From Candidatus Oxydemutator sp. (GTDB taxonomy: Bacteria > Pseudomonadota > Gammaproteobacteria > Poriferisulfidales > Oxydemutatoraceae): 64,000 nt of DNA. The DNA lies in NCBI GenBank assembly GCA_965203445.1, contig OZ241883.1, forward strand, positions 1 through 64,000. The letters are read 5' to 3'. Shown piece after piece: positions 1 through 64,000 of the stretch. How positions within the stretch are numbered: position 1 is the stretch's first letter; the number at the start of each line of letters is the position of its first letter. The notes below the pieces were generated by a model. That model had not been told where the DNA came from. It searched no databases and was given only the letters and a program-made list of their open reading frames with translations. The position numbers and the translations under genes are program-made.

Positions 1-280
<280 letters not shown>

Positions 281-452
281 TCATTATAAACTCCCTTGTC
301 CTTGTGGACGTGGAGTCGGAAAGAGAGCGGTTATGGCGCGCGTCTCGCCGCGCCAGCCGGTTTGTCGAACGACTGGCGGCGGGCGCGCCGACGGATGAGC
401 TGACAGAGGGCGGCGACGGGCAACCGGCACGCCGCCCCGTCCATACAAACGT

Positions 453-2921
453 TCACGCCGACAGCGCGCGCAGCGGCGAGGTTTTCAGCGCGCGGCGCGC
501 GGCGGCCAGACCGAGGGCGGTGATGCCGACGGTGCCCGACAGCACGCCGACCAGCCACAGCCACGGATACGGGCGGTAGTCGAGGTGGAACATTTGCGTT
601 TGCAGGATCGCGCCTACGGCCTCGGCGCCGAGCGCGGCGACGACGCCGGCCAGCAGGCCGAGCAACGCGAACTCGACCGCCAGCGCCCCCTGCAACAGCC
701 TGGAGCCGGCACCCAACGCGCGCAGCAGCGCGGTCTGGCGGCGGCGCGCGTCCATCGAATAGCGCACGCCGGCTAGCAACACCAGCACGCCGGCGGCGGC
801 GACCAGAGCGAGCATCATCTCCACGGCCGCGCCGGCGCGGCCGATGATGGATCGCGCACGCGCGATGAACTGCTCCACGGCCAACACCGACACGGTCGGA
901 AAATCGGCGAGCACGCGATAGAGAGCGGCGACGCGCGCCGGCGGCACGCGCAACGAGGTCATGTACACGTGCGGCGTATCGCGCATCGTCTCGGGCGAAA
1001 ACACGAACACGAAGCCCGGCGCGACGCGCCCCCAGCGAACCTTGCGCAGCGAGCGCACCGGCGCGCTCAGTTCGCGCTCGCCCAGCGCGAAGCGCAGCAC
1101 GTCGCCGATGCGCACGTCGTGCGCGTCGGCGAAGCCGGCGGCCACCGAGACGCCGTGCTCGCCCGGCGCGAACCAGCGCCCGGCGGTCAGTTCGTCCGCC
1201 GCCGGCACAGCACGCGACCACGACAGCATGAAGGTGCGACGCGCGGGTTCCACGGGCGACCGTTCCCCGGGCGCCTTCGGGCCGGGTGCGCGTCCCAGGA
1301 AGCGCGCGCGCGTCATCGGGTGCAGCGCGGCGCGCGCAAGCCGCTCGCCGTCGAGCCGCCGCGTCAGCGCGGCGCGCTCGTCCGCACCGACGTTGACCAG
1401 AAAATGCGTGTGCGCGTCGGCCGGCAATTGCACGCGCCACTGCTCGAGCAGACCGCCGCGCAGCAGCGCCAGCAACAGCACCAGCATGATCGCAAGGCCG
1501 AACACCAGGACGTGCGCGCTGTTCAGCAGGCGGTCGCGGCGCAGACTGGCGAGCGCCAAGCGCACGCGCCCGCCGGCGCCGGCGCCGAGCGTGCCGCCGC
1601 GACCGAGCGACCACCACGCAAGCGCCATCAGGGCCGCGGCCACGGCGCCGCCGACGCCGACCAGCGCGCCCGCCAGCAGCGCGTCGCCGGAATACCACCA
1701 CAACAGCGCACTGGCACAGCCCGCGCCCAGCACCGGTTCGGGCCACGCGCGCGCACCGACGCCGTCGTCGCGCCGCAATACCCGCGACGGCGACACCCTC
1801 GCAAGCCGCCACAGCGGCGGCCACGCGAACGCGAACAACGCGGCGAACGCGGTCAACGCACCGACGACGAACGGGCGCGGGCCGGGAGCCGGCAGCGCCG
1901 CCGGAAAGAAGTCGGAGAACGCGCGCACCGCCCACTCCTGCACCCCGTAGCCGAGCGCCCAGCCGCACGCGACGCCGGCGACGCCCAGGGCCGAAAAGCC
2001 GCCCAAGTACACCCGCCGCACCTGCGCGGCGCTGGCACCCAGGCTCTTCAGGAGCGCGACCTGGTCGTAGTGGGTCGCGGCGTAATGGCGTGCCGCGACC
2101 GCAATCGCAAGCCCCGCCAGCAGCACCGCGAGCGAGCCGGCGAGCAGCAGAAAACTCTCGGCGCGCGCAACCACCTCGCCCAGGCGCGAGTCCCCGGAGC
2201 CGACCTCCTCGAGCCGCTGTCCCGCGAGCAGACGCGGCACCACCCATGCGCGCCACCGCGCGCGCGCGTCGCGCGCACCGGCGAACAGTACGTACCAGCG
2301 GTGGCGCGAACCGGGCTTGACGACGCCGGTCGCTTCGACGTCGGCCAAACGCATCAGCGCGCGCGGCGAAAAACCCTCGAAGCCGACGCTAGGGTCCGGC
2401 TCGGACGCCAGCACCGCGCCGACGCGAAACGCCGCCTCGCCGATCTCGACGGTATCGCCGACGTCCACGCCCAAACCCTGAAACAGGCGCGAATCGAGCC
2501 ATACCTCGCCGCGCGCCGGCAGCGCGTCGGTGGGCGTACCATCGCCGAACGGGCGCGCGCCGACGCCGAGACTGCCGCGCAGCGGATAGCCGTCTTCGAC
2601 GGCCTTGACCGACGCCAGTTTCAGCTCGCCGCCGGCGAACAACATCGAGGAAAAGCGTAGCGTGCGGCTGACCGCAAGCCCGAAGCGCCGCGCCTGCCCA
2701 AGCCACTCGTCGGGAATTTCGTCGGAACTGCGCAGGCGCGCGTCGGCGCCCAGCCATTCCGACGATTCGCCGTAAAGCGCGTCGCCGAAGCGCTGCGCGC
2801 CTATGCTGATGCCGGTCGCGGTCGCGGTCGCGACCGCGACCGACAGCCACAACACCAGCAGACGCCCACCGCGCAAATCGCGCCAAAACAGACGCGGGCC
2901 TAAGAACGCGCCGCCGGTCAC
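453..2921 (-). CDS. ybbP: ABC transporter permease, YbbP/FtsX-like
   Basis: Long multi-TM ORF (LGAD, YPLRG, HFLVNV motifs). GTG at 2921 overlaps the stop of the upstream ATPase (GTGA). Confidence 0.8.
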   Translation of the reverse strand: MTGGAFLGPRLFWRDLRGGRLLVLWLSVAVATATATGISIGAQRFGDALYGESSEWLGADARLRSSDEIPDEWLGQARRFGLAVSRTLRFSSMLFAGGELKLASVKAVEDGYPLRGSLGVGARPFGDGTPTDALPARGEVWLDSRLFQGLGVDVGDTVEIGEAAFRVGAVLASEPDPSVGFEGFSPRALMRLADVEATGVVKPGSRHRWYVLFAGARDARARWRAWVVPRLLAGQRLEEVGSGDSRLGEVVARAESFLLLAGSLAVLLAGLAIAVAARHYAATHYDQVALLKSLGASAAQVRRVYLGGFSALGVAGVACGWALGYGVQEWAVRAFSDFFPAALPAPGPRPFVVGALTAFAALFAFAWPPLWRLARVSPSRVLRRDDGVGARAWPEPVLGAGCASALLWWYSGDALLAGALVGVGGAVAAALMALAWWSLGRGGTLGAGAGGRVRLALASLRRDRLLNSAHVLVFGLAIMLVLLLALLRGGLLEQWRVQLPADAHTHFLVNVGADERAALTRRLDGERLARAALHPMTRARFLGRAPGPKAPGERSPVEPARRTFMLSWSRAVPAADELTAGRWFAPGEHGVSVAAGFADAHDVRIGDVLRFALGERELSAPVRSLRKVRWGRVAPGFVFVFSPETMRDTPHVYMTSLRVPPARVAALYRVLADFPTVSVLAVEQFIARARSIIGRAGAAVEMMLALVAAAGVLVLLAGVRYSMDARRRQTALLRALGAGSRLLQGALAVEFALLGLLAGVVAALGAEAVGAILQTQMFHLDYRPYPWLWLVGVLSGTVGITALGLAAARRALKTSPLRALSA

Positions 2922-3589
2922 GACGACAATCTGCCGGAGGCGAGCGTGACCACGCGGGCGCACGCCGCCGCCAGTTCGCGGTCGTGCGTGACCAGCACCA
3001 GCGTCGCGCCCTCGTCGCGGTTCAGCTGAAACAGCAACTCGGCGACGCGCGCGCCGCTGGCGTGGTCGAGGTTGCCGGTGGGTTCGTCGGCGAACAACAC
3101 ACGCGGGCGCGACGCGAACGCCCTGGCGATCGCGACGCGCTGTTGCTCGCCGCCGGACAGCTGGCGCGGATAGTGTTTCAGGCGGCGACCCAGCCCGACC
3201 TTGCCGAGGTAGTCGGCGGCGCGCGTACGCGGCGCTTCGGCGCCGGCCAGCTCGAGCGGCAGCATCACGTTCTCCAGGGCGTTCAGGCCGGGCAGCAACT
3301 GAAAGGTCTGAAACACGAAACCGACGTAACGGGCGCGCAGCGCGGCGCGCTCCTCCTCGCCGAGCGCGTGCAACGGCTCGCCCGCGAGGAACACTTCGCC
3401 GGCGCTGGGGACGTCGAGACCGGCCAGCAGACCGAGCAGCGTGGACTTGCCGGAACCGGACACGCCGCGCACCGCGACGCTGTCGCCGGGCGCAACGCGC
3501 AGCGACACGCGCTCGAGAATTTGCAGCCGCCCCTCCGCGGTGGCGACGTTTTTGCTTACACTATGGCATTCGAGTATCGGATTTTCCAT
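2918..3589 (-). CDS. ybbA: ABC transporter ATP-binding protein, YbbA-like
   Basis: Walker [27 protein letters not shown]; adjacent to ybbP and divergent from tesA. Confidence 0.85.
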
Positions 3590-3610
3590 GCGTTTGCCGT
3601 TGTTTCCGTT
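3547..3610 (+). repeat. Imperfect direct repeat, copy 1 (ybbA/tesA start region)
   Basis: cgtttttgcttacactatggcattcgag...catgcgtttgccgttg...tttccgtt recurs at 5238-5313. Confidence 0.85.
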
Positions 3611-3687
3611 ATGATCAAAAAAACAGCGCCCACGCGACCGACGGGAGCCGTGAAAACACTGGTGTGAGCGCGCCCCCGTCAGATTCG

Positions 3688-4980
3688 TCAGAGTAGAGCG
3701 AGCGTCTCGGGCGCCTCCCGGCGGGCGTCAAAACGTTTTGGTTCGTATTTTCCGTCCGCTTTCCACGTCGCGCGAACACAATACTCGAAAAGTTCCTTCT
3801 TGCTGTTACGCTTTCTGATCACCGTGCTCGAAGCGTTGGCGAAACCGAGCATACGCAGAGACTCCATCAACAGCTCATCCGTGCGCACCTGCACGCCATA
3901 GAAACTGGAGTTGCCGACGATATAGGAAAGCACGGCGCCTTTCTTCAGGCTTTTTTGCAGACACCGCAGATGCGAGTGCACGTCGTGAAAATATTTGCGG
4001 ACGTAATTTGCCATCAACGAGGAATTCTTTTGCTTCGTATTCAGAATTCGGGAAACAACCCGCCCCAATGACGCCGGGAGAGCAGGATCATCGGGCACCC
4101 AACCATGCAGCCTGCTGGTGGCGACGCCCCAGGTGCCCCCGATCGCCCGCCAATCCATTTCGCCGGCTTCACGCGCCGTATCGAGAAACTTCGTCCAATA
4201 CATGTAAGGACGAAGTTCGCGGATATAACTCACGCGATTGGGGTACGGTGGGGACGTAACTACGTGGGAGTACCTGGCGTCGCCGACACGCGCGGGTTCC
4301 CTCGCATCGGCGAAATGGATGGACACCGTCCGCCTGAGTTGCACGCCGGCGCCGCGCGCTATCGCGGCGGCTATTTTCGCGTAGAGAGACTCGATCTGCC
4401 CCGCGTCGAACGTCGTCGCCTCAGCCCGGAAAGACATCGAAACGTGATTGAACGCGGCCGCGGACGTTTCAATAATCAAACGACAGAATGCAATCCACGC
4501 CAGGTCCGAAGCGCCGGCGCCCGTAGCAGGTTCCCCGAATCGTTCGACGAGCGCCCGTCGCAACGCGGCAAGATTCGACAGCGTCCGCGGGCGCCACCAT
4601 CTCGTAATATCGTGTATGTTCGGAACCCAATGGTCTTGGCCGACGAGCGTTTTGCACGCGGCCAGGGCCTCGTCTATCGCCGACTGTAACCGCGCCAGCT
4701 CGGTCTTCGAGTAATTCCGGCATTTGGCATTTCCGAACCACACAAGAAACGGGTTGACGTCGAAGCCGTGTGCGGACAAGCCGCGTTCGGCGGCCACCAA
4801 ACCCGTGGTCGCGGTACCCGAGAAAGGGTCGAGAATGAAGGAGTCTTCGGGGACGTCGTCCATAATTTTCTCGACCAACTTGACCGAATACGCGGGCGTA
4901 AGACGCAGCCACCCATGTCGGCCCAGCCGCCCGTTGTATCGGAAAGTGTAGTCCGCGCGTCGTGTCACTTTCTCGTTCAT
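3688..4980 (-). CDS. Site-specific DNA amino-methyltransferase (N4C-type SPPY motif)
   Basis: ILDPFSGTATTG (SAM-binding) and VVTSPPY (catalytic). Likely true start is ATG 4980 (MNEKVTRR), which overlaps an upstream stop (ATGA). Confidence 0.85.
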   Translation of the reverse strand: MNEKVTRRADYTFRYNGRLGRHGWLRLTPAYSVKLVEKIMDDVPEDSFILDPFSGTATTGLVAAERGLSAHGFDVNPFLVWFGNAKCRNYSKTELARLQSAIDEALAACKTLVGQDHWVPNIHDITRWWRPRTLSNLAALRRALVERFGEPATGAGASDLAWIAFCRLIIETSAAAFNHVSMSFRAEATTFDAGQIESLYAKIAAAIARGAGVQLRRTVSIHFADAREPARVGDARYSHVVTSPPYPNRVSYIRELRPYMYWTKFLDTAREAGEMDWRAIGGTWGVATSRLHGWVPDDPALPASLGRVVSRILNTKQKNSSLMANYVRKYFHDVHSHLRCLQKSLKKGAVLSYIVGNSSFYGVQVRTDELLMESLRMLGFANASSTVIRKRNSKKELFEYCVRATWKADGKYEPKRFDARREAPETLALL

Positions 4981-5208
4981 GATTCGACGCGCAACAACGC
5001 CTCCAGCACGCCGTGGACTTCCTTGCCGATAAAGGTCGGTATCAAGACCCATCCACGAATAAAAGGGATCCGATTGATACAGGGCCTTGAACTCCGAAGG
5101 CGACAGCCCCTCGGGGGCGTTGCCCTGCCCAAATCTGGGCCTGTAGCCCTTACACTTTCTGATGGGTTCCAGGAACGTCTCCAAATACGATTTTTCTTGA
5201 TCATGCAT
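4977..5208 (-). pseudogene. Collapsed remnant of MTase partner gene (probable restriction endonuclease)
   Basis: N-terminal MHDQEKSYLETFLEPIRKCKGYRPRFGQG...DPFYSWMGLD lies in one frame. A C-terminal-like KEVHGVLEALLRVES* lies in another frame and ends in an ATGA overlap with the MTase. Confidence 0.55.
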
Positions 5209-5237
5209 ACGCAAGCCCGACTTTGAACTATTCTAAG

Positions 5238-5313
5238 CGTTTTTGCCTACACTATGGCATTCGAGGATAGAATTCACGTTCATGCGTTTGCCGTTGCCAT
5301 TGTTGTTTCCGTT
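5238..5313 (+). repeat. Imperfect direct repeat, copy 2
   Basis: Matches 3547-3610. Reverse strand encodes MNVNSILECHSVGKN, versus the YbbA start [14 protein letters not shown]. Confidence 0.85.
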
Positions 5314-5926
5314 TTTTCTGTGCGCCCCGGCGTCCGCCGCGGACGCCGCCACCGGCGCGCCGGTGCTGGTGGTGGGCGACAGCATCAGCGCCGCGTACGG
5401 CATCGCGCGCGAGGACGGCTGGGTCGCGTTGCTGCAACGGCGGCTTGACGAACGCCGCAAACCGGGCGTCGCAAGCCGCACCGTCGTCAACGCAAGCATC
5501 AGCGGCGACACCACAGACGGCGGCCGGCGGCGTCTGCCCAGACTGCTCGAGCGCCATTCCCCCGCGGTCGTCATCATCGAGCTAGGCGGCAACGACGGCC
5601 TGCGCGGCTTTCCGACGGCGCGTATCGAGGCCAACCTCGGCGCGATGGTCAAAACCGCGCAAGCCGCCGGCGCGCGCGTGCTGCTGGTCGGCATCCCGAT
5701 GTCGCCGAACTACGGGCGCCGCTACGTCGAGGCCTACGACGCCGCCTTCGCAAGCGCCGCCGAACGATACCGCACGCCGCTCGCCTCGGTGCGCATCGAG
5801 GACCTGCTGGAACCCGGCATGATACAACAAGACGGCATCCACCCGACCACAAAGGCGCAACCGCTGCTGCTTGAGGCGGTATGGGGCGAACTGGAAGGAT
5901 TGCTGAAAGACGTGCAATCCCGTTAG
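5282..5926 (+). CDS. tesA: Arylesterase/acyl-CoA thioesterase I (SGNH)
   Basis: Signal peptide, GDSIS, NASISG, ELGGNDGLRG, DGIHP. Confidence 0.9.
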   Translation: MRLPLPLLFPFFLCAPASAADAATGAPVLVVGDSISAAYGIAREDGWVALLQRRLDERRKPGVASRTVVNASISGDTTDGGRRRLPRLLERHSPAVVIIELGGNDGLRGFPTARIEANLGAMVKTAQAAGARVLLVGIPMSPNYGRRYVEAYDAAFASAAERYRTPLASVRIEDLLEPGMIQQDGIHPTTKAQPLLLEAVWGELEGLLKDVQSR

Positions 5927-6041
5927 AGAAAAGTCCCGTTAAGAAACAGGCGCGCCTCGACGCGCAGCGACGTACTCACGGAAATCGCGCGAAACCCGCA
6001 GCCTTGAAATATACCCGTCGTTCCCGCACACTATCGCCTCT

Positions 6042-6359
6042 ATGACGACCATGGCACAACATTTCGACACTCTCGGCGCGGCCGAGGAATTGCGAGCCGC
6101 CAGCCTGTCGGCGCCGGCGGCCAAAGCGATCAGCCTGGTCGTGGACCGCAGCCGCGAGGAAGACAAACTCGCCTCTGAAGTAGCGGCCTTACGCGCCGAA
6201 TTCAAAGAGGAAATCGCTGAAGTCAAGGCCGACATCGCGGTGATCAAAAGTCAGATGAAGGTTCTCTTTTGGGCCTTCGGCCTCATTTTCGTGGCTGTCC
6301 TTGCGAATTTTGCCGTGAGCGTGAATATTCTGCTGAGTCTTAGTGGCGCCCAGCCATAG
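6042..6359 (+). CDS. DUF1640/CCDC90-like coiled-coil membrane protein
   Basis: HFDTL head motif, heptad stalk, C-terminal TM helix; paralog at 35588. Confidence 0.65.
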   Translation: MTTMAQHFDTLGAAEELRAASLSAPAAKAISLVVDRSREEDKLASEVAALRAEFKEEIAEVKADIAVIKSQMKVLFWAFGLIFVAVLANFAVSVNILLSLSGAQP

Positions 6360-6413
6360 GCGGCAAGTCCCCCCCTTATCCATGCCCTCCTCTCCCGTCG
6401 TCTCCGCAAAAAC

Positions 6414-8777
6414 TCAGTCATCAACCTCGTTCCAATAGCGTCGCGCTTGTCGTCGGTAGGCGCTGATTCGGGGAGGCGCCGCGGGCGTGAAATACAGGCC
6501 CAGTGCGCCGGTGTCGGCGGTGTTCAAGACGCGCACGCCGCGCCGGCGGTAGCGGCGCAGCACGTCGGCCCTCGGCAAACCGAACTTGTTGCGATAGCCG
6601 GAGGTGACCACGGCCAGACGCGGCGCGACCTTGTCGAGAAAGGCCGGGGAGGACGACGTGCGGCTGCCGTGGTGCGGCACCAGCACCACCTCGCTGGCGA
6701 TGCGCGCATCGCGCGTCAGCGCGCGCTCGGCGGCGCGCTCGACGTCGGCGGTGAGCAGCAGCGAGTGCCCGCCGCCGCTGATCCTGAGCACGCACGAGGC
6801 GTCGTTGCCCGTGTACGTGCGCATTGCCGGCGGACGCAGGATCTCGAAGCGCACGCCGTCCCAGGTCCACTCGTCGTCGCGACACGCCTCGAAGTCGCGG
6901 CCCGCGACCGCCAGAGATTCGCCGCCGACCAGGCGCTTTGCGGCGACGTGGCGCAGCACGCCGGCGGCGCCGCCGGCGTGATCGTTGTCGTTGTGCGAGA
7001 CGATCAGCAGGTCGAGTTCGCCCACGCCGCGCGCGCGCAGATACGGCACGACGACCGCGGCGCCGAGATCGAACGTCGGATAGGCCGCGCCGGCGTCGTA
7101 GAGCAGCGCGTGGCGGTGGGTTGCGACAAACACCGACAGCCCTTGTCCGACGTCGAGGAACACCGCCTCGAAATCGCCGCGCGCCGGCGGCGCCGACGCC
7201 TTATTCAACAACGGCAACAGCAACACCAACGCAAGCGGCTTCAGCGAACGGCGCGGCAACGCCAACAGCAGCGCGACGCCGGCCACCGCCGTCGCCAAAG
7301 CCCACGCCGGCGGACGGTGCGACCACTCGGCGGCATCCGCCGTCGCAAGCCACGCGCCCGCGCGCCAGAACACGTCGAACAAAACGTCGGCGCCGCGCAG
7401 CAACCACGCCGCCGGCCAATCGGAGAACGCGGCGAGCAACGTGGCCGACAACGACGCCGGCAATATCAGGAAACTCACCAGAGGCACCGCGAACAGGTTC
7501 GCCAGCGGCGCTATCAACGAGGCGCGCGCGAACAAAGCCAGCGTCGGCAGGCCCATCGCCAGCGACAGGTAGACTTGCAGTTTCGGCCATCGCCCCCAGT
7601 GCGCGGCGCCGGCTTGCGCGGACAAAAACAGCACGATGAAGGCGACCGCCGCGAACGACAGCCAGAACGACACCGACAACGGGCTGAACGGATCCCACAG
7701 CAGCACCGCCAGCAGCGACGCCGACAGCGACTGCGCCAGCGACGGGCGCCGCCTTTGCAGGCTGCCGAACACAAAGCACGACAGCATCACCAACGCGCGC
7801 TGCGTCGGCAGCGAGAAGCCGGCGAGCAGCGCGTAGCCGAAGGCGAACGGCAATGCCGCGAGCGCCGCCGCGTGGTGCGCCGGCAAGCGCGCGCACGGCG
7901 GCGGCAGGCGCCTCAGCAGCGCGCGCGCCAGCCAGAAGAACAGACCGAAGACCAGGCCTATGTGCAAACCCGAGACCGCGAACAAATGGCGCGTGCCGGT
8001 GGCGTTCAGAATCTCGCCGCGCTCGGGCGCCAGCGAACCGCCCAACCCCAGCGACAACGCGGCGACCGAATCCACGTGCGCGATCTCGGCGCGGTGCGCG
8101 CGCAGCCTCTCGAGCAGCGCCTGACGCCAGACCAACGGCCGCCACCACGAATCGCCGCCGGAAGGTTCGCCAAGCTTTTGATAGCCGCGCGCGTAGCCGG
8201 TGGCGCCGATGCCGCGCATGAACAGCCACCGCTCGTAATCGAAGACGCCGGGATTGGCGTAGCCGTGCGGACGCCTCAAGCGCGCGCGCAAAAGCAGGCG
8301 GTCGCCGGCGCGTACCTCGGCGCGTCGGGCGGTGCGCGCGTCGGCGTAGCGGGCGGCGCGCCGGTCGTACAGATTGATGCGCGCCCTGCGCGACGGAAAC
8401 AGCGCGGCGGAAGCGGCGGGCGCATCCGCCGGCTTCTCTGCGTCGGCGAGCACGCCGTGCTCGACGGCGAACTCGAAGGCCGTATAACGCCCGCGCACGG
8501 CCGGCAGCGACGCGACGCGCCCGGTCAACTCCCACGTCCGCCCATCCAGCACGGATGGCAACAGCGCGTCGAGACGCGCGCTCGCGGCCACCAGCGCGTA
8601 CACGAAACCGGCGGCGAAAGCGCCCGCGATCAAACGCCACGGACGGCGCGACGCCAACCCCAGGAACAACGGCGCCGCCGCCCAGGCCCACCCCGGCGCC
8701 GGCAGCCGGGGCAGGCCGTGCAGCGTCAGATTCCCGGCGAGAAACGCCAGCGCGACAAAATGAATCGCGGCGATCAT
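6414..8777 (-). CDS. comEC: DNA internalization competence protein ComEC/Rec2
   Basis: HLFAVSGLH, DVGQG, SHNDNDHAGG, PHHGS, YRNKFGLP. Confidence 0.92.
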   Translation of the reverse strand: MIAAIHFVALAFLAGNLTLHGLPRLPAPGWAWAAAPLFLGLASRRPWRLIAGAFAAGFVYALVAASARLDALLPSVLDGRTWELTGRVASLPAVRGRYTAFEFAVEHGVLADAEKPADAPAASAALFPSRRARINLYDRRAARYADARTARRAEVRAGDRLLLRARLRRPHGYANPGVFDYERWLFMRGIGATGYARGYQKLGEPSGGDSWWRPLVWRQALLERLRAHRAEIAHVDSVAALSLGLGGSLAPERGEILNATGTRHLFAVSGLHIGLVFGLFFWLARALLRRLPPPCARLPAHHAAALAALPFAFGYALLAGFSLPTQRALVMLSCFVFGSLQRRRPSLAQSLSASLLAVLLWDPFSPLSVSFWLSFAAVAFIVLFLSAQAGAAHWGRWPKLQVYLSLAMGLPTLALFARASLIAPLANLFAVPLVSFLILPASLSATLLAAFSDWPAAWLLRGADVLFDVFWRAGAWLATADAAEWSHRPPAWALATAVAGVALLLALPRRSLKPLALVLLLPLLNKASAPPARGDFEAVFLDVGQGLSVFVATHRHALLYDAGAAYPTFDLGAAVVVPYLRARGVGELDLLIVSHNDNDHAGGAAGVLRHVAAKRLVGGESLAVAGRDFEACRDDEWTWDGVRFEILRPPAMRTYTGNDASCVLRISGGGHSLLLTADVERAAERALTRDARIASEVVLVPHHGSRTSSSPAFLDKVAPRLAVVTSGYRNKFGLPRADVLRRYRRRGVRVLNTADTGALGLYFTPAAPPRISAYRRQARRYWNEVDD

Positions 8778-8916
8778 CGCCGCAGGATGACCGCGCTCGC
8801 GCCGCCGCGACCACGCAATCCGACGAACGGTAGCGCGTGCGCGGCTGGATGTTTGCCTGCGGTTTCATTACAATCGGCGACCCCGCCGACGAAACGCACC
8901 AAGACGTGCCCGGGAA

Positions 8917-9426
8917 ATGCCTAAGAAATGGATTCAACAAGTGTTGCTGCGACGCGGCGCGCGCGCCCATCCGCGCCTGAGCGTCTTCGGCGGCCTGCTC
9001 GACAAGGAAAACCTGTGGCACATCAACCGGCGCTCGGTCGCCACCGCGTGTGCGACGGGCAGTTTCTGCGCCTTCATCCCGGTGCCCTTCCAAATGCTGA
9101 TCGCGGCGTTCGCGGCCATCGTGCTGCGCGGCAACGTCGCGATAGCGGCGCTGCTGGTGTGGATCACGAACCCGCTGACGATGGGGCCGATCTTCTATAC
9201 GTGCTACCAGCTCGGGCAGACGATATTAGGCACGTCCTTCGTGTCGTTTGAATATGAGATGAGCCTGGCGTGGCTCGCCGACGGACTGCGCCAGGTATGG
9301 CAGCCGTTGCTGTTGGGCTGCCTGATAGCCGGCAGCGTCAGCGCAATCGCCAGCTACACGCTGGTGCGCCTGCTCTGGCGCCTGCAAATTATTTCGCAGA
9401 GACAAAAAAGGCGCGACGGCGCGTAA
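8917..9426 (+). CDS. DUF2062 family membrane protein
   Basis: LWHINRRSVA, FIPVPFQM, WITNPLTM; usual position between comEC and lolD. Confidence 0.8.
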   Translation: MPKKWIQQVLLRRGARAHPRLSVFGGLLDKENLWHINRRSVATACATGSFCAFIPVPFQMLIAAFAAIVLRGNVAIAALLVWITNPLTMGPIFYTCYQLGQTILGTSFVSFEYEMSLAWLADGLRQVWQPLLLGCLIAGSVSAIASYTLVRLLWRLQIISQRQKRRDGA

Positions 9427-9544
9427 CCGACGACGCATCTTCGGCGGGCGTCTCCCCCTTCACTGATCCGCCGACAAAATCATTCGTCCGTTTCCGGGTT
9501 TTCTCGTCCGCTACCCGGTGCGGCCCGCGTTCATTATCGAAGGG

Positions 9545-10246
9545 CTACAAGACGCCGGATTGGGACACCGCGGTCAGGCGCCCGTCTTCCAAACGATAAA
9601 CGCGCGCAAGGCGCGCCGCCAGGTGCTCGTCGTGGGTGGCCAACACCAGCGTGCTGCCGCCGTCGCGGTTGAGCTCGAGCATCTCGCCGGCGACTTGCGC
9701 CGCGGTGGCGCGGTCGAGCTGACCGGTCGGTTCGTCGGCCAGCACCACGGCCGGGCGGGTGATCAACGCGCGACACACCGCGGCGCGCTGGCGTTCGCCA
9801 CCGGACAACTGGTGCGGCTTGTGGTCGGCGCGGCGGCGCAGGCCGACCTTGTCGAGCAACGCCAAGCCGCGCGCGCGCGCGGCGCGGCTCCGGTCGCCGC
9901 GGATCAGCAGCGGCATCAGCACGTTTTCGAGAACGGTGAAGTCGTGCAGCAGATGGTGGAATTGATAGACGAAGCCGAGGTCGCGGTTGCGCAGACGGTC
10001 TTGCGCGGCGCGCGGCATCGCCGCAAGCGGTTCGCCGCCGACGAACACGGCGCCGGCGTCCGCGGCGTCGAGGCCGCCCAGCAAGTGCAGCAGCGTGCTT
10101 TTGCCCGAACCGGACACGCCGACGACGGCGACGCTCTCGCCCGCCTCCGCCCGCAGGTCGAGACCCTTCAGCACCTCGACGCACAACGCGCCGGCGCCGT
10201 AGCTCTTGCGCAGCGCGCGGCACTCGACGGCGGGCCGCGCGCTCAC
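9545..10246 (-). CDS. lolD: Lipoprotein-releasing ABC ATPase
   Basis: [36 protein letters not shown]; GTG start overlaps the permease stop. Confidence 0.9.
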   Translation of the reverse strand: MSARPAVECRALRKSYGAGALCVEVLKGLDLRAEAGESVAVVGVSGSGKSTLLHLLGGLDAADAGAVFVGGEPLAAMPRAAQDRLRNRDLGFVYQFHHLLHDFTVLENVLMPLLIRGDRSRAARARGLALLDKVGLRRRADHKPHQLSGGERQRAAVCRALITRPAVVLADEPTGQLDRATAAQVAGEMLELNRDGGSTLVLATHDEHLAARLARVYRLEDGRLTAVSQSGVL

Positions 10247-11490
10247 GATTCCCCGAGCACTTCGGCCGGGCGCACGCGCGCCGCGCGCCACGCCGGGTAG
10301 ATCGTCGCCAACACCGTCAGCACGAACGCCAGCGCGGCCACCAGCGCGACGTCGGACGCCAGCAACCTCGACGGCACCTCGGTGATAGGATAGACCTCGG
10401 GCGACAGAAATTTGAAGCCGGTGGCGCGCTCGAGCGCGCCGACCAGCGCCTCGAGATGGCTCGCCAGCGCGACGCCGCCGGCGACGCCCAGCACGTTGCC
10501 GAGCAGGCCGACCAGGCAACCCTTGACGATGAAGATCTTCATAATGCGGCGCGGCGCCATACCCATCGTCTTCAGAATCGCCACGTCGGCGCGCTTCTCG
10601 ATGACGACCATGACCAGCATCGAGATGATGTTGAACGCGGCGACCGCGATGATCAGCGTCATCACGATCAGCATCAGCAGTTTTTCCAGCTCGATGGCGC
10701 GAAAGAAATTGGCGTGGCTGCGCGTCCAGTCGACGACCCAGTAGTCGGGGCCGAAGCGCGCGTTCAGGCGGCGCGTCACGCGCGGCGCGTCGAGCAGGTC
10801 GGCCAGCCTGAGGCGCAGGCCGCTGACCGCGCCGTCCGGCAGGTGTGCCAGGCGGCGCGCGTCGTCCAGGTGCAGCAACGCGAGGCTGCGGTCGAACTGC
10901 GACAACCCCGACTCGAACGTGCCGACGACGGTGAAGCGCCTTAGGCGCGGGATGACGCCGGCGGGCGTCACCGTGGTCCTGGGGCTGACGACGGTGACGG
11001 CGTCGCCCGGCGCCACGCCCAGACCGCGCGCCAGCGCCTGGCCGAGGATGAGGCGGTAACGCCCGGCTTCCAGGTCGCCGAGCGAACCGGATTTCATGTG
11101 TCCGGCCACGTCCGACACGCGCCCTTCGATCTCCGGCAGCACGCCGTGCAGGTAGGCGCCGCTGACGCGCCCGCCGTTTTGCAGCATGCCCTGTATCTCG
11201 ACGTGGGGGGCGGCGGCGGCGACGCCGTCCTCGGCCTCTAGCAGGGGCCTGAGCGCGCGCCAATCCCGGTCGCCGTCGGCGAGGCCGCCGACGGTGGCGT
11301 GCGCGACCATGTCGAACATGCGCTCGCGTATCTCCTCCTTGAAGCCGTTCATCACCGACAGCACGGTGATGATCACGGTCGCTCCGACGGCGATGCCCAG
11401 AACCGAGATCAGCGACACGAACGAGATGAAGCGGTTGCGCTTGCGCCCGCGCGTGTAGCGCCAGCCGATGCGGTATTCGACGCCGAACAC
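10243..11490 (-). CDS. Lipoprotein-releasing ABC permease LolC/LolE
   Basis: RYTRGRKRNRFISFVS, VLSVMNGF, VAAFNIIS, YPAWRAARVRPAE. Confidence 0.9.
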   Translation of the reverse strand: MFGVEYRIGWRYTRGRKRNRFISFVSLISVLGIAVGATVIITVLSVMNGFKEEIRERMFDMVAHATVGGLADGDRDWRALRPLLEAEDGVAAAAPHVEIQGMLQNGGRVSGAYLHGVLPEIEGRVSDVAGHMKSGSLGDLEAGRYRLILGQALARGLGVAPGDAVTVVSPRTTVTPAGVIPRLRRFTVVGTFESGLSQFDRSLALLHLDDARRLAHLPDGAVSGLRLRLADLLDAPRVTRRLNARFGPDYWVVDWTRSHANFFRAIELEKLLMLIVMTLIIAVAAFNIISMLVMVVIEKRADVAILKTMGMAPRRIMKIFIVKGCLVGLLGNVLGVAGGVALASHLEALVGALERATGFKFLSPEVYPITEVPSRLLASDVALVAALAFVLTVLATIYPAWRAARVRPAEVLGES

Positions 11491-11494
11491 GGCC

Positions 11495-12529
11495 CTATTC
11501 GGTGACGACCTCGCCGACGTGTACCGTCACGGCGTCGCCGGCGCCCGGCGCGAGCGCGCTCTCGCCGATGAAGTCGCCGGGCTGCGCCGCGGCGCGCCCC
11601 GAGTGCGACACGCGCGCGACTACGCGCAACGAATCGAAGTCGTCGAGCGTCAGCGCCGGCGCCATCGCGTGCTCCCTGCCGAGATAGGCCTCGAGCGGCA
11701 GCTCGCCCACGGTGAAACGACGCACCGCAAGCGGCGCCGGCGGCCCCGACGCGGCCTTGGCGAAGACGAACACGACGGCGTCCGGCGAGGCGCGTGCGCG
11801 CAGCTCGGGATCTATCGAAATCATGACCGCGATGCGGCGTCCCTCGGGCGCCGCGGCGCGCACGGCGTCGTCGCCGACGGCGGAAGCGGCGAGGCGCGCG
11901 CGCGCCGCGGCGATCTGTTCGGCGACCGCGTCGCGCACGCGCGGGTTGTCGCCGCTGCGCTCGTGCAGGCGTTGCCAACGGCGGATCGCCGAAGCGTAGT
12001 CGCCGGCCTGGAAGTTCGCCATGCCGAGCAGCCACAGACCCTTGTCGCCGTCGCCGCCGCCGGCCAGCGCCTGCTCGAGCAATTCCACCGCCGGCGGCTC
12101 GAAGCGCCCGCCGGCTTGCAGGAACAGCGCCTCGGCGTACTCGACCTTGCCCCAATCCTCGAGCGGCGCGCGCGCCGCCGCCTGCTCGTAGGCGCGCACC
12201 GCCCGCGCGTAATCGCCGAGCATCTTGTGCGAACTCGCAAGCAACAGCCAACCGGCGGCGTCGCCCGGATCGCGCTCGAGATCGGCGGCAAGCCGCGCGA
12301 CCAGACGCTCGAAGTCCGGCGGCGCCGTCGCGCCCAGCACCACCTCGCGGTAGCCGCTCGACCAGTGCAGGTAGAGAGCGGCGCTGGCGACGACGACGGA
12401 CACCGCCAGCAACGCCGCGCCCGGCGCCGACCGGGCGCCGTGGCGCGCGAGCAACGGACGCACGAGCCACCACAGCGCCGCACCCCACAGCAGCCCGACG
12501 CCGGCCCAGAACGCCCACAAGGCGCTCAC
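11495..12529 (-). CDS. ccmI: c-type cytochrome biogenesis protein CcmI/CycH (TPR)
   Basis: Two TM helices, TPR region, C-terminal VFVFAKA..PLAV..ARVSHSG..PGD domain; last gene of the ccm operon. Confidence 0.8.
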   Translation of the reverse strand: MSALWAFWAGVGLLWGAALWWLVRPLLARHGARSAPGAALLAVSVVVASAALYLHWSSGYREVVLGATAPPDFERLVARLAADLERDPGDAAGWLLLASSHKMLGDYARAVRAYEQAAARAPLEDWGKVEYAEALFLQAGGRFEPPAVELLEQALAGGGDGDKGLWLLGMANFQAGDYASAIRRWQRLHERSGDNPRVRDAVAEQIAAARARLAASAVGDDAVRAAAPEGRRIAVMISIDPELRARASPDAVVFVFAKAASGPPAPLAVRRFTVGELPLEAYLGREHAMAPALTLDDFDSLRVVARVSHSGRAAAQPGDFIGESALAPGAGDAVTVHVGEVVTE

Positions 12530-13074
12530 GTCCGCCTCCGCGCCGCACGCGCGTCCTCTACGCGCCGGCGCTGCACGACCTGCCAGCGAAACAGCCAGAA
12601 CAAGCCGGCGGCGAGCAACACGAACGGCGCCAGCCACAAGACCCAGGTCGCGGCCTTGAAACGCGGCCTGAACAAGACAAAATCGCCGTAGCGCGCGGTC
12701 ATGAAGTCGACGATCTCGTCGTCGCTTTTGCCGTCTCCGATCATGCGCCGCACTTCGGCGCGCAGGTCGCCGGCGAGCGCCGCGTCGGAATCCGACAACG
12801 ACTGGTTCTGGCACACGAGGCAGCGCAATTCTTTCAGCAGTTCGTAATAGCGCCGCTCGCGTTCGGCCGAGGCGAACGGTGCGGCGACCGCGGCCAGCGA
12901 GGCCGGCGCGGCGTCGGCAAGCGCGACGGGCGCGACGGCGCCCGGCGAGAGCACGAACAGACAGAGCAGCGGCGGCGCGGTCGCCGAGGCGAGACGGGGG
13001 CGGCCGCGGCCGCGGATGACCCGGGCGCGAACGCCGATATTAGTAAGCGGCGGGGGCTTCATCGCCGTCCACAC
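12526..13074 (-). CDS. ccmH: Cytochrome c biogenesis CcmH
   Basis: LRCLVCQNQSL, RYGDFVL. Start codon uncertain. Confidence 0.9.
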   Translation of the reverse strand: MWTAMKPPPLTNIGVRARVIRGRGRPRLASATAPPLLCLFVLSPGAVAPVALADAAPASLAAVAAPFASAERERRYYELLKELRCLVCQNQSLSDSDAALAGDLRAEVRRMIGDGKSDDEIVDFMTARYGDFVLFRPRFKAATWVLWLAPFVLLAAGLFWLFRWQVVQRRRVEDARAARRRT

Positions 13075-13591
13075 GCGAATCCGGCTGCACCAGCAACGGC
13101 AGCACCGCGGCCGCGGCCGCGGCGTCCAACGGGCCTACGTGCTTGTGGCGGATCACGCCGGCGCCGTCTATCACGAACGTCTCGGGCACGCCGTACACCC
13201 CCCAGTCTATGCCGATGCGCCCGCTGTCGTCGAAGACGCTGAACACGTACGGGTCGCCCAAGCGCCGCAGCCAGGCGACGGCGTCTTCGCGCCGATCCTT
13301 GTAGTTGATGCCGTACACCGGCACGCGGTGGTCGGCGGCGAACGCCAGCAACACCGCGTGCTCGTCGCGGCACGCGGCGCACCAGCTGGCCCAGACGTTG
13401 ACCAGCGCCGGCCCCGACAACTGCGCTTCGGCGACGACGCGCGCGGGGTCGTGCACGGTGGCCGCGCTGAACGACGGCATCGGCCGCCCGATCAGCGGCG
13501 ACGGCACGCGCGACGGATCCAGCGTCAGACCGGCCGCCAGCAGCGCGACCAGCAGCGCGAAGCAGAACAAGATCCAGGCGCGGCGGTTCAT
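13040..13591 (-). CDS. ccmG: Thiol:disulfide interchange CcmG/DsbE
   Basis: WASWCAAC, GVYGVPETF. Confidence 0.92.
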   Translation of the reverse strand: MNRRAWILFCFALLVALLAAGLTLDPSRVPSPLIGRPMPSFSAATVHDPARVVAEAQLSGPALVNVWASWCAACRDEHAVLLAFAADHRVPVYGINYKDRREDAVAWLRRLGDPYVFSVFDDSGRIGIDWGVYGVPETFVIDGAGVIRHKHVGPLDAAAAAAVLPLLVQPDSRVDGDEAPAAY

Positions 13592-15510
13592 GCCGCGAGC
13601 CGCGACGGCGCCGCGCGGTAGCGCCGATCCGACGCCGCCAGCGCGCCGCCCAGCGCCATCAGCAGCGCGCCCGACCAGATCCAGCGTATCAGCGGGCGGT
13701 AATAGACGCGCATCTCCCAGCGCCCGTCCTCGACCGTCTCGCCGATCGCAACGTAGAGGTCGCGCAACGGCGTGACGTCCACCGCGGCCTCGGTCATGAC
13801 GTCGGCGCGCACGTTATAGACGCGCCTTTCCGGGTGCAGCACCGCGAGCGGTTCGCCGTCGCCGAACACCGAGACGCGCCCCTGCCTCGACAAATAATTG
13901 GGGCCCCGCCTTTGCGACACGCCTTCGAGCACGAACCGGTAGCCGGCGAGCGCAACCGCCTCGCCGTCGCGCAGCAGCACCATCTTCTCCTGGCTGTAGG
14001 CGCCGCTGAAGGTGACGCCGAAGATGAACAGGGCCAGGCCCGCGTGGGCGGTGCTCATGCCGCAGAACGACAACGACGCGCCGCCGCCCCGGCGCAGGCG
14101 CGCGGCGACGTTCGCCGCGGTCGTCAGCAGCACCCAGGCGCCGGCGGCGACGCCGGCGACGACGCCAGGCGACACGCCGCCCAGCAACGACGGCAACGTC
14201 GCGCCGGCGGCCAGCGCCGCCGCCAGCGGCCAGCGCAGACGCCGCAGCAGCGGCCGCCACGCGGCGCTTTGCCACGGCAGCGCCGGGCCGACGCCGATGG
14301 CCAGCGCCAACAGCAGCATCAGCGGCACGAACACCGCGTTGAAATACGGCGCGCCGACCGAGATCTTGTCCTGACCCAGCGCGTCGAGCGCCAGCGGATA
14401 GAGCGTGCCGATCAGGATCGAGAGCATCGCCACGACGAAAAACACGTTGTTGATCAACAACAGGTTCTCGCGCGACAGCAGATCGAACAGGCCGGCGCCT
14501 CGAATGCGCGGCGCGCGCCACGCGTACAGCGCCAGCGAACCGCCGACCACGACCGCGAGGAACAGCAGGATGAAGACGCCGCGCGACGGGTCGGAGGCGA
14601 ACGCATGCACCGACACCAGGACGCCCGAGCGCACCAGGAAGGTGCCGAGCAGGCTCAGCGAAAACGCGAGGATCGCGAGCAACACGGTCCAACCGCGGAA
14701 CGCGTCGCGCTTCTCGGTCACCGCGAGCGAATGCAACAGCGCGGTGCCGACCAGCCACGGCATGAACGACGCGTTCTCGACCGGATCCCAGAACCACCAG
14801 CCGCCCCACCCCAGCTCGTGGTAGGCCCACCAGCTGCCGAGAGTGATGCCGGCGGTCAGAAACACCCACGCCGCCAGCACCCACGGGCGCGACCAGCGCG
14901 CCCAGCGTTCGTCCAGACGCCCGCCCAACAACGCCGCGACCGCGAACGCGAACGCGACCGAGAAGCCGACGTAACCCATGTAGAGCATCGGCGGGTGGAT
15001 CGTCAGCCCCGGGTCCTGCAACAGCGGATTCAGGTCGCGCCCCGCCGCCGCCGGCGGGAACAGCCGCGCGAACGGGTTCGACGTCGCCAGCGTGAACAGC
15101 ATAAAGCCCGCCGCCAGCAGCCCCATCACCGCGAGCACGCGCGCGGCGAACAACTCGTCCAGCGAGCGGCTGAACAGCGTGACCGCGAAAGTCCAGGCGC
15201 CGAGGATCACGATCCACAAAAGCAGCGAACCCTCGTGCGCACCCCACACGGCGGCCAACTTGTAATAGACCGGCAGCGCCTCGCTCGAGTTGGCCGCGAC
15301 GTAGCTCACCGAGAAGTCATCCTGAAGAAAGGCGGCGCTCAGCGCCGCGTAGGACAGCAGCAGCAGCAGAAATTGCAGGCGCGCCGCCGGCTTCGCCAAG
15401 CCGATCCACGCGGCGACGCCGCGCTGGGCGCCGACCAGCGGCAACGTTCCCTGCGCGACGGCGACGACGAACGCGAGCACCAGCGCGAAATGGCCCAGCT
15501 CGACGATCAT
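13588..15510 (-). CDS. ccmF: Heme lyase CcmF
   Basis: WGGWWFWDPVENASFMPW, SVHAF. Confidence 0.95.
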   Translation of the reverse strand: MIVELGHFALVLAFVVAVAQGTLPLVGAQRGVAAWIGLAKPAARLQFLLLLLSYAALSAAFLQDDFSVSYVAANSSEALPVYYKLAAVWGAHEGSLLLWIVILGAWTFAVTLFSRSLDELFAARVLAVMGLLAAGFMLFTLATSNPFARLFPPAAAGRDLNPLLQDPGLTIHPPMLYMGYVGFSVAFAFAVAALLGGRLDERWARWSRPWVLAAWVFLTAGITLGSWWAYHELGWGGWWFWDPVENASFMPWLVGTALLHSLAVTEKRDAFRGWTVLLAILAFSLSLLGTFLVRSGVLVSVHAFASDPSRGVFILLFLAVVVGGSLALYAWRAPRIRGAGLFDLLSRENLLLINNVFFVVAMLSILIGTLYPLALDALGQDKISVGAPYFNAVFVPLMLLLALAIGVGPALPWQSAAWRPLLRRLRWPLAAALAAGATLPSLLGGVSPGVVAGVAAGAWVLLTTAANVAARLRRGGGASLSFCGMSTAHAGLALFIFGVTFSGAYSQEKMVLLRDGEAVALAGYRFVLEGVSQRRGPNYLSRQGRVSVFGDGEPLAVLHPERRVYNVRADVMTEAAVDVTPLRDLYVAIGETVEDGRWEMRVYYRPLIRWIWSGALLMALGGALAASDRRYRAAPSRLAA

Positions 15511-15947
15511 CGCGCGGGCGTCTCGACGCCGAGCGGCTGCCTGCCGAGCGTTTCGGCGACGCCGGGCGGCATGTAGTTTTCGTCGTGCTTGGCGAGCACG
15601 GTGTCGGCCGTGAACACGCCGTCCTCGCGCAGGCGCCCGGTGGCGACCGCGCCCTGCCCCTCGCCGAACAGGTCGGGCAGCAGGCCGCGATAGACGACGC
15701 GCGTGATCGCGCGGTCGTCGCTCAGCTCGAACGACACCAGGTCGCCGCGCGCGATGCTGCCGGGCACGACCATGCCGCCCAGGTTGAAGGTTCTGCCAAC
15801 GGGCGGTATTTTTTGCGCGACCTGGGCCGGCGTGTAGAAGTACAGCAGATTCTTCTCGAACGAATAGAGCACCAACGACGCGGCCGCGGCGAAACCGACC
15901 AGCAGGATCACGACGAAGGCGAGGCGTTGTCTGCGGCGCGGCGTCAT
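15507..15947 (-). CDS. ccmE: Heme chaperone CcmE
   Basis: LPDLFGEGQG, LAKHDENY; start MTPRRRQRL at 15947. Confidence 0.92.
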   Translation of the reverse strand: MTPRRRQRLAFVVILLVGFAAAASLVLYSFEKNLLYFYTPAQVAQKIPPVGRTFNLGGMVVPGSIARGDLVSFELSDDRAITRVVYRGLLPDLFGEGQGAVATGRLREDGVFTADTVLAKHDENYMPPGVAETLGRQPLGVETPAR

Positions 15948-16126
15948 CGCGCCCTCGCGGCGGCGCGCCGGGCCGCGGCCGCGTCGCCGCGCACCAGGCG
16001 GCGGTGGCGCATCATCGGCAGACACAGATTGGCGGCGAGCACCGCCAAGCCGAGCGCGTACGACGGCCACACGAACCACGCGTAGCCGCCCATGGCGAGC
16101 CACTCCAGCAAGGGCGCCTCAGGCAC
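15944..16126 (-). CDS. ccmD: Heme exporter protein D
   Basis: MGGYAWFVWPSY; lies between ccmC and ccmE. Confidence 0.85.
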   Translation of the reverse strand: MPEAPLLEWLAMGGYAWFVWPSYALGLAVLAANLCLPMMRHRRLVRGDAAAARRAAARAR

Positions 16127-16859
16127 GAGCCGCGATCTCGTCGCGCAGCCACTGCTGGTCCAGGCAGCGTGCGGCGATGGAACTGCGCAGGCGCGCGCAC
16201 AACGCGGTGACGAAATACAGGTTGAACACCAACGCCATGAACAACAGCGGCCACAACATGCTGGAATGCGCCGCCGGCGCGTCGAGGCGCGTCACCGTCG
16301 GCCCCTGGTGCAACGTGTTCCACCAGATGACCGAGTAATGGATGATCGGCACGTTGACGACGCCGACGATAGAGAGCACCGAGGTTGCGCGCGCCGCCTT
16401 GCGGCGGTCGGGGATGGCCGAGTAGAGCGCGATGACCCCGAGATACAGGAACAGCAGGATCAGCTCCGAAGTCAGGCGCGCGTCCCACACCCAGAAGGCG
16501 CCCCACATCGGCTTGCCCCACAACATGCCGGTCGCCAGCGTGATCGCGGTGAACGACGCGCCGACCGGGGCGCACTCGACGTGGATCATCTCGGCCAACT
16601 TGACGCGCCACACCAGCGCCACCGCGCCCGCCGCCGCCATCACCACGTAGACGAACAAAGACATCCACGCGGCCGGCGCGTGGATGAAGAGAATGCGGTA
16701 GGCCTCGCCCTGCTTGTAGTCGGTCGGCGCGAGATACAGTCCCCAGTAGAGTCCGACCGCGAACAGCAGCGCGGTCGCGGCCAGCAGCCACGGCAGCCAC
16801 CGCCCGCACAGGCGGTAACAGGACGGCAGCGACGCGAATTTTGTCGGAATCAGGCGCAT
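16119..16859 (-). CDS. ccmC: Heme exporter protein C
   Basis: WGKPMWGAFWVWDARLT, WWNTLHQ. Confidence 0.95.
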   Translation of the reverse strand: MRLIPTKFASLPSCYRLCGRWLPWLLAATALLFAVGLYWGLYLAPTDYKQGEAYRILFIHAPAAWMSLFVYVVMAAAGAVALVWRVKLAEMIHVECAPVGASFTAITLATGMLWGKPMWGAFWVWDARLTSELILLFLYLGVIALYSAIPDRRKAARATSVLSIVGVVNVPIIHYSVIWWNTLHQGPTVTRLDAPAAHSSMLWPLLFMALVFNLYFVTALCARLRSSIAARCLDQQWLRDEIAARA

Positions 16860-16995
16860 GACGGATGTATCAAAGGGAGCGATTATATAGGCACAAGCGG
16901 CAAGTGCGGGGAAATCCGGGGGCCGGCGTGCGCCCGCGACGAAACGAAGAGCCGGTCAAAAACGCCGACGCAAGCCGGCATCCGGCGACCGTCGC

Positions 16996-17664
16996 TCAAT
17001 CGAGCATCACCCTGAGGGCGGCGGCGACGGCGAGCGGTGCCAGCAGCAGCGTCGTTATCAGCAGCGCACCCAAAATTGCCAGCGCGGCGTCGGCGGGCAA
17101 ATCGGCGACGGCCAGATCCATCGCGTTGGTGCCGAACACCAGCAGCGGCACGTAAAACGGCAACACCAGCAACACCATCAGCAGCTCGCCGCGTCGCAGG
17201 CAACCGGTCAGCGCCGCGCCGACCGCGCCGAGCGCGCTCAACACCGGCGTGCCCAGCGCCAGGCTGGCGGCCACTGCCCACAAGGCTTGCGACGGCACGC
17301 CCAACAGGTAGCCGTAGATCGGCGCCAGCAGCGTGAACGGCAGGCCGGTGGCGCACCAATGCGCGACGATGCGCGCGAGCGCGAGCGGATAGACGCCGTG
17401 CGGCGTGACCAGCCACTGTTCGAGCGAGCCGTCGTCGAAATCCTGCTTGAACGCGCGCTCGAGCGACAGCAGCCCGGCCAGCAGCGCCGCGATCCAAATG
17501 ACGCCGGGCGCAAGCTTTTGCAACACCGCCGGCCTGGCGTCCACGCCGAGCGGAAACAAACCGACGACGACCGTGAAGAACGCGACCGGCATCAGCCAGT
17601 TCGCCTGAACGTGCACGGCCGCCGACAGATCGCGACGCAGCAACGCCAGGAACGCGCTAATCAT
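16996..17664 (-). CDS. ccmB: Heme exporter protein B
   Basis: DFDDGSLEQ, LVLPFYVPLLVFG. Confidence 0.92.
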   Translation of the reverse strand: MISAFLALLRRDLSAAVHVQANWLMPVAFFTVVVGLFPLGVDARPAVLQKLAPGVIWIAALLAGLLSLERAFKQDFDDGSLEQWLVTPHGVYPLALARIVAHWCATGLPFTLLAPIYGYLLGVPSQALWAVAASLALGTPVLSALGAVGAALTGCLRRGELLMVLLVLPFYVPLLVFGTNAMDLAVADLPADAALAILGALLITTLLLAPLAVAAALRVMLD

Positions 17665-18310
17665 GCACGCTCGGGGATACGTGCGCCGCGGCGCCCAGGC
17701 GCACGTGGCGGGCGGCGGCGCGTCCCGGCGGGCGCAACCGGCCGTGCGTCGCGATCACCGCACCGCCGCCGCCTTCCAGGTGCCGCGCGACGTGCCGCTC
17801 GAGCAGCGCGACGCCGTCGCGATCGAGGCCGACGCCCGGCTCGTCGAGCAGCCACAACGACGCGCGCTCGAGCAACAGGCGCGACAACGCCGCGCGGCGC
17901 AGCTGCCCGTGCGACAGTTTTGCGCACGGCACGTGCAGCCACGCGGCGACGCCGAACGCGGCCGCGGCGTCCGCGATTGCGCCGTCGCCGGCGCCGCCGC
18001 CGCGACCCAGCCCCCGATAAAACGACAGGTTCTCGGCGACGGTCAGCTCGTCGCGCAAACCGTGTCGGTGGCCTATATACAGGACCTGCTCGTAGTAACG
18101 CTCGCGATCGCGCGCGGGCGCCAGCCCACGCCAGCGGAAAACACCGCCGTCGGGCGCCGACAAACCGCACAAAATCCGCAACAGCGTAGTCTTGCCGGCG
18201 CCGTTCGCGCCGCTTAGCGCACACCACTCGCCGCCCGGCAACGCCAGCGCAAGGCCGTCGCACAAGGTGCGACCGCCGCGGGAGAAAGTCAGATGATCGA
18301 TTTCCAGCAA
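17657..18310 (-). CDS. ccmA: Heme ABC exporter ATPase
   Basis: GANGAGKTTLLR, YIGH, LWLLDEP. Confidence 0.9.
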   Translation of the reverse strand: MLEIDHLTFSRGGRTLCDGLALALPGGEWCALSGANGAGKTTLLRILCGLSAPDGGVFRWRGLAPARDRERYYEQVLYIGHRHGLRDELTVAENLSFYRGLGRGGGAGDGAIADAAAAFGVAAWLHVPCAKLSHGQLRRAALSRLLLERASLWLLDEPGVGLDRDGVALLERHVARHLEGGGGAVIATHGRLRPPGRAAARHVRLGAAAHVSPSVHD

Positions 18311-18392
18311 TGCGTCGTCCGTGAAATTGGTCGCGGACTTCTTATTCTAACCGCCGCCGCCGGCGACGCGGTGCTATAATCAGCATCCCCCC

Positions 18393-19034
18393 ATGCACGT
18401 CAAATGCAAAGTCGCCCTTTCAGCCGCCGCCTTGATCGCCGTCGGCGTCGTCACCGCCGCGAGTTTTTCCACGGCGCTGGAGGCGACCAACACGACCGAG
18501 TTCTGCACCTCGTGCCACTCGATGCAATGGGTCAAGGCGGAATGGGAGCGATCCGCGCACTACTCGAACGCCAGCGGCGTACGCGCCGAGTGCCACGACT
18601 GCCACGTGCCGCATCCGTTGCCGTCGAAACTCCACGCCAAGCTGATGGCCGCGAAGGACGTATGGCACGAGATCCTGGGCACGATAGACGACCAGGAGAA
18701 ATTCGAGGCGCACCGCTGGACGATGGCCAACCGCGTGTGGCGCAAGATGGAGCAGAGCGATTCGCGGGAATGCAAAAGCTGCCACCAGTTCGAGGCGATG
18801 GACTTCGGCGAACAAGACAAGACCGCGCGTAAGAAACACAAGCGCGCGCACGCCGAAGGCGAAAACTGCATCGAGTGCCACAAGGGCGTCGCGCACAAGA
18901 AGCCGAAAAAACCACGGCGCCGCGCCGACGGGGGCAGCGTCGGACGCCGTGCGCCCTCGCCGCCCCCGATTCACTCAGACCCCTGGCACGTTTTGCACCG
19001 CGGCTCTGGAATCCCGCCGCGTGATGAGGGCTGA
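18393..19034 (+). CDS. NapC/NirT family tetraheme cytochrome c
   Basis: N-terminal TM and four CXXCH (CTSCH, CHDCH, CKSCH, CIECH). Confidence 0.88.
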   Translation: MHVKCKVALSAAALIAVGVVTAASFSTALEATNTTEFCTSCHSMQWVKAEWERSAHYSNASGVRAECHDCHVPHPLPSKLHAKLMAAKDVWHEILGTIDDQEKFEAHRWTMANRVWRKMEQSDSRECKSCHQFEAMDFGEQDKTARKKHKRAHAEGENCIECHKGVAHKKPKKPRRRADGGSVGRRAPSPPPIHSDPWHVLHRGSGIPPRDEG

Positions 19035-19165
19035 TCGCCGAAGCGAAAGCGGTGAAAGCAGAGTGCTATCACACAAGGCATACTCAGCCCGCGAATCCGC
19101 CGTCGGACTTGAGATACCATCCTGTACGTTATACTTGTCCTTTCATCGCTTTACTCGGAGGAACC

Positions 19166-19834
19166 ATGCTTAAGCGACCGTTTCTACACCCCGCGGCATT
19201 GCTCGCGGCCGTGGCCTGCATAGCCCCGGCGCAAGCGGACGTGGCGACGAAGGAAATGCTGACCAACACCTGCATCGCCTGTCACGGGCCGGCGGGCGTC
19301 AGCGCCGGGCCGGCGATTCCGTCGCTCTCCGGCATGACCAAAAACTACTTCGTCGGCGCGATGCTCGCGTATAAATACGACGACAATCCCGAAGGCCTGG
19401 AGAAGGCGCTGGCCGAACTCGAAAAAGACAAGGCGTACGAGGACGCCGAGGCGTACGAACGCTACGGCACGATCATGGGGCGCCTAGCCAAAGGCTACAC
19501 GCTCGAGGAAATCAAGTTGATGGCCGAGGCTTTCGCCGGACAAAAGCCGGCCCTGGTGTCACAATCCTTCGACAAGGCGAAAGTCGAGATGGGCGAAGAG
19601 CTGCACGAGGAGTTCTGCGACAAGTGCCACGCCGACGGCGGCATGTCGCCGGAGGACGACGTCGGCCTGCTGGCCGGGCAGTGGACGCCCTACCTGCAAT
19701 TCACGCTGGCCGATTACCTCGAGGGGCGGCGCAAGATGCCGAAGAAAATGAGGACCAAGCTGAGGGAACTCCACGAGGCCCACGGCATGGCCGGGGTCGA
19801 GAGCCTGCTGGCGTTCTACGCCAGCGCCAGGTGA
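19166..19834 (+). CDS. fccA: Diheme cytochrome c, FccA-like subunit
   Basis: GGAGG RBS, signal peptide, CIACH and CDKCH; directly upstream of the flavoprotein. Confidence 0.75.
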
Positions 19835-19857
19835 CACGGAAACTTACCACGGAGACT

Positions 19858-21159
19858 ATGATCATGGTGCGACCTAATCAAAAACTGAACAGAAGAAACT
19901 TCATCAAGAGCGCCGGCGCCGCGACCGCGGCCGCGGGCGTCGCCGGTCTCGGCTTTCCGCGCGTCGCCACCGGCGCAGCCCGCAAAGTCGTCGTCGTCGG
20001 CGGCGGCTCCGCCGGCGCGATCACGGCCAAATACGTCAAGCACATGGACAAGGCGATAGACGTTACCCTGGTCGAGGCCAACGACCACTACTACACCTGC
20101 TTTATGAGCAACGAGGTGATCGGCGGCGAGCGCAAGCTCGACACGTTGCGCTTCGGCTACGACGGTCTCGCCGGGCACGGCGTCAACGTCGTCAAGGCGA
20201 CGGCCACCGGCGTCGACCACAAGAAGAAGACGGTCGCCACCGGCGCCGGCGACGTCGCCTACGACCGCCTGGTGCTGGCGCCCGGCATAGACGTGCGCTG
20301 GAACAAGATCGAAGGCTACGACGAGGCCGCCGCCGAGCGCATGCCGCACGCCTGGAAGGCCGGGGCGCAGACGGCGCTGCTGCAAAAGCAGCTGGCGGCG
20401 ATGCCCGACGGCGGCACCGTCATCATCGCGCCTCCGGCCAACCCGTTCCGGTGTCCGCCGGGGCCGTACGAGCGCGCCTGCCAGGTGGCGCATTACCTGA
20501 AAAAGCACAAGCCCAAATCCAAGGTGCTGGTGATAGACGCCAAAAACAAGTTCTCGAAGCAGAAGCTGTTCGAGCAGGGATGGGAGAGGCGCTACAAAGG
20601 CATGATCGAGTGGATACCGGCCAAGGACAACGGCGGCGGCGTGGTCGCGGTCAACGCCGCCAAGATGACGGTCTCGACCGAAGTCGAGGACTACAAGGGC
20701 GACGTCATCAACGTCATTCCGCCGCAGAAGGCCGGGCGTATCGGGCACGCCTCCGGCTGCGCCGACGACTCGGGCTGGTGTCCGGTGCGCCTGGACACCT
20801 TCGAGTCCACGCGCCACCCCGGCGTGCACGTGATCGGCGACGCCAGCATCGCCACCGGCCTGCCGAAGTCCGGCTACGCCGCCAACTCGGAGGCCAAGGT
20901 GTGCGCGGCGGCCGTGGTCGCGGCGCTGAACGACGACGACATGGGCGCGCCGTCCTACGTCAACACCTGCTACAGCCTGGTCGCGCCCGACTACGGCATA
21001 TCGGTGGCCGCGGTGTATCGCCTGGCCGCCGACATGAGCAGCGTTAAGAAAGTGGCGGGCGGCCTGACGCCGATGGACGCCTCCGACGAGGCGCTCAAAC
21101 GAGAGGTGTATTACGCCCACAGCTGGTTTGAGAACATCGTCGTAGATACCTTCGGTTGA
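19858..21159 (+). CDS. fccB: Flavocytochrome c sulfide dehydrogenase flavoprotein (FccB/SoxF)
   Basis: Tat motif [38 protein letters not shown]. Confidence 0.9.
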
Positions 21160-21422
21160 TCGCATAACTTCCCCGCCGCGCCCCTCCCCGGCGGGGAGGG
21201 GCGTGGTGGAAGTTGTCCGCAGGCCTATAATGTAACCCTGAACATGGGCCAAAAACCTGGCCCCCACCCCCGCCCTCTCCCGGCACGACAAAGGTTCCAC
21301 CGGAATACCGTTCGTCGGAAAAAGTCATTCGTCGGCCATATGCTGCCGTTTGTCCGGTAATTCCATGCTATAGTCGGGACGTGCGTTACACGTTCCTTTT
21401 CAATCCAAAAGGAGCAACAACC

Positions 21423-21860
21423 ATGCACGATACAACCGACATGATAGACAGCGTCCGCGACCTGGAGCGCACCGGCATGAACCGGGAGCAGGCCGAGGCC
21501 CTGACAAAACTGCTGCACGCTTCGATCGTCGAAGCCGTACAGCATCTGGCGACCAAGGCCGAAGTGGCCAAGCTCAGGCAGTACATGGCGACCCACATGG
21601 CAACCAAGGCCGAAGTGGCCGAGCTCAGGCAGTACATGGCGACCCATATGGCGACCAAGACCGAACTGGCCAAACTTGGGGCGCAGGTTATGGCCCATAC
21701 CGACGCGCAAATAGCGCTGCTCAGAGGTGAGCTTACCGAGAAGATAGGCACGGGCATGAAGTATATGGCGCTTTCGGTGGGCTTTTCGACGGCCGCCATC
21801 ATCGCGGCGATTTTCGCCGCAATTTTCGCCGTGTTTTTCGCCACACCCCCCGCCGTCTGA
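21423..21860 (+). CDS. DUF1640-like coiled-coil protein with internal 17-aa repeats
   Basis: AAGGAG RBS; L..TGM..EQAEAL head; repeated ATKAEVA(K/E)LRQYMATHM; C-terminal TM. Confidence 0.7.
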   Translation: MHDTTDMIDSVRDLERTGMNREQAEALTKLLHASIVEAVQHLATKAEVAKLRQYMATHMATKAEVAELRQYMATHMATKTELAKLGAQVMAHTDAQIALLRGELTEKIGTGMKYMALSVGFSTAAIIAAIFAAIFAVFFATPPAV

Positions 21861-21921
21861 AGAAGGATCTGGTCGGGAACGCCGTGGGGCGTTCCCTTAC
21901 CGTTGTACGAGGCCGGAAAGG

Positions 21922-21956
21922 CCCTCACCCCGGCCCTCTCCCAGAAGGAAAGGGTG
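21922..21956. repeat. REP-like palindrome (CCCTCACCC..CCCTCTCCC-N-GGGAGAGGG family)
   Basis: Same family recurs near 21181, 26867, 43961-44064, 45455-45571, 48743, 49650, 51755-51885, 59365-59407 and 60159-60247. Confidence 0.75.
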
Positions 21957-22042
21957 GACGAAGTCCTGCTTCGCCCATAGTATGCGGATGGCGGCGAAAT
22001 TGAGAAAACTCGATTCCGCCGGCGACACCGCGCTTTCACGCT

Positions 22043-25000
22043 ATGCCGACTGACAACCCCACAATCGTGCGCTGGGGCGGCCTGCACGGCTGCGCCGCGG
22101 CGCGCGCCGTGGCCGATCTGCTGCAAGACGAGCGCGTCGCTATCCTGCTGATCGCGCCCGATACGGCGCACGCCGCCCGGTTCGAGTCCGAGTTGCGCTT
22201 CTTCCTGGGCGACGGGCGTGACGTCGTCTCGTTCCCGGACTGGGAGACGCTGCCGTACGACCATTTCTCGCCCCACTCCGACCTGTCGGCGGCGCGCCTT
22301 GCGACGCTTGCGCGCCTGCCGCGGCTTGCGGCCGGCGTGTGCATCACCACGTGCGCCGCGGCGATGCAGCGGCTTACGCCGGCGTCGTTCATTCAGGCGC
22401 GGGCGTTCACGCTGCGATGCGGCGACAAACTCGATATCCACGACTTCCGCAGGCGCCTGAACGAGGACGGCTACGCCGCGACGTCGCAGGTCTCGCATCA
22501 CGGCGACTTCAGCGTGCGCGGCGGCATCGTGGACTTTTACCCGCCGTCGGGCGCGCACCCGGTACGCGTGGAACTGTTCGACGACGAGATCGCAAGCTTG
22601 CGTCTGTTCGACGCGCAAACCCAGATGTCGGCGGAGACGGTCGAGGAGGTCGCGGTGCTGCCGGCGCGCGAGTTTCCGATGGACGCCGCCGCAATCGCGG
22701 GCTTCCGCCGCCGCTTCCGCGTCGAGTTCGACGCGACACCCGGCGAGTGCCCGGTGTACCGCGACGTGAGCGAGCACGTCGTCCCCGGCGGCATCGAACA
22801 TTATCTGCCGCTGTTTTTCGACGACCTGTCCACGCTGTTCGACTACCTGCCGAGCGACGCGCTGGTGGTCTCCACCGAGGCCCTGGACGAACACGCGGCG
22901 GCGCACTGGGATTACGTCGCCGGGCGCTACCGCCAGCTGTGCGAGACGCCGCAGCGCCCGTTGGCGGCACCGCAAAGACTCTATCTGACGCCGGACGAAC
23001 TGGGCGCGCGGACGCGGGATTTTCGCCGCGTCGAGATCCAACCCTTTCGCCACCGCGACAAGCGCGGCGCGCGCCTAGGCGACGTCGTGGATTTTGCGAC
23101 GCGCGTGCCGCCGCCGCTGGCGCTCGACCTGCAACAACCGGATCCCGCCGCCAAGTTGCGCGCGTTCGTAGCCGACTTCGACGGTCGTATCCTGATCGCG
23201 GCGCAATCGCCCGGCTACCGCGAGCGCCTGTCCGAGTTACTCGCCGACTACGGTCTGCGCGCGCACGTCGTCGGCGACTTCAGCGAGTTCGCCGAGGGCA
23301 CCGAACGCCTGTGCCTGTGCGTCGCCGCGTTGCACGAGGGCGCGGTGTTCGACGACGAACGCCTTGCGCTGATAACCGACGAGCAGATCCTGGGGCCGCG
23401 CGCCGCGGCGCGCCGCCGCGCGCGGCGCACACCGGACGCAAACGCCGTCATCGAGAATCTCGGCAGCCTCGAGCCCGGTTGCGCGATAGTCCACGAGGAG
23501 CACGGCGTCGGGCGCTTTCGCGGTCTCGAGGTCATCGAACTGGCCGGCTACCCGTCGGAGTTCTGCGTCGTCGAATACGCCGAAGGCGACAAACTTTACG
23601 TGCCGGTGGCGTCGCTGCATCTGCTGAGCCGCTACGTCGGCGGCGACCCGGAGAGCGCGCCGCTGCACAAGTTGGGCGGCGGCCAATGGCGCAAAAGCCG
23701 GCGCAAGGCCGCGGTCAAGGCGCGCGACGTGGCCGCCGAGCTGCTCGACGTGCAGGCGCGGCGCGACGCCCGCGGCGGCTTCGCCTTCGAGCCGTTCGAG
23801 GCCGACTTCCGCGCCTTCGCGGCGGCCTTCCCGTACGAGGAGACGCCCGACCAGAGCAAGGCCATCGGCGACATCCTGAGCGACATGCGCGCGCCCAGGC
23901 CGATGGACCGCGTGGTGTGCGGCGACGTCGGCTTCGGCAAGACCGAAGTGGCCATGCAGGCGACGTTCGTCGCCGCGTGCAACAGCCGCCAGACCATGGT
24001 GCTGGCGCCGACGACGCTGCTCGCAAGGCAGCACTACGAGACCTTCCGCGAGCGCTTCGCGGCGTGGCCGGTGCGCATCGAAATGCTGTCGAGGTTCCGC
24101 AGCCGCGCCGAAATCGGCGCCAGCGTGGCGGCGATAGAGAAAGGCGCCGCGGACGTCGTCATCGCGACCCACAAACTGCTCCACCAGAACGTGCGCTTCA
24201 AGCGCCCGGGCCTGATCATCATAGACGAGGAACACCGCTTCGGCGTCAAGGACAAGGAAAAGCTGAAGGCGCTGCGCGCGCGATGCGACGTCCTGACGCT
24301 GACCGCGACGCCGATCCCGCGCACCCTGAGCATGAGCCTGAGCGGGCTGCGCGATCTCTCGATTATCGCGACGCCGCCGCCCGGGCGCCACGCCGTCAAA
24401 ACCTTCATCAAGCAGTGGGACGACGCGCTGATCCGCGAGGCCTGCCAGCGCGAGCTGCGGCGCGGCGGCCAGGTGTATTTTCTGCACAACGACGTCAAGA
24501 CCATCGAGGAAATGGCGCGGCGCGTGCGCGAACTGATGCCGCAGGCGCGCGTCGCCGTCGCCCACGGCCAGATGCCGGAACGCCTGCTGGAGAACACGAT
24601 GCTCGACTTCTACCACCGGCGCCGCGACCTCCTGGTGTGCTCGACGATCATCGAAAGCGGCATAGACGTGCCCAGCGCCAACACCATCGTCATCCACCGC
24701 GCCGACCGCCTGGGCCTGGCACAGTTACACCAGTTGCGCGGGCGCGTCGGGCGCTCGCACCATTCCGCCTACGCCTATTTCCTGGTGCCGCCGAAGGCAC
24801 AAATGACCGGCGGCGCGATGAAACGCCTGGAGGCGATAGAGTCGCTCGAAGACTTGGGCATAGGCTTCACGCTGGCGGTGCAGGACCTGGAGATCCGCGG
24901 CGCCGGCGAACTGCTCGGCGAGGAGCAGAGCGGCCATCTGCAAGAGGTCGGCTTCACGATGTACAACCGCCTGCTGAAACGCGCCGTCGAGGCCCTCCAG

Positions 25001-25489
25001 TCGAACGAGGAAGTGGACCTGGACGCGCCGCTCGACACCGTGGCCGAGGTGCGCCTGGGCGAACCGGCGCTGATCCCCGACCACTACGTGCCCGACGTCG
25101 GCCTGCGCCTGGTGCTCTACCGGCGCATCGCCGCGGCCGCCGACCACGACCAGCTCGACGAGCTGAGGCTCGAGATGACCGACCGCTTCGGCGCGCCGCC
25201 CGAGCACGTCGCCAACCTGTTCACGAACGCGGCGTTGCGGCTGCGCTGCCGCGCCCTGGGCATAACCCGCGCCGAGGCCGACGACGCCGGCTTTCGCGTC
25301 CACTTCGCCGGGCAGACGAACTTCGACACCGCCGGGCTGCTCGCGCTGGTGCAGGAGCAACCGGCGCTGTATCGCTTCCACGGCCCGCGCAAGCTGATCA
25401 TCTCCGAGACGCGCGACACCGCGCGTGAACGCAAACGCTACCTCGAAGGCTTTTTTGGGGAATTACATACTTTAATCCGTGAAGGATAG
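22043..25489 (+). CDS. mfd: Transcription-repair coupling factor
   Basis: FPDWETLPYD, GDVGFGKTEVA, DEEHRFG, QLRGRVGRS, DLEIRGAG. The last 10 codons come from the inserted element. Confidence 0.96.
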   Translation: MPTDNPTIVRWGGLHGCAAARAVADLLQDERVAILLIAPDTAHAARFESELRFFLGDGRDVVSFPDWETLPYDHFSPHSDLSAARLATLARLPRLAAGVCITTCAAAMQRLTPASFIQARAFTLRCGDKLDIHDFRRRLNEDGYAATSQVSHHGDFSVRGGIVDFYPPSGAHPVRVELFDDEIASLRLFDAQTQMSAETVEEVAVLPAREFPMDAAAIAGFRRRFRVEFDATPGECPVYRDVSEHVVPGGIEHYLPLFFDDLSTLFDYLPSDALVVSTEALDEHAAAHWDYVAGRYRQLCETPQRPLAAPQRLYLTPDELGARTRDFRRVEIQPFRHRDKRGARLGDVVDFATRVPPPLALDLQQPDPAAKLRAFVADFDGRILIAAQSPGYRERLSELLADYGLRAHVVGDFSEFAEGTERLCLCVAALHEGAVFDDERLALITDEQILGPRAAARRRARRTPDANAVIENLGSLEPGCAIVHEEHGVGRFRGLEVIELAGYPSEFCVVEYAEGDKLYVPVASLHLLSRYVGGDPESAPLHKLGGGQWRKSRRKAAVKARDVAAELLDVQARRDARGGFAFEPFEADFRAFAAAFPYEETPDQSKAIGDILSDMRAPRPMDRVVCGDVGFGKTEVAMQATFVAACNSRQTMVLAPTTLLARQHYETFRERFAAWPVRIEMLSRFRSRAEIGASVAAIEKGAADVVIATHKLLHQNVRFKRPGLIIIDEEHRFGVKDKEKLKALRARCDVLTLTATPIPRTLSMSLSGLRDLSIIATPPPGRHAVKTFIKQWDDALIREACQRELRRGGQVYFLHNDVKTIEEMARRVRELMPQARVAVAHGQMPERLLENTMLDFYHRRRDLLVCSTIIESGIDVPSANTIVIHRADRLGLAQLHQLRGRVGRSHHSAYAYFLVPPKAQMTGGAMKRLEAIESLEDLGIGFTLAVQDLEIRGAGELLGEEQSGHLQEVGFTMYNRLLKRAVEALQSNEEVDLDAPLDTVAEVRLGEPALIPDHYVPDVGLRLVLYRRIAAAADHDQLDELRLEMTDRFGAPPEHVANLFTNAALRLRCRALGITRAEADDAGFRVHFAGQTNFDTAGLLALVQEQPALYRFHGPRKLIISETRDTARERKRYLEGFFGELHTLIREG

Positions 25490-26828
25490 TGAAGTAGCTG
25501 ATTTTATGTAAGATTTTGTTATAATGTTTGAGAATGAAGGTTCATAGAACAATTCGATACAGGCTGCATGCCAGCACGCATGCCAAAGCCCGCAAGTTGG
25601 CGGGTTTGGCGGGTGCGTGCAGGTTTGTGTGGAACCATTTTGTAGGAAAGTTACGGGATGAGTATATAGCATATGGAAGATGCAGGCCTTGGTATTTTAC
25701 ATTGGGCAAGCAGTTCACTCTGTTGCGACGTTATTGTGAACCCTGGTTGCAGGAATACTCGGCCAACATAGTAAAGAGTTCTTTGAAGCCCATAGAAACT
25801 GCGTACAAGAAGTTCTATGACAAGAAAGGAGGACTCCCTAGGTTTCATGCAAGATATGTACATCATGAGAGTTTCCCTTTGGTATCTGGTTTGTTTCGTA
25901 TAAGGGGTCGCCATTTGCATATAGCCAAGATAGGCGAGGTGCTGTTGCTTGGCCATAATCCGTATCCCGATGCAAAGCCCGTGTCGGGCACAGTCAAAAG
26001 GGAATGCGGGAATTGGTATGCATACATAGTGTATAAAGTGGAACAGAAAGAAGTTAAACGTGAATATAATTCAGTAGGCATAGACAGAAATGTAGGTCAA
26101 ATAACATGCTCGGATGGGATAGTTTATCGAATGCCTGATACTACTCGATTAGAGGCGCGTCGTCGTCGTTATCAGCGGATGATGGCGAGGCGGAAGTGCG
26201 GTAGCAGGAAGCACAAGGTAAAACCCTCTAATCGCTATCTGCGTGCCAAGCATTCCCATGCCATAACGTGCAGGAAGATAAAGCAAAAGAGGAACAACTG
26301 GTGTCATCATGTAAGCAGTGAGATAGCAGAGAATTATTCTGTAGTGCATTTGGAGGATTTGAATACGAGGGGCATGACGAGGGGTGCCAAGGGCACGGCT
26401 ACTGCCCCTGGCAGGAATGTGAAGGCCAAGTCGAGCCTGAACAAAGGAATACTACGTACGAACTGGTATAAATTAGAGCAGTATTTGGGTTACAAAACCC
26501 AAGTAAATTATGTATCTGCAAAGAACACGAGTCGTGCTTGCAACAAGTGCGGATGTATAAACGAGAAGAACAGAGTATCGCAATCAATGTTTGTTTGTGT
26601 TGATTGCGGCCATCGAGACAATGCGGACTGGAACGCCGCCAAGAATGGCAAAGTTCTGGGCGATGCTACACTGAATTACAAGGCCTCCGGGAATGGGGCT
26701 ACTGGACGCGGAGGTGGCGGTAAGACCTTGAAGGAATTATTAACCGACAAGGCACGGCCTGTGAAGCGTCAAATGGATACTTCAATCTCAGAGAATAATG
26801 TTCTCACGGATTAAAGTATATAATTCCC
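25458..26828 (+). mobile_element. Non-autonomous TIR-bounded element (IS1595-like ends) carrying only tnpB
   Basis: Left end gggaattacatactttaatccgtga (25458-25482) and right end tcacggattaaagtatataattccc (26804-26828) are 24/25 inverted. Direct repeat cttttttg at 25450-25457 and 26829-26836. Interior is AT-rich. Confidence 0.9.
25534..26814 (+). CDS. tnpB: TnpB RNA-guided endonuclease (IS200/IS605 OrfB family)
   Basis: AGACRFVWN; RuvC-I GIDRN; RuvC-II LEDLN; Zn ribbon TSRACNKC..CVDC; RuvC-III NADWNAAKN. Confidence 0.93.
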   Translation: MKVHRTIRYRLHASTHAKARKLAGLAGACRFVWNHFVGKLRDEYIAYGRCRPWYFTLGKQFTLLRRYCEPWLQEYSANIVKSSLKPIETAYKKFYDKKGGLPRFHARYVHHESFPLVSGLFRIRGRHLHIAKIGEVLLLGHNPYPDAKPVSGTVKRECGNWYAYIVYKVEQKEVKREYNSVGIDRNVGQITCSDGIVYRMPDTTRLEARRRRYQRMMARRKCGSRKHKVKPSNRYLRAKHSHAITCRKIKQKRNNWCHHVSSEIAENYSVVHLEDLNTRGMTRGAKGTATAPGRNVKAKSSLNKGILRTNWYKLEQYLGYKTQVNYVSAKNTSRACNKCGCINEKNRVSQSMFVCVDCGHRDNADWNAAKNGKVLGDATLNYKASGNGATGRGGGGKTLKELLTDKARPVKRQMDTSISENNVLTD

Positions 26829-26942
26829 CTTTTTTGATACCATTGCGCATTGATGTCCGTCGCCCACCCTCTCCTACGGGGGAGAGGGTTACATGATGGG
26901 CCCGCGAACAATATCTCCCTCTGGGTGAGGGAGAATGCAGCA

Positions 26943-27557
26943 ATGTACAGGAACCCGAAAAAAATGCTCGCCCGGTTGTTGGCGGCGGCGGTGCTGCCGG
27001 GCGCGCCGGGCGCGCACGCGCAGCAGGACGCCGAGCTGTACCAGATCGAAATGATCATCGTCAGGCACGTCGGCGCCGAGATCAAGCGGCTGCGCGACAT
27101 CGTCAACCCGGAACTGGCGCACCGGCTGAGGCAGCCGGCGCTCGCGCTGGCCGACGCGGCGCCGCCGGATCCGATCTTTCCGGTGACCGACGAGACGCAA
27201 TACCGGCTGGCCGAACGGGCCGAGAAGATACGCGCCGACGCCTCGCTCGAGATCGTGCGCCACCTCGCGTGGCGCCAGCCGCCGTACAACCGGGAACAGG
27301 CGCGCTACGTCCATTTCCTGAGCGAACCGTCGGCCGGGGTACTGAAGGGCGTGGCCTGGCTCAGCTACGAGAACTACTTTCAGCTGCGCCTGGATTTCCA
27401 GTACGACCCGGCGTACTCCGACGAACCGGCGGTGTCGTCGCAGCCGACGACGACGCTGATTCCGATACACTTGAAAAAAGTCCTGGCCGACGACGAACTG
27501 CACTATCTCGATCACCCCATCATCGGCGTGTTGGTCGTGATCACGCCGGTGCCATAG
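26943..27557 (+). CDS. CsiV-like periplasmic protein
   Basis: YQIEMII, HLAWRQP, ELHYLDHPIIGVLV; usual neighbour of mfd. Confidence 0.7.
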   Translation: MYRNPKKMLARLLAAAVLPGAPGAHAQQDAELYQIEMIIVRHVGAEIKRLRDIVNPELAHRLRQPALALADAAPPDPIFPVTDETQYRLAERAEKIRADASLEIVRHLAWRQPPYNREQARYVHFLSEPSAGVLKGVAWLSYENYFQLRLDFQYDPAYSDEPAVSSQPTTTLIPIHLKKVLADDELHYLDHPIIGVLVVITPVP

Positions 27558-27685
27558 CGATAGACGGCGGTGCACGGGCTTGTTCACACGGGCTTGTTCA
27601 CCGGTTCGGTGCGTGGATGGCTTCGCCGGGGGCATCCGCGGCAAGGCCCTGCCGCGGGCGGGCGGTTGCGCGCGGCGCGCCCGCC

Positions 27686-29080
27686 CTACGACGCGACGGC
27701 CACGGCCTCGCGGATGCGGCGCAGGCAGCGCTCCTTGCCAAGCCACTGCATGACGCGGCTCAGATCCGGAGCGGGGGCGCCGCCGGTCAGTGCGTAGCGC
27801 AACGGTCTGCCGAGTTTTCCCATCGAAATATCCAGTTCCTTCAGCACCCCGGACAAGGCCGCTTGCAACGCCTCGGCGTGCCAGTCCTCCACCGCCTCGA
27901 GCGTGTCCAGCAGGCGGGCGAAATACGACCGCGCCGCGCCGCCCACGTGCCCGCGCAACGCGGCGGCGTCGGTATCCACTTCGTCGCGGTATAGAAAAAC
28001 CGAACCCTTGGCCATCGCCCGCAACGTCGGGTGGCGCGATCGCATCGCCTCGATCACCTCCGCAAGCGGCGGCCCCCGCTTCGGGTCGCAGCCGAGCGCG
28101 CGCAGACGCGCGGCGAAGTCGTCGCTGAGCGCGGCCGGCGGCGTGCGCGCCAGATAATGCGCGTTCAGCCAGTCGAGCCTGGCCGGATCGAAGGCCGCGG
28201 CGGCGGCGTTCAGCCCGTCGAGATCGAAGTGTTCCTTCATCTCGTCCAACGAGAACAATTCCTGGTCGCCGTGCGACCAGCCGAGGCGCACCAGGCAGTT
28301 CAGCAGCGCCTCCGGCAGATAGCCCTGCTCGCGGTAATGGGCGACGCCGCGCGCGCCGGTGCGCTTCGACAGGCGCGCGCCGGTGTGGTCCAACACCAGC
28401 GGCACGTGCGCGTACTCCGGCGCCGCCGCGCCGAGCGCGCGCAGCAGGTTGATCTGGCGCGGCGCGTTGCTCAGGTGGTCGTCGCCGCGGATCACGTGCG
28501 TGATCTCCGCGTCGGCGTCGTCCACGACGACCGCCAGGTTGTAGGTCGGCGTACCGTCGGCGCGCGCGATCACGAGATCGTCGAGTTCGGCGTTGGCGGT
28601 CGTAATCTCGCCGTGCACGCGGTCGCGGAACGTGACCGCGCCATCTTGTGGATTCTTGAAACGCACGACCGGCTCGACGCCGGGACGCGCCCCGCGGCGT
28701 TCGCGGCAGCGCCCGTCGTAGCGCGGCTTGTCACCCCGGGCCAGCTGCCGGCGGCGCAACTCGTCGAGCTCGTCGCGGGTGCAGTAACAGCGGTAGGCGC
28801 AACCGTCGTCGAGCAGGCGCGCGACGACCTCGCGGTGGCGCCTTGCTCTTCGGCTCTGGTAGAACGGGCCTTCGTCCCAATCCAGGCCGAGCCACGCCAG
28901 AGCCTCGACGATCGCGTCGGAAGACGCGACGCTCGAACGCCCGACGTCGGTGTCCTCGATGCGCAGCACGAAACTGCCGCGGTGGCGGCGCGCGTAGAGC
29001 CACGAGAACAGCGCGGTGCGCACGCCGCCCAGGTGCAGCACGCCGCTGGGGCTAGGCGCGAAGCGCGTGCGAACCTTCAC
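27686..29080 (-). CDS. gltX: Glutamate--tRNA ligase
   Basis: RTRFAPSPSG.LHLGG, LRIEDTD, RLSKR; GTG start overlaps the pgpA stop. Confidence 0.95.
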   Translation of the reverse strand: MKVRTRFAPSPSGVLHLGGVRTALFSWLYARRHRGSFVLRIEDTDVGRSSVASSDAIVEALAWLGLDWDEGPFYQSRRARRHREVVARLLDDGCAYRCYCTRDELDELRRRQLARGDKPRYDGRCRERRGARPGVEPVVRFKNPQDGAVTFRDRVHGEITTANAELDDLVIARADGTPTYNLAVVVDDADAEITHVIRGDDHLSNAPRQINLLRALGAAAPEYAHVPLVLDHTGARLSKRTGARGVAHYREQGYLPEALLNCLVRLGWSHGDQELFSLDEMKEHFDLDGLNAAAAAFDPARLDWLNAHYLARTPPAALSDDFAARLRALGCDPKRGPPLAEVIEAMRSRHPTLRAMAKGSVFLYRDEVDTDAAALRGHVGGAARSYFARLLDTLEAVEDWHAEALQAALSGVLKELDISMGKLGRPLRYALTGGAPAPDLSRVMQWLGKERCLRRIREAVAVAS

Positions 29081-29598
29081 GCGCCGACCACGAACGCCAG
29101 CGCCTGCACCACCGCCAGCGTAGCCAGGCCGGCGAGCGCGTCGTCCAACATGATGCCGAAACCGCCGGCGACGCCTCGGTCGGCGCGATCTATCGGCCAC
29201 GGCTTGAGCACGTCGAACGTGCGAAACAGCAGGAACGCGAACACCACCCACACCCACGCGTCGCCGTCGCCGCCGGGCAGGTGGAACAGACCGAGCAACA
29301 TGCCGGCGACCTCGTCGACGACGATGGCGCGATGATCGTGCACGCCGAGCGTCGCGCTCGAGTAGCCGGCGGCCGCGGCGCCGACGACGAACAGCGCGGC
29401 CACCGCGCCCAGGTACAGCCACGCGGGCCAGCCGGCGAGCAACGAATACACCGGAATCGCCAGCAAGGTGCCGGCGGTGCCGGGCGCCACCGGCGACAGG
29501 CCGGCGCCGCACCCGAGCGACAGCAGATGGGCCGGATGGCGCAGCATGAAGCGCAAACCGGGGTGCGCCACGCCCGCGCCGGCGGCGCTCACGCCCAT
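29077..29598 (-). CDS. pgpA: Phosphatidylglycerophosphatase A
   Basis: APGTAGT, IVVDEVAG, FRTFDVLKPWPI, GIMLDD. Confidence 0.92.
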   Translation of the reverse strand: MGVSAAGAGVAHPGLRFMLRHPAHLLSLGCGAGLSPVAPGTAGTLLAIPVYSLLAGWPAWLYLGAVAALFVVGAAAAGYSSATLGVHDHRAIVVDEVAGMLLGLFHLPGGDGDAWVWVVFAFLLFRTFDVLKPWPIDRADRGVAGGFGIMLDDALAGLATLAVVQALAFVVGA

Positions 29599-29665
29599 GG
29601 CCGGAAGAAACCGCCGGATTTCACGTGCACCAGCATACCAGCGACGACGGCGCCCTCGAACGCGC

Positions 29666-32600
29666 TCAATAATGAAAAGAAACCTGCTCGACGCCGGCGA
29701 TGCGGCGCAGGCGGCACAGCATTTCCTCGCACGGACGCACCTTCCAGTCGTCGCCGAAGCGCAGGCGCGTCTCGGCGTCGGCGGTGCGCAGCGCGACGAC
29801 CACCGGGCAGCCGCCGTTCTCGATGAACGGCGACAGCGATTCCTCGAGGCGCCCGGCCAGACGGTCGTCCAGGCCCTCGGTGTGCAGGCTGATCTGGACG
29901 CTCTTCGAGAAACGCCGGCGCGCCTGGTCGAGCGTCAGTATCGTGCGCGTGCGCCAGCGGGCGCTATCGCGGGCGCCGTCGTAGGTGCCGCGATAGACCT
30001 CGACGACGACGATGTCGTCGTGCGACAACATGTCGGCGTAATTGGTGTAATCCTTGTCGAACAGCGCCAGTTCGAGACGCCCGCTGCCGTCGTCGAGCGT
30101 GAAGAACGCGGCCTTGCCCTGCCGCGTATGGCGCACGCGGATGTTCATGATGACGCCGGACAACCACAGCGCGTCGCGCCCGCCGCCGGTGTCGTCGCCG
30201 GACAGTCCCCTCGCGTCGTGCAGATTCATGTTGGTCATGCCGGCAAGTTCGCGGCGGTACCACGACACCGGATGGTCGGTCAGGTACAGGCCCAGACCGT
30301 CGCGCTCCATCTTCAGCAGCTGCTCCCTGCCGATCCGTTCGCCGTCCTCGAGCGGCGGGCAGTCGCCGCCCTTCGGCGCCTCGCCGAACAGACTGGACTG
30401 GCCGGCGTCGCGGTCGCTGGCGCGCTGCTCGGCGAGCGCATAGACGCGCGCCAAGTGGTGCAGCATCGCGCCACGGTCGCGTTCGACCGCATCGAGGGCG
30501 CCGGCGCGGATCAGCGTCTCCAGCAGGTTCTTGGCGACGGCCGGAACCAGGCGCGCGCAGAAATCGCGCAGCGACGAAAACGCGCCGCCGCGCTCGCGCT
30601 CGGCGACGATGATCTCGATGGCCGCGGCGCCGACGTTGCGAATCGCGCCCAGCCCGAACAGTATGCCGCCCTCGACCTCGGTGAACTCGTGGCGCGAGCG
30701 GTTGACGTCGGGCGGCTCGACCTCCAGCTTCATCGCGCGGCACTCGCCGATCAGGTGGACGATCTTGTCGGTGTCGCCCATCTCGGCGGACAGCACCGCG
30801 GCCATGAACGCGCCCGGGTGATTCGCCTTCAGCCACGCGGTGCGGTACGCGAGCAGCGCGTAGGCGACCGAATGAGACTTGTTGAAGCCGTAGTCGGCGA
30901 ACTTCTCCATCAGGTCGAAGATATGGGCCGCGGTGCGCCTGTCGACGCCGCGCGCGACCGCGCCGTCGACGAACACGGCGCGCTGCTCGGCCATCTCCCT
31001 GGCAATTTTCTTGCCCATCGCGCGGCGCAGGACGTCGGCGGCGCCGAGCGTGTAACCGGCGAGCACGCGCGCGATCTGCATGACCTGCTCCTGGTAGAGG
31101 ATGACGCCGTAGGTCGGCTCCAATATCGGCCTCAGGTCGGGATGCGGAAAACGGATACGCGCGCCGTGCTTGCGCTCGGCGTACTCGTCGCTCATGCCGG
31201 AACCGAGCGGCCCCGGGCGGTAGAGCGCCACCAGCGCCACAACGTCGTCGAACTGATCCGGCTTCAGCTTCTTCATCAACCGGCGGATGCCGTCGGATTC
31301 GAGCTGAAAGACGGCCGCGGTGTCGCCGCGTTGCAGCATGCGGTACACCGCCGGGTCGTCGAGCGGGATGTGGTTCACGTCCACGGCGACGCCGCGCGCG
31401 CGCAGATAGGCGACCGCCCTGGCGATGATCGTCAGCGTCTTCAGACCCAGGAAATCGAACTTGACGAGGCCGATCTTCTCGATGCCCTTCATGTCGAAGT
31501 GCGTAACCGCGTTGCGGCTGCCCGGCTCGCAGTAGAGCGCGGTGTAGTCCTCCATCGGCGTCGGCGATATGACGACGCCGCCGGCGTGCTTGCCCGGGTT
31601 GCGCGCCAGGCCCTCGAGCTTGCGCGCGGCGTCCATGATCTGGCCGACGTCGTCGTCCTCGCACGAGCGCCGCAGTTCCTCGGACTCGGCGAGCGCTTCC
31701 TGGAGCGTGATGTTGATGCGGTTCGGGATCAGCTTGGCGACGCGGTCGACGAATCCGTACGGGTGGCCTAGCACGCGCCCGACGTCGCGCACCGCGGCCT
31801 TCGCGCCCAGGCTGCCGAAGGTGATGATCTGGCTGACGCGGTCGCGCCCGTAGCGTTCGGCGACGTACTGGATGACGCGGTCGCGCCCCTCGATGCAGAA
31901 GTCCACGTCGAAGTCGGGCATGGACACGCGCTCCGGGTTCAGGAAGCGCTCGAACAGCAGGTCGTAGCGGATCGGATCGAGTTCGGTGATGCCGAGCGCG
32001 TAGGCGACCAGCGAGCCGGCGCCCGAACCGCGCCCCGGCCCGACCGGTATGCCCTCGCGCTTGGCCCAGGCGATGAAGTCGGCGACGATCAGGAAGTAGC
32101 TCTCGTAGCCCATGTCGCGGATGATCGCAAGCTCGGACGCGAGCCTCTTGCGGTAGGCCGCACGGTCGAGCGAGGCGCCCGCGGCCTCGAGGATCGCGGC
32201 CAGGCCGCTCTCGGCGGCGGCCGTGATCTGGGCCGCCGCGGTGACACCCCGCGGCAGCGGGAACTCCGGCAGCAGCGTCTTGCCGAACTCGAGATCGAGC
32301 GTGCAGCGCGTCGCGATCTCGAGCGTGTTCCTAAGCGCGCTCGGCACGCCGTCGAACAGCCGCGCCATCTCGTCGGCGTTCTTCAGGTACTGCTCCGGGC
32401 TGTAGCGCCGCGGGCGGCGCTTGTCGGTGAGCGTGTAGCCCTGGCCGATGCACACCTTGGCTTCGTGCGAGTCGAAGTCCTCGCGCCTGAGAAAGCGCAC
32501 GTCGTTGGTCGCGACCACCGGCAGGCGCGTGCGCGCCGCCAGCGCCAGAGCGTGCTCTATGTACTCCTTCTCGCCATCGCGCCGCGTGCTGTGCAACTCG

Positions 32601-33109
32601 AGGTAATAGCGGCCGTCGAACAGGCCGCTCCAGAACTCCAGCGCGCGCTCGATCCGCGCGCGCTCGCCGCGCAGCAGCGCCTTGCCGACGTCGCCGCGCA
32701 TGCCGCCCGACAGCGCGATCAGGCCGTCGTTGCAGTCGGCGAACCACTCGCGGCGCAGGTGCGGCGTATCGTGCTCCTGCCCCTCGAGGTACGCGCGGGT
32801 GACCAGCCGCGTCAGGTTGTGGTAGCCGCGCGCATCGGCGCACAACAGCACGATCTCGTCATCGTCGCCGTCGTCGTCGGCGCGCACGTGCAGCTCGCAG
32901 CCGATGACCGGCTTGACGCCGTGCTCGAGCGCGGCGCCGTAGAACTTGACCGCGGCGAACAGATTGTCGAGATCGGTCACCGCCACCGCCGGCGTCTTGC
33001 GGCGCGCCGTCTCCTTCATCAGCTCCGGTATCCGCAGCAGGCCGTCGCTGATCGAATACTCGGTGTGCAGGCGCAGGTGGACGAACGGCGGCGCGTTCAC
33101 GTCAGGCAC
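29666..33109 (-). CDS. dnaE: DNA polymerase III alpha subunit
   Basis: [43 protein letters not shown]. Confidence 0.97.
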
Positions 33110-33750
33110 CGACGTTGCCGCCCGATTGCTTCGCGCACCGGGCGGTAGCCCTTACGGTGCGCGGCGCACGCGCCGTGCGCCTCCAATGCGCGCACGTGGG
33201 CGCGCGTCGGATAGCCCTTGTGCGACGCGAAGCCGTAGGCCGGATAGGTTTCGTGCAGACGCGCCATGCGGCGGTCGCGCTCGGTCTTCGCCAGGATCGA
33301 GGCCGCCGAAATGCAGCCGACGCGCGCGTCGCCGCCGACGACCGCGCAGCACGCGACGGCCGTATCGGGGCAGCGGTTGCCGTCTATCAGCGCGCAGTCC
33401 GGCGCCACCGCAAGCGCCCGCAACGCGCGCGCCATCGCCAACAGCGTCGCGTGCAGAATGTTCAGCCGGTGAATCTCCTCGACGCCGGCGGCGGCCACCG
33501 ACCACGCCAGCGCGCCGCGCCGGATGTCTTTTGCAAGCGCGCTCCTTGCGTCGGCAGCCAGCGTCTTCGAGTCGGCGCAGCCGGCCACCGGACGCGCCGG
33601 ATCGAACACCACCGCGGCCGCCACCACCGGCCCGGCCAACGCGCCGCGCCCCGCCTCGTCCACGCCGGCGACGAGGCGCCCGCCAAAGTCCGGCAGACGC
33701 GCGGCGGCGGGAACCAGTTTCGGCAACGGGGATCGGGCGGGCGCGTTCAT
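33097..33750 (-). CDS. rnhB: Ribonuclease HII
   Basis: [26 protein letters not shown]. Confidence 0.95.
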
Positions 33751-33935
33751 CTTCGGGGACAATTTTACACCGCCGCGCCGAGGGGCGGCGCGGGGGCGGT
33801 TGTGGCACCCGTGGCGAGGACAGCGGCGGGCAGGTGCAGAAGTATTTTATGGCGTTTGCGGATGCGTCGCAGCGAAATGAAACCAGATGCACCGGCAGTG
33901 ACCGCTCAGCCACGCGGGAAGACGGCGGATGGGCG

Positions 33936-34256
33936 CTACAGCATGAGCCTTGCGGCAGCGTAGATGATTACGCCGAGAACCAGCAGCGCGACGAGCGACA
34001 ACGCGAACGCCTTGCTTGCGGCCACCATCTCCCGCAGTTGTTCCCGCGCTCGTCGGAACAGGCGCAGACAGGCGATAACGGCCGCCGCTATCGCGGCGAC
34101 CCCGAGCCAGAACAAGAGGTTGATCTGCGAGGTGACGAACGCCACCGCCAATGCCACGATGATCAGGACGATGATCCCGACCAGGGCCAGGAACAGCTTG
34201 GCGGGAAAGGCGCCGGTCGGGTCGCAGGTCGGTTTGTCTGTACCGGATTCAGCCAT
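33936..34256 (-). CDS. Small membrane protein (three hydrophobic segments), unknown function
   Basis: Hydrophobic segments; TGGTAACAT -10-like box 6 nt before the ATG. Confidence 0.55.
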   Translation of the reverse strand: MAESGTDKPTCDPTGAFPAKLFLALVGIIVLIIVALAVAFVTSQINLLFWLGVAAIAAAVIACLRLFRRAREQLREMVAASKAFALSLVALLVLGVIIYAAARLML

Positions 34257-34274
34257 GCGCCGATGTTACCACCG

Positions 34275-34445
34275 GGCGGCGTCCGGGCGGCGTCGGCCTG
34301 GCACATAGAGCACCGGCGGCATCCGGGCGGTGTCGGCCTGGCACATGGAGCGCCGGCGGCGTCCGGGCGGTGTCGGCCTTGCACATGGAGCGCCGGTGGC
34401 GTCCAGGCGGTGTCGGCCTGGCACATGGAGCGCTGGCGGCATCCG
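34275..34445. repeat. 40-bp tandem repeat, ~4.3 copies
   Basis: Unit ggcggcgtccgggcggtgtcggcctggcacatggagcgcc; no spacers. Confidence 0.9.
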
Positions 34446-34643
34446 CCGGATCGCGGCCGGCCTCTATGCCATACTATATAATCGCCTCGCGCGACGGCGC
34501 GGGCGTGGCCTGCCCTTCCCGCCAGGCTGCGCGGGCAAAGAACCCCCATAGACAACGTGGCCGGCATGCCCGATGTGCTTAATGTGCTTCATGCGGCCAA
34601 CGCGACCGACACGACCAGACCAACCCGGCAAGGAGACCAACCG

Positions 34644-35078
34644 ATGGACAACCGCGAGATCATCCGCCTGTTCGGAAAGATGTGGAACGAAGAAGACTAC
34701 GATACGGCGCGCCAGATCATCGCCGAAGACATGGCGTTCAGGAGTTCCTTGGGCGAACGGAACAAGGGCGTCGAGCCTTTCTGCGAATACATCCGCGGCG
34801 TGCACAAGGCGCTCGGCGGTTTCCGCTGCGAAGTCGAGGACGTAGTCTCGGAAGGCGCCAAGGTGGTGGCCAAAATCCTCTTCTCCGGCGAACACCGCGA
34901 CGTGTTTTTCGGCATCCCGGCCACCGGCCGGAAAGTGGAATGGTACGGCGCCGGCTTCTTCGACGTCAAAGACGGAAAGATACAGCAACTGTGGTTCATG
35001 GGCGACGTCGACGGAATCAAGAGGCAGCTGATGCCCGACGCGGATGCGCGGACGGGATGGAAGCAGGCGGCCGATTAG
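34644..35078 (+). CDS. SnoaL-like/ester cyclase family protein
   Basis: AAGGAG RBS; GEHRDVFFGIPATGRKVEW, KDGKI. Confidence 0.8.
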   Translation: MDNREIIRLFGKMWNEEDYDTARQIIAEDMAFRSSLGERNKGVEPFCEYIRGVHKALGGFRCEVEDVVSEGAKVVAKILFSGEHRDVFFGIPATGRKVEWYGAGFFDVKDGKIQQLWFMGDVDGIKRQLMPDADARTGWKQAAD

Positions 35079-35171
35079 ACGAAAGACGCGCAGCAGAGGC
35101 TGCCAAGATGCAGTCCCCGCGCCGAGGGCGACGCGGGAGCGGTTGCGACAGACGCAACGAACAGGCGCGGA

Positions 35172-35252
35172 TTAGAAGTACTTTATAACGCAGTACAGAA
35201 TCACGCCAATAAAGACGTAAAAGGAAAACATCAAGGCAAGAATTTCTATCAT
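35172..35252 (-). CDS. Putative 26-aa hydrophobic peptide
   Basis: MIEILALMFSFYVFIGVILYCVIKYF; ATGA overlap with the upstream ORF. Confidence 0.4.
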   Translation of the reverse strand: MIEILALMFSFYVFIGVILYCVIKYF

Positions 35253-35485
35253 AGTTTCTCAAGCTCCTTTATATGTTTGAGGATGCGCTGTATAAAAACG
35301 AAACAAACGGCTGAAAAAACCAGTACCGTAATGAAACCAGACCAGAGCAAAAAGTTGGTGTGCTGATTCGGGCTGATATACAACGACACCAAGCCACCAA
35401 CAATCAAGACGACAACGCCCGCCAAACCAAAAAATAAGTTGGTTAAAAGAGCAATGATCGCTTTTTCTGCCTCTAATCTGGCCAT
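35249..35485 (-). CDS. Small 2-TM protein
   Basis: MARLEAEKAIIALLTNLFFG...; TGGTATAAT 6 nt upstream of the ATG. Confidence 0.6.
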   Translation of the reverse strand: MARLEAEKAIIALLTNLFFGLAGVVVLIVGGLVSLYISPNQHTNFLLWSGFITVLVFSAVCFVFIQRILKHIKELEKL

Positions 35486-35587
35486 GCGCTCATTATACCA
35501 CCCACCAGCCACCCGCCGACAATAACCACCTGCCCCACCCAGGAAGGTAGCATTGTATAAGCCCCCTATTTTGCTATCATTGGCCTC

Positions 35588-35869
35588 ATGGCAACTACGA
35601 CAAAGCATTTCGACACCCTGCGCACGGCAGAAGCTCTCCGCGATGCTGGCGTGGAAGAGAAAGCAGCCAAGGCCATCAGCCTGGCCATTGATCAAGGCAG
35701 AGATGAGGGAACAAACACCCATCTGGAGCTTGCCGAGTTCAAAGCAGAAATGAAAGCCAGCCTGGCAGGAATGAAAGCCAGCCTGCAATTCATATTTTGG
35801 GCATTCGGCCTTGTGATTGCCCTGCTTCTCGGAAACATGGCGATGACGGCCGGCATTCTGCTGCGCTGA
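35588..35869 (+). CDS. DUF1640/CCDC90-like coiled-coil membrane protein
   Basis: KHFDTL..L..AG..EK.AKAISL; similar to 6042-6359. Confidence 0.65.
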   Translation: MATTTKHFDTLRTAEALRDAGVEEKAAKAISLAIDQGRDEGTNTHLELAEFKAEMKASLAGMKASLQFIFWAFGLVIALLLGNMAMTAGILLR

Positions 35870-35878
35870 TCTTTCCCT

Positions 35879-36346
35879 GTGGCCGAGGGTTCGGCACCCA
35901 TTCAAACCACGCCAGAACCCTCCTCATCAGCCTTGGCACGCATTATGTTGAAATTCGAGAAAGTAATCGAATGCTTGACGCTATGCGGATATACCGCAAG
36001 CGCAAACTACATTGATTATCTGCGCTTCACCGACGATCTGGAAGAGGGAGACAAACCGCTGACCTTGGAGTCCGCCATGGGGTTTGTCGCCCTGATGCAG
36101 AACTTCGGCGACCTGGGAGAACCAATGATAGGGCTCTTTTCAGAAGGAACAATATCGGCGGAATGGCGAATTGCAGACGACAAACACCTCTTGATCGAAC
36201 CACTGGACGACAACAAAGCGTCTTTCGCCCTTATCGGCCCATCAGACAAACCAGGAAAGAAATTCCGCATGAACGGCAGAGGCACGATTACCGAAGTCAT
36301 CGCCACCTTGCGCAAACACGGCGTCGACCGGTGGATGAGCGCGTGA
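35879..36346 (+). CDS. Hypothetical protein
   Basis: Plausible globular 155-aa ORF following the previous gene; no motif recognised. Confidence 0.5.
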   Translation: MAEGSAPIQTTPEPSSSALARIMLKFEKVIECLTLCGYTASANYIDYLRFTDDLEEGDKPLTLESAMGFVALMQNFGDLGEPMIGLFSEGTISAEWRIADDKHLLIEPLDDNKASFALIGPSDKPGKKFRMNGRGTITEVIATLRKHGVDRWMSA

Positions 36347-36415
36347 AATGTTTTTCTACCAAGCCCCGACCGCGTTTTACGATGTGGCAGCCCACGCCAT
36401 GTCGCCAAAAAGTAA

Positions 36416-37843
36416 TCAAGGCGTCGGCCTTTCGCTTCCATCCCAATAACACTGGAACTGGCGAACATGGTTAAACTCGATGATGTTTCCCCTGTGCTGT
36501 CTGCATAGTGAATTTATATCGAAAAATGGGTTCCCAATATCTTTACCATTCATAGGGTAATGGGCACATTCATCGTCTATATATTGGCATCTCGGACTAG
36601 CACCCAAAGAAGGTTCATTTCCATTGTATTCCAGGTAGCGCGCGTGCGATGGAATAATACCCCCCCAGTGGCAAACTAGATCCATTAGAGTGCTAACGGC
36701 AGAAGAAGCAAGAATCCCATTCGACCAGACAACCTGTGGCTGAGCTCCCGCATCCCCATAAGATCGAGCTTCTTTATCAACTTTTTGATCTTTGAGTACG
36801 CCCATACACCTAAGACAAGGCCTCCCAGGCATGGACAAAACGACTTGACCAGAAATCCGAAAAAACTTGCCACTCTTACTGACAACCATTCCAATATCTA
36901 TATAAGGGATATGATTTCTGCGACAGAATCGTTCCAGCTCATCCCGTTCTTTGAATGAATCAAGACAACCAAAAATTACGAAACATCCAGCCAAATCATC
37001 CAGCGCTGAACTCCACTTCCCTTTTATCGCATTAACCTCAGCGTCTGGCATGAGCCCTTTAATGGTGCGGGTGGCAATTTCTGCTTTCGTGCGTTCGTTC
37101 TGTACATCTTCCTGGGTCGCGCCGACGAGACGATTCAAATTGGAATTTTCAACTATGTCATAATCACAAATAACATAACGTCCAATTCCTATATGAGCCA
37201 ACTGCTGAATGACATGTGACCCTCCGCCTCCTAACCCGACCACACCAACCCTAAGCCGTGAAAATATCTGTTGACTTTCAGGACCAAGAAAACTTTGCCT
37301 GGAAAAATTACGCTCAAATTTTTTATTATCAGAAAGTCTCTTAGCAGACCATATGGACATTGGGGATCCGACTACAACATACTCATCTATTAGTACTGGT
37401 TCACCATCTTTCGCAAGCCAAACCACCCCCTTTCCTTTATCAAGTGAAAAAACAATAGCACCATGAGGCATATTGCTTGTCACATTAAAAAAATCCGGAA
37501 TAAGTTTGCGATTCGACTCAACATCGACATCACTAAAATTTGTTGCCCCCTTATGCGCATGCAAGTGGACATGAAACATTGAGCAGCCCTCTGACAAAGC
37601 AACTTGCATTGCCATACTGATAGCTTTTCTATTTATACACGCACCGACTGTAGGATCGGCATGGTAACAAGCGTCGGATACGGGATGATATTCTCGAGCG
37701 AGAATGACAAGTGTGTCGTTCGCTGAAGACACTGCCCCGCATGACAAAAAGCCTACACGTTCATCTGCCACGGCGTGTGGTCGAGAGAGATGGACACGCA
37801 CATCCTTCAACAGTTCCTTTGTTATCTTGAAAATAACCTTCAT
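36416..37843 (-). CDS. JAB/MPN peptidase - ThiF/E1 fusion
   Basis: N-terminal E...HVHLH...FSDVD (JAMM-like). C-terminal VVGLGGGGS, D.VENSNLNR, GCLD, PCLRC. Confidence 0.85.
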   Translation of the reverse strand: MKVIFKITKELLKDVRVHLSRPHAVADERVGFLSCGAVSSANDTLVILAREYHPVSDACYHADPTVGACINRKAISMAMQVALSEGCSMFHVHLHAHKGATNFSDVDVESNRKLIPDFFNVTSNMPHGAIVFSLDKGKGVVWLAKDGEPVLIDEYVVVGSPMSIWSAKRLSDNKKFERNFSRQSFLGPESQQIFSRLRVGVVGLGGGGSHVIQQLAHIGIGRYVICDYDIVENSNLNRLVGATQEDVQNERTKAEIATRTIKGLMPDAEVNAIKGKWSSALDDLAGCFVIFGCLDSFKERDELERFCRRNHIPYIDIGMVVSKSGKFFRISGQVVLSMPGRPCLRCMGVLKDQKVDKEARSYGDAGAQPQVVWSNGILASSAVSTLMDLVCHWGGIIPSHARYLEYNGNEPSLGASPRCQYIDDECAHYPMNGKDIGNPFFDINSLCRQHRGNIIEFNHVRQFQCYWDGSERPTP

Positions 37844-38163
37844 TGCAAAACCCGAAGATGATTGGCAAGAATATGTAAGAGAGGAAGGCTGCTACTCACC
37901 CCCGAGTAAGAAAAGGTGTGCCACTCCCGTCCCAAAATTACATGAGTGCTCCAATTCCGCGCCTTGCCGTGGAAACAACGCCCTAAATAGAGATTGGTGG
38001 GTTCAGTTGAGTAACCCAAGAGCACATCTACTTCCTCTACTTTCCCATCCGAGTTAATCCTCGCCCCCGGAATATAGAGGTAATGGCAGCCTGACTCCAA
38101 CCGCTTTTCAGCAGATGGATAGATCCTCCTCAAATCTTGAAAGTCTTTCTCGTCATCAGTCAT
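37840..38163 (-). CDS. Prokaryotic E2-like protein (putative)
   Basis: Coupled between Ubl and E1 by ATGA overlaps; NW..HVILGREWHTFS..ILANHL pattern. Confidence 0.6.
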   Translation of the reverse strand: MTDDEKDFQDLRRIYPSAEKRLESGCHYLYIPGARINSDGKVEEVDVLLGYSTEPTNLYLGRCFHGKARNWSTHVILGREWHTFSYSGVSSSLPLLHILANHLRVLQ

Positions 38164-38387
38164 GAGTACTGCCCCGCAGGTTCATGAGAAATGAACTTTT
38201 GCTCACTTCCTGGACGATCGTTTATCTGAACCTTGTCGCCCTCTCCTATTTCCTTGAGAGTACCATCCTCGATCTGGTCTATGACCTTTACAGGATCGAC
38301 CCCGAGAACCTTTTTCAGTTCGTCAGCAGAATAGTCACCAGGGTTCACTGGAACTTCTCTGCCGTCAATTTCGATATTAACTTTCAT
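38160..38387 (-). CDS. Ubiquitin-like (multiubiquitin-type beta-grasp) protein
   Basis: AAGGAGG RBS; I.IDGREV..G.Y.ADELK..LGV; C-terminal F.SHEPAGQYS with a Gly near the end. Confidence 0.7.
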   Translation of the reverse strand: MKVNIEIDGREVPVNPGDYSADELKKVLGVDPVKVIDQIEDGTLKEIGEGDKVQINDRPGSEQKFISHEPAGQYS

Positions 38388-38612
38388 AATATCCTCCTTA
38401 ATGATTGATAGTTGATCGAAAATAGCTCGTTTGAGCTTCATTTGGCCATCATAAACAACTTCTTTCTATCTTACAAGTGAAAATAAAGTAAGATAATGTC
38501 AAATATAATGACATTTGTATGTATATTATATTGTGTTTCAATACAAAGGTGTTCTGTTTCTGTCCCTCAGCTTCGCGGGATAAAGACAGACATCTAAACA
38601 CTCTTAATATAG

Positions 38613-39041
38613 ATGTCCAAAAACAATCTCGGTTTGGCGAACCAATTCTATAGTGCCTTCGGGAAGCGCATTAAGAACCGGAGACGCGAACTGAAATTCA
38701 CACAAGTTGGGCTGTCAGAACTTGTTGGTATGTCCCGCACTACTCTTGCCAACATAGAGGCAGGCACCCAAAGAACTTCAGTGTTCTTGCTAATGCGCAT
38801 GGCAGATGCATTAAAAATTTCTCCAAGCGAGTTGATACCAAGTCTTTCCGAAGTGGAGGATCAACTGCGACAAGCGCGGAGAGCCTCCATACCAAGTGGA
38901 AACCAATCAAAATTAATAATCAAAGAACTAAAAAGTCTCAACATTTCTGTGAAGCCTAAAAGCAACATGGAAAGTGCATTGGAGGAAACAGTAAGCGAAG
39001 AAAAACTACGACTAAATAAACACAAAAGGAGAAAAACATGA
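38613..39041 (+). CDS. XRE-family HTH regulator (CapH-like)
   Basis: GKRIKNRRRELKFTQVGLSELVGMSRTTLANIEAG. Confidence 0.88.
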   Translation: MSKNNLGLANQFYSAFGKRIKNRRRELKFTQVGLSELVGMSRTTLANIEAGTQRTSVFLLMRMADALKISPSELIPSLSEVEDQLRQARRASIPSGNQSKLIIKELKSLNISVKPKSNMESALEETVSEEKLRLNKHKRRKT

Positions 39042-39577
39042 ATGATTTCTATAAAAGGCTCGATGAGAAGGCGTACAAACTGCTCTTGCGATCAGAAGCA
39101 CTTGCCTTACCTGTAAGTCTTGAGAAGATCATCAACTTTTTGAAACTTGTTATACGCAAGAAGCCACTGGAAGACGAATTTGCCGGTTTCTTGGCGATAG
39201 AAGAAAAGACTATCGTAGTGAACTCACGGCAGGCGTCAGTACGCAGACGCTTCACTATCGCTCATGAGATTGGACATTATGTACTTCACAGAAAAAGCAA
39301 CCCCTCTTCACCTGTTTTTATTGACCGAACATATTTCCGTAAGAAAATTGATATTAGTAGCGCGACAGAACATCAAATGGAAATAGAGGCCAATGCTTTT
39401 GCAGCCGGCCTTTTAATGCCACAGATATTATTGGACGGATACCTTGATGAACATGCCGATATAGATGTGGGCAAAACTGTAGATATAAAGCTAATGGCGG
39501 ATGAATTTGAAGTAAGCAGGCAGGCCATGCGATTCCGCCTCCGTAATCTTGGATTTCTGGTAGAAATCAGTTTTTAG
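39038..39577 (+). CDS. ImmA/IrrE family metallopeptidase (CapP-like)
   Basis: RRRFTIAHEIGH, EIEANAFAAGLLMP. Confidence 0.9.
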   Translation: MNDFYKRLDEKAYKLLLRSEALALPVSLEKIINFLKLVIRKKPLEDEFAGFLAIEEKTIVVNSRQASVRRRFTIAHEIGHYVLHRKSNPSSPVFIDRTYFRKKIDISSATEHQMEIEANAFAAGLLMPQILLDGYLDEHADIDVGKTVDIKLMADEFEVSRQAMRFRLRNLGFLVEISF

Positions 39578-39585
39578 GCGATCTC

Positions 39586-41214
39586 ATGCCGACGTTGGAG
39601 TTCAAGGGTAAGCATATTGTCTATGCGCACCATCTGAGCGTTCCTTACCGGACGCTTGACGTGGTGCGTCGGAAGTCGGTGCCGGCGCGTGGGGCGGGCG
39701 CCGAGGAAGGCAGCCTGATTATCCACGGCGACAACCTGGACGCGCTGAAGGCGCTGATGCCGCGCTATGCCGGGCGCGTGAACTGCATCTATATAGACCC
39801 GCCCTACAACACCGGCAACGAGGGCTGGTGCTATAACGACAACGTCAATTCGGAATTGATGAAACGTTGGCTTGCGGAAAACGGCGCGGTGGACGGCGAC
39901 GACGAGGAGCGCCACGAGAAATGGCTGTGCATGATGTGGCCGCGCCTGCAACTGTTGCGCGAACTGCTGGCCGAGGACGGCGTGATTTTCATCTCGATAG
40001 ACGACCACGAGCAGCACCGCCTGCGGCTGATGATGGACGAGATTTTTGGAGAGGACAACTTTTATGCGATGTGTAGCTGGACGGCGCGCAACAAACCAAT
40101 GAACGCGGGCAGCGCGCGATTTAAGATACAAAAATCAGAGGAATATATCTTGGCTTACGGAAAAATACCGATGCCTGATCATGCGCCTTTTGTATTGGAA
40201 GAAAAAGAAGAACTGGAATACCCGTACACGGCTGATGACGGCAGAACGTATCGTGAGGAAGAAGTCCAACAAAGAAAAAACATCGGTATCAAGAGATCCG
40301 AAAAAATGGTTTTCTCCATTCTTGGCGTAGCACCACAAGCCAGCTATCGCTGGACAATAGGACGAGACACGGCCGAGCGACTTGCGCAAGAAAACAAAGT
40401 TTTTGCGCGGAACGGGAAGCTTATAAGAATTTTCTTCAGCGATGATGAATTAGAAAAACGATACCATCCCTTGTGGGCCAATTTCAATGAGTCTTGCGGG
40501 ACGAGTGAATCCGGCAAAAAGAAATTGGATGAGATAGTCAAAGGACACGGTATGGAAACCGTAAAGCCGGTTGACGTCATCAAAAAAATAATTTTCCACT
40601 TCGCCGGCAAAGACGCCATCATACTCGACTCGTTCGCGGGCAGCGGCACCACCGCCCACGCAGTGCTCGAGCTGAACAAACAAGACGGCGGCAACCGCAA
40701 GTTCATCCTCATCGAGTGCGAGGACTACGCCGACAAGGTCACCGCCGAGCGGGTGCGGCGCGTGATCAAAGGCGTGCCCGGTGCCAGAGACAAAGCCCTG
40801 CAAAAAGGGCTGGGCGGCACCTTCACCTTCTGCACGTTGGGGCGCGAACTCAACATCGAGAGCCTGCTGCGCGGCAAAGACCTGCCCGACTACGACGCCT
40901 TGGCGCGCCACGTGGCCTATACCGCGACCGGCGCCGCGATGGACAAGATCAGGCCGGGCAGGGATCACTACTTCGGCGAGACGGCGGACTATCGCCTGCA
41001 CATGATCTACCGCCCGGAAAAAGAATTTCTGTGCTCCAAGGAATCGGCGCTGACGCGCGACCTGGCCGTGCGCATCGGCAAGGCGGCGCGCAACAAAGGC
41101 AAGACCGCGCTGGTGTTCGCGCCGTGGAAATTCATCTCGCAAAAGGACCTGAGCGCGGAAAAGGTCACCTTCTGCCAACTGCCCTACGCCATCCACCAAC
41201 TCTACGGGCTGTGA
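39586..41214 (+). CDS. Type III RM methyltransferase Mod
   Basis: IHGDNL, IYIDPPYNTG, ILDSFAGSGTT; followed by Res. Confidence 0.9.
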   Translation: MPTLEFKGKHIVYAHHLSVPYRTLDVVRRKSVPARGAGAEEGSLIIHGDNLDALKALMPRYAGRVNCIYIDPPYNTGNEGWCYNDNVNSELMKRWLAENGAVDGDDEERHEKWLCMMWPRLQLLRELLAEDGVIFISIDDHEQHRLRLMMDEIFGEDNFYAMCSWTARNKPMNAGSARFKIQKSEEYILAYGKIPMPDHAPFVLEEKEELEYPYTADDGRTYREEEVQQRKNIGIKRSEKMVFSILGVAPQASYRWTIGRDTAERLAQENKVFARNGKLIRIFFSDDELEKRYHPLWANFNESCGTSESGKKKLDEIVKGHGMETVKPVDVIKKIIFHFAGKDAIILDSFAGSGTTAHAVLELNKQDGGNRKFILIECEDYADKVTAERVRRVIKGVPGARDKALQKGLGGTFTFCTLGRELNIESLLRGKDLPDYDALARHVAYTATGAAMDKIRPGRDHYFGETADYRLHMIYRPEKEFLCSKESALTRDLAVRIGKAARNKGKTALVFAPWKFISQKDLSAEKVTFCQLPYAIHQLYGL

Positions 41215-41218
41215 CGCG

Positions 41219-43816
41219 ATGCGCCCGAAAGAGTTCCAGGAAAACGCCCTCGACACGTTCGCCGCGTTCCTCGCCGAGCTGAAAAAACAGCAGGACGAGA
41301 CGGACAAGCGCGTCGCGGCCCTGGAGCGGGCGGCGGTAGCCGTCGGCGAAAAAGACCGCGACTATTTCGCCAGAACCTGGGAAGAATTGGGGCGGCGCGG
41401 GCTGCTGCCGCACGTCTTGGGCAAAGACGGCTCCAGGCATCCGCCGGCTTACGTGCAACGCTGCGACTGCCGCGGTGCGGTGGTGCCGCACGTGTGCCTG
41501 AAACTGCCCACCGGCGGCGGCAAAACCTTGCTGGGGGTGGCCGCGCTCGAGCGGATGAAGCCGCAAACGGGACTGGTGCTGTGGGTCACGCCGTCGCGCG
41601 CCATCTACAAACAGACCATCAGCGCGTTCGCCTACCGGGCGCACCCGTATCGCCAGTGGCTGGAGCGCGCCTGCGGCGGGCGCGTGAAACTGCTGCGCAA
41701 GAAAGACCAGTTCTCACGCGCCGACGTCGAGAACTATCTGTGCGTGCTGCCGATCATGCTGCAAGCGGCGGATCGGCGCAATGACACCGGCTTTCTCAAG
41801 ATCTTCCGCGACACCGGAAAATATCCCGGCTTCTTTCCGGACGCCGACGACGCGCCGGCCAACGACGAACTGCTGGCAAAGCACCCCGACCTGCACACCG
41901 GCGACCTGGCCGAAGACGCGCCCGGCGCGATCCGGCACAGTCTTTTCAACGCGCTCAAGATCGCGCGCCCGATCATCGTGCTCGACGAGGCGCACAACGC
42001 CTACACCGAAAACCGGCGGCGGCGGCTTTGCGAGTTCAACCCGCGCTTTGTGCTCGAACTGTCGGCGACGCCGGAACCCGGCGTCAGCAACGTCCTGGTG
42101 GACGTGCCGGGGGCGGCGCTGAAACGCGAGCAGATGATCAAACTGCCGCTGCACGTCCACAACTTCGAGAAGACCGACTGGAAATACACGCTGTCGAAAG
42201 CCAAAGAAAAGCGCGACATCCTGGAGCAGGAGGCGAAGGCGCTCCAGGGCGAGAGCGGGCGCTACATCCGCCCGATCATGCTGATCCGCGTCGAGCGCGT
42301 CGGCAAAGAGCAGCGCGACGGCCACCACGTGCACGCCGAAGACGTGCGCGACTACCTGATGACGCAACTGAAAGTGCCGCAAGACCATATCCGCCGCAAG
42401 ACCGCCGAGAAAGACGAGATCGCCGACGAGAACCTGCTGTCGCCCTATTCCGCGGTGCGCTACATCCTGACCAAAGACGCATTGCGCGAGGGTTGGGACT
42501 GCCCATTCGCCTACGTGCTGGCGCTGCTCGACACCACCAGAACGAAGGGCGCCCTGACCCAGATGACCGGACGCATCCTGCGCCAGCCCGACGCCGAACT
42601 GACCGGGCAAACGGCGCTGGACGAGTCCTATATCTATTGCTTCGACCGCAACGTGGGCGAGACCGTGGCCCAGGTAAAGCGCGGCCTCGAACAGGAAGGC
42701 ATGAGCGACCTGGCCGAGTTCGTGCGCCAGGGCGATGCGTCGGGCGACATCGCGAGCGGCGCCGTGGTCAAAACAATACGGCGTCGGCGAGCGTTCAAAG
42801 ACACGCGCATCTTCCTGCCGCGCGTCCTGCACCGCGCCGCCAAAGGCGGCAAGCGCTATCGCCCGCTGGACTACGAGACCGACGTGTTGGGCGGCGTGCA
42901 CTGGCACGACGTGGCCGCCGCGCCGCTGGGAATAGACGCGGCGGCGATAGACAAAGTCCGCGAGATCAGGGCCTCGGTGGATTTGCCGGGGTTCGACTTC
43001 GATTCGGACAACGAAGAGAAAATCATCGTCGTGGACAAGGAGTTGGCCGTCGAGTTTTTTGCCCGCCGCGTGTATGAAATCCTGCCCAACCCGTGGCTGG
43101 CGGGAGAAGTCGTGCGGCGGATGTTCGCCTCGCTGCGCCGCGAATACAACTATGACGACGACGCGATCTTCGACCGCCGCTACCACCTGTCGGAAATCCT
43201 GAAACAACGGCTCACCGAACTGATCGAGCACGAGGCGCGGCAAGTCTTTGCGCGCAAGCTTGAGAGCGGCGACATCCGCTTTGAACTGACTGCCGCCGAC
43301 GCCGGCTTTGAACTTGTGCGGACGCTGGAAAAAATGGTCGCAAGCGGCCAGCAGCCGCTGTTCCGCGAGCACAGCGATGTGCTTGAGAAATCGCTCTACG
43401 AAACGATGTACACCAAAGAGTTCAACGGCCTGGAAAAGGACTTCGCGCTCTATCTGGACGGCCACAGCGCCGTCGCCTGGTGGCACCGCTTCGCCGCCCG
43501 CCAGGACTACGGGCTGCAAGGCTGGCAGCGCCACCGGGTGTATCCGGACTTCGTCGTCTGCGTCGGCAAGGCCAACGGCAAAGGCGGCAGGCGCCGCGTC
43601 CTGGTGCTGGAGACAAAGGGAATGCAACTGGCCGGCAACCCCGACACCGAATACAAGGAAGCGCTGTTCCAGATGCTGGAAACGGCCGAACCCCGCGCCG
43701 CCGAATACGGCAGCCTGGCACTCGCAAAAGACAACCGCAAAGAACACCGCATGTCCCTGAGAATGATGTTCGAGAACAATTACCGGGAAGAATTCGAGAG
43801 GCTGGTGCAAAGTTGA
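41219..43816 (+). CDS. Type III RM restriction helicase-nuclease Res
   Basis: PTGGGKT, DEAH, LREGWD, GRILR; C-terminal YPDF...LETKG. Confidence 0.88.
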   Translation: MRPKEFQENALDTFAAFLAELKKQQDETDKRVAALERAAVAVGEKDRDYFARTWEELGRRGLLPHVLGKDGSRHPPAYVQRCDCRGAVVPHVCLKLPTGGGKTLLGVAALERMKPQTGLVLWVTPSRAIYKQTISAFAYRAHPYRQWLERACGGRVKLLRKKDQFSRADVENYLCVLPIMLQAADRRNDTGFLKIFRDTGKYPGFFPDADDAPANDELLAKHPDLHTGDLAEDAPGAIRHSLFNALKIARPIIVLDEAHNAYTENRRRRLCEFNPRFVLELSATPEPGVSNVLVDVPGAALKREQMIKLPLHVHNFEKTDWKYTLSKAKEKRDILEQEAKALQGESGRYIRPIMLIRVERVGKEQRDGHHVHAEDVRDYLMTQLKVPQDHIRRKTAEKDEIADENLLSPYSAVRYILTKDALREGWDCPFAYVLALLDTTRTKGALTQMTGRILRQPDAELTGQTALDESYIYCFDRNVGETVAQVKRGLEQEGMSDLAEFVRQGDASGDIASGAVVKTIRRRRAFKDTRIFLPRVLHRAAKGGKRYRPLDYETDVLGGVHWHDVAAAPLGIDAAAIDKVREIRASVDLPGFDFDSDNEEKIIVVDKELAVEFFARRVYEILPNPWLAGEVVRRMFASLRREYNYDDDAIFDRRYHLSEILKQRLTELIEHEARQVFARKLESGDIRFELTAADAGFELVRTLEKMVASGQQPLFREHSDVLEKSLYETMYTKEFNGLEKDFALYLDGHSAVAWWHRFAARQDYGLQGWQRHRVYPDFVVCVGKANGKGGRRRVLVLETKGMQLAGNPDTEYKEALFQMLETAEPRAAEYGSLALAKDNRKEHRMSLRMMFENNYREEFERLVQS

Positions 43817-43844
43817 ACAACGGTAAGAAAACGAAACCTGCCCC

Positions 43845-44066
43845 CTCTGGGAAAGGATGGCCGAAGGCCCCTATCAAACCTTCTCCCTCTGGAAAAGATA
43901 GCCGCAGGCCCCTGTCAAACCCTCTCCCTCTGGAAAAGATAGCCGCAGGCCCCTATCAAACCCTCTCCCTCTGGGAGAGGGTGGCCGTAGGCCGGGTGAG
44001 GGTGAAAAGGAAGGCAACTTACTCCCTCCGGCCCTCACCCCAACCCTCTCCCAGAGGGAGAGGGTG
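43845..44066. repeat. Tandem ~40-bp REP half-units followed by an inverted REP pair
   Basis: Repeated ccctatcaaacc(c/t)tctccctctggaaaagatagccgcaggc, then ccctctccctctgggagaggg and ccctctcccagaggggagaggg. Confidence 0.8.
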
Positions 44067-44071
44067 ACATA

Positions 44072-45442
44072 ATGAAGCTTCAAAGCCTGATCGCCGGCTA
44101 TCTGGAGAGGCTTGCGTGGTTGACCACCTCCCCAGGCACGTACGCCTACCGCGGCCAGGCAAATGCCGGTTGGCCGCTGAAATCGGCGGCTTACCGGCGG
44201 TTCGAGAATAATAGCGAGGAAGAACCCACCCGAGATGATTTTATCGAATACCATGAAGAGATTCTGGAATCTGCCCGCATGGATGGACACGGTGTAGTGG
44301 ACGGCCGCGATTTGAGAGACCTGGAACTGCTGGCCAAGTTGCAGCACCTCCGCACGGCGACCTGCCTGATTGACTTCAGCCGCAACTTCCTTGTTGCATT
44401 GTGGTTCGCCTGCCTTCCTCATAAAGGTAAAGACGGCACGTATACAAACGGCAAAGTGTTTGTCGTGAACACGAATGATCCTGTTACTTTTCTTTCTTTG
44501 GAACAACAAGACTTAAAGAAAAACATACAGAAAGTTCTTACTTTCAAAACACGCGAACAAGACGAATCCAGCACCGGAAGGAATGAAACCAGTATGCGAA
44601 AACCCTTGTATTGGCACTGGTCACCACACGGCCTGAACGAGAGGATTCTGAAGCAAGACAGCCTATTCATCTTTGGGCCGCCGAAGATAGAAGACACGCT
44701 GCTGCAAAGCATTAAGATCAGGCAAGAGGACAAAACCAGCCTCCTGCAAGAGCTCGAAACATTAGGCATAACGAGGAGATCTCTATTTAAAGATCTATCG
44801 GGATATGCAGAATCGCACGGCTGCAACGAACCTCTGCCGAAATTCCCGCGGACGGCAGAGGACTATTTTCGGGCAGGAAACGAAGCCTATCAACGGGGTA
44901 AAATAGACAAAGCTATAGAAAACTACAACAAAGCGATCAAACGCAAATCTGATTATGCACAAGCTTACAACAACCTAGGAGTTGCCAAAGCCAATCAAGG
45001 AAAAATGCTCGATGCCATAACAGACTATGACCAGGCGATCAAACTCAAGCCCGATCACGCGAACGCCTACTACAACCGAGCAATTACCAAAACCAAGCTG
45101 GAACGCTATCACGCTGCCATAACAGACTATGATCGTGTGATTGAACTCAAGCCCGATGATGCGGAAGCCTATATCAGCCGAGGGCGTGCCAAAACCAAGC
45201 TAACAGGCTATCACACTGCTGCCATAGCAGACTTTGACCGGGCGATTCAACTCAATCCTGATGATGCGAATGCCTATTGCTGCCGAGGAATTGCCAAGGC
45301 CAAACAGGGTGGTACAAATTCGGCACGAAGCGACCTCATCCGCGCAAGGCAGTTGGCTGAGCAAAGCGGAGACAACGAGCTTATGAAAATAATTGACGAA
45401 GCCCTATCGTACCTGGACGGCATAGACAAGCGCGGCAAATAA
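44072..45442 (+). CDS. FRG domain protein with C-terminal TPRs
   Basis: YRGQAN..W.L, LQH...T.LIDFS.N.LVALWFAC, NERILKQDSLF, then 34-aa TPR units. Confidence 0.85.
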   Translation: MKLQSLIAGYLERLAWLTTSPGTYAYRGQANAGWPLKSAAYRRFENNSEEEPTRDDFIEYHEEILESARMDGHGVVDGRDLRDLELLAKLQHLRTATCLIDFSRNFLVALWFACLPHKGKDGTYTNGKVFVVNTNDPVTFLSLEQQDLKKNIQKVLTFKTREQDESSTGRNETSMRKPLYWHWSPHGLNERILKQDSLFIFGPPKIEDTLLQSIKIRQEDKTSLLQELETLGITRRSLFKDLSGYAESHGCNEPLPKFPRTAEDYFRAGNEAYQRGKIDKAIENYNKAIKRKSDYAQAYNNLGVAKANQGKMLDAITDYDQAIKLKPDHANAYYNRAITKTKLERYHAAITDYDRVIELKPDDAEAYISRGRAKTKLTGYHTAAIADFDRAIQLNPDDANAYCCRGIAKAKQGGTNSARSDLIRARQLAEQSGDNELMKIIDEALSYLDGIDKRGK

Positions 45443-45663
45443 AACAATAGTTCTCCCTCTCCCTCTGGGAGAGGGCCGGGGTGAGGGCCGTTCAGGGGCG
45501 TTGCGTAACTTAGCACCCTCACCCGGCCTTCGGCCATTCTTCCTTGGCCACCCTCTCCTAGGGGGAGAGGGTTACATTTTTTCTGCCCCCCAGACGACCG
45601 CCGCCGACGCAACCAGACCACAACCTCCCCACACCGCCCCGCCCCTTGTTTTATAATGCCGCA

Positions 45664-45897
45664 ATGCCATTGAACGAAGCGGATGCGCGGGCCGAGCCGA
45701 TTGGCCCTGCGCTGCACCGGCGCGGCTGGTCGGGGGACGTGATCCGCCGCGAGACGACGGCGGGGAAAATCGAGAGTATCGGCGGCAAGGCAAGGCGGCG
45801 CGGCCACGGGAAAACCGATAAGGAACACCGCACGTCGTCGCGCATGATGTTCGAGAACAACTACCGGAAAGAGTCCGAGAGGCTGACACAAAATTGA
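45664..45897 (+). pseudogene. Chimeric remnant: hsdR 5' end fused to Type III res 3' end
   Basis: MPLNEADARAEPIGPALHRRGWS.. matches HsdR at 51930. KEHR..RMMFENNYRKE.ERL matches the Res C-terminus (43739-43816). Confidence 0.85.
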
Positions 45898-47291
45898 AGG
45901 ACGATAAGAAACAACCGAAAGGCTTGATCGCCTTTCTGAAGAAACTTTTGGCAGAGGGCTATTTCCAGGCGGGCAACATAGTCTATCAGCGGGGCGACAA
46001 AAACGCCGCCATAGAAAAATACACCCGGGCGATTGAACTCAACCCCGATCATCCGGAAGCCCACAACAACCGGGGCATTGCCAAAACCAGGCTGGGAGAC
46101 CTGCCCGGTGCCGTAAAAGACTTTGGCCGAGTCATTGCCCTGAAACCCGATTGTGCCGACGCCTGCTACAACCGGGGAGTTGTCAAAGCCGATCTGGGAG
46201 ACATGCGCGGCGCGATAAAAGACTTTACGCAAGCGATTGCTCTTAAATCCGATTATGTCGACGCCTACTACAACCGAGGGGTTACCAAGGTCGATCTGGG
46301 AGACGTGCGCGACGCCATAACGGACTATGACCGGGTGATTGAACTCGACCCCAAGCACGCGAACGCCTACAACAACCGGGGAGTCGCCAAGGCCCATCTG
46401 GGAGACGTGCCCGCCGCCACGGCGGACTATGACCGCGCGCTTGAACTCGCCCCTGATCATGCGAGCGCCTGTTTCAACCGGGGAAACGCCAAAACCAAGC
46501 AGGGAGACAACCGCGGCGCCATCAAGGACTACGACCGCGCGATAGAACTCAAACCCGATCTTGCGAGCGCCTACTTCAACCGAGGAGTCGCCAAAACCGA
46601 TCTGGGAGACATGCCCGACGCCATAGCAGACTATGACCGCGCGATAGAACTCGAACCCGATGATGCGAGCGCCTACTACAACCGAGGAAATGCCAAAGCC
46701 GGGCGAGGAGACAACCGCGGCGCCATAAAGGACTACGACCGCGCGATAGCACTCAAACCCGATCTTGCGAACGCCTACTTCCACCGAGGGAATGCCAAAG
46801 TCAAGTGGGGAAACATGCCCGACGCCATAACAGACTATGACCGCGCGATTGCACTCAAACCTGATGATGCGAGCGCCTACTACAACCGGGGAGTCGCCAA
46901 AACCAGGCAGAAAGACAACCGCGGCGCGATAAAAGACTACGACCGCGCGATTGAACTCGAGCCTGATGACGCGGACGCCTACTACAACCGAGCAGTCGCC
47001 AAAGCCAGGCGAGGAAACGACCGCGGCGCCATAAAGGACTACGACCGCGCGATTGAACTCAAGCCTGATCTTGCGAACGCCTACTACAACCGAGGAGTTG
47101 CCAAAGCCAGGCAGAAAGACAACCACGGCGCCATAGAGGACTACAACCGGGCGGTTGAACTCGAACCTGATCTTGCGAAAGACCACAAACGAGGAAACGG
47201 CAAAACCAACGGAGGAGACACGTCCGCCATAACGGACTACGACCAGGCGAGTGAACTCAAACCCGATGATGCGAGCACCTACTACCACTGA
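45894..47291 (+). CDS. Tetratricopeptide repeat protein
   Basis: About a dozen 34-aa units AYYNRG.AK...GD..GAIKDYDRAIELKPD; TTG start uncertain. Confidence 0.85.
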   Translation: MKDDKKQPKGLIAFLKKLLAEGYFQAGNIVYQRGDKNAAIEKYTRAIELNPDHPEAHNNRGIAKTRLGDLPGAVKDFGRVIALKPDCADACYNRGVVKADLGDMRGAIKDFTQAIALKSDYVDAYYNRGVTKVDLGDVRDAITDYDRVIELDPKHANAYNNRGVAKAHLGDVPAATADYDRALELAPDHASACFNRGNAKTKQGDNRGAIKDYDRAIELKPDLASAYFNRGVAKTDLGDMPDAIADYDRAIELEPDDASAYYNRGNAKAGRGDNRGAIKDYDRAIALKPDLANAYFHRGNAKVKWGNMPDAITDYDRAIALKPDDASAYYNRGVAKTRQKDNRGAIKDYDRAIELEPDDADAYYNRAVAKARRGNDRGAIKDYDRAIELKPDLANAYYNRGVAKARQKDNHGAIEDYNRAVELEPDLAKDHKRGNGKTNGGDTSAITDYDQASELKPDDASTYYH

Positions 47292-47655
47292 GGAAATGAA
47301 CTTATCAAAAAAATTAACAACGTCTTGCCGGAACTGGATGACGAAAATAGCGACGAATGAACAAACCTCGGACAGAAACCGCCCCCGCGCGGGAAACCAT
47401 CGGCCAGCGGTCAGTCCGCGCCGGATCGGGGCGGGCGCCCATCCGCCATCCGGCGGTGGCGGCCTTGCACCAGGCCGGTGGCAGTACCAACCAGGCCACG
47501 TCCATGAGCGCCGGCGACACCAGCCAAGCCACAACCCGCCCGCATACCATTCCGCCCCTTGTTCTATAATGCAGCAATGCCATTGAACGAAGCGGATGCG
47601 CGGGCCAAGCCGATTGCCCCCGCCCCGCACTGACACGGCTGAGGAGACAACCACA

Positions 47656-48729
47656 ATGCCATCTGAAAGCTACAACCTGGGGATTCAACTCAGGCCTGAT
47701 GACGAGAGCGCCGACTACAACCGAGGGAATATCAAAGCTTCTTTCGGAGACCTGCGCGGCGCGATAAAGGACTACGACCGCGCGATTGAACGCAAGCCCG
47801 ATGATACGGACGCCTACAACGGCCGCGGCATGGCCAAAGCCCATCTGGGAGACTACCACGGCGCGATAAAAGATTACGACCGCGCGATTGAAATCGAACC
47901 CGATTTTGCGGCCGCCCACGTCAACCGAGGAGCTGCCAAAGCCCATCTGGGAGACAACCGCGGCGCGATAAAAGACTACGACCGCGCGATTGAATTCCAA
48001 CCTGATATTGCGGAAGCCTACAACAACCGAGGAGGTGCCAAATCATATCTGGGAGACAGGCGCGGCGCCATAAAAGACTATGACCGCGCGATTAAACTCA
48101 AACCTGATTATGTGCACGCCTACACCGGTCGAGGAACTGTCAAAGCCGAGATGGAAGACTATCGCGGCGCCATAGCAGACTTTGACCGGGCGATTGCACT
48201 CCAACCCGATCATGCGGGTGCCTATTTCAGCCGCGGCATGACCAAAGCCGAAATGGAAGACCACCAAGGCGCCATAAAAGACTACAACCGGGCGATTAAA
48301 CTCAAACCCGATTATGAGGGCGCCTACTGCGCCCGCGGCATGGCCAAAGTCTGGACAGGAGACGAACGCGGCGCCATAAAAGACTATGACCGCGCGATTA
48401 AACTCAAACCCGATTATGCGGACGCCTACAACGCGCGAGGACATGCCAGAGCCGAGCTGTCCGACGCCATAAAAGACTATGACCGGGCGATTGAATGCCA
48501 ACCCGATCACGCGGGCGCCCTCTGTAACCGGGCAAGTGCCGAAGCCGTTATGGCCGATATACATGCGGACCGGGGCGACTTCAAACGCGCAAAGCAGTCG
48601 ACCAAGTCGGCACGAGGCTACCTCGCCCGCGCAAAGAAGTCGGCCAGAAAAAGCGGAGACAAGGAACTCATCGAGGAGATCGACGACATCCTGTCGGACC
48701 TGGCCGCCACAGACAAACGCGCCAAATAA
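47656..48729 (+). CDS. Tetratricopeptide repeat protein
   Basis: GAGGAG RBS; same TPR consensus; C-terminal tail similar to FRG-TPR. Confidence 0.85.
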   Translation: MPSESYNLGIQLRPDDESADYNRGNIKASFGDLRGAIKDYDRAIERKPDDTDAYNGRGMAKAHLGDYHGAIKDYDRAIEIEPDFAAAHVNRGAAKAHLGDNRGAIKDYDRAIEFQPDIAEAYNNRGGAKSYLGDRRGAIKDYDRAIKLKPDYVHAYTGRGTVKAEMEDYRGAIADFDRAIALQPDHAGAYFSRGMTKAEMEDHQGAIKDYNRAIKLKPDYEGAYCARGMAKVWTGDERGAIKDYDRAIKLKPDYADAYNARGHARAELSDAIKDYDRAIECQPDHAGALCNRASAEAVMADIHADRGDFKRAKQSTKSARGYLARAKKSARKSGDKELIEEIDDILSDLAATDKRAK

Positions 48730-48798
48730 ACCAGTAGATCTTCCTCTCCCAGAGGGAGAGATTGTCCGCCGATCCGTTAACGTAACCCTCTCCCCTTA

Positions 48799-48940
48799 CG
48801 CCCACTCCCCCTCACGCCCGCAGTCAACCAACGCCGCGACCAGAAAGGACGCATCGGCGACGACTGTCACTTCCGGTCGGCGTCGCGTGCGCGCAAAATA
48901 TCGGACGGGCGGACGCGGCTTTGGGCCGCGGCCTTGCGCT
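48799..48940 (-). pseudogene. Duplicated fragment of the antitoxin/vapC junction
   Basis: Near-identical to 59772-59913; truncated by an IS3 end fragment at 48941-48958. Confidence 0.85.
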
Positions 48941-49132
48941 AAAACACGGGGCGGTTCAGTTCACGGTTCAGTTGGGGTGAGGGTACAAAGAGCCAGCATT
49001 AGCCTCCCACAAAAACATCATCCCATCAGGAAAAAATCATTCGTCGGCTATATGCTGCCGTTTGTCTGATGATTCGTGCTATGCTTCGGGACGTGCGTTA
49101 CAACATCCTTTTCATCTTGAAAAGGAGTAAAA

Positions 49133-49594
49133 ATGATGGCTGAAAGAACCAACATGATAGACAGCGTCCGTAACCTGCAACAAAGCGGCATGAACCGAAA
49201 GCAGGCCGAGGCCCTGACAAAACTGATGCGCGCTTCGATTGCCGAGGCGATTGCCGAAGCCGTCCAGCACTTGGCGACCAAAGCCGAGGTGGCCGATCTC
49301 AGGCAGAATATGGCGACCAAAGCGGAGTTGGCCGAGCTCAGGCAGTATACCAAAGCGGAGTTGGCCGAACTGAGAGCGCATGTTGACGCGCAGCATATGG
49401 AGATCAGGACCGAATTGGACAAACTCAAAGCTGCCCACGACGCGCAAGTGGAGCATAACGACTCGCAAATAGCGCTTCTTAAAGCTGAACTTATCGAGAA
49501 GATGAGTGAGAACCTGAAGTATATTGCGTTTTCCGTGGGCTTTTCGACGATTGCCATCATCGCGGCGTTTTTCATCGCGCGCTTCGCCACCTGA
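49133..49594 (+). CDS. DUF1640-like coiled-coil membrane protein (short copy)
   Basis: L..SGM..KQAEAL, LATK, heptads, C-terminal TM. Confidence 0.72.
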   Translation: MMAERTNMIDSVRNLQQSGMNRKQAEALTKLMRASIAEAIAEAVQHLATKAEVADLRQNMATKAELAELRQYTKAELAELRAHVDAQHMEIRTELDKLKAAHDAQVEHNDSQIALLKAELIEKMSENLKYIAFSVGFSTIAIIAAFFIARFAT

Positions 49595-49706
49595 AGAAGC
49601 GGCGGCTGCAAGCCGCCTCTTTATCTCCCTCCGAGAGAGGGCCTCCCCATGCTCCCTCTCCTCCTATTGAACTGCCCCGACTTTTCCGGAGACTGGTTTA
49701 TGAGAG

Positions 49707-50612
49707 TCAGGCTGCAACAGCCGACTCCTTCTCTCGGCAATAATACATTGCCTCCCACTCCGCCGGGGGACGGTAGCCTATCGAACTCAACAAACGACGA
49801 TTGTTGTACCAGTCCACCCATTTCAGCGTCTCGCATTCCAGCGATGACTTCCCGTTCCACGTACCCAGACGCCGGATCAATTCGCTCTTGTAGAGACCTA
49901 TCACCGTCTCCGCCAGGGCATTGTCATACGAGTCTCCTACGCGACCTACCGACTGCGTTATACCGGCACGCAACAGACGCTCGTTGTAGTCCATAGACAG
50001 ATACGGGCTGCCGCGGTCGCTGTGATGGATCAGCCCCTTGCCTACCTCGCGCGAACACAAGGCCTGCTCCAAGGCGTCCAACACCAGCCGCGTGTCCATA
50101 AAGGACGACACGCTCCAGCCCACTATGCGCCGCGCATAGGCGTCTATCACAAACGCCGCATACATCACACCGCTCGACGTCCTCACATACGTCGCGTCCG
50201 ATACCCACAACTGGTTCGGACGCGGCGCCTGAAAGTTGCGCTTCACCTCATCCCGGTACTCAGAGCCCTGCGCCGCGGCGCTGTCCGTCGTTTGCCACCG
50301 GCGCCCGCGAACCACGCCCTGCATACCCGCCCTTCTCATCAAACGCTCCACCGTGCAGCGCGCCGCCGCTATCTCTTCACGCTCCAACTGGTGCCACACC
50401 TTGCGCGCACCATACGTCTCATGACTCCCTTCCCATATGCGCGCTATCTCCATAGACAGCGCCGCGTCCGTGTGCCAGCGACGACAGCGCAGTCTCGGAT
50501 CGCGCTCCTGCGCCTTGTGCGCATAGTAGGTGGATGGGGCTATCGGCAACACCTTGCACATAGGCTCGACCCCATACACTTCCTTGTTCTCGTCTATAAA
50601 ACGCACCATCAC
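49707..50612 (-). CDS. IS3 transposase OrfB (rve DDE)
   Basis: YGARKVW, WVSDATY, HHSDRG, DNALAE; T-run near 50642-50648 is the likely -1 frameshift site. Confidence 0.9.
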   Translation of the reverse strand: MMVRFIDENKEVYGVEPMCKVLPIAPSTYYAHKAQERDPRLRCRRWHTDAALSMEIARIWEGSHETYGARKVWHQLEREEIAAARCTVERLMRRAGMQGVVRGRRWQTTDSAAAQGSEYRDEVKRNFQAPRPNQLWVSDATYVRTSSGVMYAAFVIDAYARRIVGWSVSSFMDTRLVLDALEQALCSREVGKGLIHHSDRGSPYLSMDYNERLLRAGITQSVGRVGDSYDNALAETVIGLYKSELIRRLGTWNGKSSLECETLKWVDWYNNRRLLSSIGYRPPAEWEAMYYCREKESAVAA

Positions 50613-50929
50613 TTCGCTTCGCGGTCGAGCTCCGCCTGGGCAAAAAAAGCCGTCGCCTTGCGCAGAATCTCGTTCGTGCGACGCAACGCAGCATTCTCCC
50701 TTTGCAGTCTCTTGCACTCCTGGGCTCGCTGCTCGTTGCTCATGCCCGGCGTCGCCGCCGCCTGCTCCGCTCGACGTACCCACCTGCGCAGTGTCTCCGA
50801 ACCGCAGCCGAACATAGCGGCCACCGATTCGATGGCTTTCCATTGCGATGGATGCTCCTGTTGGTTCTCAAGAACCATCTGGACGGCGCGTTCACGCACC
50901 TCCGGCGTATATTGGTTAAGGTGTTTCAT
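50609..50929 (-). CDS. IS3 OrfA
   Basis: YTPEVRERAV, ETLRRWVR, LRRTNEILRKATAFFAQAELDR. Confidence 0.9.
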   Translation of the reverse strand: MKHLNQYTPEVRERAVQMVLENQQEHPSQWKAIESVAAMFGCGSETLRRWVRRAEQAAATPGMSNEQRAQECKRLQRENAALRRTNEILRKATAFFAQAELDREAK

Positions 50930-51146
50930 ACCCCTATTCTCCCTCATTTAGAGGTCTCCGAAAAACACGGGGCGGTTCAGTTCAGTTGGGGTGAGGGTAC
51001 AAAGAGCCAGCATTAGCCTCCCACAAAAACATCATCCCATCAGGAAAAAATCATTCGTCGGCTATACGCTGCCGTTTGTCTGATGATTTGTGCTATGCTT
51101 CGGGACGTGCGTTACAACATCCTTTTCATCTTGAAAAGGAGTAACA

Positions 51147-51695
51147 ATGATGGCTGAAAGAACCAACATGATAGACAGCGTCCGCAACCTGCAACAAAGC
51201 GGCATGAACCGAAAGCAGGCCGAGGCCCTGACAAAACTGATGCGCGCTTCGATTGCCGAGGCGATTGCCGAAGCCGTCCAGCACTTGGCGACCAAAGCCG
51301 AGGTGGCCGATCTCAGGCAGAATATGGCGACCAAAGCGGAGTTGGCCGAGCTTAGGCAGTATACCAAAGCGGAATTGGCCGAACTGAGAGCGCAAGTTGA
51401 CGCGCAGCATATGGAGATCAGGGCGGAGTTGGCCGAGCTCAGGCAGTATACCAAAGCAGAGTTGGCCGAACTGAGAGCGCACGTTGACGCGCAGCATATG
51501 GAGATCAGGACCGAATTGGACAAACTCAAAGCCGCCCACGACGCGCAAGTGGAGCATAACGACTCGCAAATAGCGCTTCTTAAAGCTGAACTTATCGAGA
51601 AGATGAGTGAGAACCTGAAGTATATTGCGTTTTCCGTGGGCTTTTCGACGATTGCCATCATCGCGGCGTTTTTCATCGCGCGCTTCGCCACCTGA
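51147..51695 (+). CDS. DUF1640-like coiled-coil membrane protein (long copy)
   Basis: Same as 49133-49594 plus one extra 29-aa repeat. Confidence 0.72.
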   Translation: MMAERTNMIDSVRNLQQSGMNRKQAEALTKLMRASIAEAIAEAVQHLATKAEVADLRQNMATKAELAELRQYTKAELAELRAQVDAQHMEIRAELAELRQYTKAELAELRAHVDAQHMEIRTELDKLKAAHDAQVEHNDSQIALLKAELIEKMSENLKYIAFSVGFSTIAIIAAFFIARFAT

Positions 51696-51929
51696 AGAAG
51701 CGGCGGCTGCAAGCCGCCTCTTTATCTCCCTCCGAGAGAGGGCCTCCCCATGCTCCCTCTTCCCCTATGGAGAGGGTTGTTCGCAGGCCCATAATGTAAT
51801 CCTCTCCCCCTAGGAGAGGATGGGCGGCTTCCATGAGGGCCGTTCAGGGCCGTTGCATAACTTGGCACCCTCACCCGGCCTTCGGCAACCTGACCTCGCC
51901 GCCCCGCCCCCTTGTTCTATAATGCTGCA

Positions 51930-54293
51930 ATGCCATTGAACGAAGCGGATACGCGGGCCAAGCTGATTGACCCCGCCCTGCACCGGCGCGGCTGGTCGGA
52001 GGACATGATCCGCCGCGAGACGACGGCGGGGGCAATCGAGATTATCGGCGTCAGGGGAAGGCGCCGCAACCGCAAGAAAAGCGATTACGTCCTGCGGCTG
52101 AAAATCGCGGAAGGCCGCCAGCCGGTCGCGGTCGCGCTGATCGAGGCGAAAAAAGAGGACCTGCCGCCGGCACACGGGCTTGAGCAGGCCAAAAACTACA
52201 GCAGGCGCCTGAACGTCCCGTTCGTGTTTTCCGCCAACGGCCATCAGTTTGTCGAATACGACGCCTTCACCGGAAAAACCAGCAGGCCGCGCAAGATGGA
52301 GAAATTCCCCAAGCCGGAAGACCTGCGCCATCGCTACGAGGAAGCCCAGGGGTTCGGCCTGGAAGACCCAATCGCCAAACCGCTGTTGACACCCTACCAC
52401 CGCGGCGAGGGCACCAGACGCTATTACCAGGACGCATCCATCCGCGCCGCATTAGAGAAAATCGCGCGTTGCGAGAACGCGGGCGAACAAAAACGCATCC
52501 TGCTGAGTCTCGCCACCGGCACCGGCAAGACCTTCATCGCCGTGCACCTGCTGAAGCGTATCGCCGACGCCGGCCAGCTGAAACGCGCGCTGTTTCTCTG
52601 CGACCGCGACGAGTTGCGCACCCAGGCCCACGCCGCCTTTGCCAATGCTTTCGGTTCCGATGCGGCCATCGTCTCGCGCGACGCCGACGGCAAAAACGCG
52701 GCCCGCAACGCCCGCGTGCACGTCGCCACCTATCAGACCCTCGGCGTGGAAAACGAAGACGACGACGCCAGTTTTCTGACCGAACACTACCCGGAAAACC
52801 ATTTCAGCCACGTCATCATTGACGAGTGCCACCGCTCGGCCTGGAACAAGTGGTCGCAGGTGCTGCGGCGCAATCCGGACGCCGTGCACGTCGGGCTGAC
52901 CGCGACCCCGAGAAAAATCACCGCCACCGGCGGCGATACGGCGGAGGATCGAAAGATCACCGCCAACAACCTCGAGTATTTCGGCGAACCGACCTACGAG
53001 TACGGCATCGGCCAAGGCATGGAAGACGGCTATCTCGCCGCCTGGCAGATACGCAAGGACAGAGTCGACATAGACGAAACCGGCGTCACCCAGGAACAAA
53101 TCATGGTGCGTGAACCCCGCGACGCCACGACCGGGAAACCTGCCACCGCCGGGCAGGTCAAGGAAGCGTACGAAAAGCACGGCTATGAAAGAATCCTGAT
53201 GCTCCCCGACCGCGTGCAGGTGATGTGCGAAGACCTCTTTGCGGTGCTGCTGGAAAGCGGCGACCCGGAACAAAAGACCATCATATTCTGCGTGCGCGAC
53301 CGGCACGCCGACGACGTGGCGGGCAGGATGAACAATCTGTACGCCGACTGGTGCCGGGAAAACAACCGGAAGCTCGCCGAACCCTACGCGTTCAAGTGCA
53401 CCGCCGCCGCCGCCGGCAACGAGCAGCTGCCGGACTTCCGCAACGCATCGAGGCATCACTTCATCGCCACGACGGTGGACTTGCTGACCACCGGCGTGGA
53501 CGTTCCGTGCGTGCGCAACATCGCGTTCTTCAAATACGTCCGCTCGCCCATCAGCCTGTATCAGATGATCGGGCGCGGCACGCGCATCCACGAGGCAACC
53601 GAAAAACTGATGTTCACGGTGCACGACTACACCGACGCCACCGACCTGCTCGGCGCCGAGTTGGAGACTACCGCATCCACTTATTCGAAAACGACGCCGC
53701 CCACGGATGAGGAACGGGAAAGACCGCCGCCGATAGAGGTGGACGGCTTCGACGTGCACATCGCCGAAAGCGGCAGTTACGTGGTGGTGGAAGAAGATGG
53801 CCGCCTGGAGCGCATTTCCACGGAGGAATACCGGGAGCGGCTTGCCAGAAGCCTGGCCGAAGAAGTAAAAACCCCGGACGACCTGCGCCGACGTTGGATT
53901 GAGCCGGAGCACCGCCGGGCCTTGCTGAAAAGACTGCGGGAGAGGCACTGTTCGGCGGAAGCCTTGCAGACACTGCAAGAAATGCAGGACTACGATCTAT
54001 ACGACATTCTTGCGGACCTGGGTTTCGGCATGGCGCCCCGCACCCGCACCGAACGCGCCGAGGCCTTCGACTACAAAAATGAAAAGTGGCTGAAGAAACT
54101 GCCGCCCCAAGCCGCCGCCGTCATAAAAGCCTTTGTCCGCCAGTTTGAAAGAAACGGCACCGAGGAACTGGAAAGTCAGATGATCTTTCAGACCCCGGCC
54201 GTCAAGCAGGCAGGCGGCATAGCGGCTTTACAGGAGGCCGGCGTCCCCAAAGACCTGCTGCAAGACGCCAAAGAGCGGGTGTTCGCGCCCTGA
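51930..54293 (+). CDS. hsdR: Type I restriction subunit R (EcoEI/EcoAI-like)
   Basis: NEADTRAKLID, IEAK, ATGTGKT, DECHRS, GLTATP, QMIGRGTR. Confidence 0.9.
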   Translation: MPLNEADTRAKLIDPALHRRGWSEDMIRRETTAGAIEIIGVRGRRRNRKKSDYVLRLKIAEGRQPVAVALIEAKKEDLPPAHGLEQAKNYSRRLNVPFVFSANGHQFVEYDAFTGKTSRPRKMEKFPKPEDLRHRYEEAQGFGLEDPIAKPLLTPYHRGEGTRRYYQDASIRAALEKIARCENAGEQKRILLSLATGTGKTFIAVHLLKRIADAGQLKRALFLCDRDELRTQAHAAFANAFGSDAAIVSRDADGKNAARNARVHVATYQTLGVENEDDDASFLTEHYPENHFSHVIIDECHRSAWNKWSQVLRRNPDAVHVGLTATPRKITATGGDTAEDRKITANNLEYFGEPTYEYGIGQGMEDGYLAAWQIRKDRVDIDETGVTQEQIMVREPRDATTGKPATAGQVKEAYEKHGYERILMLPDRVQVMCEDLFAVLLESGDPEQKTIIFCVRDRHADDVAGRMNNLYADWCRENNRKLAEPYAFKCTAAAAGNEQLPDFRNASRHHFIATTVDLLTTGVDVPCVRNIAFFKYVRSPISLYQMIGRGTRIHEATEKLMFTVHDYTDATDLLGAELETTASTYSKTTPPTDEERERPPPIEVDGFDVHIAESGSYVVVEEDGRLERISTEEYRERLARSLAEEVKTPDDLRRRWIEPEHRRALLKRLRERHCSAEALQTLQEMQDYDLYDILADLGFGMAPRTRTERAEAFDYKNEKWLKKLPPQAAAVIKAFVRQFERNGTEELESQMIFQTPAVKQAGGIAALQEAGVPKDLLQDAKERVFAP

Positions 54294-54347
54294 CGGACGG
54301 GCGCATGTTCCCAGCGACGACCGTGTGCGACGCACACTCGTAACGAG

Positions 54348-55535
54348 ATGGCCAAGGCCCGGATACTCATCGAACCGGAACTCGTTGCCTGGGCGCGGGA
54401 GCGCGCCGGCCTGTCCGAAGAGGCCCTGGCAAAGAAAATGTCCGTCAAGCCCGAGCGTTTGCGCGGCTGGCAGACCGGCGATCTGCCGATGACCTTCGGG
54501 CAGATAAAAAAACTGGCGGCAAAAACCCATACGCCGCTTGGCTATCTGTTCGCCCCCAAAGCGCCCAGGGAAACCCTGCCCATCGCCGATTTTCGCACTT
54601 TCGGCGACCACGACCCGGCAAAGGCAAGGCCGAGCGGCGCGATGCTCACGACCATATACACGATGCAGCGGCGCCAGAACTGGTATCGGGATTATCTCAT
54701 GGAAGCGGGCGCCGCCCCGGTTGCGTTGGTGGGCCGGTGCGACCAGAAGCAGGGAGTGTCCAAAGCGGCCGCGGCCATTCGGCAGATATATCGAGTGGAT
54801 GAAGGCACGGGCTTGAGCGAGCACTACCCGAACAGGCAACAAGCCCTGAGAGAACTCTTCGCTGCCACCGAGGACATCGGTATTCTGACAATTCGCAACG
54901 GCGTCGTCGGCAACAATACGCGCCGCCCCCTGAACGTACGGGAGTTTCGGGGGTTCGCGCTTTGCGACCGCCACGCGCCGCTGATCTTCATCAACGGCAG
55001 GGACGCCCGCGCCGCGCAGATATTCACGCTGGCCCACGAATTAGCCCACCTCTGCATAGAGGAAAGCGGCGTCTCCAACCTGGATGCCGCAACCCTGAAA
55101 AACGCCAACGCCACCGAGCAATTCTGCAACGAGGTGGCAGCGGAACTGCTGCTCCCCCGCGCGTCTTTTCTGCACCGCTGGAACAAAAAAGCGGAACCGG
55201 AACCTCAGATCAGACGCCTTGCAGAAAGCTTCAACGTCAGTACTCAAGCCACCGCGCGGCGGGCTTGGAATAATGGACTGATCAGCCGCCAGTGGTACTG
55301 GGAGTTTCATGAAAAAGAAGCGGCAGAAAACATACCGGATAAACCCGCCAAAGGAAGAGGGAATTTCTACACAACCCATCGCTATCGCAGAAGCAACCGT
55401 TTCGCAAAGGCAGTGATAGCGTGCGCCCGGGAAGGCGCCCTGTCCTATCGTGAAGCGCACGAACTGCTGGACATAAACACAACCGCCACCTTCGAGGAAA
55501 TCGCCGGGGAACTTGGGTACGGAACGTGTTTTTAG
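54348..55535 (+). CDS. XRE HTH - ImmA/IrrE metallopeptidase fusion
   Basis: WARERAGLS HTH; EFRGFAL, FTLAHELAH, EQFCNEVAAELL. Confidence 0.88.
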   Translation: MAKARILIEPELVAWARERAGLSEEALAKKMSVKPERLRGWQTGDLPMTFGQIKKLAAKTHTPLGYLFAPKAPRETLPIADFRTFGDHDPAKARPSGAMLTTIYTMQRRQNWYRDYLMEAGAAPVALVGRCDQKQGVSKAAAAIRQIYRVDEGTGLSEHYPNRQQALRELFAATEDIGILTIRNGVVGNNTRRPLNVREFRGFALCDRHAPLIFINGRDARAAQIFTLAHELAHLCIEESGVSNLDAATLKNANATEQFCNEVAAELLLPRASFLHRWNKKAEPEPQIRRLAESFNVSTQATARRAWNNGLISRQWYWEFHEKEAAENIPDKPAKGRGNFYTTHRYRRSNRFAKAVIACAREGALSYREAHELLDINTTATFEEIAGELGYGTCF

Positions 55536-55573
55536 GGATATAATCGCCAAAAAAACGTGCCGGAATCCTTTTC

Positions 55574-57022
55574 ATGCCTGAGCAAAAATCACAAATAAAA
55601 TTTCAGCAACTGGAGATACATCCAGATGCGGATAAGCCATTTGCCGAAGACAAACTCGACAGAAAGGTACTCTGCGAGGACTTGACCAACATCATTGAAA
55701 ACGCCGCCACGCCCTATACTTTGGCGGTCAATGCCGGTTGGGGGAACGGCAAGACTGTTTTTCTCCAAATGCTACGTGCGCATTTAAGGAAACAAGGGTA
55801 TGGCTGTGTCCTCTTCGATGCCTGGCGCGCAGATTTCTATAAAGACGCCCTGCCCGCCTTAATCGGGGAGATTAAAGAACAGATTAAACCAAATCGGACT
55901 CTTAGCAATAAGGCAAAGAATCTAAGCAAAGCCCTTATCCCGCAGGATACTGTTCAAGTAATTGCATTATTAGCTAAGGCAGCTAAGTTGGTGGCAGGAG
56001 AAGCTGGTGAAGAAATTGTCAAAGCAATAAACCGATTACTACGAAAGCATGACGCTATAGAACATTATCGTACTTACCAGAAAGCCTTGAAAGATTTTAA
56101 GGACGCACTCAAAAAAGCAGCGGCTTCAAACGGCAAACCCCTGGTCATTCTGGTTGATGAGCTGGATCGCTGCCGGCCCGATTTTGCCCTCGATGTGCTG
56201 GAAAAAGTCAAGCATGTTTTTGATGTTGAATCGGTATTTTTTGTTTTCGCCTTGAATAAAGAACAATTAGAAAGAACGATCGAGAAAACATACGGTGAGA
56301 TAGGCGCCGAGCTTTATTTACGGAAGTTTTTCGACTTGACAATTCCCTTGGTGAATGTGGTGAATGAAGCCGATCTGGTAACTCACATGGTTGAGAAAAT
56401 CGGGCTGGATAAGCTTATAGAAAACAGCACTATGCGAGATAGAAAAAGTGAACTCATAAAATATCTGGGGATATTTTTCGAGATGTTTAATCATCTATCA
56501 CTAAGAGACCGGGAGCAAGTGATTGCAATAATTAATCTGTTTTTCCTTATGAAGCCATCTAATCAACATCATACTGATGAATTTTATCCCATGATGCTTG
56601 CCTACTTTCCGATCATAAAGTTGGCCAAGCCTGAGTTATTCCAGAAATCCAAAGATGGTGCTGATCGGAACAATCCGGAAGCTTTTCCCTTTGAGGAACA
56701 TTTGCAACTCTATAAAAACCAAGCCGGCTTTGAAAAAACTAAAGATATGCATGACGAACCTTACGAAAAGTATCAAGGGCTTTATTTTTATCTACACCTT
56801 ATATATTATCAAATGGATAACAGGCATAAGGAATATGTGAGAAAAAGATGTGAGGAGGGAAAACCAGAGGATCTTTGGCCTTGGTGCCGAATAATTGAGT
56901 ATCAAGGCCCCCCCTACGCAAATTGGCGTACAAAGATGGGTTATGTCAGCGCATTTATTAACAAAATTGACTCCATTGGCAAACTGGTTGCTCGTCCAGA
57001 AGAGGCAGAGAAAAATCAATAA
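55574..57022 (+). CDS. KAP-family P-loop NTPase
   Basis: AGWGNGKT, FDAW, ILVDELDRCRP, YLRKFFD; AT-rich 3' half. Confidence 0.88.
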   Translation: MPEQKSQIKFQQLEIHPDADKPFAEDKLDRKVLCEDLTNIIENAATPYTLAVNAGWGNGKTVFLQMLRAHLRKQGYGCVLFDAWRADFYKDALPALIGEIKEQIKPNRTLSNKAKNLSKALIPQDTVQVIALLAKAAKLVAGEAGEEIVKAINRLLRKHDAIEHYRTYQKALKDFKDALKKAAASNGKPLVILVDELDRCRPDFALDVLEKVKHVFDVESVFFVFALNKEQLERTIEKTYGEIGAELYLRKFFDLTIPLVNVVNEADLVTHMVEKIGLDKLIENSTMRDRKSELIKYLGIFFEMFNHLSLRDREQVIAIINLFFLMKPSNQHHTDEFYPMMLAYFPIIKLAKPELFQKSKDGADRNNPEAFPFEEHLQLYKNQAGFEKTKDMHDEPYEKYQGLYFYLHLIYYQMDNRHKEYVRKRCEEGKPEDLWPWCRIIEYQGPPYANWRTKMGYVSAFINKIDSIGKLVARPEEAEKNQ

Positions 57023-57044
57023 ACTGCCAAATAGCGATGGCAAA

Positions 57045-57614
57045 TTGCCGCAAGGCTGGCAGTGGGTGCGGCTGGGTGATGTAAGCGATATTATCTCTGG
57101 TCAATCCCCACCAGGAAATACTTATCGGAAAACACCTGAAGGGCTGCCATTTTTTCAGGGGAAAGCCGATTTTGGCCCGAGAAGTCCGAAAGCAAGGGTT
57201 TGGTGTGTGGCTCCTAAAAAGATTGCCGAGCCTGGCGATATTCTAATCTCGGTCCGAGCACCAGTAGGGCCTACTAATGTGGCAGATGTAGAGTGTTGCA
57301 TCGGTCGCGGCCTCGCAATCATCCGCTGTAAGAATGACGCAAACACAGATTTTGTTCTATCGTTCTTGAAGCTCACGGAGGAAAAAATCTCACAAATGGG
57401 ATCGGGAAGCACTTTTGGATCAATAAATCGAGAGCATCTTTTGTCTCTTCAAATTCCCCTCCCACCCCTTGATGAACAGAGGAAAATCGTTGCCGACTTG
57501 AACCAGAAAACAGCCGCCGCCGACAAAGCCCGCGTTGCGGCCGAGGCGGAACTGGAGGCCATCAATGCCCTGCCTGCGGCTTTTCTTCGTCAAGCGTTTC
57601 ACGGTACTTTATAG
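57045..57614 (+). CDS. hsdS: Half-size Type I specificity subunit (single TRD)
   Basis: LPQGWQWVRLGDV, GQSP, GDILISVRAPVG, IPLPPLDEQRKIV, LRQAFHGTL. Start uncertain (TTG 57045). Confidence 0.75.
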   Translation: MPQGWQWVRLGDVSDIISGQSPPGNTYRKTPEGLPFFQGKADFGPRSPKARVWCVAPKKIAEPGDILISVRAPVGPTNVADVECCIGRGLAIIRCKNDANTDFVLSFLKLTEEKISQMGSGSTFGSINREHLLSLQIPLPPLDEQRKIVADLNQKTAAADKARVAAEAELEAINALPAAFLRQAFHGTL

Positions 57615-57616
57615 CC

Positions 57617-59320
57617 GTGTCGAAAAAGAAGAAACAAACCAACGGGCGTCAATCGGTGGACGCCATCGTCAAGTCCATTTGCGACATCATGCGTCGCGGC
57701 AACATGGCGGGCGCCTTGCAGTATGTGCCGGAACTTACCTGGATCCTGTTTCTGCGGATTCTGGATGAAATCGAGGAACAGGAACGAACCGAGAGTGAAG
57801 CCGTAAGCGGAGACTGGTCGCCGGCCTTGGAAAAGCCATTTCGCTGGCGCGACTGGGCGGCGCCGGACGGGAAAAAACGCATTGCATTGACCGAGAGCGC
57901 GGCCGGCGACTTTCTCCAATTTGTCAACGGGGAACTTCTGTCGCACCTCAAGGGGTTGCGCGACAACGCCGGCGCCAGCGTCAAACAGAAGGTCATCAGC
58001 GAAATCCTGAGCGGCGTGGACAAGGTCGGCATGGACACCGAACGCAACTTCCTGGACGTGCTGGACAAGGTGGACGCGCTGCGCCAGGAGAGCGTGGATC
58101 CCACCCATGTTTTCACCCTGTCCCAGGTCTATGAAGGCCTGCTGCTCAAGATGGGCGAGAAAAACAACGACGGCGGCCAGTTTTTCACACCGCGCGAAGT
58201 CATCCGGGCGATGGTGCGGGTGGTGGACCCCAAACTCGATGAAACCGTGTTCGATCCGTGTTGCGGCACCGGCGGCTTTTTGGCCCAGGCCTATGAGCAT
58301 ATCTGGAACGCCAATAAACAGGCCGCGGCGACACAGCTCGAGAACTTGAAGGAGAGAACATTTTACGGGCGGGAAAAGGAAAACCTGATATACCCCGTCG
58401 CCCTGGCCAACCTGGTGCTGCACGGTATTGACCATCCGCGCATCTGGCACGGCAACACCCTGACCCGACAGGCGGATTACGACGGCCTGTTTGAGGGCGC
58501 GCCGTCATTTTTTAACGTCGTGCTGACCAATCCGCCGTTCGGCGGCAAGGAGGGTTCGGAGGCGCAGACCCGCTATGATTACCAGACCAACTCCACCCAG
58601 GTGTTGTTTTTGCAGGAAGTCGTCAAAAGCCTGAAAGAGGACGGCAGGTGCGGCATGGTGGTGGATGAAGGCCTGCTGTTTCGCACCAACGAGACCGCTT
58701 TTGTGAAAACCAAGCGCTACTTGTCGGAAGAGTGCAATTTGTGGTGCGTGTTGAGCCTGCCCGGCGGCGTGTTCACCCAGGCCGGCGCCGGAGTGAAAAC
58801 CAATCTGCTGTTTTTTACCAAGGGCGAACGCACCGGGAAGATCTGGTATTACGATCTGAGCGAGGTAAAAGTAACCAAGCGCCAGCCGCTGACCTTGTCC
58901 CACTTCGACGAGTTCTTCCGCCTGCTGCCCGAACGCGCCGAGAGCGAAAACAGCTGGACGGTGGATCTCAGGGGGCGGATTCAGGAAGCCGGCGAAGAAG
59001 CCAGGCCCTTTCGTCAGAAGGCCGGGGAAAAAGGCCGGGAGCGGACGCGGATTGAAAAGCGGCTGACCAGACTACGCCGCCAACGCGAAAACAAAGACCA
59101 GGCCGCCATCGAAGAAACACAGGCCGCCCTGAGCGCGCTGAAAAAGGAGATCAGCACACTGCAAAAACAAGCGACGGATATAGAGAACGCCGCCTACGAC
59201 TTGAAAGCGGTCAATCCGAACAAGCAACCCGAAATGGACACCCGCACGCCGGATGAACTGCTGGACATTATCGCGGCCAAGGGCCAGGAAATCAGGGAAG
59301 CATTGAAGACGCTGAGCTGA
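57617..59320 (+). CDS. hsdM: Type I methyltransferase subunit M
   Basis: GQFFTPR, DPCCGTGGFL, TNPPFGG; long charged helical insert near the C-terminus. Confidence 0.92.
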   Translation: MSKKKKQTNGRQSVDAIVKSICDIMRRGNMAGALQYVPELTWILFLRILDEIEEQERTESEAVSGDWSPALEKPFRWRDWAAPDGKKRIALTESAAGDFLQFVNGELLSHLKGLRDNAGASVKQKVISEILSGVDKVGMDTERNFLDVLDKVDALRQESVDPTHVFTLSQVYEGLLLKMGEKNNDGGQFFTPREVIRAMVRVVDPKLDETVFDPCCGTGGFLAQAYEHIWNANKQAAATQLENLKERTFYGREKENLIYPVALANLVLHGIDHPRIWHGNTLTRQADYDGLFEGAPSFFNVVLTNPPFGGKEGSEAQTRYDYQTNSTQVLFLQEVVKSLKEDGRCGMVVDEGLLFRTNETAFVKTKRYLSEECNLWCVLSLPGGVFTQAGAGVKTNLLFFTKGERTGKIWYYDLSEVKVTKRQPLTLSHFDEFFRLLPERAESENSWTVDLRGRIQEAGEEARPFRQKAGEKGRERTRIEKRLTRLRRQRENKDQAAIEETQAALSALKKEISTLQKQATDIENAAYDLKAVNPNKQPEMDTRTPDELLDIIAAKGQEIREALKTLS

Positions 59321-59447
59321 CAACAGTGTTTCCTGATTTAATCAGAGCCGTTGCATAACTTGGCACCCTCACCCGGCCTACGGCCACCCTCTCCCAGAGG
59401 GAGAGGGTTTGATTTTCAGCTCTGCAAACCCCCTCTTGTCCGCCGCC

Positions 59448-59843
59448 TCAGAGTGGCGCGATAACTTTGCATTTGACGCCGGCGGCACGGTTGATCTTTT
59501 TGTCGAGCGTCGCCAGCGGACGACTGAGCGCCTCGGCCAGCGCCACGTACCAGGCGTCGTAACTGGTCAGATTGGCCCGCAACTCCCAGATGCGTCCGGC
59601 AAACGGCGCAAAGGGAAATAGTTCGATGTCCAGTTGCAGAAGGTTTCGGTACGCGCTGGTCGCCTCAAGCGATGATACGTCACCGGCGCGCTCCAGCCGA
59701 CGCAGAACGTTGCCAGTCTCGACCAGCACCAGTTCGGGGGCGGCCAAAGAACTTTCGGCAAGTACCGATTCCGCCCACTCCCCCTCACGCCCGCAGTCAA
59801 CCAACGCCGCGACCAGAAAGGACGCATCGGCGACGACTGTCAC
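59448..59843 (-). CDS. vapC: PIN-domain toxin (VapC family)
   Basis: VVADAS, APEL..VE, NLTSYDAWYVALAE, LATLD. Confidence 0.88.
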   Translation of the reverse strand: MTVVADASFLVAALVDCGREGEWAESVLAESSLAAPELVLVETGNVLRRLERAGDVSSLEATSAYRNLLQLDIELFPFAPFAGRIWELRANLTSYDAWYVALAEALSRPLATLDKKINRAAGVKCKVIAPL

Positions 59844-60076
59844 TTCCGGTTGGCGTCGCGTGCGCGCAAAATATCGGACGGGCGGACGCGGCTTCCGGCC
59901 GCGGCCTTGCGCTCGCGTATTTCATACAACAGCGTCTCGATAGCAGGGCGGGAGGCAATCCGCTCCAACTCGCAAAGAAGAAATTCCTGCATGGATTGGC
60001 GTTTGAATGCCGCTCGCGCCGCGATTTCGTCGCGCACCTGCTCGGGAACGCCGCGCACTGTAATTTGCACTGGCAT
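59840..60076 (-). CDS. Ribbon-helix-helix antitoxin (FitA-like)
   Basis: MPVQITVRGVPEQVRDEIAARAAFKRQSMQEFL; overlaps the toxin start. Confidence 0.8.
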   Translation of the reverse strand: MPVQITVRGVPEQVRDEIAARAAFKRQSMQEFLLCELERIASRPAIETLLYEIRERKAAAGSRVRPSDILRARDANRK

Positions 60077-60121
60077 GAAAGCATTATGAGATTGACGAAG
60101 GCATTTTGCAAACATATGGAT

Positions 60122-60158
60122 GGGGCGGTTCAGTCTCCGAAAAACACGGGGCGGTTCA
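60122..60158 (-). mobile_element. Solo IS3 end with partial tandem copy
   Basis: ggggcggttca followed by gtctccgaaaaacacggggcggttca, identical to the IS end at 50954-50979. Confidence 0.85.
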
Positions 60159-60326
60159 GGAGAGGGTTGGGGCGAGGGCTGTTCAGGGCCGTTGCATAAC
60201 TTGGCACCCTCACCCGGCCTACGGCCACCCTCTCCCAGAGGGAGAGGGTTTCAATCGTGTAAAATCGCAATTCTGGCAGCGGGCTGCCGCCGGGTCGCGG
60301 CCCGGCAGACCATTACGGAATAAGAC

Positions 60327-60713
60327 ATGGGAAGAATAGTAACCACCGTCAATATCCAAAACCTTGCTTCGGAAGGAAAATCAAAAAGAATGGATATTCT
60401 TGTGGATACCGGAGCAAGTTATCTGACCCTTCCTCTGGCCTGGAAAGAGGATTTTGGATCGTTCGACACGGAGGAAACGGTTGACTTGCAAACTGCCACT
60501 CAGGAAGTTGTGCGAGGTGTTGTGTGCGGCCCGGTCAAGATACAGGTGGAAGGATTCAGGGCTATTCATAATGAAGTGCTTTTCCTGGATAGGAAACCGA
60601 ATGGAGGCGAGTACGAACCGCTGCTCGGCTATATTGTTTTGGAACAATCCGGGGTGGCCGTTGACAGGATTGGACACAGGCTGATTCCGCTTACGTATAT
60701 GGATCTTAAATGA
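60327..60713 (+). CDS. Clan AA (retropepsin-like) aspartic protease
   Basis: ILVDTGAS, PLLG...LE. Confidence 0.8.
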   Translation: MGRIVTTVNIQNLASEGKSKRMDILVDTGASYLTLPLAWKEDFGSFDTEETVDLQTATQEVVRGVVCGPVKIQVEGFRAIHNEVLFLDRKPNGGEYEPLLGYIVLEQSGVAVDRIGHRLIPLTYMDLK

Positions 60714-60746
60714 CGAGGCGTACGGGGCTTGCACTAAGGGCTTGCG

Positions 60747-61895
60747 TTGATCAATGACCGTATCATGCTTGTCGCCGGCGAGGCTTCGGGGGATGAGCAC
60801 GCGGCGCGCCTGATACGGCGCTTGCGCGAGAGTGGCGATTGCGAATGCTTCGGCATGGGCGGGGGCGCGATGAGGGACGCGGGGGCGCGGCTGCTGGTGG
60901 ACTCGACGGCGTTGGCGGTGGTCGGCATCGTCGAGGTCATCCGTTATTACCCGGCGTTGCGGCGCGCGTTTCGGACGCTGGTTCGGGCCTTGCGGCGCGA
61001 GCGCCCGGCACTGCTGGTGCTGGTGGATTATCCGGAGTTCAATCTGCGGCTTGCGCGCGTCGCCTCCCGCCTCGGCGTTCCGGTTTTGTTCTATATCGCG
61101 CCGCAGGCGTGGGCGTGGCGGCGCGGGCGCGTCAAAAAAATCCGCCGGCGCGTCAGCCGGCTTGCGGTGATCCTGCCGTTCGAGCGGGCGTTCTTTGAAC
61201 AACACGGGATTGCGGCGGATTACGTCGGCCATCCGCTGGTCGAGGACGTCGCGCGCTGGGAGAGCGCGAACGACGCGCCACCGGCGCCCGCGCGCTCGCG
61301 CAAAAGCAAGACCGTGCTGCTGCTGCCCGGCAGCCGGCGCGGCGAGGTCGAGCGGCTGCTGCCGGCGTTTTGCGGCGCGGCGGAGAGATTGACGCGGCGC
61401 CTCGGCGGCCTGGTCGCCTTCCGCGTGCTGCGCGCCCCCAGCATCGGCGAAGAGATGATCGCACCGCTGCTGAATCAAGACCGTTTCGACTGCCGCTTGG
61501 CGGACGGCGGCACCTACGCGGAAATGCGGCGCGCCGACGCCGCGATCAGCGCGACCGGCACCGCGATCCTGCAACTCGCGCTGTGCGGGACGCCCGCGGT
61601 CGGCGTCTATAAACTGTCGCCGCCGACATACTTCCTGGCCAAGCGCCTGGTCAAGGTGCCGCACGCAAGCCTTGTCAACATCATTGGCGGCAAGGCGGTC
61701 ATCCCCGAACTGCTGCAAGAGGCGGCGACGCCGCAGGCTATTTGCGGCGAGACCTATAACCTGCTGACGAACGAGAGCAGGCGGCGCGACATGCTGCAAG
61801 GCTACGGCGAAGTCCGCCGGAAACTCGGCGAAAGGCGCGCGTCGGAAAGGCTTGCGGAAATTGTGCGGGAGATGATCGAGGCGACAAAGCGCTGA
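60747..61895 (+). CDS. lpxB: Lipid-A-disaccharide synthase
   Basis: AGEASGD, DYPEFN, YIAPQAWAWR, VGHPL, LLPGSR. Confidence 0.95.
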   Translation: MINDRIMLVAGEASGDEHAARLIRRLRESGDCECFGMGGGAMRDAGARLLVDSTALAVVGIVEVIRYYPALRRAFRTLVRALRRERPALLVLVDYPEFNLRLARVASRLGVPVLFYIAPQAWAWRRGRVKKIRRRVSRLAVILPFERAFFEQHGIAADYVGHPLVEDVARWESANDAPPAPARSRKSKTVLLLPGSRRGEVERLLPAFCGAAERLTRRLGGLVAFRVLRAPSIGEEMIAPLLNQDRFDCRLADGGTYAEMRRADAAISATGTAILQLALCGTPAVGVYKLSPPTYFLAKRLVKVPHASLVNIIGGKAVIPELLQEAATPQAICGETYNLLTNESRRRDMLQGYGEVRRKLGERRASERLAEIVREMIEATKR

Positions 61896-62020
61896 ATGAA
61901 GCCCTTTTCCAGAGACTGGTCGTTTCCAGGGGTCAATTATGCTTGCCATAGTATTACCTCGTGTTTGCCCGGGTGTTCATCGAACAACCGGCCATTTACA
62001 TCCTAACCTCATGTTCAGTA

Positions 62021-62260
62021 TGTATATTTTCCGGGATTTTTTGTATATATTTCTCGGACATGTTAAAAAAGTATATGCTTTCTGAAAACATGTATAATTT
62101 TTTGGACTTTTTGTACGTATTTCTTGGATATGTTAAGAAATTGTATGCTTTGGAGGAACGTGTATAATTTTTTGGACTTTTTGTATATGTTTCTCGGACG
62201 TGTTAAAAATGTGTACGCTTTCTGAAAACATGTATAATTTCTGAGTTTTTTTATACATAT
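62021..62260. repeat. AT-rich 70-bp tandem repeat (~3.4 copies) upstream of fic
   Basis: tgtata recurs at 62021, 62091, 62161 and 62231 with conserved intervening sequence. Confidence 0.85.
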
Positions 62261-62284
62261 CTCCTCGAAAAAGCCGAGAAACCT

Positions 62285-63394
62285 ATGAGATCAAACACCC
62301 TCGACCCCGACCGCCCCTATAACGAGTTGCCCCCGTTGCCTCCCGCACGAGACCTCGAGACGCCCGCCATCCTGAAGGCGTGCACCCGGGCCGCCCGCGC
62401 GTTGGCGGAGCTGAAGGGAGTCTCACGCCAACTTCCCGACCCCAGAATATTATTGATCATGCTGCCCCTGCAGGAAGCCCGCAGCAGTTCGGCGATTGAA
62501 AACATCATTACGACCACGGACAAGCTTTTCCGCGCAAGCGCGTTGGACGACGCAAACGCGGACCCCAGCACAAAAGAAGTGCTTCGTTACCGCCAGGCAA
62601 TGGACGTCGGAGAACGGCTACTCAAAAAAAACGACTTGCTCACGACCCGCCTGCTGGAGGGAGTCTGCTCGATTCTGCTCAGCAGGGAAATGCGCGTACG
62701 CGCCGTGCCGGGCACAAAACTGAAAAACGCAAATACCGGAGAAACAATCTCCACGCCGCCGGAGGGAGAAGACCACCTGAGAAAATTGCTGGCCAATCTG
62801 GAGAAGTTCATACACGACTATGCGCACGCCGATCCGCTGATCAAAATGGGCGTCATCCACTACCAGTTCGAGGCGATCCATCCGTTCCACGACGGCAACG
62901 GGCGCACCGGGCGCATCCTGAACATCCTGTATCTGATGCAGAACAAACTGCTGCATCTGCCGATTCTGTATCTGAGCCGCTACTTCATCGAAAACCGCCG
63001 TGGCTATTACCACAACCTCGGCCAGGTCACGCGCACCGGAGAGTGGCAGCCGTGGATCCTGTATATGCTGAAGGCGGTGGAGGAGACGGCGCGGCAGACT
63101 TCGGATCAGATAGAGGAAATAGACGCTCTTTTCCGCGAACGCCTGGAGCAGGCCAAGGCGCGGGTGGGCGGCGCGCACGCGAAAGAAATGCTGGAGTTGG
63201 TGTTCACCAGACCATACATCCGGATCAAAACCGTAGCGGAGCACCTCGGCATCTCCAGGCAGACGGCGCGAAAATATCTACAGAAGTGGGCCGACGCCGA
63301 ACTGCTGACCAGCGAGAAAAGCGGGCGCGACCTTTTGTTCATCAACGATGCCTTGATGAAACTGTTCCTGGAAGAGGGAGAACAAGCGATCTGA
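62285..63394 (+). CDS. Fic-family protein with C-terminal HTH
   Basis: PYNELP, SSAIENI, HPFHDGNGRTGR, C-terminal SRQTARKYL. Confidence 0.92.
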   Translation: MRSNTLDPDRPYNELPPLPPARDLETPAILKACTRAARALAELKGVSRQLPDPRILLIMLPLQEARSSSAIENIITTTDKLFRASALDDANADPSTKEVLRYRQAMDVGERLLKKNDLLTTRLLEGVCSILLSREMRVRAVPGTKLKNANTGETISTPPEGEDHLRKLLANLEKFIHDYAHADPLIKMGVIHYQFEAIHPFHDGNGRTGRILNILYLMQNKLLHLPILYLSRYFIENRRGYYHNLGQVTRTGEWQPWILYMLKAVEETARQTSDQIEEIDALFRERLEQAKARVGGAHAKEMLELVFTRPYIRIKTVAEHLGISRQTARKYLQKWADAELLTSEKSGRDLLFINDALMKLFLEEGEQAI

Positions 63395-63440
63395 TCCGGG
63401 GATCACTCCCTGCCCGCCGCCCGCCGCCCGCGCCCGCCGC

Positions 63441-64000
63441 TCAGCGAGACGCCGGCGGGGTGCCGTCGCCCAGATGCACCGTCGTCGTCGGAAACGCGAT
63501 CTCGGCGCCTTGCCGTTCGATCACGTCGTGCACCTTCAACAAAACGTCCTGCTTGACCTCGTGGAACTTCGCCCAATCGGTGGTCTTCGTATAGACGTAG
63601 ATCAGGATGTCCACCGACGAGGCGGAAAACTCGTCGAGATTGACGATGACGACCTTGTCCGTATCAATCTCGGGGTGCCCGCGCAGCATTTGTTTGACGC
63701 CCTCGGCGATGGCCGCCACTTTGGCGACGTCGTCGTAGCGCACGCCGACCGCCTCGTTGATGCGGCGGTGGCTCATGCGCGACGGGTTCTCGACGGCGAC
63801 GTTGGCGAACACCGAATTGGGCACGTAGAGCGGACGCTGATCGAAGGTGCGGATGCGCGTAAGCCGCCAGCCGATGTTCTCCACGGTGCCCTCTATGTCG
63901 CGGTCGGGCGAGCGGATCCAGTCGCCTTCGGTGAACGGGCGGTCCAAGTAGATCATCAGGCCGCCGAAGAAGTTGGCCAGCAGATCCTTGGCCGCGAAGC
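63441..64000 (-). CDS. MscS-family mechanosensitive channel, C-terminal part
   Basis: NFFGGLMIYLDRPF..GDWI, GTVENIGWRLT, VPNS, EIAFPT; runs off window. Confidence 0.9.
   Translation of the reverse strand, partial: FAAKDLLANFFGGLMIYLDRPFTEGDWIRSPDRDIEGTVENIGWRLTRIRTFDQRPLYVPNSVFANVAVENPSRMSHRRINEAVGVRYDDVAKVAAIAEGVKQMLRGHPEIDTDKVVIVNLDEFSASSVDILIYVYTKTTDWAKFHEVKQDVLLKVHDVIERQGAEIAFPTTTVHLGDGTPPASR

Follow-up and report, generated by a model that had tools for sequence, protein, structure and literature searches.

A tnpB gene as the sole cargo of a probable IS1595-family cassette inserted into the 3' end of mfd in Candidatus Oxydemutator

Prokaryotic cut-and-paste transposons of the DDE type only rarely carry RNA-guided TnpB nucleases. 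The reason for this is an open question, as is how a flank-derived guide works if the transposon duplicates a variable target. Both are raised by a small element at the 3' end of mfd in Candidatus Oxydemutator sp. (GenBank assembly GCA_965203445.1). It lies in the 64,000-nucleotide stretch analysed here, positions 1 to 64,000 of contig OZ241883.1, which we call the window. According to a 2026 review (PMC13565253), IS200/IS605 elements have no terminal inverted repeats (TIRs) and make no target site duplication (TSD), whereas this element has both and is without Y1_Tnp. What kind of element is it, and how does it move?

The element spans positions 25458-26828 (1.37 kb) and contains tnpB as its sole gene. 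Its TIRs match at 24 of 25 positions; the left one, GGGAATTACATACTTTAATCCGTGA, is located at 25458-25482 on the forward strand, and the right one, at 26804-26828, reads GGGAATTATATACTTTAATCCGTGA on the reverse strand. An inverted-repeat search placed the arms at 25457-25482 and 26804-26829 with 96% complementarity, and the TIR 25-mer is present in the window at these two places only (expected 0 in 100 shuffles). The perfect 8-bp direct repeat CTTTTTTG occupies 25450-25457 on the left and 26829-26836 on the right. Both the TIRs and the direct repeat described in the initial annotation were thus recovered by repeat search, and the absence of a transposase gene from the element, also claimed there, is borne out by the ORF list and by Pfam. 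The G+C content is about 46% in the element and about 70% in its neighbourhood.

The interrupted gene, mfd (22043-25489, forward strand), encodes a transcription-repair coupling factor with TRCF, DEAD, UvrB_inter, MFD_D3 and CarD_TRCF_RID domains. Two genomes of the same genus, G003 and G001, have the uninterrupted site, reading ...GGTTTTTTTGATACCAT... and ...GATAACAT..., with a single copy of the octamer and with the sequence continuing into a homologue of the right flank. An empty mfd allele was among the checks proposed in the initial annotation, and its presence in both relatives establishes the element as a true insertion and the two octamers as TSD copies. It also reveals the original end of mfd, whose last 5 codons have been exchanged for 10 codons encoded by the element. 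Both element junctions are bridged by contigs of one public sequencing run, and the contigs of two runs from one sample showed neither the empty-site allele nor a joint at the ends of the element. One long 'skip' joint in the run contigs was disregarded, as one of its sides is 22 nt and its position is not at the TIRs.

The tnpB gene (25528-26814, forward strand; 428 aa) is the only long ORF in the element, with a TTG at 25528 and an ATG at 25534. The left TIR is separated from the start codon by only about 50 nt, and the TAA stop (26812-26814) falls within the right TIR, 14 nt from the element end. Read by eye, TGTTATAAT at 25517-25525 (forward strand), 9 nt before the ATG, is tentatively an extended -10-like sequence; a two-hexamer promoter and terminator scan of the left end returned no match, including at this sequence. 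Pfam assigns the protein HTH_OrfB_IS605, OrfB_IS605 and Cas12f1-like TNB Zn ribbon domains. Among the NCBIfam models, it scores 175.6 bits for guided_TnpB (cut-off 100), 137 bits for IS200_TnpB (below the cut-off of 425) and 80.7 bits for IS607_TnpB (below the cut-off of 350). Residues 21-374 align with the solved TnpB chains 8bf8/8exa (E 1.2e-17), and the RuvC and Zn-ribbon motifs align with those of 9yyg, an RNA-guided nuclease of AI design that is the top match among the solved chains. RuvC residues D184, E274 and D365 and Zn-ribbon cysteines C336, C339, C355 and C358 are invariant in an alignment of 17 diverse members. ORF, profiles and alignment agree with the earlier reading of a single tnpB with a RuvC triad, a Zn ribbon and a stop inside the right TIR, and the gene apparently encodes an active nuclease.

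The genome contains 13 full-length tnpB copies with 56-100% amino acid identity, and 12 of them have GGGAATTATATA-type ends on both sides. The TSDs of these 12 match at 8/8 positions in eight copies, 7/8 in two, 6/8 in one and 4/8 in one, and their sequence differs from copy to copy. A TIR search, proposed in the initial annotation, found these termini around many further tnpB copies, no two of which have the same 8-bp TSD. About seven variants of the inner TIR can be told apart among the 13 copies, the left and right TIR of each copy sharing the same variant. A second copy differs from the window copy by about one base, which points to recent movement.

The only intact IS1595-family transposase of the genome is found in a 2616-bp element at 1978350-1980965; there is also one transposase fragment. 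The element has TIRs matching at 25/25 positions, an 8-bp TSD (ATCAGAAA) and the termini of the tnpB cassettes. Its transposase matches DDE_Tnp_IS1595 (1.3e-43) and Zn_ribbon_IS1595 as well as NCBIfam transpos_IS1595 (206 bits, cut-off 75), and it carries an N6_N4 methylase-HNH passenger. Compared by eye, the TIR of this element is 23-24/25 identical to those of the tnpB copies at 174463, 975120 and 2133905 and 20/25 identical to that of the window copy; only from the latter figure do we infer that this single in-genome transposase would mobilise the window copy in trans. Together with 22 insertions in related genomes, it makes up a set of 23 independent transposase-bearing insertions with the same termini and 8-bp TSDs, which upholds the proposal that the ends are of the IS1595 family. 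Whole 25-bp TIR variants are also common to transposase-bearing IS1595 elements and tnpB cassettes: the pair L101/L024, from one genome, is identical at 25/25 positions, and the TIR of L104 is identical (25/25) to that of the tnpB copy at 430970 in the present genome. No transposase element with the exact inner TIR variant of the window copy was found in its own genome or in 300 sampled genomes of the class, and a search of the 300 genomes for the 25-bp TIR of the window copy, allowing up to 3 mismatches, gave matches in its own genome only. With a TIR length in the IS1595-family range of about 20-30 bp, the 8-bp TSD and shared ends of that family and no transposase of its own, the window element is a non-autonomous cassette of the mobile insertion cassette (MIC) kind.

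The association of tnpB with these ends extends across a clade. Among 80 tnpB loci in other genomes, both ends were detected in 50, and 42, from several phyla, have TIRs matching at 18/25 positions or better; TSDs among these loci are perfect in 23 and match at 7/8 or better in 27. In 30 of the 80 loci one or both ends were not recognisable to the end detector, some being at contig ends, some decayed and 3 distant archaeal. None of the 80 loci has a transposase inside the cassette; a transposase match was obtained at two of them only (L009 and L027), where fragments lie outside the cassette, roughly 2 kb upstream. Among 53 genomes of the order, 28 encode the transposase and 18 encode tnpB, and all 18 of the latter also have the transposase. 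Members are present in multiple copies per genome, with the gene always inside the mobile cassette. In a tree scored by end type, as had been suggested earlier, the TIR-bounded TnpBs group together: a single 33-row clade, with an SH-like support of 98, takes in every one of the 26 rows with both ends and 5 rows with one end found. A scan of metagenome contigs with the TnpB alignment yielded distant relatives only (27-42% identity), which were used as outgroup and at which no TIRs or TSD were found. Y1_Tnp adjoins tnpB at 8 outgroup loci, seven of them in the sister clade, and a scan of 150 of the 196 ORFs neighbouring the outgroup tnpBs found neither an IS1595 transposase nor a serine recombinase.

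Could an IS200/IS605-type tnpB element simply have become nested by chance inside an unrelated TIR/TSD MITE? The Y1 TnpA association of the sister TnpB lineages and a palindrome at the right end of the element would suit this explanation. It is nevertheless effectively refuted by the recurrence of the TIR association in 12 of 13 own-genome copies and, across several phyla, in 42 of 80 loci, and by the tight fit of gene and ends: in 8 of 10 own-genome copies the reading frame closes with the TAA belonging to the terminal ...TATATAATTCCC, and the left TIR lies close to the start. An ORF that runs into the right TIR leaves no space between the TIRs for IS605 ends, the arrangement that the initial annotation had named as contrary evidence. 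It had also named tnpB-free MITEs with the same ends. The genome has three short TIR pairs, at 757576-757755, 247602-248387 and 113341-113503 (163 bp); the first two, which were inspected, hold tnpB fragments and are internal-deletion derivatives, not empty MITE hosts. The remaining objection, that no transposase might share these TIRs, is answered by the 23 transposase-bearing insertions. It is very improbable, too, that the TnpB has been domesticated, for example as a TldR-like RNA-guided regulator, and merely rides in the cassette. A general precedent for inactivated TnpBs exists (PMC10691335), but here the RuvC D/E/D residues and the four Zn-ribbon cysteines are invariant across the 17 diverse members, and the gene is always within a mobile cassette with multiple copies per genome.

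A further explanation would make the cassette independent of the IS1595 transposase, moved by TnpB, by a host function or by recombination and horizontal transfer alone, so that the shared ends are a relic of a past capture. Such independence would account for the failure to find a transposase with the exact (type-A) inner TIR of the window copy, and for about seven inner TIR variants standing beside one intact transposase. We regard it as improbable, since a different 8-bp TSD at each copy is the signature of a DDE enzyme, the inner variant is the same at the two ends of each copy, none of the 18 genomes of the order that encode tnpB is without the transposase, and a cassette and a transposase element in one genome have identical 25-bp TIRs. 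TnpB is, moreover, described as dispensable for IS605 transposition (PMC13565253). The reading that we favour, with good confidence, is that the window element is a non-autonomous IS1595-family cassette carrying tnpB and a predicted omega-RNA region, with the transposase supplied in trans. That transposase is probably encoded elsewhere in the genome.

The omega-RNA scaffold is predicted at 26676-26828 (forward strand), overlapping the right TIR and the end of the ORF that encodes the C-terminal tail. This region is conserved at the nucleotide level across the clade and contains two stems with 13 pairs, 6 of which show compensatory changes; its predicted fold has an energy of -46.9 kcal/mol (z -2.65). 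Rfam gave 0 matches on the element at E <= 1. A terminal hairpin using the inner right TIR can be drawn in 25 of 28 elements, by a crude measure that also finds one at 15 of 28 left ends and 12 of 22 transposase-element ends. By analogy with TnpB omega-RNAs, the putative guide-encoding segment (26829-26848, forward strand) comprises the right TSD copy and the next 12 nt or so of the right flank, a nominal length. A guide made up of the TIR itself appears less likely, as the clade shows no variation in the terminal 12-13 nt and an orientation-specific motif sits in the flank.

This motif immediately precedes the left TSD; its positions are counted relative to the element. Of 50 independent cassette insertions, 48 have a purine at position -9 (binomial p 5e-12), while no more than 19 have a pyrimidine at the mirror position (Fisher p 3e-10); T occurs at position -10 in 28 of the 50 and A at position -11 in 29. 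The resulting A-T-R motif was replicated in 18 insertions outside the discovery set, two of them non-independent, with a purine in 18/18, T in 12/18 and A in 10/18. It is absent from the 23 transposase-bearing insertions, 8 of which represent one element type in one genome, where the corresponding purine count is 14/23 at one end (p 3e-4) and 8/23 at the other (p 3e-8). The motif may be the TAM, and its site at the window copy (25447-25449, forward strand) is a candidate TAM accordingly. Alternatively, the motif may be real but reflect the sites at which the transposase prefers to insert, or selection of another kind that depends on orientation, for example if tnpB is expressed from the flank, in which case the guide and TAM logic of this TnpB would be different. 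Apart from position -9 the motif is weak, and the window copy itself has AGG, not ATR; DDE transposases do have target preferences, and the TSDs of the cassette insertions are 79% A+T. Yet a DDE preference should be symmetric around the TSD, which the counts at -9 and its mirror are not, and insertions of the same family that bear a transposase lack the motif at either end. As for a -35/-10 promoter, the spacing, read by eye, would put the motif in the spacer and not at the -35 of a -10 in the TIR. On balance this alternative seems to us somewhat unlikely.

In the favoured reading, DDE-type transposition brought the cassette into the last mfd codons and created the 8-bp duplication, with an IS1595-family transposase from another element acting in trans. 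The omega-RNA would end with the right TIR, whose inner half may form the 3' arm of the terminal hairpin, and the guide would be transcribed from the adjoining TSD copy and right flank. TnpB would then cut unoccupied copies of the site having A-T-R, the candidate TAM, directly 5' of the TSD sequence, and recombinational repair would copy the cassette into the cut site, so that it is kept or spread, as has been proposed for IS605 TnpB. Extended to the clade, this leads to a tentative model, which we hold to be somewhat less likely than not: an IS1595 element captured an IS605-type tnpB once, and the omega-RNA logic was re-fitted to variable 8-bp TSDs, the right TIR becoming the scaffold end, the guide starting with the TSD copy and the A-T-R TAM lying just beyond the TSD, upstream of tnpB. 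RNA-guided homing would maintain insertions beside the motif and no others, making the cassette a homing drive, which, if true, would account for its presence in the several bacterial phyla among the genome-contig hits. The 2026 review (PMC13565253) points out that DDE cut-and-paste excision already leaves a break, so that the selective benefit of TnpB is not obvious. The locus and its relatives provide a clean natural system for studying these questions, in which intact and recently mobile cassettes number in the dozens and a transposase family matches them. They also yield the testable prediction that the guide is TSD plus flank and the TAM is A-T-R just 5' of the TSD. Should the TAM reading fail, the element remains a well-documented new member of an arrangement known in outline.

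That outline was published in 2023. Altae-Tran et al. (PNAS; PMC10691335) described TnpB branches DDE-1 to DDE-6 inside elements with inverted terminal repeats, as well as solo TnpBs between ends nearly identical to those of transposase-bearing elements, which they read as mobilisation in trans; the general class is therefore already known. The 3' end of tnpB in these DDE-associated elements is less than 250 bp from the transposon end, and the window element resembles them in this (its stop is 14 nt from the end) and in its inverted terminal repeats. It differs in that the transposase is never inside the cassette, the matches at 2 of 80 loci being outside fragments, and in the flank motif described here. 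The term 'IS1595' is absent from the main text of PMC10691335, which names IS630 only, for DDE-6, and the 2026 review (PMC13565253) lists ISL2, IS630 and IS1031. One of DDE-1 to DDE-5 may be the present IS1595-cassette clade. Literature searches on TnpB together with IS1595 found no report of such cassettes, and those on ISNwi1 and on TnpB in sponge symbionts found nothing relevant.

Within the IS1595 family, the ISNwi1-like group in ISfinder reportedly includes elements with passenger genes. The features said to characterise this group are shared here: an 8-bp TSD, TIRs of about 25 bp starting GGnnnTTAT and passenger genes (the methylase in the in-genome element), as well as a transposase, about 310 aa long, that combines an N-terminal Zn ribbon with a DDE_Tnp_IS1595 domain. 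The window element differs from the group in having no transposase and in its passenger, an RNA-guided nuclease whose frame and predicted RNA run into the TIR. It resembles the IS1341-type solo tnpB elements of IS200/IS605 in that tnpB is the sole gene and is present in multiple copies per genome, and its nearest outgroup TnpBs are associated with Y1 TnpA. It does not fit IS607, which pairs tnpB with a serine recombinase and lacks TIRs and TSDs, given the IS607_TnpB score under the cut-off and the lack of a serine recombinase among the outgroup-neighbour ORFs scanned (150/196).

Fanzor1 and Fanzor2* are said to occur in eukaryotic and viral TIR/TSD transposons, to which the present cassettes would be a bacterial parallel. 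In such Fanzor elements, the nuclease is often the sole cargo of a non-autonomous cut-and-paste element, and the predicted guide-RNA scaffold includes the TIR (Yoon et al. 2023, PMC10711439). Their TSD is described as short, fixed and absorbed into the scaffold (PMC10711439), whereas here it is 8 bp and variable, and would therefore have to be part of the guide. The hosts of the present cassettes, unlike those of the Fanzor carriers, are bacterial, and their TnpBs are of typical length. Mobile insertion cassettes such as MIC231 of Bacillus cereus consist of IS ends around non-transposase cargo and are moved in trans by the cognate IS transposase. In contrast to these, the cassettes described here carry a nuclease that itself serves mobile-element maintenance, and the cassette lineage has diversified together with its cargo as a clade.

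The element at 25458-26828 is bounded by two 25-bp TIRs (left, 25458-25482; right, 26804-26828) that match each other at 24 of 25 positions, and the octamer CTTTTTTG adjoins both, as the initial annotation had described. No further occurrence of the TIR 25-mer was found in the window, where 0 were expected from 100 shuffles. The sole long ORF between the TIRs runs from 25528 or 25534 to 26814 (428 aa) and, as also described, its TAA stop falls within the right TIR. Judged by its sequence, this ORF is a TnpB. Pfam identified HTH_OrfB_IS605, OrfB_IS605 and a Cas12f1-like Zn ribbon, the NCBIfam model guided_TnpB scored 175.6 bits against a cut-off of 100, and solved TnpB chains align with residues 21-374 (E ~1e-17). 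An alignment of 17 diverse relatives shows no substitution at the RuvC residues D184, E274 and D365 or at any of the four cysteines of the Zn ribbon.

The element has a G+C content of ~46%, compared with ~70% in its surroundings, and interrupts the final codons of mfd. The empty mfd allele that the initial annotation proposed to look for is present in two genomes of the same genus, in which the uninterrupted site ...GGTTTTTTTGATACCAT... is followed by sequence homologous to the right flank. This shows that the element is a true insertion and that 8 bp were duplicated when it arrived. Both junctions are spanned by contigs from an independent short-read run; in the runs compared, several contigs have a 1-nt deletion at 26877 relative to the window. 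Directly downstream of the original mfd stop, at 26866-26889, lies a 9-bp perfect inverted repeat, ACCCTCTCC...GGAGAGGGT, with a 6-nt loop, possibly an mfd terminator or a REP-like hairpin.

The genome that holds the window is a single contig of 2.38 Mb with 63.6% G+C. It encodes 13 full-length tnpB copies, 56-100% identical to the window copy in amino acids, and one intact IS1595-type transposase gene plus one fragment. Twelve of the 13 copies have both GGGAATTATATA-type ends, and their TSDs vary from copy to copy, matching at 8/8 positions in eight, 7/8 in two, 6/8 in one and 4/8 in one. The copy at 1131112-1132482 is virtually identical to that of the window, indicating recent movement. With at most 2 mismatches allowed, the genome contains 133 matches to the terminal 12-mer, versus 26 for the reversed control. 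In 8 of 10 copies the TAA within the terminal ...TATATAATTCCC serves as the stop codon of tnpB and lies 5 nt from the end, so that gene and transposon end are integrated. A solo left end with a different TIR variant is found 367 bp upstream of one cassette, 1233732-1235101 (TIR match 25/25, TSD TAATTTTT; whole region 1233365-1235101), which suggests that the cassette inserted into or beside an older element.

The only intact IS1595-family element in this genome lies outside the window at 1978350-1980965 (2616 bp; positions 1001-3616 of locus L097), with TIRs GGGAATTATATACTTAAATCTACAA that are perfect over 25 bp and the TSD ATCAGAAA. Its transposase matches DDE_Tnp_IS1595 (E 1.3e-43), Zn_ribbon_IS1595 and the NCBIfam model transpos_IS1595 (206 bits against a cut-off of 75), and downstream of it the element carries a passenger, a 436-aa fusion of an N6_N4 DNA methylase with an HNH nuclease domain. 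Its TIR matches those of three tnpB cassettes in the same genome at 23-24 of 25 positions and that of the window copy at 20. Including this element, we found 23 independent transposase-bearing insertions with these termini and 8-bp TSDs. The inner TIR variants of such elements are also seen on tnpB cassettes: the TIR of one such element (L101) is identical over 25/25 positions to that of cassette L024 in one genome, and that of another (L104), from a same-genus genome, to the cassette at 430970 in the window's own genome. Autonomous elements and their non-autonomous partners would be expected to share ends in this way. The termini resemble those of the ISNwi1 group of IS1595, whose features (ends ggnnatTAT, an 8-bp duplication and passenger genes) are reportedly documented in ISfinder and by Siguier et al. 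2009. The cassette itself bears the hallmarks of a DDE element, namely TIRs and variable 8-bp TSDs, with ends common to IS1595 elements. Shared ends, TSDs and a transposase in the same genome thus support the earlier proposal of a non-autonomous DDE element, which an IS1595 transposase supplied in trans would move.

We scanned one genome per species and retained 80 loci from 123 relatives, nearly all in metagenome-assembled genomes of Gammaproteobacteria, Thermodesulfobacteriota, Chloroflexota, Rhodothermota/Bacteroidota and Spirochaetota, with names including Porisulfidus and Poriferihabitans. Both ends (at most 3 mismatches to the 12-mer) are present at 50 of the 80 loci, and TIRs matching at 18/25 or better at 42; the TSD is a perfect 8 bp in 23 and at least 7/8 in 27. 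Among the remaining 30, some loci lie at contig ends, some copies are decayed, and three are archaeal, with 29% identity and no ends of this kind. The transposase is absent from the interior of all 80 cassettes; fragments of it occur at L009 and L027 only, where they lie outside the cassette, ~2 kb upstream of it. In a set of 53 genomes from the same order, the transposase was present in 28 and tnpB in 18; the transposase occurs in 18/18 genomes with tnpB versus 10/35 without, a purely descriptive comparison, since these genomes are kin.

In a quick, unrooted FastTree phylogeny of 103 TnpBs, all 26 sequences with both ends and all 5 with one end fall into a single clade of 33 (SH-like support 98), together with L072, a close relative whose ends the detector missed, and L129, a long-branch metagenome sequence. 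The 70 sequences outside, metagenome relatives at 27-42% identity plus archaea, have no TIRs. Among 150 of 196 neighbouring ORFs (110-285 aa) searched with Pfam around outgroup loci, Y1_Tnp adjoins tnpB in 8 loci, and neither a serine recombinase nor an IS1595 transposase was found. These results are most simply read as one event in which an IS1595-type element captured a tnpB of IS200/IS605 type; the direction of this event we infer, as the tree is unrooted and quick. The TIR-bounded clade was found almost exclusively in metagenome-assembled genomes with sponge-symbiont-like names in at least 5 phyla (L009-L084), and the JGI metagenome collection yielded distant relatives only, which suggests habitat-bound horizontal spread.

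Other origins for the arrangement can be weighed against the same data. IS200/IS605 and IS607 elements are described as having neither TIRs nor TSDs (PMC13565253), which places the window element outside both families; its TnpB also scores only 137 bits with IS200_TnpB (cut-off 425) and 80.7 bits with IS607_TnpB (cut-off 350). IS605-type ends nested inside the TIRs would have no room, the stop codon lying in the transposon end. The genome does hold short TIR pairs, at 757576-757755 (180 bp), 247602-248387 (786 bp) and 113341-113503 (163 bp), into which a tnpB might have dropped by chance. The first two, however, retain N- or C-terminal tnpB fragments, so these two MITE-like elements derive from tnpB cassettes by internal deletion and are not empty MITEs that received a tnpB; chance nesting is very unlikely.

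Cassettes of this general kind have published counterparts. Altae-Tran et al. 2023 (PMC10691335) describe six branches of TnpBs associated with DDE transposases, each with inverted terminal repeats, as well as solo TnpBs flanked by nearly identical ends, which they interpret as mobilised in trans. The general arrangement is thus already in print, and novelty is more modest than hoped. The main text of that paper names IS630 as the only family and never IS1595, whereas the ends here are of IS1595 type; a 2026 review (PMC13565253) lists ISL2, IS630 and IS1031. No paper linking TnpB to IS1595 was found in the literature searched; our clade may be one of the branches DDE-1 to DDE-5 of PMC10691335. 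Its distinguishing features are that the TnpB clade is exclusively non-autonomous, that its ends are of IS1595 type, that the window's own genome encodes a partner transposase, and that a candidate TAM accompanies the cassettes.

The final ~150 nt of the element are conserved at the nucleotide level among copies whose proteins are only 37-55% identical. RNAalifold predicts 13 pairs, 6 with compensatory changes, including a long-range stem with 9 GC-to-CG swaps; the window stretch folds at -46.9 kcal/mol (z -2.65). A terminal hairpin that has the inner half of the right TIR as its 3' arm and leaves ...AUAAUUCCC unpaired is predicted in 25/28 elements, by a crude measure that also scores 15/28 left ends and 12/22 ends of transposase-bearing elements. 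Together, the conserved 3' region, compensatory pairs and terminal hairpin suggest that the right TIR would be the end of a predicted omega-RNA scaffold, with the guide read from the adjoining TSD copy and flank. This agrees with PMC10691335, which states in general terms that the distance from the 3' end of tnpB to the transposon end is within 250 bp, and with the Fanzor precedent of TIRs becoming scaffold (PMC10711439).

With insertions oriented by tnpB, position -9, directly 5' of the left TSD, is a purine in 48/50 independent cassettes (G 30, A 18, T 2, C 0; binomial p 5e-12), compared with a pyrimidine in 19/50 at the mirror position (Fisher p 3e-10). Position -10 is T in 28/50 (mirror A, 11/50) and -11 is A in 29/50 (mirror T, 14/50). 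The motif was discovered in 37 insertions; 18 others, one of them an already counted copy from the window's genome and two probably orthologous, have the purine in 18/18, T in 12/18 and A in 10/18. It is missing from both ends of the 23 transposase-bearing insertions (purine 14/23 and 8/23, Fisher p 3e-4 and 3e-8; T 6/23 and 5/23; A 7/23 and 7/23); 8 of these insertions come from a single element that is multicopy in one genome. The window copy has AGG at this place. The motif is asymmetric, tnpB-specific and located at the exact position that a TAM would occupy with a guide beginning at the TSD, as TnpB-dependent retention predicts; it is thus a candidate TAM, indirectly consistent with homing into empty sites, and offers a direct way to test how guides work in a TnpB carrier that generates TSDs.

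Read by eye, many inner left-end TIR variants contain TTGACA, e.g. ...AACTTGACAA/G (L009, L020, L023, L107, L110 and others), and the window variant, whose TIR is without it, has TGTTATAAT at 25517-25525. The TTGACA in the inner TIR variants is so positioned that it could act as a -35 box directed inward, towards tnpB or the transposase.

Follow-up and report, generated by a model that had tools for sequence, protein, structure and literature searches.

An IS1595-type element carrying tnpB and a predicted omega-RNA scaffold that runs into its right inverted repeat

A tnpB element at the 3' end of the mfd gene of Candidatus Oxydemutator sp. has terminal inverted repeats of the IS1595 type, and its right repeat appears to double as the end of a conserved guide-RNA scaffold. 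The element lies in the window, that is, the stretch of 64,000 nucleotides that was analysed (contig OZ241883.1, positions 1 to 64,000). We consider it likely that this is an IS1595-type element without a transposase, that its TnpB works with a scaffold extending to position 26828 and a guide made of the target duplication and the flank, and that the nuclease cuts sites from which the element has been lost.

The tnpB-only element occupies positions 25458-26828 (1371 bp) and coincides with a low-GC island, about 45% against about 70% in the surroundings. It is bounded by 25-bp inverted ends, the left at 25458-25482 and its partner at 26804-26828 (both given on the + strand); the arms 25457-25482 and 26804-26829, of 26 nt, have 96% complementarity. 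The 8-bp target duplication CTTTTTTG stands at 25450-25457 (left copy, no strand) and again at 26829-26836. The genome is a single contig of 2.38 Mb with 63.6% GC. It contains a second copy (C1:1131112-1132482), identical over the full 1371 bp, starting at the same base and having unrelated flanks, and about a dozen diverged relatives of the element. The end of mfd is uninterrupted in three genomes of the same genus, where the octamer is single: ...GG TTTTTTTG ATACCAT (ATAACAT in one of the three). By these comparisons the element is a genuine insertion and is mobile. Contigs from two DNA runs of one sample span both junctions of the occupied site, and none of them links 25457 to 26837; the three joints listed in these runs have short sides or lie at another location and have no bearing on an empty allele.

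The sole long gene of the element is tnpB (25528-26814, + strand, 428 codons), starting with TTG at 25528 or ATG at 25534. Its product contains the Pfam domains Cas12f1-like_TNB, OrfB_IS605 and HTH_OrfB_IS605, and passes the NCBIfam model guided_TnpB (175.6 bits, cut-off 100). The protein can be aligned with the ISDra2 TnpB structure 8h1j (E = 1.2e-17); the motifs GID, LED and RDNAD contain the acidic residues, and neither of the two CxxC pairs is missing. Pfam, NCBIfam and this alignment all point to a TnpB with the RuvC D-E-D triad and a zinc ribbon. Of the 14 copies in this genome, 13 retain an open frame (406-439 codons), and the nuclease, as judged from its sequence, is apparently active. 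A simple scan for sigma-70-like promoters found no site on the + strand of the element.

The hallmarks of IS200/IS605 transposons are a Y1 HUH TnpA and the lack of both inverted repeats and target duplications. The present element does not belong to this family as a transposon: it has the 25-bp inverted repeats and the 8-bp duplication, there is no Y1 TnpA in the complete genome (0 matches to PF01797), and its TnpB fails the NCBIfam model IS200_TnpB (137 bits, cut-off 425). The IS607 family is characterized by a serine recombinase TnpA, ends in GG and an RNA of the RAGATH-18 type. Neither IS607 nor a RAGATH-18 reRNA agrees with the IS607_TnpB score (80.7 bits, cut-off 350) and with the Rfam scan of positions 25300-27100, in which the best E-value was 2.9 and no omega-RNA or RAGATH family was found.

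The ends are of the IS1595 type rather than the IS200/IS605 type, according to their similarity to elements that do carry a transposase. A 2616-bp element of the same genome (C1:1978350-1980965) has matching ends and an 8-bp duplication and encodes a DDE_Tnp_IS1595 transposase (PF12762, E = 1.3e-43) with a zinc ribbon, together with a methyltransferase-HNH passenger. This is the one IS1595 DDE transposase of the complete genome. Transposases of this family are also present in all five other genomes bearing the tnpB elements and, across the order, in 23 of 53 genomes, and related genomes contain transposase-only elements with ends starting with GGGAAYTAT and 8-bp duplications. The element considered here thus shares the inverted ends and the 8-bp duplication with IS1595 insertion sequences, and differs from them in having no DDE_Tnp_IS1595 transposase of its own. 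Since it carries tnpB only, and a transposase with matching ends is encoded elsewhere in the genome, it can be regarded as a non-autonomous IS1595 derivative. The tnpB elements are most likely non-autonomous cassettes moved in trans.

Related elements were collected as the best 80 of 123 loci. Their source genomes are metagenome-assembled, many bearing names of sponge symbionts, and among these best 80 the annotations include Porisulfidus, Poriferihabitans, Arenicellales, Caldilineaceae, Thermodesulfobacteriota, Rhodothermales, Bacteroidota, Dadabacteria and Spirochaetia. Eighty 3' tails were cut, 13 from copies of the same genome and 67 from the 80 related loci, the remaining 13 loci having failed the anchors. 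All 80 tails are built alike: block 1 is followed by a variable stem-loop, then come block 2 and a variable hairpin, and last the terminal ...TATATAATTCCC. Past the latter follows an AT-rich flank that is unrelated between elements. In the family of 81 elements, the left end was found in 66, and a duplication matching in at least 7 of 8 positions in 42.

The tail of the element may fold into four stems and a pseudoknot, all on the + strand. Stem 1 is formed by 26683-26687 and 26695-26699. Its loop GGGAAU (26689-26694) may pair with AUUCCC, the last six bases of the element (26823-26828), to form the pseudoknot. Stem 2 (GACGC at 26705-26709 with GCGTC at 26766-26770) encloses stem 3, which lies within about 26712-26760 and has a longer insert in this copy. 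Stem 4 is a long hairpin (26777-26819) with AUACUU and AAGUAU at its base and GAGAAU and GUUCUC at its tip. Two of these pairings had been pointed out in the initial annotation, GACGC with GCGTC and GAGAA(T) (26791-26796) with (G)TTCTC (26800-26805), along with the motif cctgtgaagcgtcaa, and all of them are indeed found in the sequence, the motif at 26757-26771. The tail of tnpB was said to overlie the pairing segments, and the frame 25528-26814 covers them all. The first of the two pairings is stem 2, which covaries, and the second is the tip of stem 4, a hairpin kept in the relatives.

The conservation of pairing was assessed in two alignments. In a plain MAFFT alignment of 78 unique tails, three named helices were scored, stem 1, stem 2 and the pseudoknot. 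The fraction of paired cells is 96.2%, compared to 86.6% in shuffled alignments, none of 500 shuffles being as high; the covariation score is 0.271 as opposed to 0.112 after shuffling, and shifting the partners by 1-3 columns leaves it no higher than 0.094. The GACGC/GCGTC pairing is GC in 52 of the 78 relatives and CG in the other 26, and is unpaired in none. RNAalifold run on this alignment predicts two of the three helices, stems 1 and 2, unaided. It misses stems 3 and 4, which are out of register in the plain alignment and are regained by folding of individual sequences and by a covariance model. Folds of stem 4 in single sequences have a mean z of -3.0 relative to shuffles, with z < -1.5 in 83% of the 78, and the sequences themselves differ. 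At the base of this stem, GAUAC of block 2 pairs with GUAUAU of the inverted repeat.

With 14 tails as its basis, the covariance model yields 81 matches in 93 sources, one for each listed source and always on the tnpB strand. The matches stop at the end of the element in all but one of 81, the exception being a truncated locus (L044). Within the 64-kb window the model has a single match, at 26677-26828 (85.8 bits, E = 1.2e-19). In the alignment fitted to the model, with the pseudoknot added, 94.0% of cells are paired, compared to 76.7% after shuffling, both sides change in 20 of 29 pairs, and the covariation score is 0.441 against 0.148; such an alignment is biased in favour of the structure and its sequences share ancestry, for which reason the shuffle counts here and above should not be read as probabilities. 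In this alignment stem 1 is paired in 98.5% of cells (its pair 3 is CG in 63 rows and GC in 17) and stem 2 in 98.7% (GC 53, CG 26). Changes on both sides are seen in 8 of 8 pairs of the two helices of stem 3, and in 5 of 5 pairs of the basal helix of stem 4, where 84.9% of cells are paired.

The pseudoknot is the weakest of the helices. It is paired in 92.4% of cells of the fitted alignment; its pair 5 is AU in 49 rows, CG in 7, GC in 4 and UG in 1, and is of another kind in 18 of the 80 rows, mostly U-U in one lineage. The loop hexamer of stem 1 is identical to the top strand of the left end. Among 37 elements whose two ends differ, the loop is nearer to the right end in 25, to the left end in 5 and to neither in 7; when the consensus bias is removed by taking only those elements whose right end departs from the consensus (16), the counts become 6, 5 and 5 and do not tell the two ends apart. 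The covariation and the folds described above support the last 146 bases or so (26683-26828) as encoding a conserved omega-RNA scaffold. They likewise support a double role for the right inverted repeat, which would act in DNA as a transposase end and in RNA as the 3' arm of stem 4 and the 3' strand of the pseudoknot. A search of public runs for this stretch gave no match among the runs recorded as RNA.

The same architecture is known from ISDra2. In the cryo-EM structure, as described by Nakagawa et al. (2023, PMC10097598), the ISDra2 omega-RNA has a 116-nt scaffold with stems 1-4 and a pseudoknot. The latter is formed between positions -5 to -3 and positions -103 to -105 of the stem-1 loop; a long-range stem 2 encloses stem 3, stem 4 comes just before the pseudoknot strand, and the guide follows this strand with one base between. 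On that description the present system is similar in having a TnpB with RuvC and zinc ribbon, a predicted RNA over the 3' end of the gene and the same order of helices, and a guide in the flank is predicted here; the scaffold is about 105-150 nt in the family compared to 116 nt in ISDra2. The proposal of the initial annotation that an omega-RNA overlaps the end of tnpB and runs into the right inverted repeat is thus borne out, as far as sequence can tell, by six covarying helices and by the match to the ISDra2 layout. With a structured RNA predicted over the gene end and a pseudoknot adjacent to the guide, the element conforms to the OMEGA type. On the other hand, it differs from ISDra2 in having no Y1 TnpA and no subterminal DNA hairpins, and in having inverted ends and an 8-bp duplication.

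The sequence immediately beyond the element is the most likely source of the guide. Each of the last two columns of the element carries 2.0 bits of information, compared to 0.6 at position +1 and about zero beyond +8. Because conservation falls at this point, we place the end of the scaffold at 26828 and the start of the variable part at the duplication. The predicted guide is 26829-26848 (+ strand), consisting of the right copy of the duplication (26829-26836) and the flank; this position follows from conservation, from the ends of the model matches and from comparison with ISDra2. Since the element has an 8-bp duplication, the first eight bases of the guide would be the duplicated target. 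Such a guide, starting after a scaffold end at 26828, had been one of two alternatives in the initial annotation, and it agrees with the pseudoknot strand being the last element of the scaffold and with conservation stopping there.

A motif immediately 5' of the duplication had been suggested there as something to look for across insertions, and one is present and asymmetric. It was counted in 41 unique insertions whose duplication is good. Position -1, just before the left copy, has G in 30 cases, A in 10 and T in 1, and never C, that is, a purine in 40 of 41; A stands at -3 in 25 of 41; C is found at the mirror position +1, next to the right copy, in 3 of 41. The bias at -1 depends on the orientation of tnpB (27 insertions against 0, binomial p = 1.5e-8). 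The control consisted of 22 transposase-only elements with ends of this kind, each oriented by its transposase gene. They have G at -1 in 6 of 22, compared to 30 of 41 (Fisher p = 0.001), and A at -3 in 7 of 22, compared to 25 of 41 (p = 0.036), in a control set that is small, with 8 of the 22 representing one IS in one genome, and whose transposase lineages differ from those of the tnpB set. In smaller control trials, clean ends were seen at 4 of 30 transposase loci of five genomes, and one IS with nine copies (genome G005) had two with intact duplications. The duplications are AT-rich in both the tnpB and the transposase-only sets.

In the window the motif reads AGG (25447-25449, + strand) and directly precedes the left duplication. 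We infer from the family motif that A-N-G is a candidate TAM. In the ISDra2 system, according to the published account, the TAM is TTGAT; the TAM of the present element, by contrast, cannot be the cleavage motif of the transposase. The motif A-N-G is short and degenerate compared to published TnpB TAMs. At the occupied site the CCC of the element stands where the motif would be.

The proposed mechanism is as follows. Transcription leaving the element through its right end would make a guide from the right copy of the duplication and the flank. The only full match to this guide beside a permissive motif would be the empty site, ...AGG, one CTTTTTTG, then ATACCATT..., whereas at the occupied site the matching sequence would come after the CCC end of the element. 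TnpB would then cut emptied sites, and recombination with a sister copy would most likely restore the element.

The initial annotation had also allowed for a different guide. If the scaffold ended at ttcaa, about 26781-26785, the next 20 or so internal bases would form a fixed guide common to every copy; indeed, the segment after GGAUAC varies between subfamilies, as a guide would. However, in nearly all relatives this segment folds into a hairpin (mean z = -3.0), its base pairs with GUAUAU of the inverted repeat with covariation in 5 of 5 basal pairs, it takes the place of stem 4 in the ISDra2 structure as described, and it is followed further downstream by the pseudoknot strand, with which the element terminates. 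We reject the internal guide, since 26781-26785 lies in the covarying stem 4 (26781-26822) and the pseudoknot strand is 40 bases further; it is extremely improbable. Somewhat less improbable, although still very unlikely, is that the conserved pairings work in DNA or in transcription, through transposase binding, an end hairpin, a terminator or control of tnpB translation, and that TnpB is an inert or repurposed passenger. A transposase has to bind the right inverted repeat anyway, and the identity of the loop hexamer with the left-end top strand means that a shared protein-binding motif could mimic covariation in the pseudoknot. Yet stems 1, 2 and 3 covary at 60-145 bases inside the element, in the coding region, and the left end has no equivalent structure; moreover, the layout equals the solved omega-RNA, as published, helix for helix, and the nuclease residues and the open frames of 13 of 14 copies are kept.

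A third alternative concerns the flank motif. Even with a real omega-RNA and a guide in the flank, A-N-G might reflect an orientation-dependent choice of target by the IS1595 transposase, or selection for being expressed from promoters outside the element, and TnpB might have a role other than restoring emptied sites. This is unlikely, but considerably more plausible than the two preceding possibilities. The control set is small and phylogenetically different, the motif has merely one to three informative bases, and the AT-rich duplications common to both sets indicate that the transposase shapes the target. Besides, excision by a DDE transposase leaves a double-strand break, which already invites recombinational repair (PMC13565253, section 6.2), and thus the gain from homing is less obvious than in the case of IS605. 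However, near-identical ends predict a symmetrical preference, whereas G at -1 and C at +1 occur in 30 and 3 of 41 insertions, respectively, and transposase-only elements with similar ends have G at -1 in only 6 of 22 cases. The absence of C at -1 (0 of 41), while CCC precedes the match at the occupied site, is the pattern expected of self-avoidance. We retain the guided cutting of emptied sites as the preferred explanation.

TnpB is known as a helper of transposons with scarless excision, such as IS605 and IS607. A link of prokaryotic TnpB with DDE cut-and-paste transposons is rare and has been called a puzzle (PMC13565253, section 6.2). That it exists is already established: the main text of Altae-Tran et al. 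(2023, PMC10691335) describes six DDE-associated branches of TnpB, DDE-1 to DDE-6, with inverted terminal repeats, and notes solo TnpBs whose ends are those of transposase-bearing elements, implying that they are mobilised in trans. As in these branches, the inverted repeats of the present element are symmetric and the 3' end of tnpB lies at most 250 bp from the end of the element. The family named for DDE-associated TnpB in that main text is IS630, and 'IS1595' does not occur in it; the review by Kojima (2026, PMC13565253) finds the rare DDE-TnpB link in ISL2, IS630 and IS1031. In the parts of these two papers dealing with DDE-1 to DDE-6, no omega-RNA structure, pairing of a pseudoknot with the element end or TAM is given. 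Titles and opening lines of abstracts on TnpB and IS1595 contained nothing on IS1595-ended tnpB elements with a guide RNA, and no omega-RNA of a prokaryotic DDE-linked TnpB was described in the records from 2023 onwards on TnpB, DDE and TAM. Compared to IS1595 insertion sequences (with ISXO2-like DDE transposases), the element has the same ends, GGGAAYTAT..., and AT-rich 8-bp duplications, but carries tnpB and a guide-RNA scaffold as cargo in place of a transposase gene. Fanzor elements of eukaryotes and giant viruses are similar in that a nuclease of the TnpB family resides in transposons with inverted repeats and duplications (PMC10530073, PMC13565253), and the guide RNA of Fanzors reaches into the right inverted repeat (Jiang et al. 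2023, PMC10530073). Unlike Fanzors, the element is prokaryotic and its RNA would end near the ORF. In Fanzors the 5' duplication is part of the TAM (PMC13565253), whereas here the variable 8-bp duplication would be part of the guide.

What is new is the structure backed by covariation, the twofold use of the inverted repeat, the predicted role of the duplication as first eight bases of the guide, and the asymmetric flank motif compared with a control. A wider reading is that a DDE cut-and-paste family, IS1595, has taken over RNA-guided restorative homing, with a right repeat in two roles, a duplication seeding every guide, an A-N-G TAM outside the duplication deciding persistence, and horizontal spread through sponge-symbiont bacteria of many lineages; on this we are evenly divided. 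In any case, the tnpB family is clean, multi-copy and apparently active, its predicted guide-RNA structure can be read from covariation, and its inverted repeat appears to be dual-coded. The orientation-specific flank motif, which is not seen as a bias in the transposase-only relatives, hints that the nuclease shapes the survival of insertions. The TnpB is compact (about 410-430 aa), with a defined scaffold of about 105-150 nt and a TAM that is possibly short and non-T-rich. The benefit of RNA-guided homing to DDE transposons thus becomes directly testable, and the same question applies to the eukaryotic Fanzors.

Through the insertion of the tnpB element, mfd loses its last five codons and ends instead in ten codons derived from the target duplication and the left end of the element (window 25450-25489). 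If the empty site is restored, the mfd frame would end in GFFDTIAH followed by the stop codon. Apart from these altered C-terminal codons, the Mfd protein encoded in the window is intact. In contigs of X1, a DNA run covering both junctions of the occupied site, the depth is about 48-59 inside the element (25458-26828) compared to about 30-32 in the flanks. This nearly twofold depth is consistent with two identical copies of the element in the genome.

The TnpB frame continues through the RNA scaffold, both in the window (26680-26811) and in all copies of the family. The last RuvC motif is followed by a conserved tail (..GNGA.GRGG....RPVKRQMDT..), whose conservation at the peptide level probably reflects constraint from the RNA rather than a function of the protein. 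By way of analogy, the C-terminal residues 379-408 of ISDra2 TnpB were left out of its cryo-EM model (PMC10097598).

Two orphan copies of block 2, the conserved scaffold segment preceding the variable hairpin, occur in the complete genome (G000:C1:481770-481795 and 1480642-1480667), both without an upstream tnpB. Downstream of the latter copy, a hairpin and a degenerate end motif are still present. Both look like decayed right ends. The 13-base end motif itself occurs 78 times in the whole genome with at most two mismatches. Many of these occurrences are solitary and adjoin GC-rich sequence. Some form short pairs, such as the 163-bp pair at 113341-113503. The motifs probably represent solo ends and miniature elements derived from the family.

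The same genome contains, outside the window, an IS1595-type element of 2.6 kb (G000:C1:1978350-1980965; locus L021, 501-3116). Its 26-bp inverted ends match perfectly, and its duplication reads ATCAGAAA. Beside the transposase, it carries a passenger gene for a 436-aa protein that joins an N6/N4 DNA methyltransferase to an HNH nuclease domain.

Close relatives of the tnpB cassette (L022-L101, the best 80 of 123 related loci) come from metagenome-assembled genomes whose annotations span many different lineages, and many of these genomes are named after sponge symbionts. At least 15 copies among these best 80 of 123 loci reside in one genome (the record of L056). The occurrence in so many differently annotated lineages suggests wide horizontal spread of the cassette family within the sponge-symbiont habitat.

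Follow-up and report, generated by a model that had tools for sequence, protein, structure and literature searches.

A probable five-gene module in Candidatus Oxydemutator sp. that couples a BubE-less Bub-like ubiquitination operon to CapH/CapP-like regulators

The first 64,000 nucleotides of contig OZ241883.1 from Candidatus Oxydemutator sp. (GCA_965203445.1; positions 1-64,000, forward strand), hereafter the window, contain three tightly packed genes which raise the question of whether they encode a ubiquitination-like pathway and, if so, of which type. On the minus strand, a bubA-like gene for a single-domain ubiquitin-like protein (Ubl) of 75 aa (38160-38387, ORF with a ribosome-binding site) is followed by a bubB-like gene for a standalone, UBC-related E2-like protein of 107 aa (37840-38163, ORF) and by a bubCD-like gene for a JAB/JAMM peptidase-ThiF/E1 fusion of 475 aa (36416-37843, ORF with a Pfam ThiF match). 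Inspection of the ORFs showed a 4-nt ATGA overlap at both the Ubl/E2 and the E2/JAB-E1 junctions. The GC content is 0.41-0.47 across 36500-39500 compared to 0.68-0.72 in the flanking host DNA, and the whole block is at about 43% GC in a genome of about 70%. These data bear out the initial annotation of the locus, which had described three AT-rich and translationally coupled genes.

The low GC covers exactly five genes. The three-gene operon of the initial annotation stands, but a divergent pair of regulators next to it (38613-39577) had been overlooked. The first, a capH-like gene on the plus strand (38613-39041), encodes an XRE-family HTH repressor of 142 aa (Pfam HTH_3, 3.6e-12; PADLOC capH, 6.1e-10; HTH_VI, 3.7e-10). 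It is overlapped by 4 nt by a capP-like gene (39038-39577, plus strand), whose product is an M78/IrrE-type metallopeptidase of 179 aa (Pfam Peptidase_M78, 4.3e-19; PADLOC capP, 5.7e-30). A CapH/CapP pair is defined by an XRE HTH gene and an M78 gene downstream of it, both divergent from the operon, which is what homology and layout give in the window. Upstream of the operon in 80 related loci, the same divergent HTH and M78 pair is found in 35 and at least one of the two genes in 51. We conclude that the pair belongs to the Ubl module. All five ORFs are intact and their start/stop overlaps are preserved. Judged from sequence, capP-capH and the divergent Ubl-E2-JAB/E1 genes probably form a horizontally acquired five-gene module that specifies a minimal ubiquitination-like pathway from the Bub lineage (Iyer 6e).

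The two halves of the module are separated by an intergenic region of 225 bp (38388-38612, no strand assigned) that contains candidate promoters arranged back to back, as well as short palindromes. Candidate promoter-like sites are located at 38476-38448 on the minus strand and at 38470-38497 on the plus strand; the scanned region contained 5 such sites, a count not above the shuffled expectation of 4.3. Inverted and direct repeats extend over 38467-38532, and the palindromes are a possible operator to which the HTH repressor would bind. Within the AT-rich island, the neighbor of the module is a Type III restriction-modification system. Since capH-capP is co-directional with the mod gene of this system and lies 9 nt upstream of it, the pair could serve the Type III system as well. 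This neighborhood and the AT-rich island are compatible with an antiphage or stress role for the module. On the other side, an ORF convergent with the E1 gene (35879-36346) matches nothing in Pfam, PADLOC, NCBIfam or PHROG, nor is it related to the ORF that occupies this position in L001, a related locus that is 57% identical.

The JAB-E1 fusion is a standard Type I Bub protein, BubCD, and as such already known. Its JAB/JAMM peptidase occupies residues ~1-165 and its ThiF/E1 adenylation domain residues ~170-450 (Pfam ThiF, 6e-36, residues 184-418), and its top PDB match is the Citrobacter BubCD 9ea4_A (4.8e-17, residues 78-322). The JAMM-like N-terminal domain of the initial annotation is confirmed by residues E28, H93-x-H95, S104 and D107, all present and invariant both in the own family and in canonical BubCDs. 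E28, H91, H93, H95, D107, R238, K253 and D316 are kept in 20/20 family members, and invariance of R238, K253 and D316 extends to canonical BubCDs. The same 20/20 conservation applies to C343, C346, C426, H428 and Y362. The protein carries ...RPCLRCMGVLKDQKVDKEARSYGDAG... and is free of cysteines between C346 and C391, in agreement with the earlier claim that no Cys follows the CLRC motif closely and that the Tyr of SYG is the candidate residue instead. Tyr362 sits in this Cys-free crossover loop and shortly precedes the G-x-x-G-x-PQVVW motif, which is also the location of the loop Tyr in canonical BubCDs. Compared with canonical BubCDs, however, the loop is shorter by some 20 residues, and the MAFFT alignment shows a 2-residue offset between Y362 and their loop Tyr; we counted both against our best explanation.

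The invariant C343, C346 and C426, together with the best NCBIfam matches of the E1 (ThiF, MoeB and UbaA models, none scoring anywhere near its cut-off), could alternatively indicate a conventional thioester E1 or a ThiF/MoeB-type sulfur-carrier system using one of these cysteines. We find this extremely unlikely. The cysteines are arranged as C-x2-C ... C-x-H, a pattern typical of the structural Zn site in ThiF/MoeB/UBA5-type E1s, and none of them is located in the crossover loop, whose invariant residue is a Tyr. Neither a rhodanese domain nor thiamine or Moco genes are found nearby, a separate ThiF/MoeB-like gene exists elsewhere in the genome (C1:1995233-1995703), and the E2-like gene and the JAB domain argue for conjugation.

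For the Ubl, we place the start at the ATG at 38387, directly preceded by AAGGAGG; an alternative in-frame ATG upstream (38441) would give a 93-aa protein, and the family alignments begin near MKVNIEI. Pfam Multi_ubiq matches the protein below the cut-off (E 0.0026-0.0047), and a direct PDB search with its sequence returned nothing useful. The link to BubA, like that of the E2 to BubB, emerged only with canonical Bub alignments built from DUF6527-bearing genomes. With these, the Ubl family profile (A6) matched the canonical BubA beta-grasp domains (A7) at an hhalign probability of 96.6% (E 6.3e-10), and the A7 profile in turn matches the solved Ubl structures 9d59, 8u38, 9cd2 and 9ea8_B. The identity of the window Ubl as a BubA-type beta-grasp protein is thus supported by profile homology. 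The 75-aa ORF ends in ...HEPAGQYS, as the initial annotation had read it (PAG-QYS). Gly72 therein precedes the three-residue tail QYS, whose trimming is predicted, and 69/74 relatives have a Gly at the fourth position from the C-terminus (-4; G-x-x-x tail). The last two residues are SS in 51/74. The Ubl is a standalone protein in 74 of the 75 Ubl-bearing ORFs of the related loci. Fusions of Ubl and E2 are rare, and we found them in the related locus L017 and in the database protein P0186; the latter (360 aa) is a natural fusion of Multi_ubiq repeats, ...GGSA and the same E2 domain as in the window.

The E2-like protein (...GREWHTFSYSG...) had no match on its own in Pfam, NCBIfam, PADLOC or PDB sequence searches. 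Its family comprises 93 cluster representatives, and the family alignment (A2) contains 79 sequences. In this alignment, S85 is conserved in 79/79 sequences and H102, W71 and W81 in 78/79 each, and no Cys is conserved. The family profile matched canonical BubB domains (A4) at an hhalign probability of 95.3% (E 2.3e-8), and the A4 profile matches the Citrobacter BubB 9eae_C (1.9e-24). In the alignment of A2 with A4, S85 falls onto the Ser of WSRH, the catalytic serine of BubB. We infer that the protein is E2-like with a UBC fold, and Ser85 is its predicted catalytic residue. The profile matches to BubA and BubB are consistent with the beta-grasp Ubl and the UBC-like E2 which the initial annotation expected, and S85 is the Ser of the WHTFS motif it had singled out.

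A different role for this 107-aa protein has to be weighed here. Iyer et al. (2006) read the E2-like domains of class 6e as inactive and proposed RWD-like adaptors (PMC1779556). The protein could accordingly be a non-catalytic, RWD-like Ubl-binding adaptor, with the E1 transferring the Ubl directly, or the system could serve a function other than protein conjugation. Besides the missing conserved Cys, this would suit the failure of Pfam to recognize the family (weak Prok-E2_E matches in 2/79 sequences, best E 0.034), and the family does not keep the His and Asp that partner the Ser of Type I BubB. However, the sole residue that is invariant in all 79 sequences is the Ser aligned to the catalytic Ser of BubB, and it is hard to see why an adaptor would require it together with a His kept in 78/79. 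Moreover, mutation of that Ser together with the His abolishes conjugation in Citrobacter, as described by Ye et al. (PMC11601596). We therefore regard an adaptor as very unlikely and retain the reading of a Ser-dependent E2.

The accessory residues of the E2 differ from both described Bub types. In the His column of the S-x-H motif of BubB, the window E2 has Ser87 and its family N, Q, K, R or S. At position 57, the column of the active-site Asp of BubB, the family has Arg (75/79) or Lys (3/79), and the window E2 alone has Asn; position 54 is Tyr in 75/79 members and Glu only in the window E2. The initial annotation had missed this divergence, as well as the absence of BubE described below. 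As the sole outlier at positions 57 and 54, the window copy could be impaired. It would then belong to the Bub lineage but be catalytically compromised or decaying, with inefficient conjugation through the altered E2, a reading also favored by the short capP-like gene, whose 179 aa match only the N-terminal part of the profile (positions 7-152 of 242) and compare with ~290 aa in most related loci. Yet the five ORFs and their overlaps are intact, and S85, H102, W71 and W81 are retained together with all catalytic residues of the E1 and JAB domains. The two nearest relatives of the E2 (51-52% identical) have K57 and likewise lack Y54, and the peptidase ORF of L001 is equally short (180 aa), so the deviations of the window are partly a feature of its sub-clade. 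On balance, a decaying copy seems unlikely to us.

Relatives of the cassette were found by an alignment-based scan, a single-protein query having yielded none. Across the 185,579 species genomes of the collection searched, tblastn confirmed 437 stretches. The Ubl/E2-like/JAB-E1 order recurs across 80 related loci, so the cassette is not a chance assembly. An HMM-detectable Ubl ORF is present in 75 of them, and neighborhood clustering placed the JAB-E1 in 79 loci, Ubl/E2 in 66 and HTH/M78 in 56; besides these three, no cluster occurs in more than 4 of the 80. In a MAFFT and FastTree phylogeny of 20 window-family, 5 BubE-linked Type I and 4 Type II E1s, unrooted and without an outgroup, the window family and the Type I E1s fall on opposite sides of a split with 0.97 support (170 N-terminal residues were removed from the Type I sequence L112 and 150 from the Type II E1s). 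Identity between the window-family and Type I BubCD E1s is only 21-26%. Our results show that the cassette belongs to a separate and widespread clade.

BubE is missing from this clade. The complete 2.38-Mb genome has no match to DUF6527 (PF20137), and a home-made DUF6527 HMM, which found 15/15 positive-control loci, detected none in the 80 related loci or in the window. Of 48 ORFs downstream of the relatives, none matches DUF6527 and no family recurs. Ye et al. report BubE in all Bub operons (PMC11601596). Our literature search found no account of a BubE-less Bub type; it did not extend to supplementary operon catalogues (Table S1), which could list such operons. What makes the locus unusual is that Ubl and E2 are split, that BubE/DUF6527 is missing and that the E2 has other accessory residues.

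The nearest known system is Type I Bub (6E.1; BubAB, BubCD and BubE) of Citrobacter sp., described by Ye et al. (2024 preprint; 2026, NSMB). Both share the JAB-E1 fusion with its JAMM residues and a Cys-free crossover loop with an invariant Tyr, a UBC-related E2 whose catalytic position is, by alignment, held by an invariant Ser, and a beta-grasp Ubl predicted to need cleavage after a conserved Gly. Type I operons are also described there as frequently associated with CapH and CapP and as located in mobile or defense islands. In Type I, however, the Ubl is fused to the E2 (BubAB), BubE is present and BubB uses the His of S-x-H and an Asp, whereas the window has separate genes, a Ubl with a fixed three-residue tail, no BubE in its genome or in the 80 related loci, and an E2 family with Arg (Asn in the window) and the C-terminal His102. 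Class 6e, as outlined by Iyer et al. (2006), combines a polyUbl, an E2/RWD-like domain, JAB+E1 and a metal-binding protein Y (PMC1779556). The window fits this class, as a single operon holds its Ubl, its Cys-less E2/RWD-like domain and its JAB+E1. The same paper mentions an E2-like domain that occasionally stands alone between the Ubl and JAB+E1 genes and a solo Ubl domain in one genome, in agreement with the gene order of the window, but the C-x3-C...H-x2-C metal-binding protein of the class (now DUF6527/BubE) is absent here (PMC1779556).

Type II Bub (BubA, a BubBD E2-E1 fusion and BubE) shares the Ubl family, an oxyester-type E1 Tyr and the E2 Ser, but differs from the window by its E2-E1 fusion, by lacking a JAB domain and by possessing BubE; the window E2 family HMM did not align the E2 domain of Type II BubBD (best E 1.0). 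The antiphage Bil systems (Type I/II BilABCD) likewise combine Ubl, E2, JAB and E1 functions, trim a short tail after a conserved Gly and have CapH/CapP regulators in a subset. In Bil, however, JAB is encoded by a gene of its own, the E1 is large, with IAD-AAD-CYS domains and a catalytic Cys, and the E2 uses a Cys as well. Membership in Bil was rejected, as the only adenylation domain of the window operon is fused to JAB, a CYS domain is lacking and no Cys is conserved in the E2 family. Type II CBASS Cap2/Cap3 comprises an E2-E1 fusion, a CD-NTase substrate and a separate JAB. It was also rejected, with no CD-NTase among the neighbors; the E1 domain gave weak PADLOC E1-E2 matches (best 1.5e-9).

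The profile homology of the three proteins to solved Bub proteins supports a Bub-like, oxyester reading, and the Bub-like conjugation system with fused peptidase and E1 put forward by the initial annotation agrees with these homologs of BubA, BubB and BubCD. Its suggestion of hydroxyl rather than thiol nucleophiles fits the invariant Tyr362 and Ser85 and the absence of a loop Cys, and its observation that no effector lies in the operon holds. To our knowledge, no ubiquitination-like cascade other than the Bub pathways uses oxyester intermediates at every step. The oxyester chemistry that the initial annotation ascribed to Bub-type enzymes matches the account of Ye et al., who also describe an association of Bub operons with CapH/CapP (PMC11601596). 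In Citrobacter Bub, as given there, the JAB domain cleaves after Gly, and both Y370F and S333A/H335A abolish conjugation (PMC11601596).

By homology, the module would likely work as follows. The CapH-like repressor would hold the operon off until the CapP-like peptidase, switched on by DNA damage or by an infecting phage, removes it. The JAB domain would clip QYS off the Ubl and expose Gly72. The E1 domain would then adenylate Gly72, and Tyr362 of the short Cys-free loop would accept the Ubl as an oxyester. From there the Ubl would be handed to Ser85 of the standalone E2 and finally transferred to target lysines. As there is no BubE/DUF6527 protease here, any deconjugation would be left to the JAB domain, or there would be none. 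Ye et al. report that phage protection could not be shown for any Bub operon (PMC11601596). We counted this lack of protection against our best explanation, along with the absence of BubE and an E2 without the accessory His/Asp of Type I.

We give even chances to the broader idea that the clade is a third, uncatalogued Bub type, with three BubE-independent genes, a standalone G-x-x-x Ubl, a standalone Ser-E2 whose active site has Arg/His in place of His/Asp or Lys/His, and a short-Tyr-loop JAB-E1, usually CapH/CapP-controlled and present in hundreds of species, mainly outside Proteobacteria. Such a type would have escaped notice, as DUF6527 was the starting point of the published Bub census. 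The clade itself shows that this census undercounts the lineage. If the third type is real and active, BubE would be dispensable for Bub-type conjugation, and no smaller complete bacterial cascade for Ubl conjugation would be known. The BubE-less clade offers a minimal three-protein system to ask which residues make a Ser-E2 reactive, whether the JAB domain both matures and removes the Ubl, and what BubE adds where it occurs. In the host genome, the Ubl module together with CapH/CapP and the Type III restriction-modification system would make up a small defense or stress island.

Three low-GC genes, translationally coupled on the minus strand, had been described in the initial annotation, and all three are present: a Ubl gene (38160–38387; 75 aa, ATG start after AAGGAGG, C-terminus ...SHEPAGQYS), an E2-like gene (37840–38163; 107 aa) and a JAB-E1 gene (36416–37843; 475 aa), with an ATGA overlap at both junctions. 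Two genes on the plus strand, divergent from the Ubl gene, encode a CapH-like HTH repressor (38613–39041; PADLOC capH, 6.1e-10) and a CapP-like M78 peptidase (39038–39577; PADLOC capP, 5.7e-30). Both lie inside the same low-GC block as the cassette (0.41–0.47 over 36500–39500, versus 0.68–0.72 in the flanking dnaE/rnhB region). The protein-database product of 36416–37843 (P0001) has only 387 aa, 81% of the ORF, implying a public gene call that begins within the JAB domain; both the ATGA overlap and the alignment of the family favour the product of 475 aa. At the left border of the lower-GC region, a GC-rich 40-bp tandem repeat (34275–34445; 4.3 copies, 90% matches) overlaps several ORFs of spurious appearance. 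A 91-nt tRNA-Trp called by ARAGORN within the rnhB-like ORF region (33151–33241, plus strand) is probably a false positive because of its length and position.

The folds of all three cassette proteins were assessed through homology to solved proteins. The JAB-E1 protein carries a Pfam ThiF domain (6e-36). Among PDB entries it matches Citrobacter BubCD best (9ea4_A, 4.8e-17, residues 78–322), over a stretch that includes both the H-x-H region of JAB and the adenylation domain. The family is a large one, with more than 2,400 matches among 8,000 candidates scored, nearly all of 430–490 aa. An alignment of 20 members showed that the JAMM residues E28, H91, H93, H95 and D107 (E...H-x-H-x8-S-x2-D) are invariant. 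The adenylation residues R238, K253 and D316, the C-x2-C...C-x-H residues C343, C346, C426 and H428, and the crossover-loop Y362 are also invariant. When five JAB-E1 proteins from DUF6527 operons were added (21–26% identity only), E28, H93, H95, D107, R238, K253 and D316 remained invariant. The crossover loop is about 20 residues shorter in the window family than in these five proteins, and its Tyr aligns two residues away from the canonical loop Tyr.

The window Ubl matches Pfam Multi_ubiq under threshold (E 0.0026–0.0047), and 11 of 49 members of its family match this model (best E 1.7e-7). We then compared the family with a profile of the last beta-grasp domains of canonical BubA, which itself matches the solved Ubl structures 9d59, 8u38 and 9cd2 and Citrobacter BubA (9ea8_B); hhalign gave a probability of 96.6% (E 6.3e-10). 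Among 74 standalone Ubl ORFs of related loci, Gly is found exactly four residues before the end in 69 (as Gly-Gly in 25 of them), at −3 alone in three and at neither position in two, and 51 end in Ser-Ser. The window Ubl (...A-G-Q-Y-S) conforms to this G-x-x-x rule. Such a fixed tail length suggests a substrate that JAB recognises. In the window clade the tail is the counterpart of the BubA/BubB junction of Citrobacter BubAB, which BubCD is described as cutting after Gly229 (PMC11601596). Two Longimicrobium Ubls (L006 and L024) are exceptions to the rule, with C-termini of ...PRDSASSH..., in which the expected Gly is missing and the acidic tail is longer.

The E2-like protein alone has no match in Pfam, NCBIfam, PADLOC, PHROGs or PDB. 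A full HMMER scan gave 93 cluster representatives of its family, nearly all of 100–125 aa; a lone 360-aa fusion (P0186) consists of Multi_ubiq repeats followed by ...GGSA and the E2-like domain. To obtain canonical BubB domains, we took 15 regions from the 17 of 401 same-phylum genomes in which DUF6527 was found and aligned four BubB domains, a set that matches Citrobacter BubB (9eae_C, 1.9e-24). hhalign of the window E2 family against this set gave 95.3% probability (E 2.3e-8, 83 columns). The initial annotation would have been undermined by a 75-aa protein that was not beta-grasp or a 107-aa protein that was not UBC-like; within the reach of homology, the two profile matches dispel both doubts.

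In the hhalign alignment GREWHTFSY pairs with GKRWQRWSR, which places S85 on the catalytic Ser of the BubB W-S-R-H motif, and a separate HMM alignment agreed. In the same alignments R57 of the family falls in the column of the BubB active-site Asp, and position 87 in that of the BubB His. Conservation across 79 family members is high for S85 (79/79), H102, W71 and W81 (78/79 each), and R57 and Y54 (75/79 each). Around the E2 Ser, the S-x-H His and the Asp are both missing, and the Arg and the C-terminal His102 are present instead. Among the 79, only the window E2 has Asn instead of the Arg, and it alone has Glu for Tyr54; in its two nearest relatives, Lys takes the place of the Arg and Tyr54 is likewise missing. 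Judging from these residues, activity may be lower in the window copy than in typical members of the family.

We scanned 185,579 species genomes with an alignment as seed; of the 481 candidates returned, 437 stretches were confirmed by tblastn, and 80 loci were kept. Hosts, tallied by eye, are mostly Bacteroidota, Verrucomicrobiota, Acidobacteriota, Gemmatimonadota and Melainabacteria, with some Proteobacteria. Clustering of ORFs within 3 kb recovered JAB-E1 in 79 of the 80 loci, Ubl/E2 in 66 and HTH plus M78 peptidase in 56; no fourth family recurred, nothing further being found in more than four loci. A gene for a 750–900-aa protein lies about 3.5 kb upstream of JAB-E1 in four loci (L004, L028, L036 and one more), on the same strand in three and the opposite strand in one. 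The L004 copy is a Peptidase_S8 subtilase, and Peptidase_S8 matches 4 of 47 upstream ORFs scanned; the protein may serve a sub-clade as accessory protease or effector.

A search of the complete 2.38-Mb genome with the BubE model (PF20137) gave no match, nor did any of 48 downstream ORFs of related loci match it. A DUF6527 HMM made from 13 loci (L081–L092 and L098) recovers all 15 DUF6527 regions (L100–L114), 12 of which contain genes it was made from; the three regions not used in building, L113 and L114 among them, score weakly. With a cut-off of E ≤ 1, this HMM had no match in the 80 related loci or the window, whichever frame was searched. In an unrooted FastTree phylogeny, nine BubE-linked E1s (Type I and II) split from all 20 window-family E1s with a branch support of 0.97. 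An E2 of the window type occurs in one of the 401 same-phylum genomes, the window's own, and a 57%-identical JAB-E1 in one same-genus genome. This distribution, together with the GC contrast, indicates that the module was horizontally acquired. JAB-E1-type ORFs of 466–536 aa, 29–33% identical to the window's, were found in seven genomes, six of the same family and one of the same order (G404, G405, G406, G413, G416, G418 and G419), a hint at further circulating operons of Bub type in the window's lineage.

As presented by Iyer et al. 2006 (PMC1779556), operon class 6e already includes a solo Ubl and cases in which the E2/RWD-like domain has its own gene, flanked by those for the Ubl and JAB+E1; the class is tied to a metal-binding protein, now DUF6527. 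Ye et al. (PMC11601596) distinguish Type I (BubAB + BubCD + BubE) and Type II (BubA + BubBD + BubE) and describe bubE as present in all Bub operons; the catalogue of their companion paper was built from DUF6527-containing operons. Our literature search, whose scope left aside the final NSMB text and supplementary tables, found no account of a BubE-less Bub type. The window clade would work much as Type I does, but it has neither the Ubl–E2 fusion nor BubE nor the accessory His and Asp, three features that define Type I. One DUF6527-bearing operon, L112 (G172:C167, about 5990–10280), has a standalone 125-aa E2 with the canonical S-W-H motif, encoded between a 230-aa Ubl and JAB-E1; its architecture is intermediate between those of Type I Bub and the window's clade.

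A jackhmmer search seeded with the window regulators found HTH and M78 both upstream and divergent in 35 of 80 related loci, and at least one of them in 51. Pfam detected M78 in six more upstream ORFs, among 47 from 23 of the remaining loci. In the 56 loci with HTH/M78 ORFs within 3 kb, these lie on the opposite strand in 82 of 90 cases. The regulators clearly accompany the Ubl cassette in other genomes. The 225-bp divergent region contains promoter-like hexamers and palindromes that are statistically not distinctive. A Type III R-M pair (39586–43816, plus strand; Mod 542 aa, Res 865 aa; PADLOC MTase_III 4.7e-155, REase_III 3e-224) follows the capP-like gene at a distance of 9 nt and in the same direction, and transcriptional read-through from the regulators is possible. 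The GC content of the pair is much above that of the cassette (0.58–0.66, with a dip in the middle of Mod). Directly after it, still within lower-GC DNA, a 456-aa FRG-domain and TPR-repeat protein (44072–45442, plus strand) may be a further island passenger.

We propose that transcription from the 225-bp region is probably under the control of the HTH repressor and the M78 peptidase. On induction, the JAB domain would cut QYS off the Ubl and the E1 would then adenylate its Gly72; Tyr362 would take the Ubl as an oxyester and pass it to Ser85 on the E2 for attachment to target lysines. Each step, drawn here from homology, parallels Citrobacter BubAB/BubCD, where JAB active-site mutants are reported to stop cleavage, and Y370F and S333A/H335A to abolish conjugates (PMC11601596). 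The departure lies in the chemistry around the E2 Ser, with Arg/His102 in place of the S-x-H His and Asp. Phage protection has so far been demonstrated for no Bub operon, according to the Discussion of PMC11601596 and to PMC13373217.

The Bub-like conjugation system proposed initially is supported by the profile homology to BubA, BubB and BubCD and by the conserved Y362 and S85. On this evidence, we regard the module as genuine and intact, a horizontally acquired conjugation set of the Bub lineage accompanied by its regulators. Both the Bub pathway and the oxyester chemistry have been published before; the remaining interest lies in the minimal BubE-free layout and the changed E2 active site, common to hundreds of genomes.
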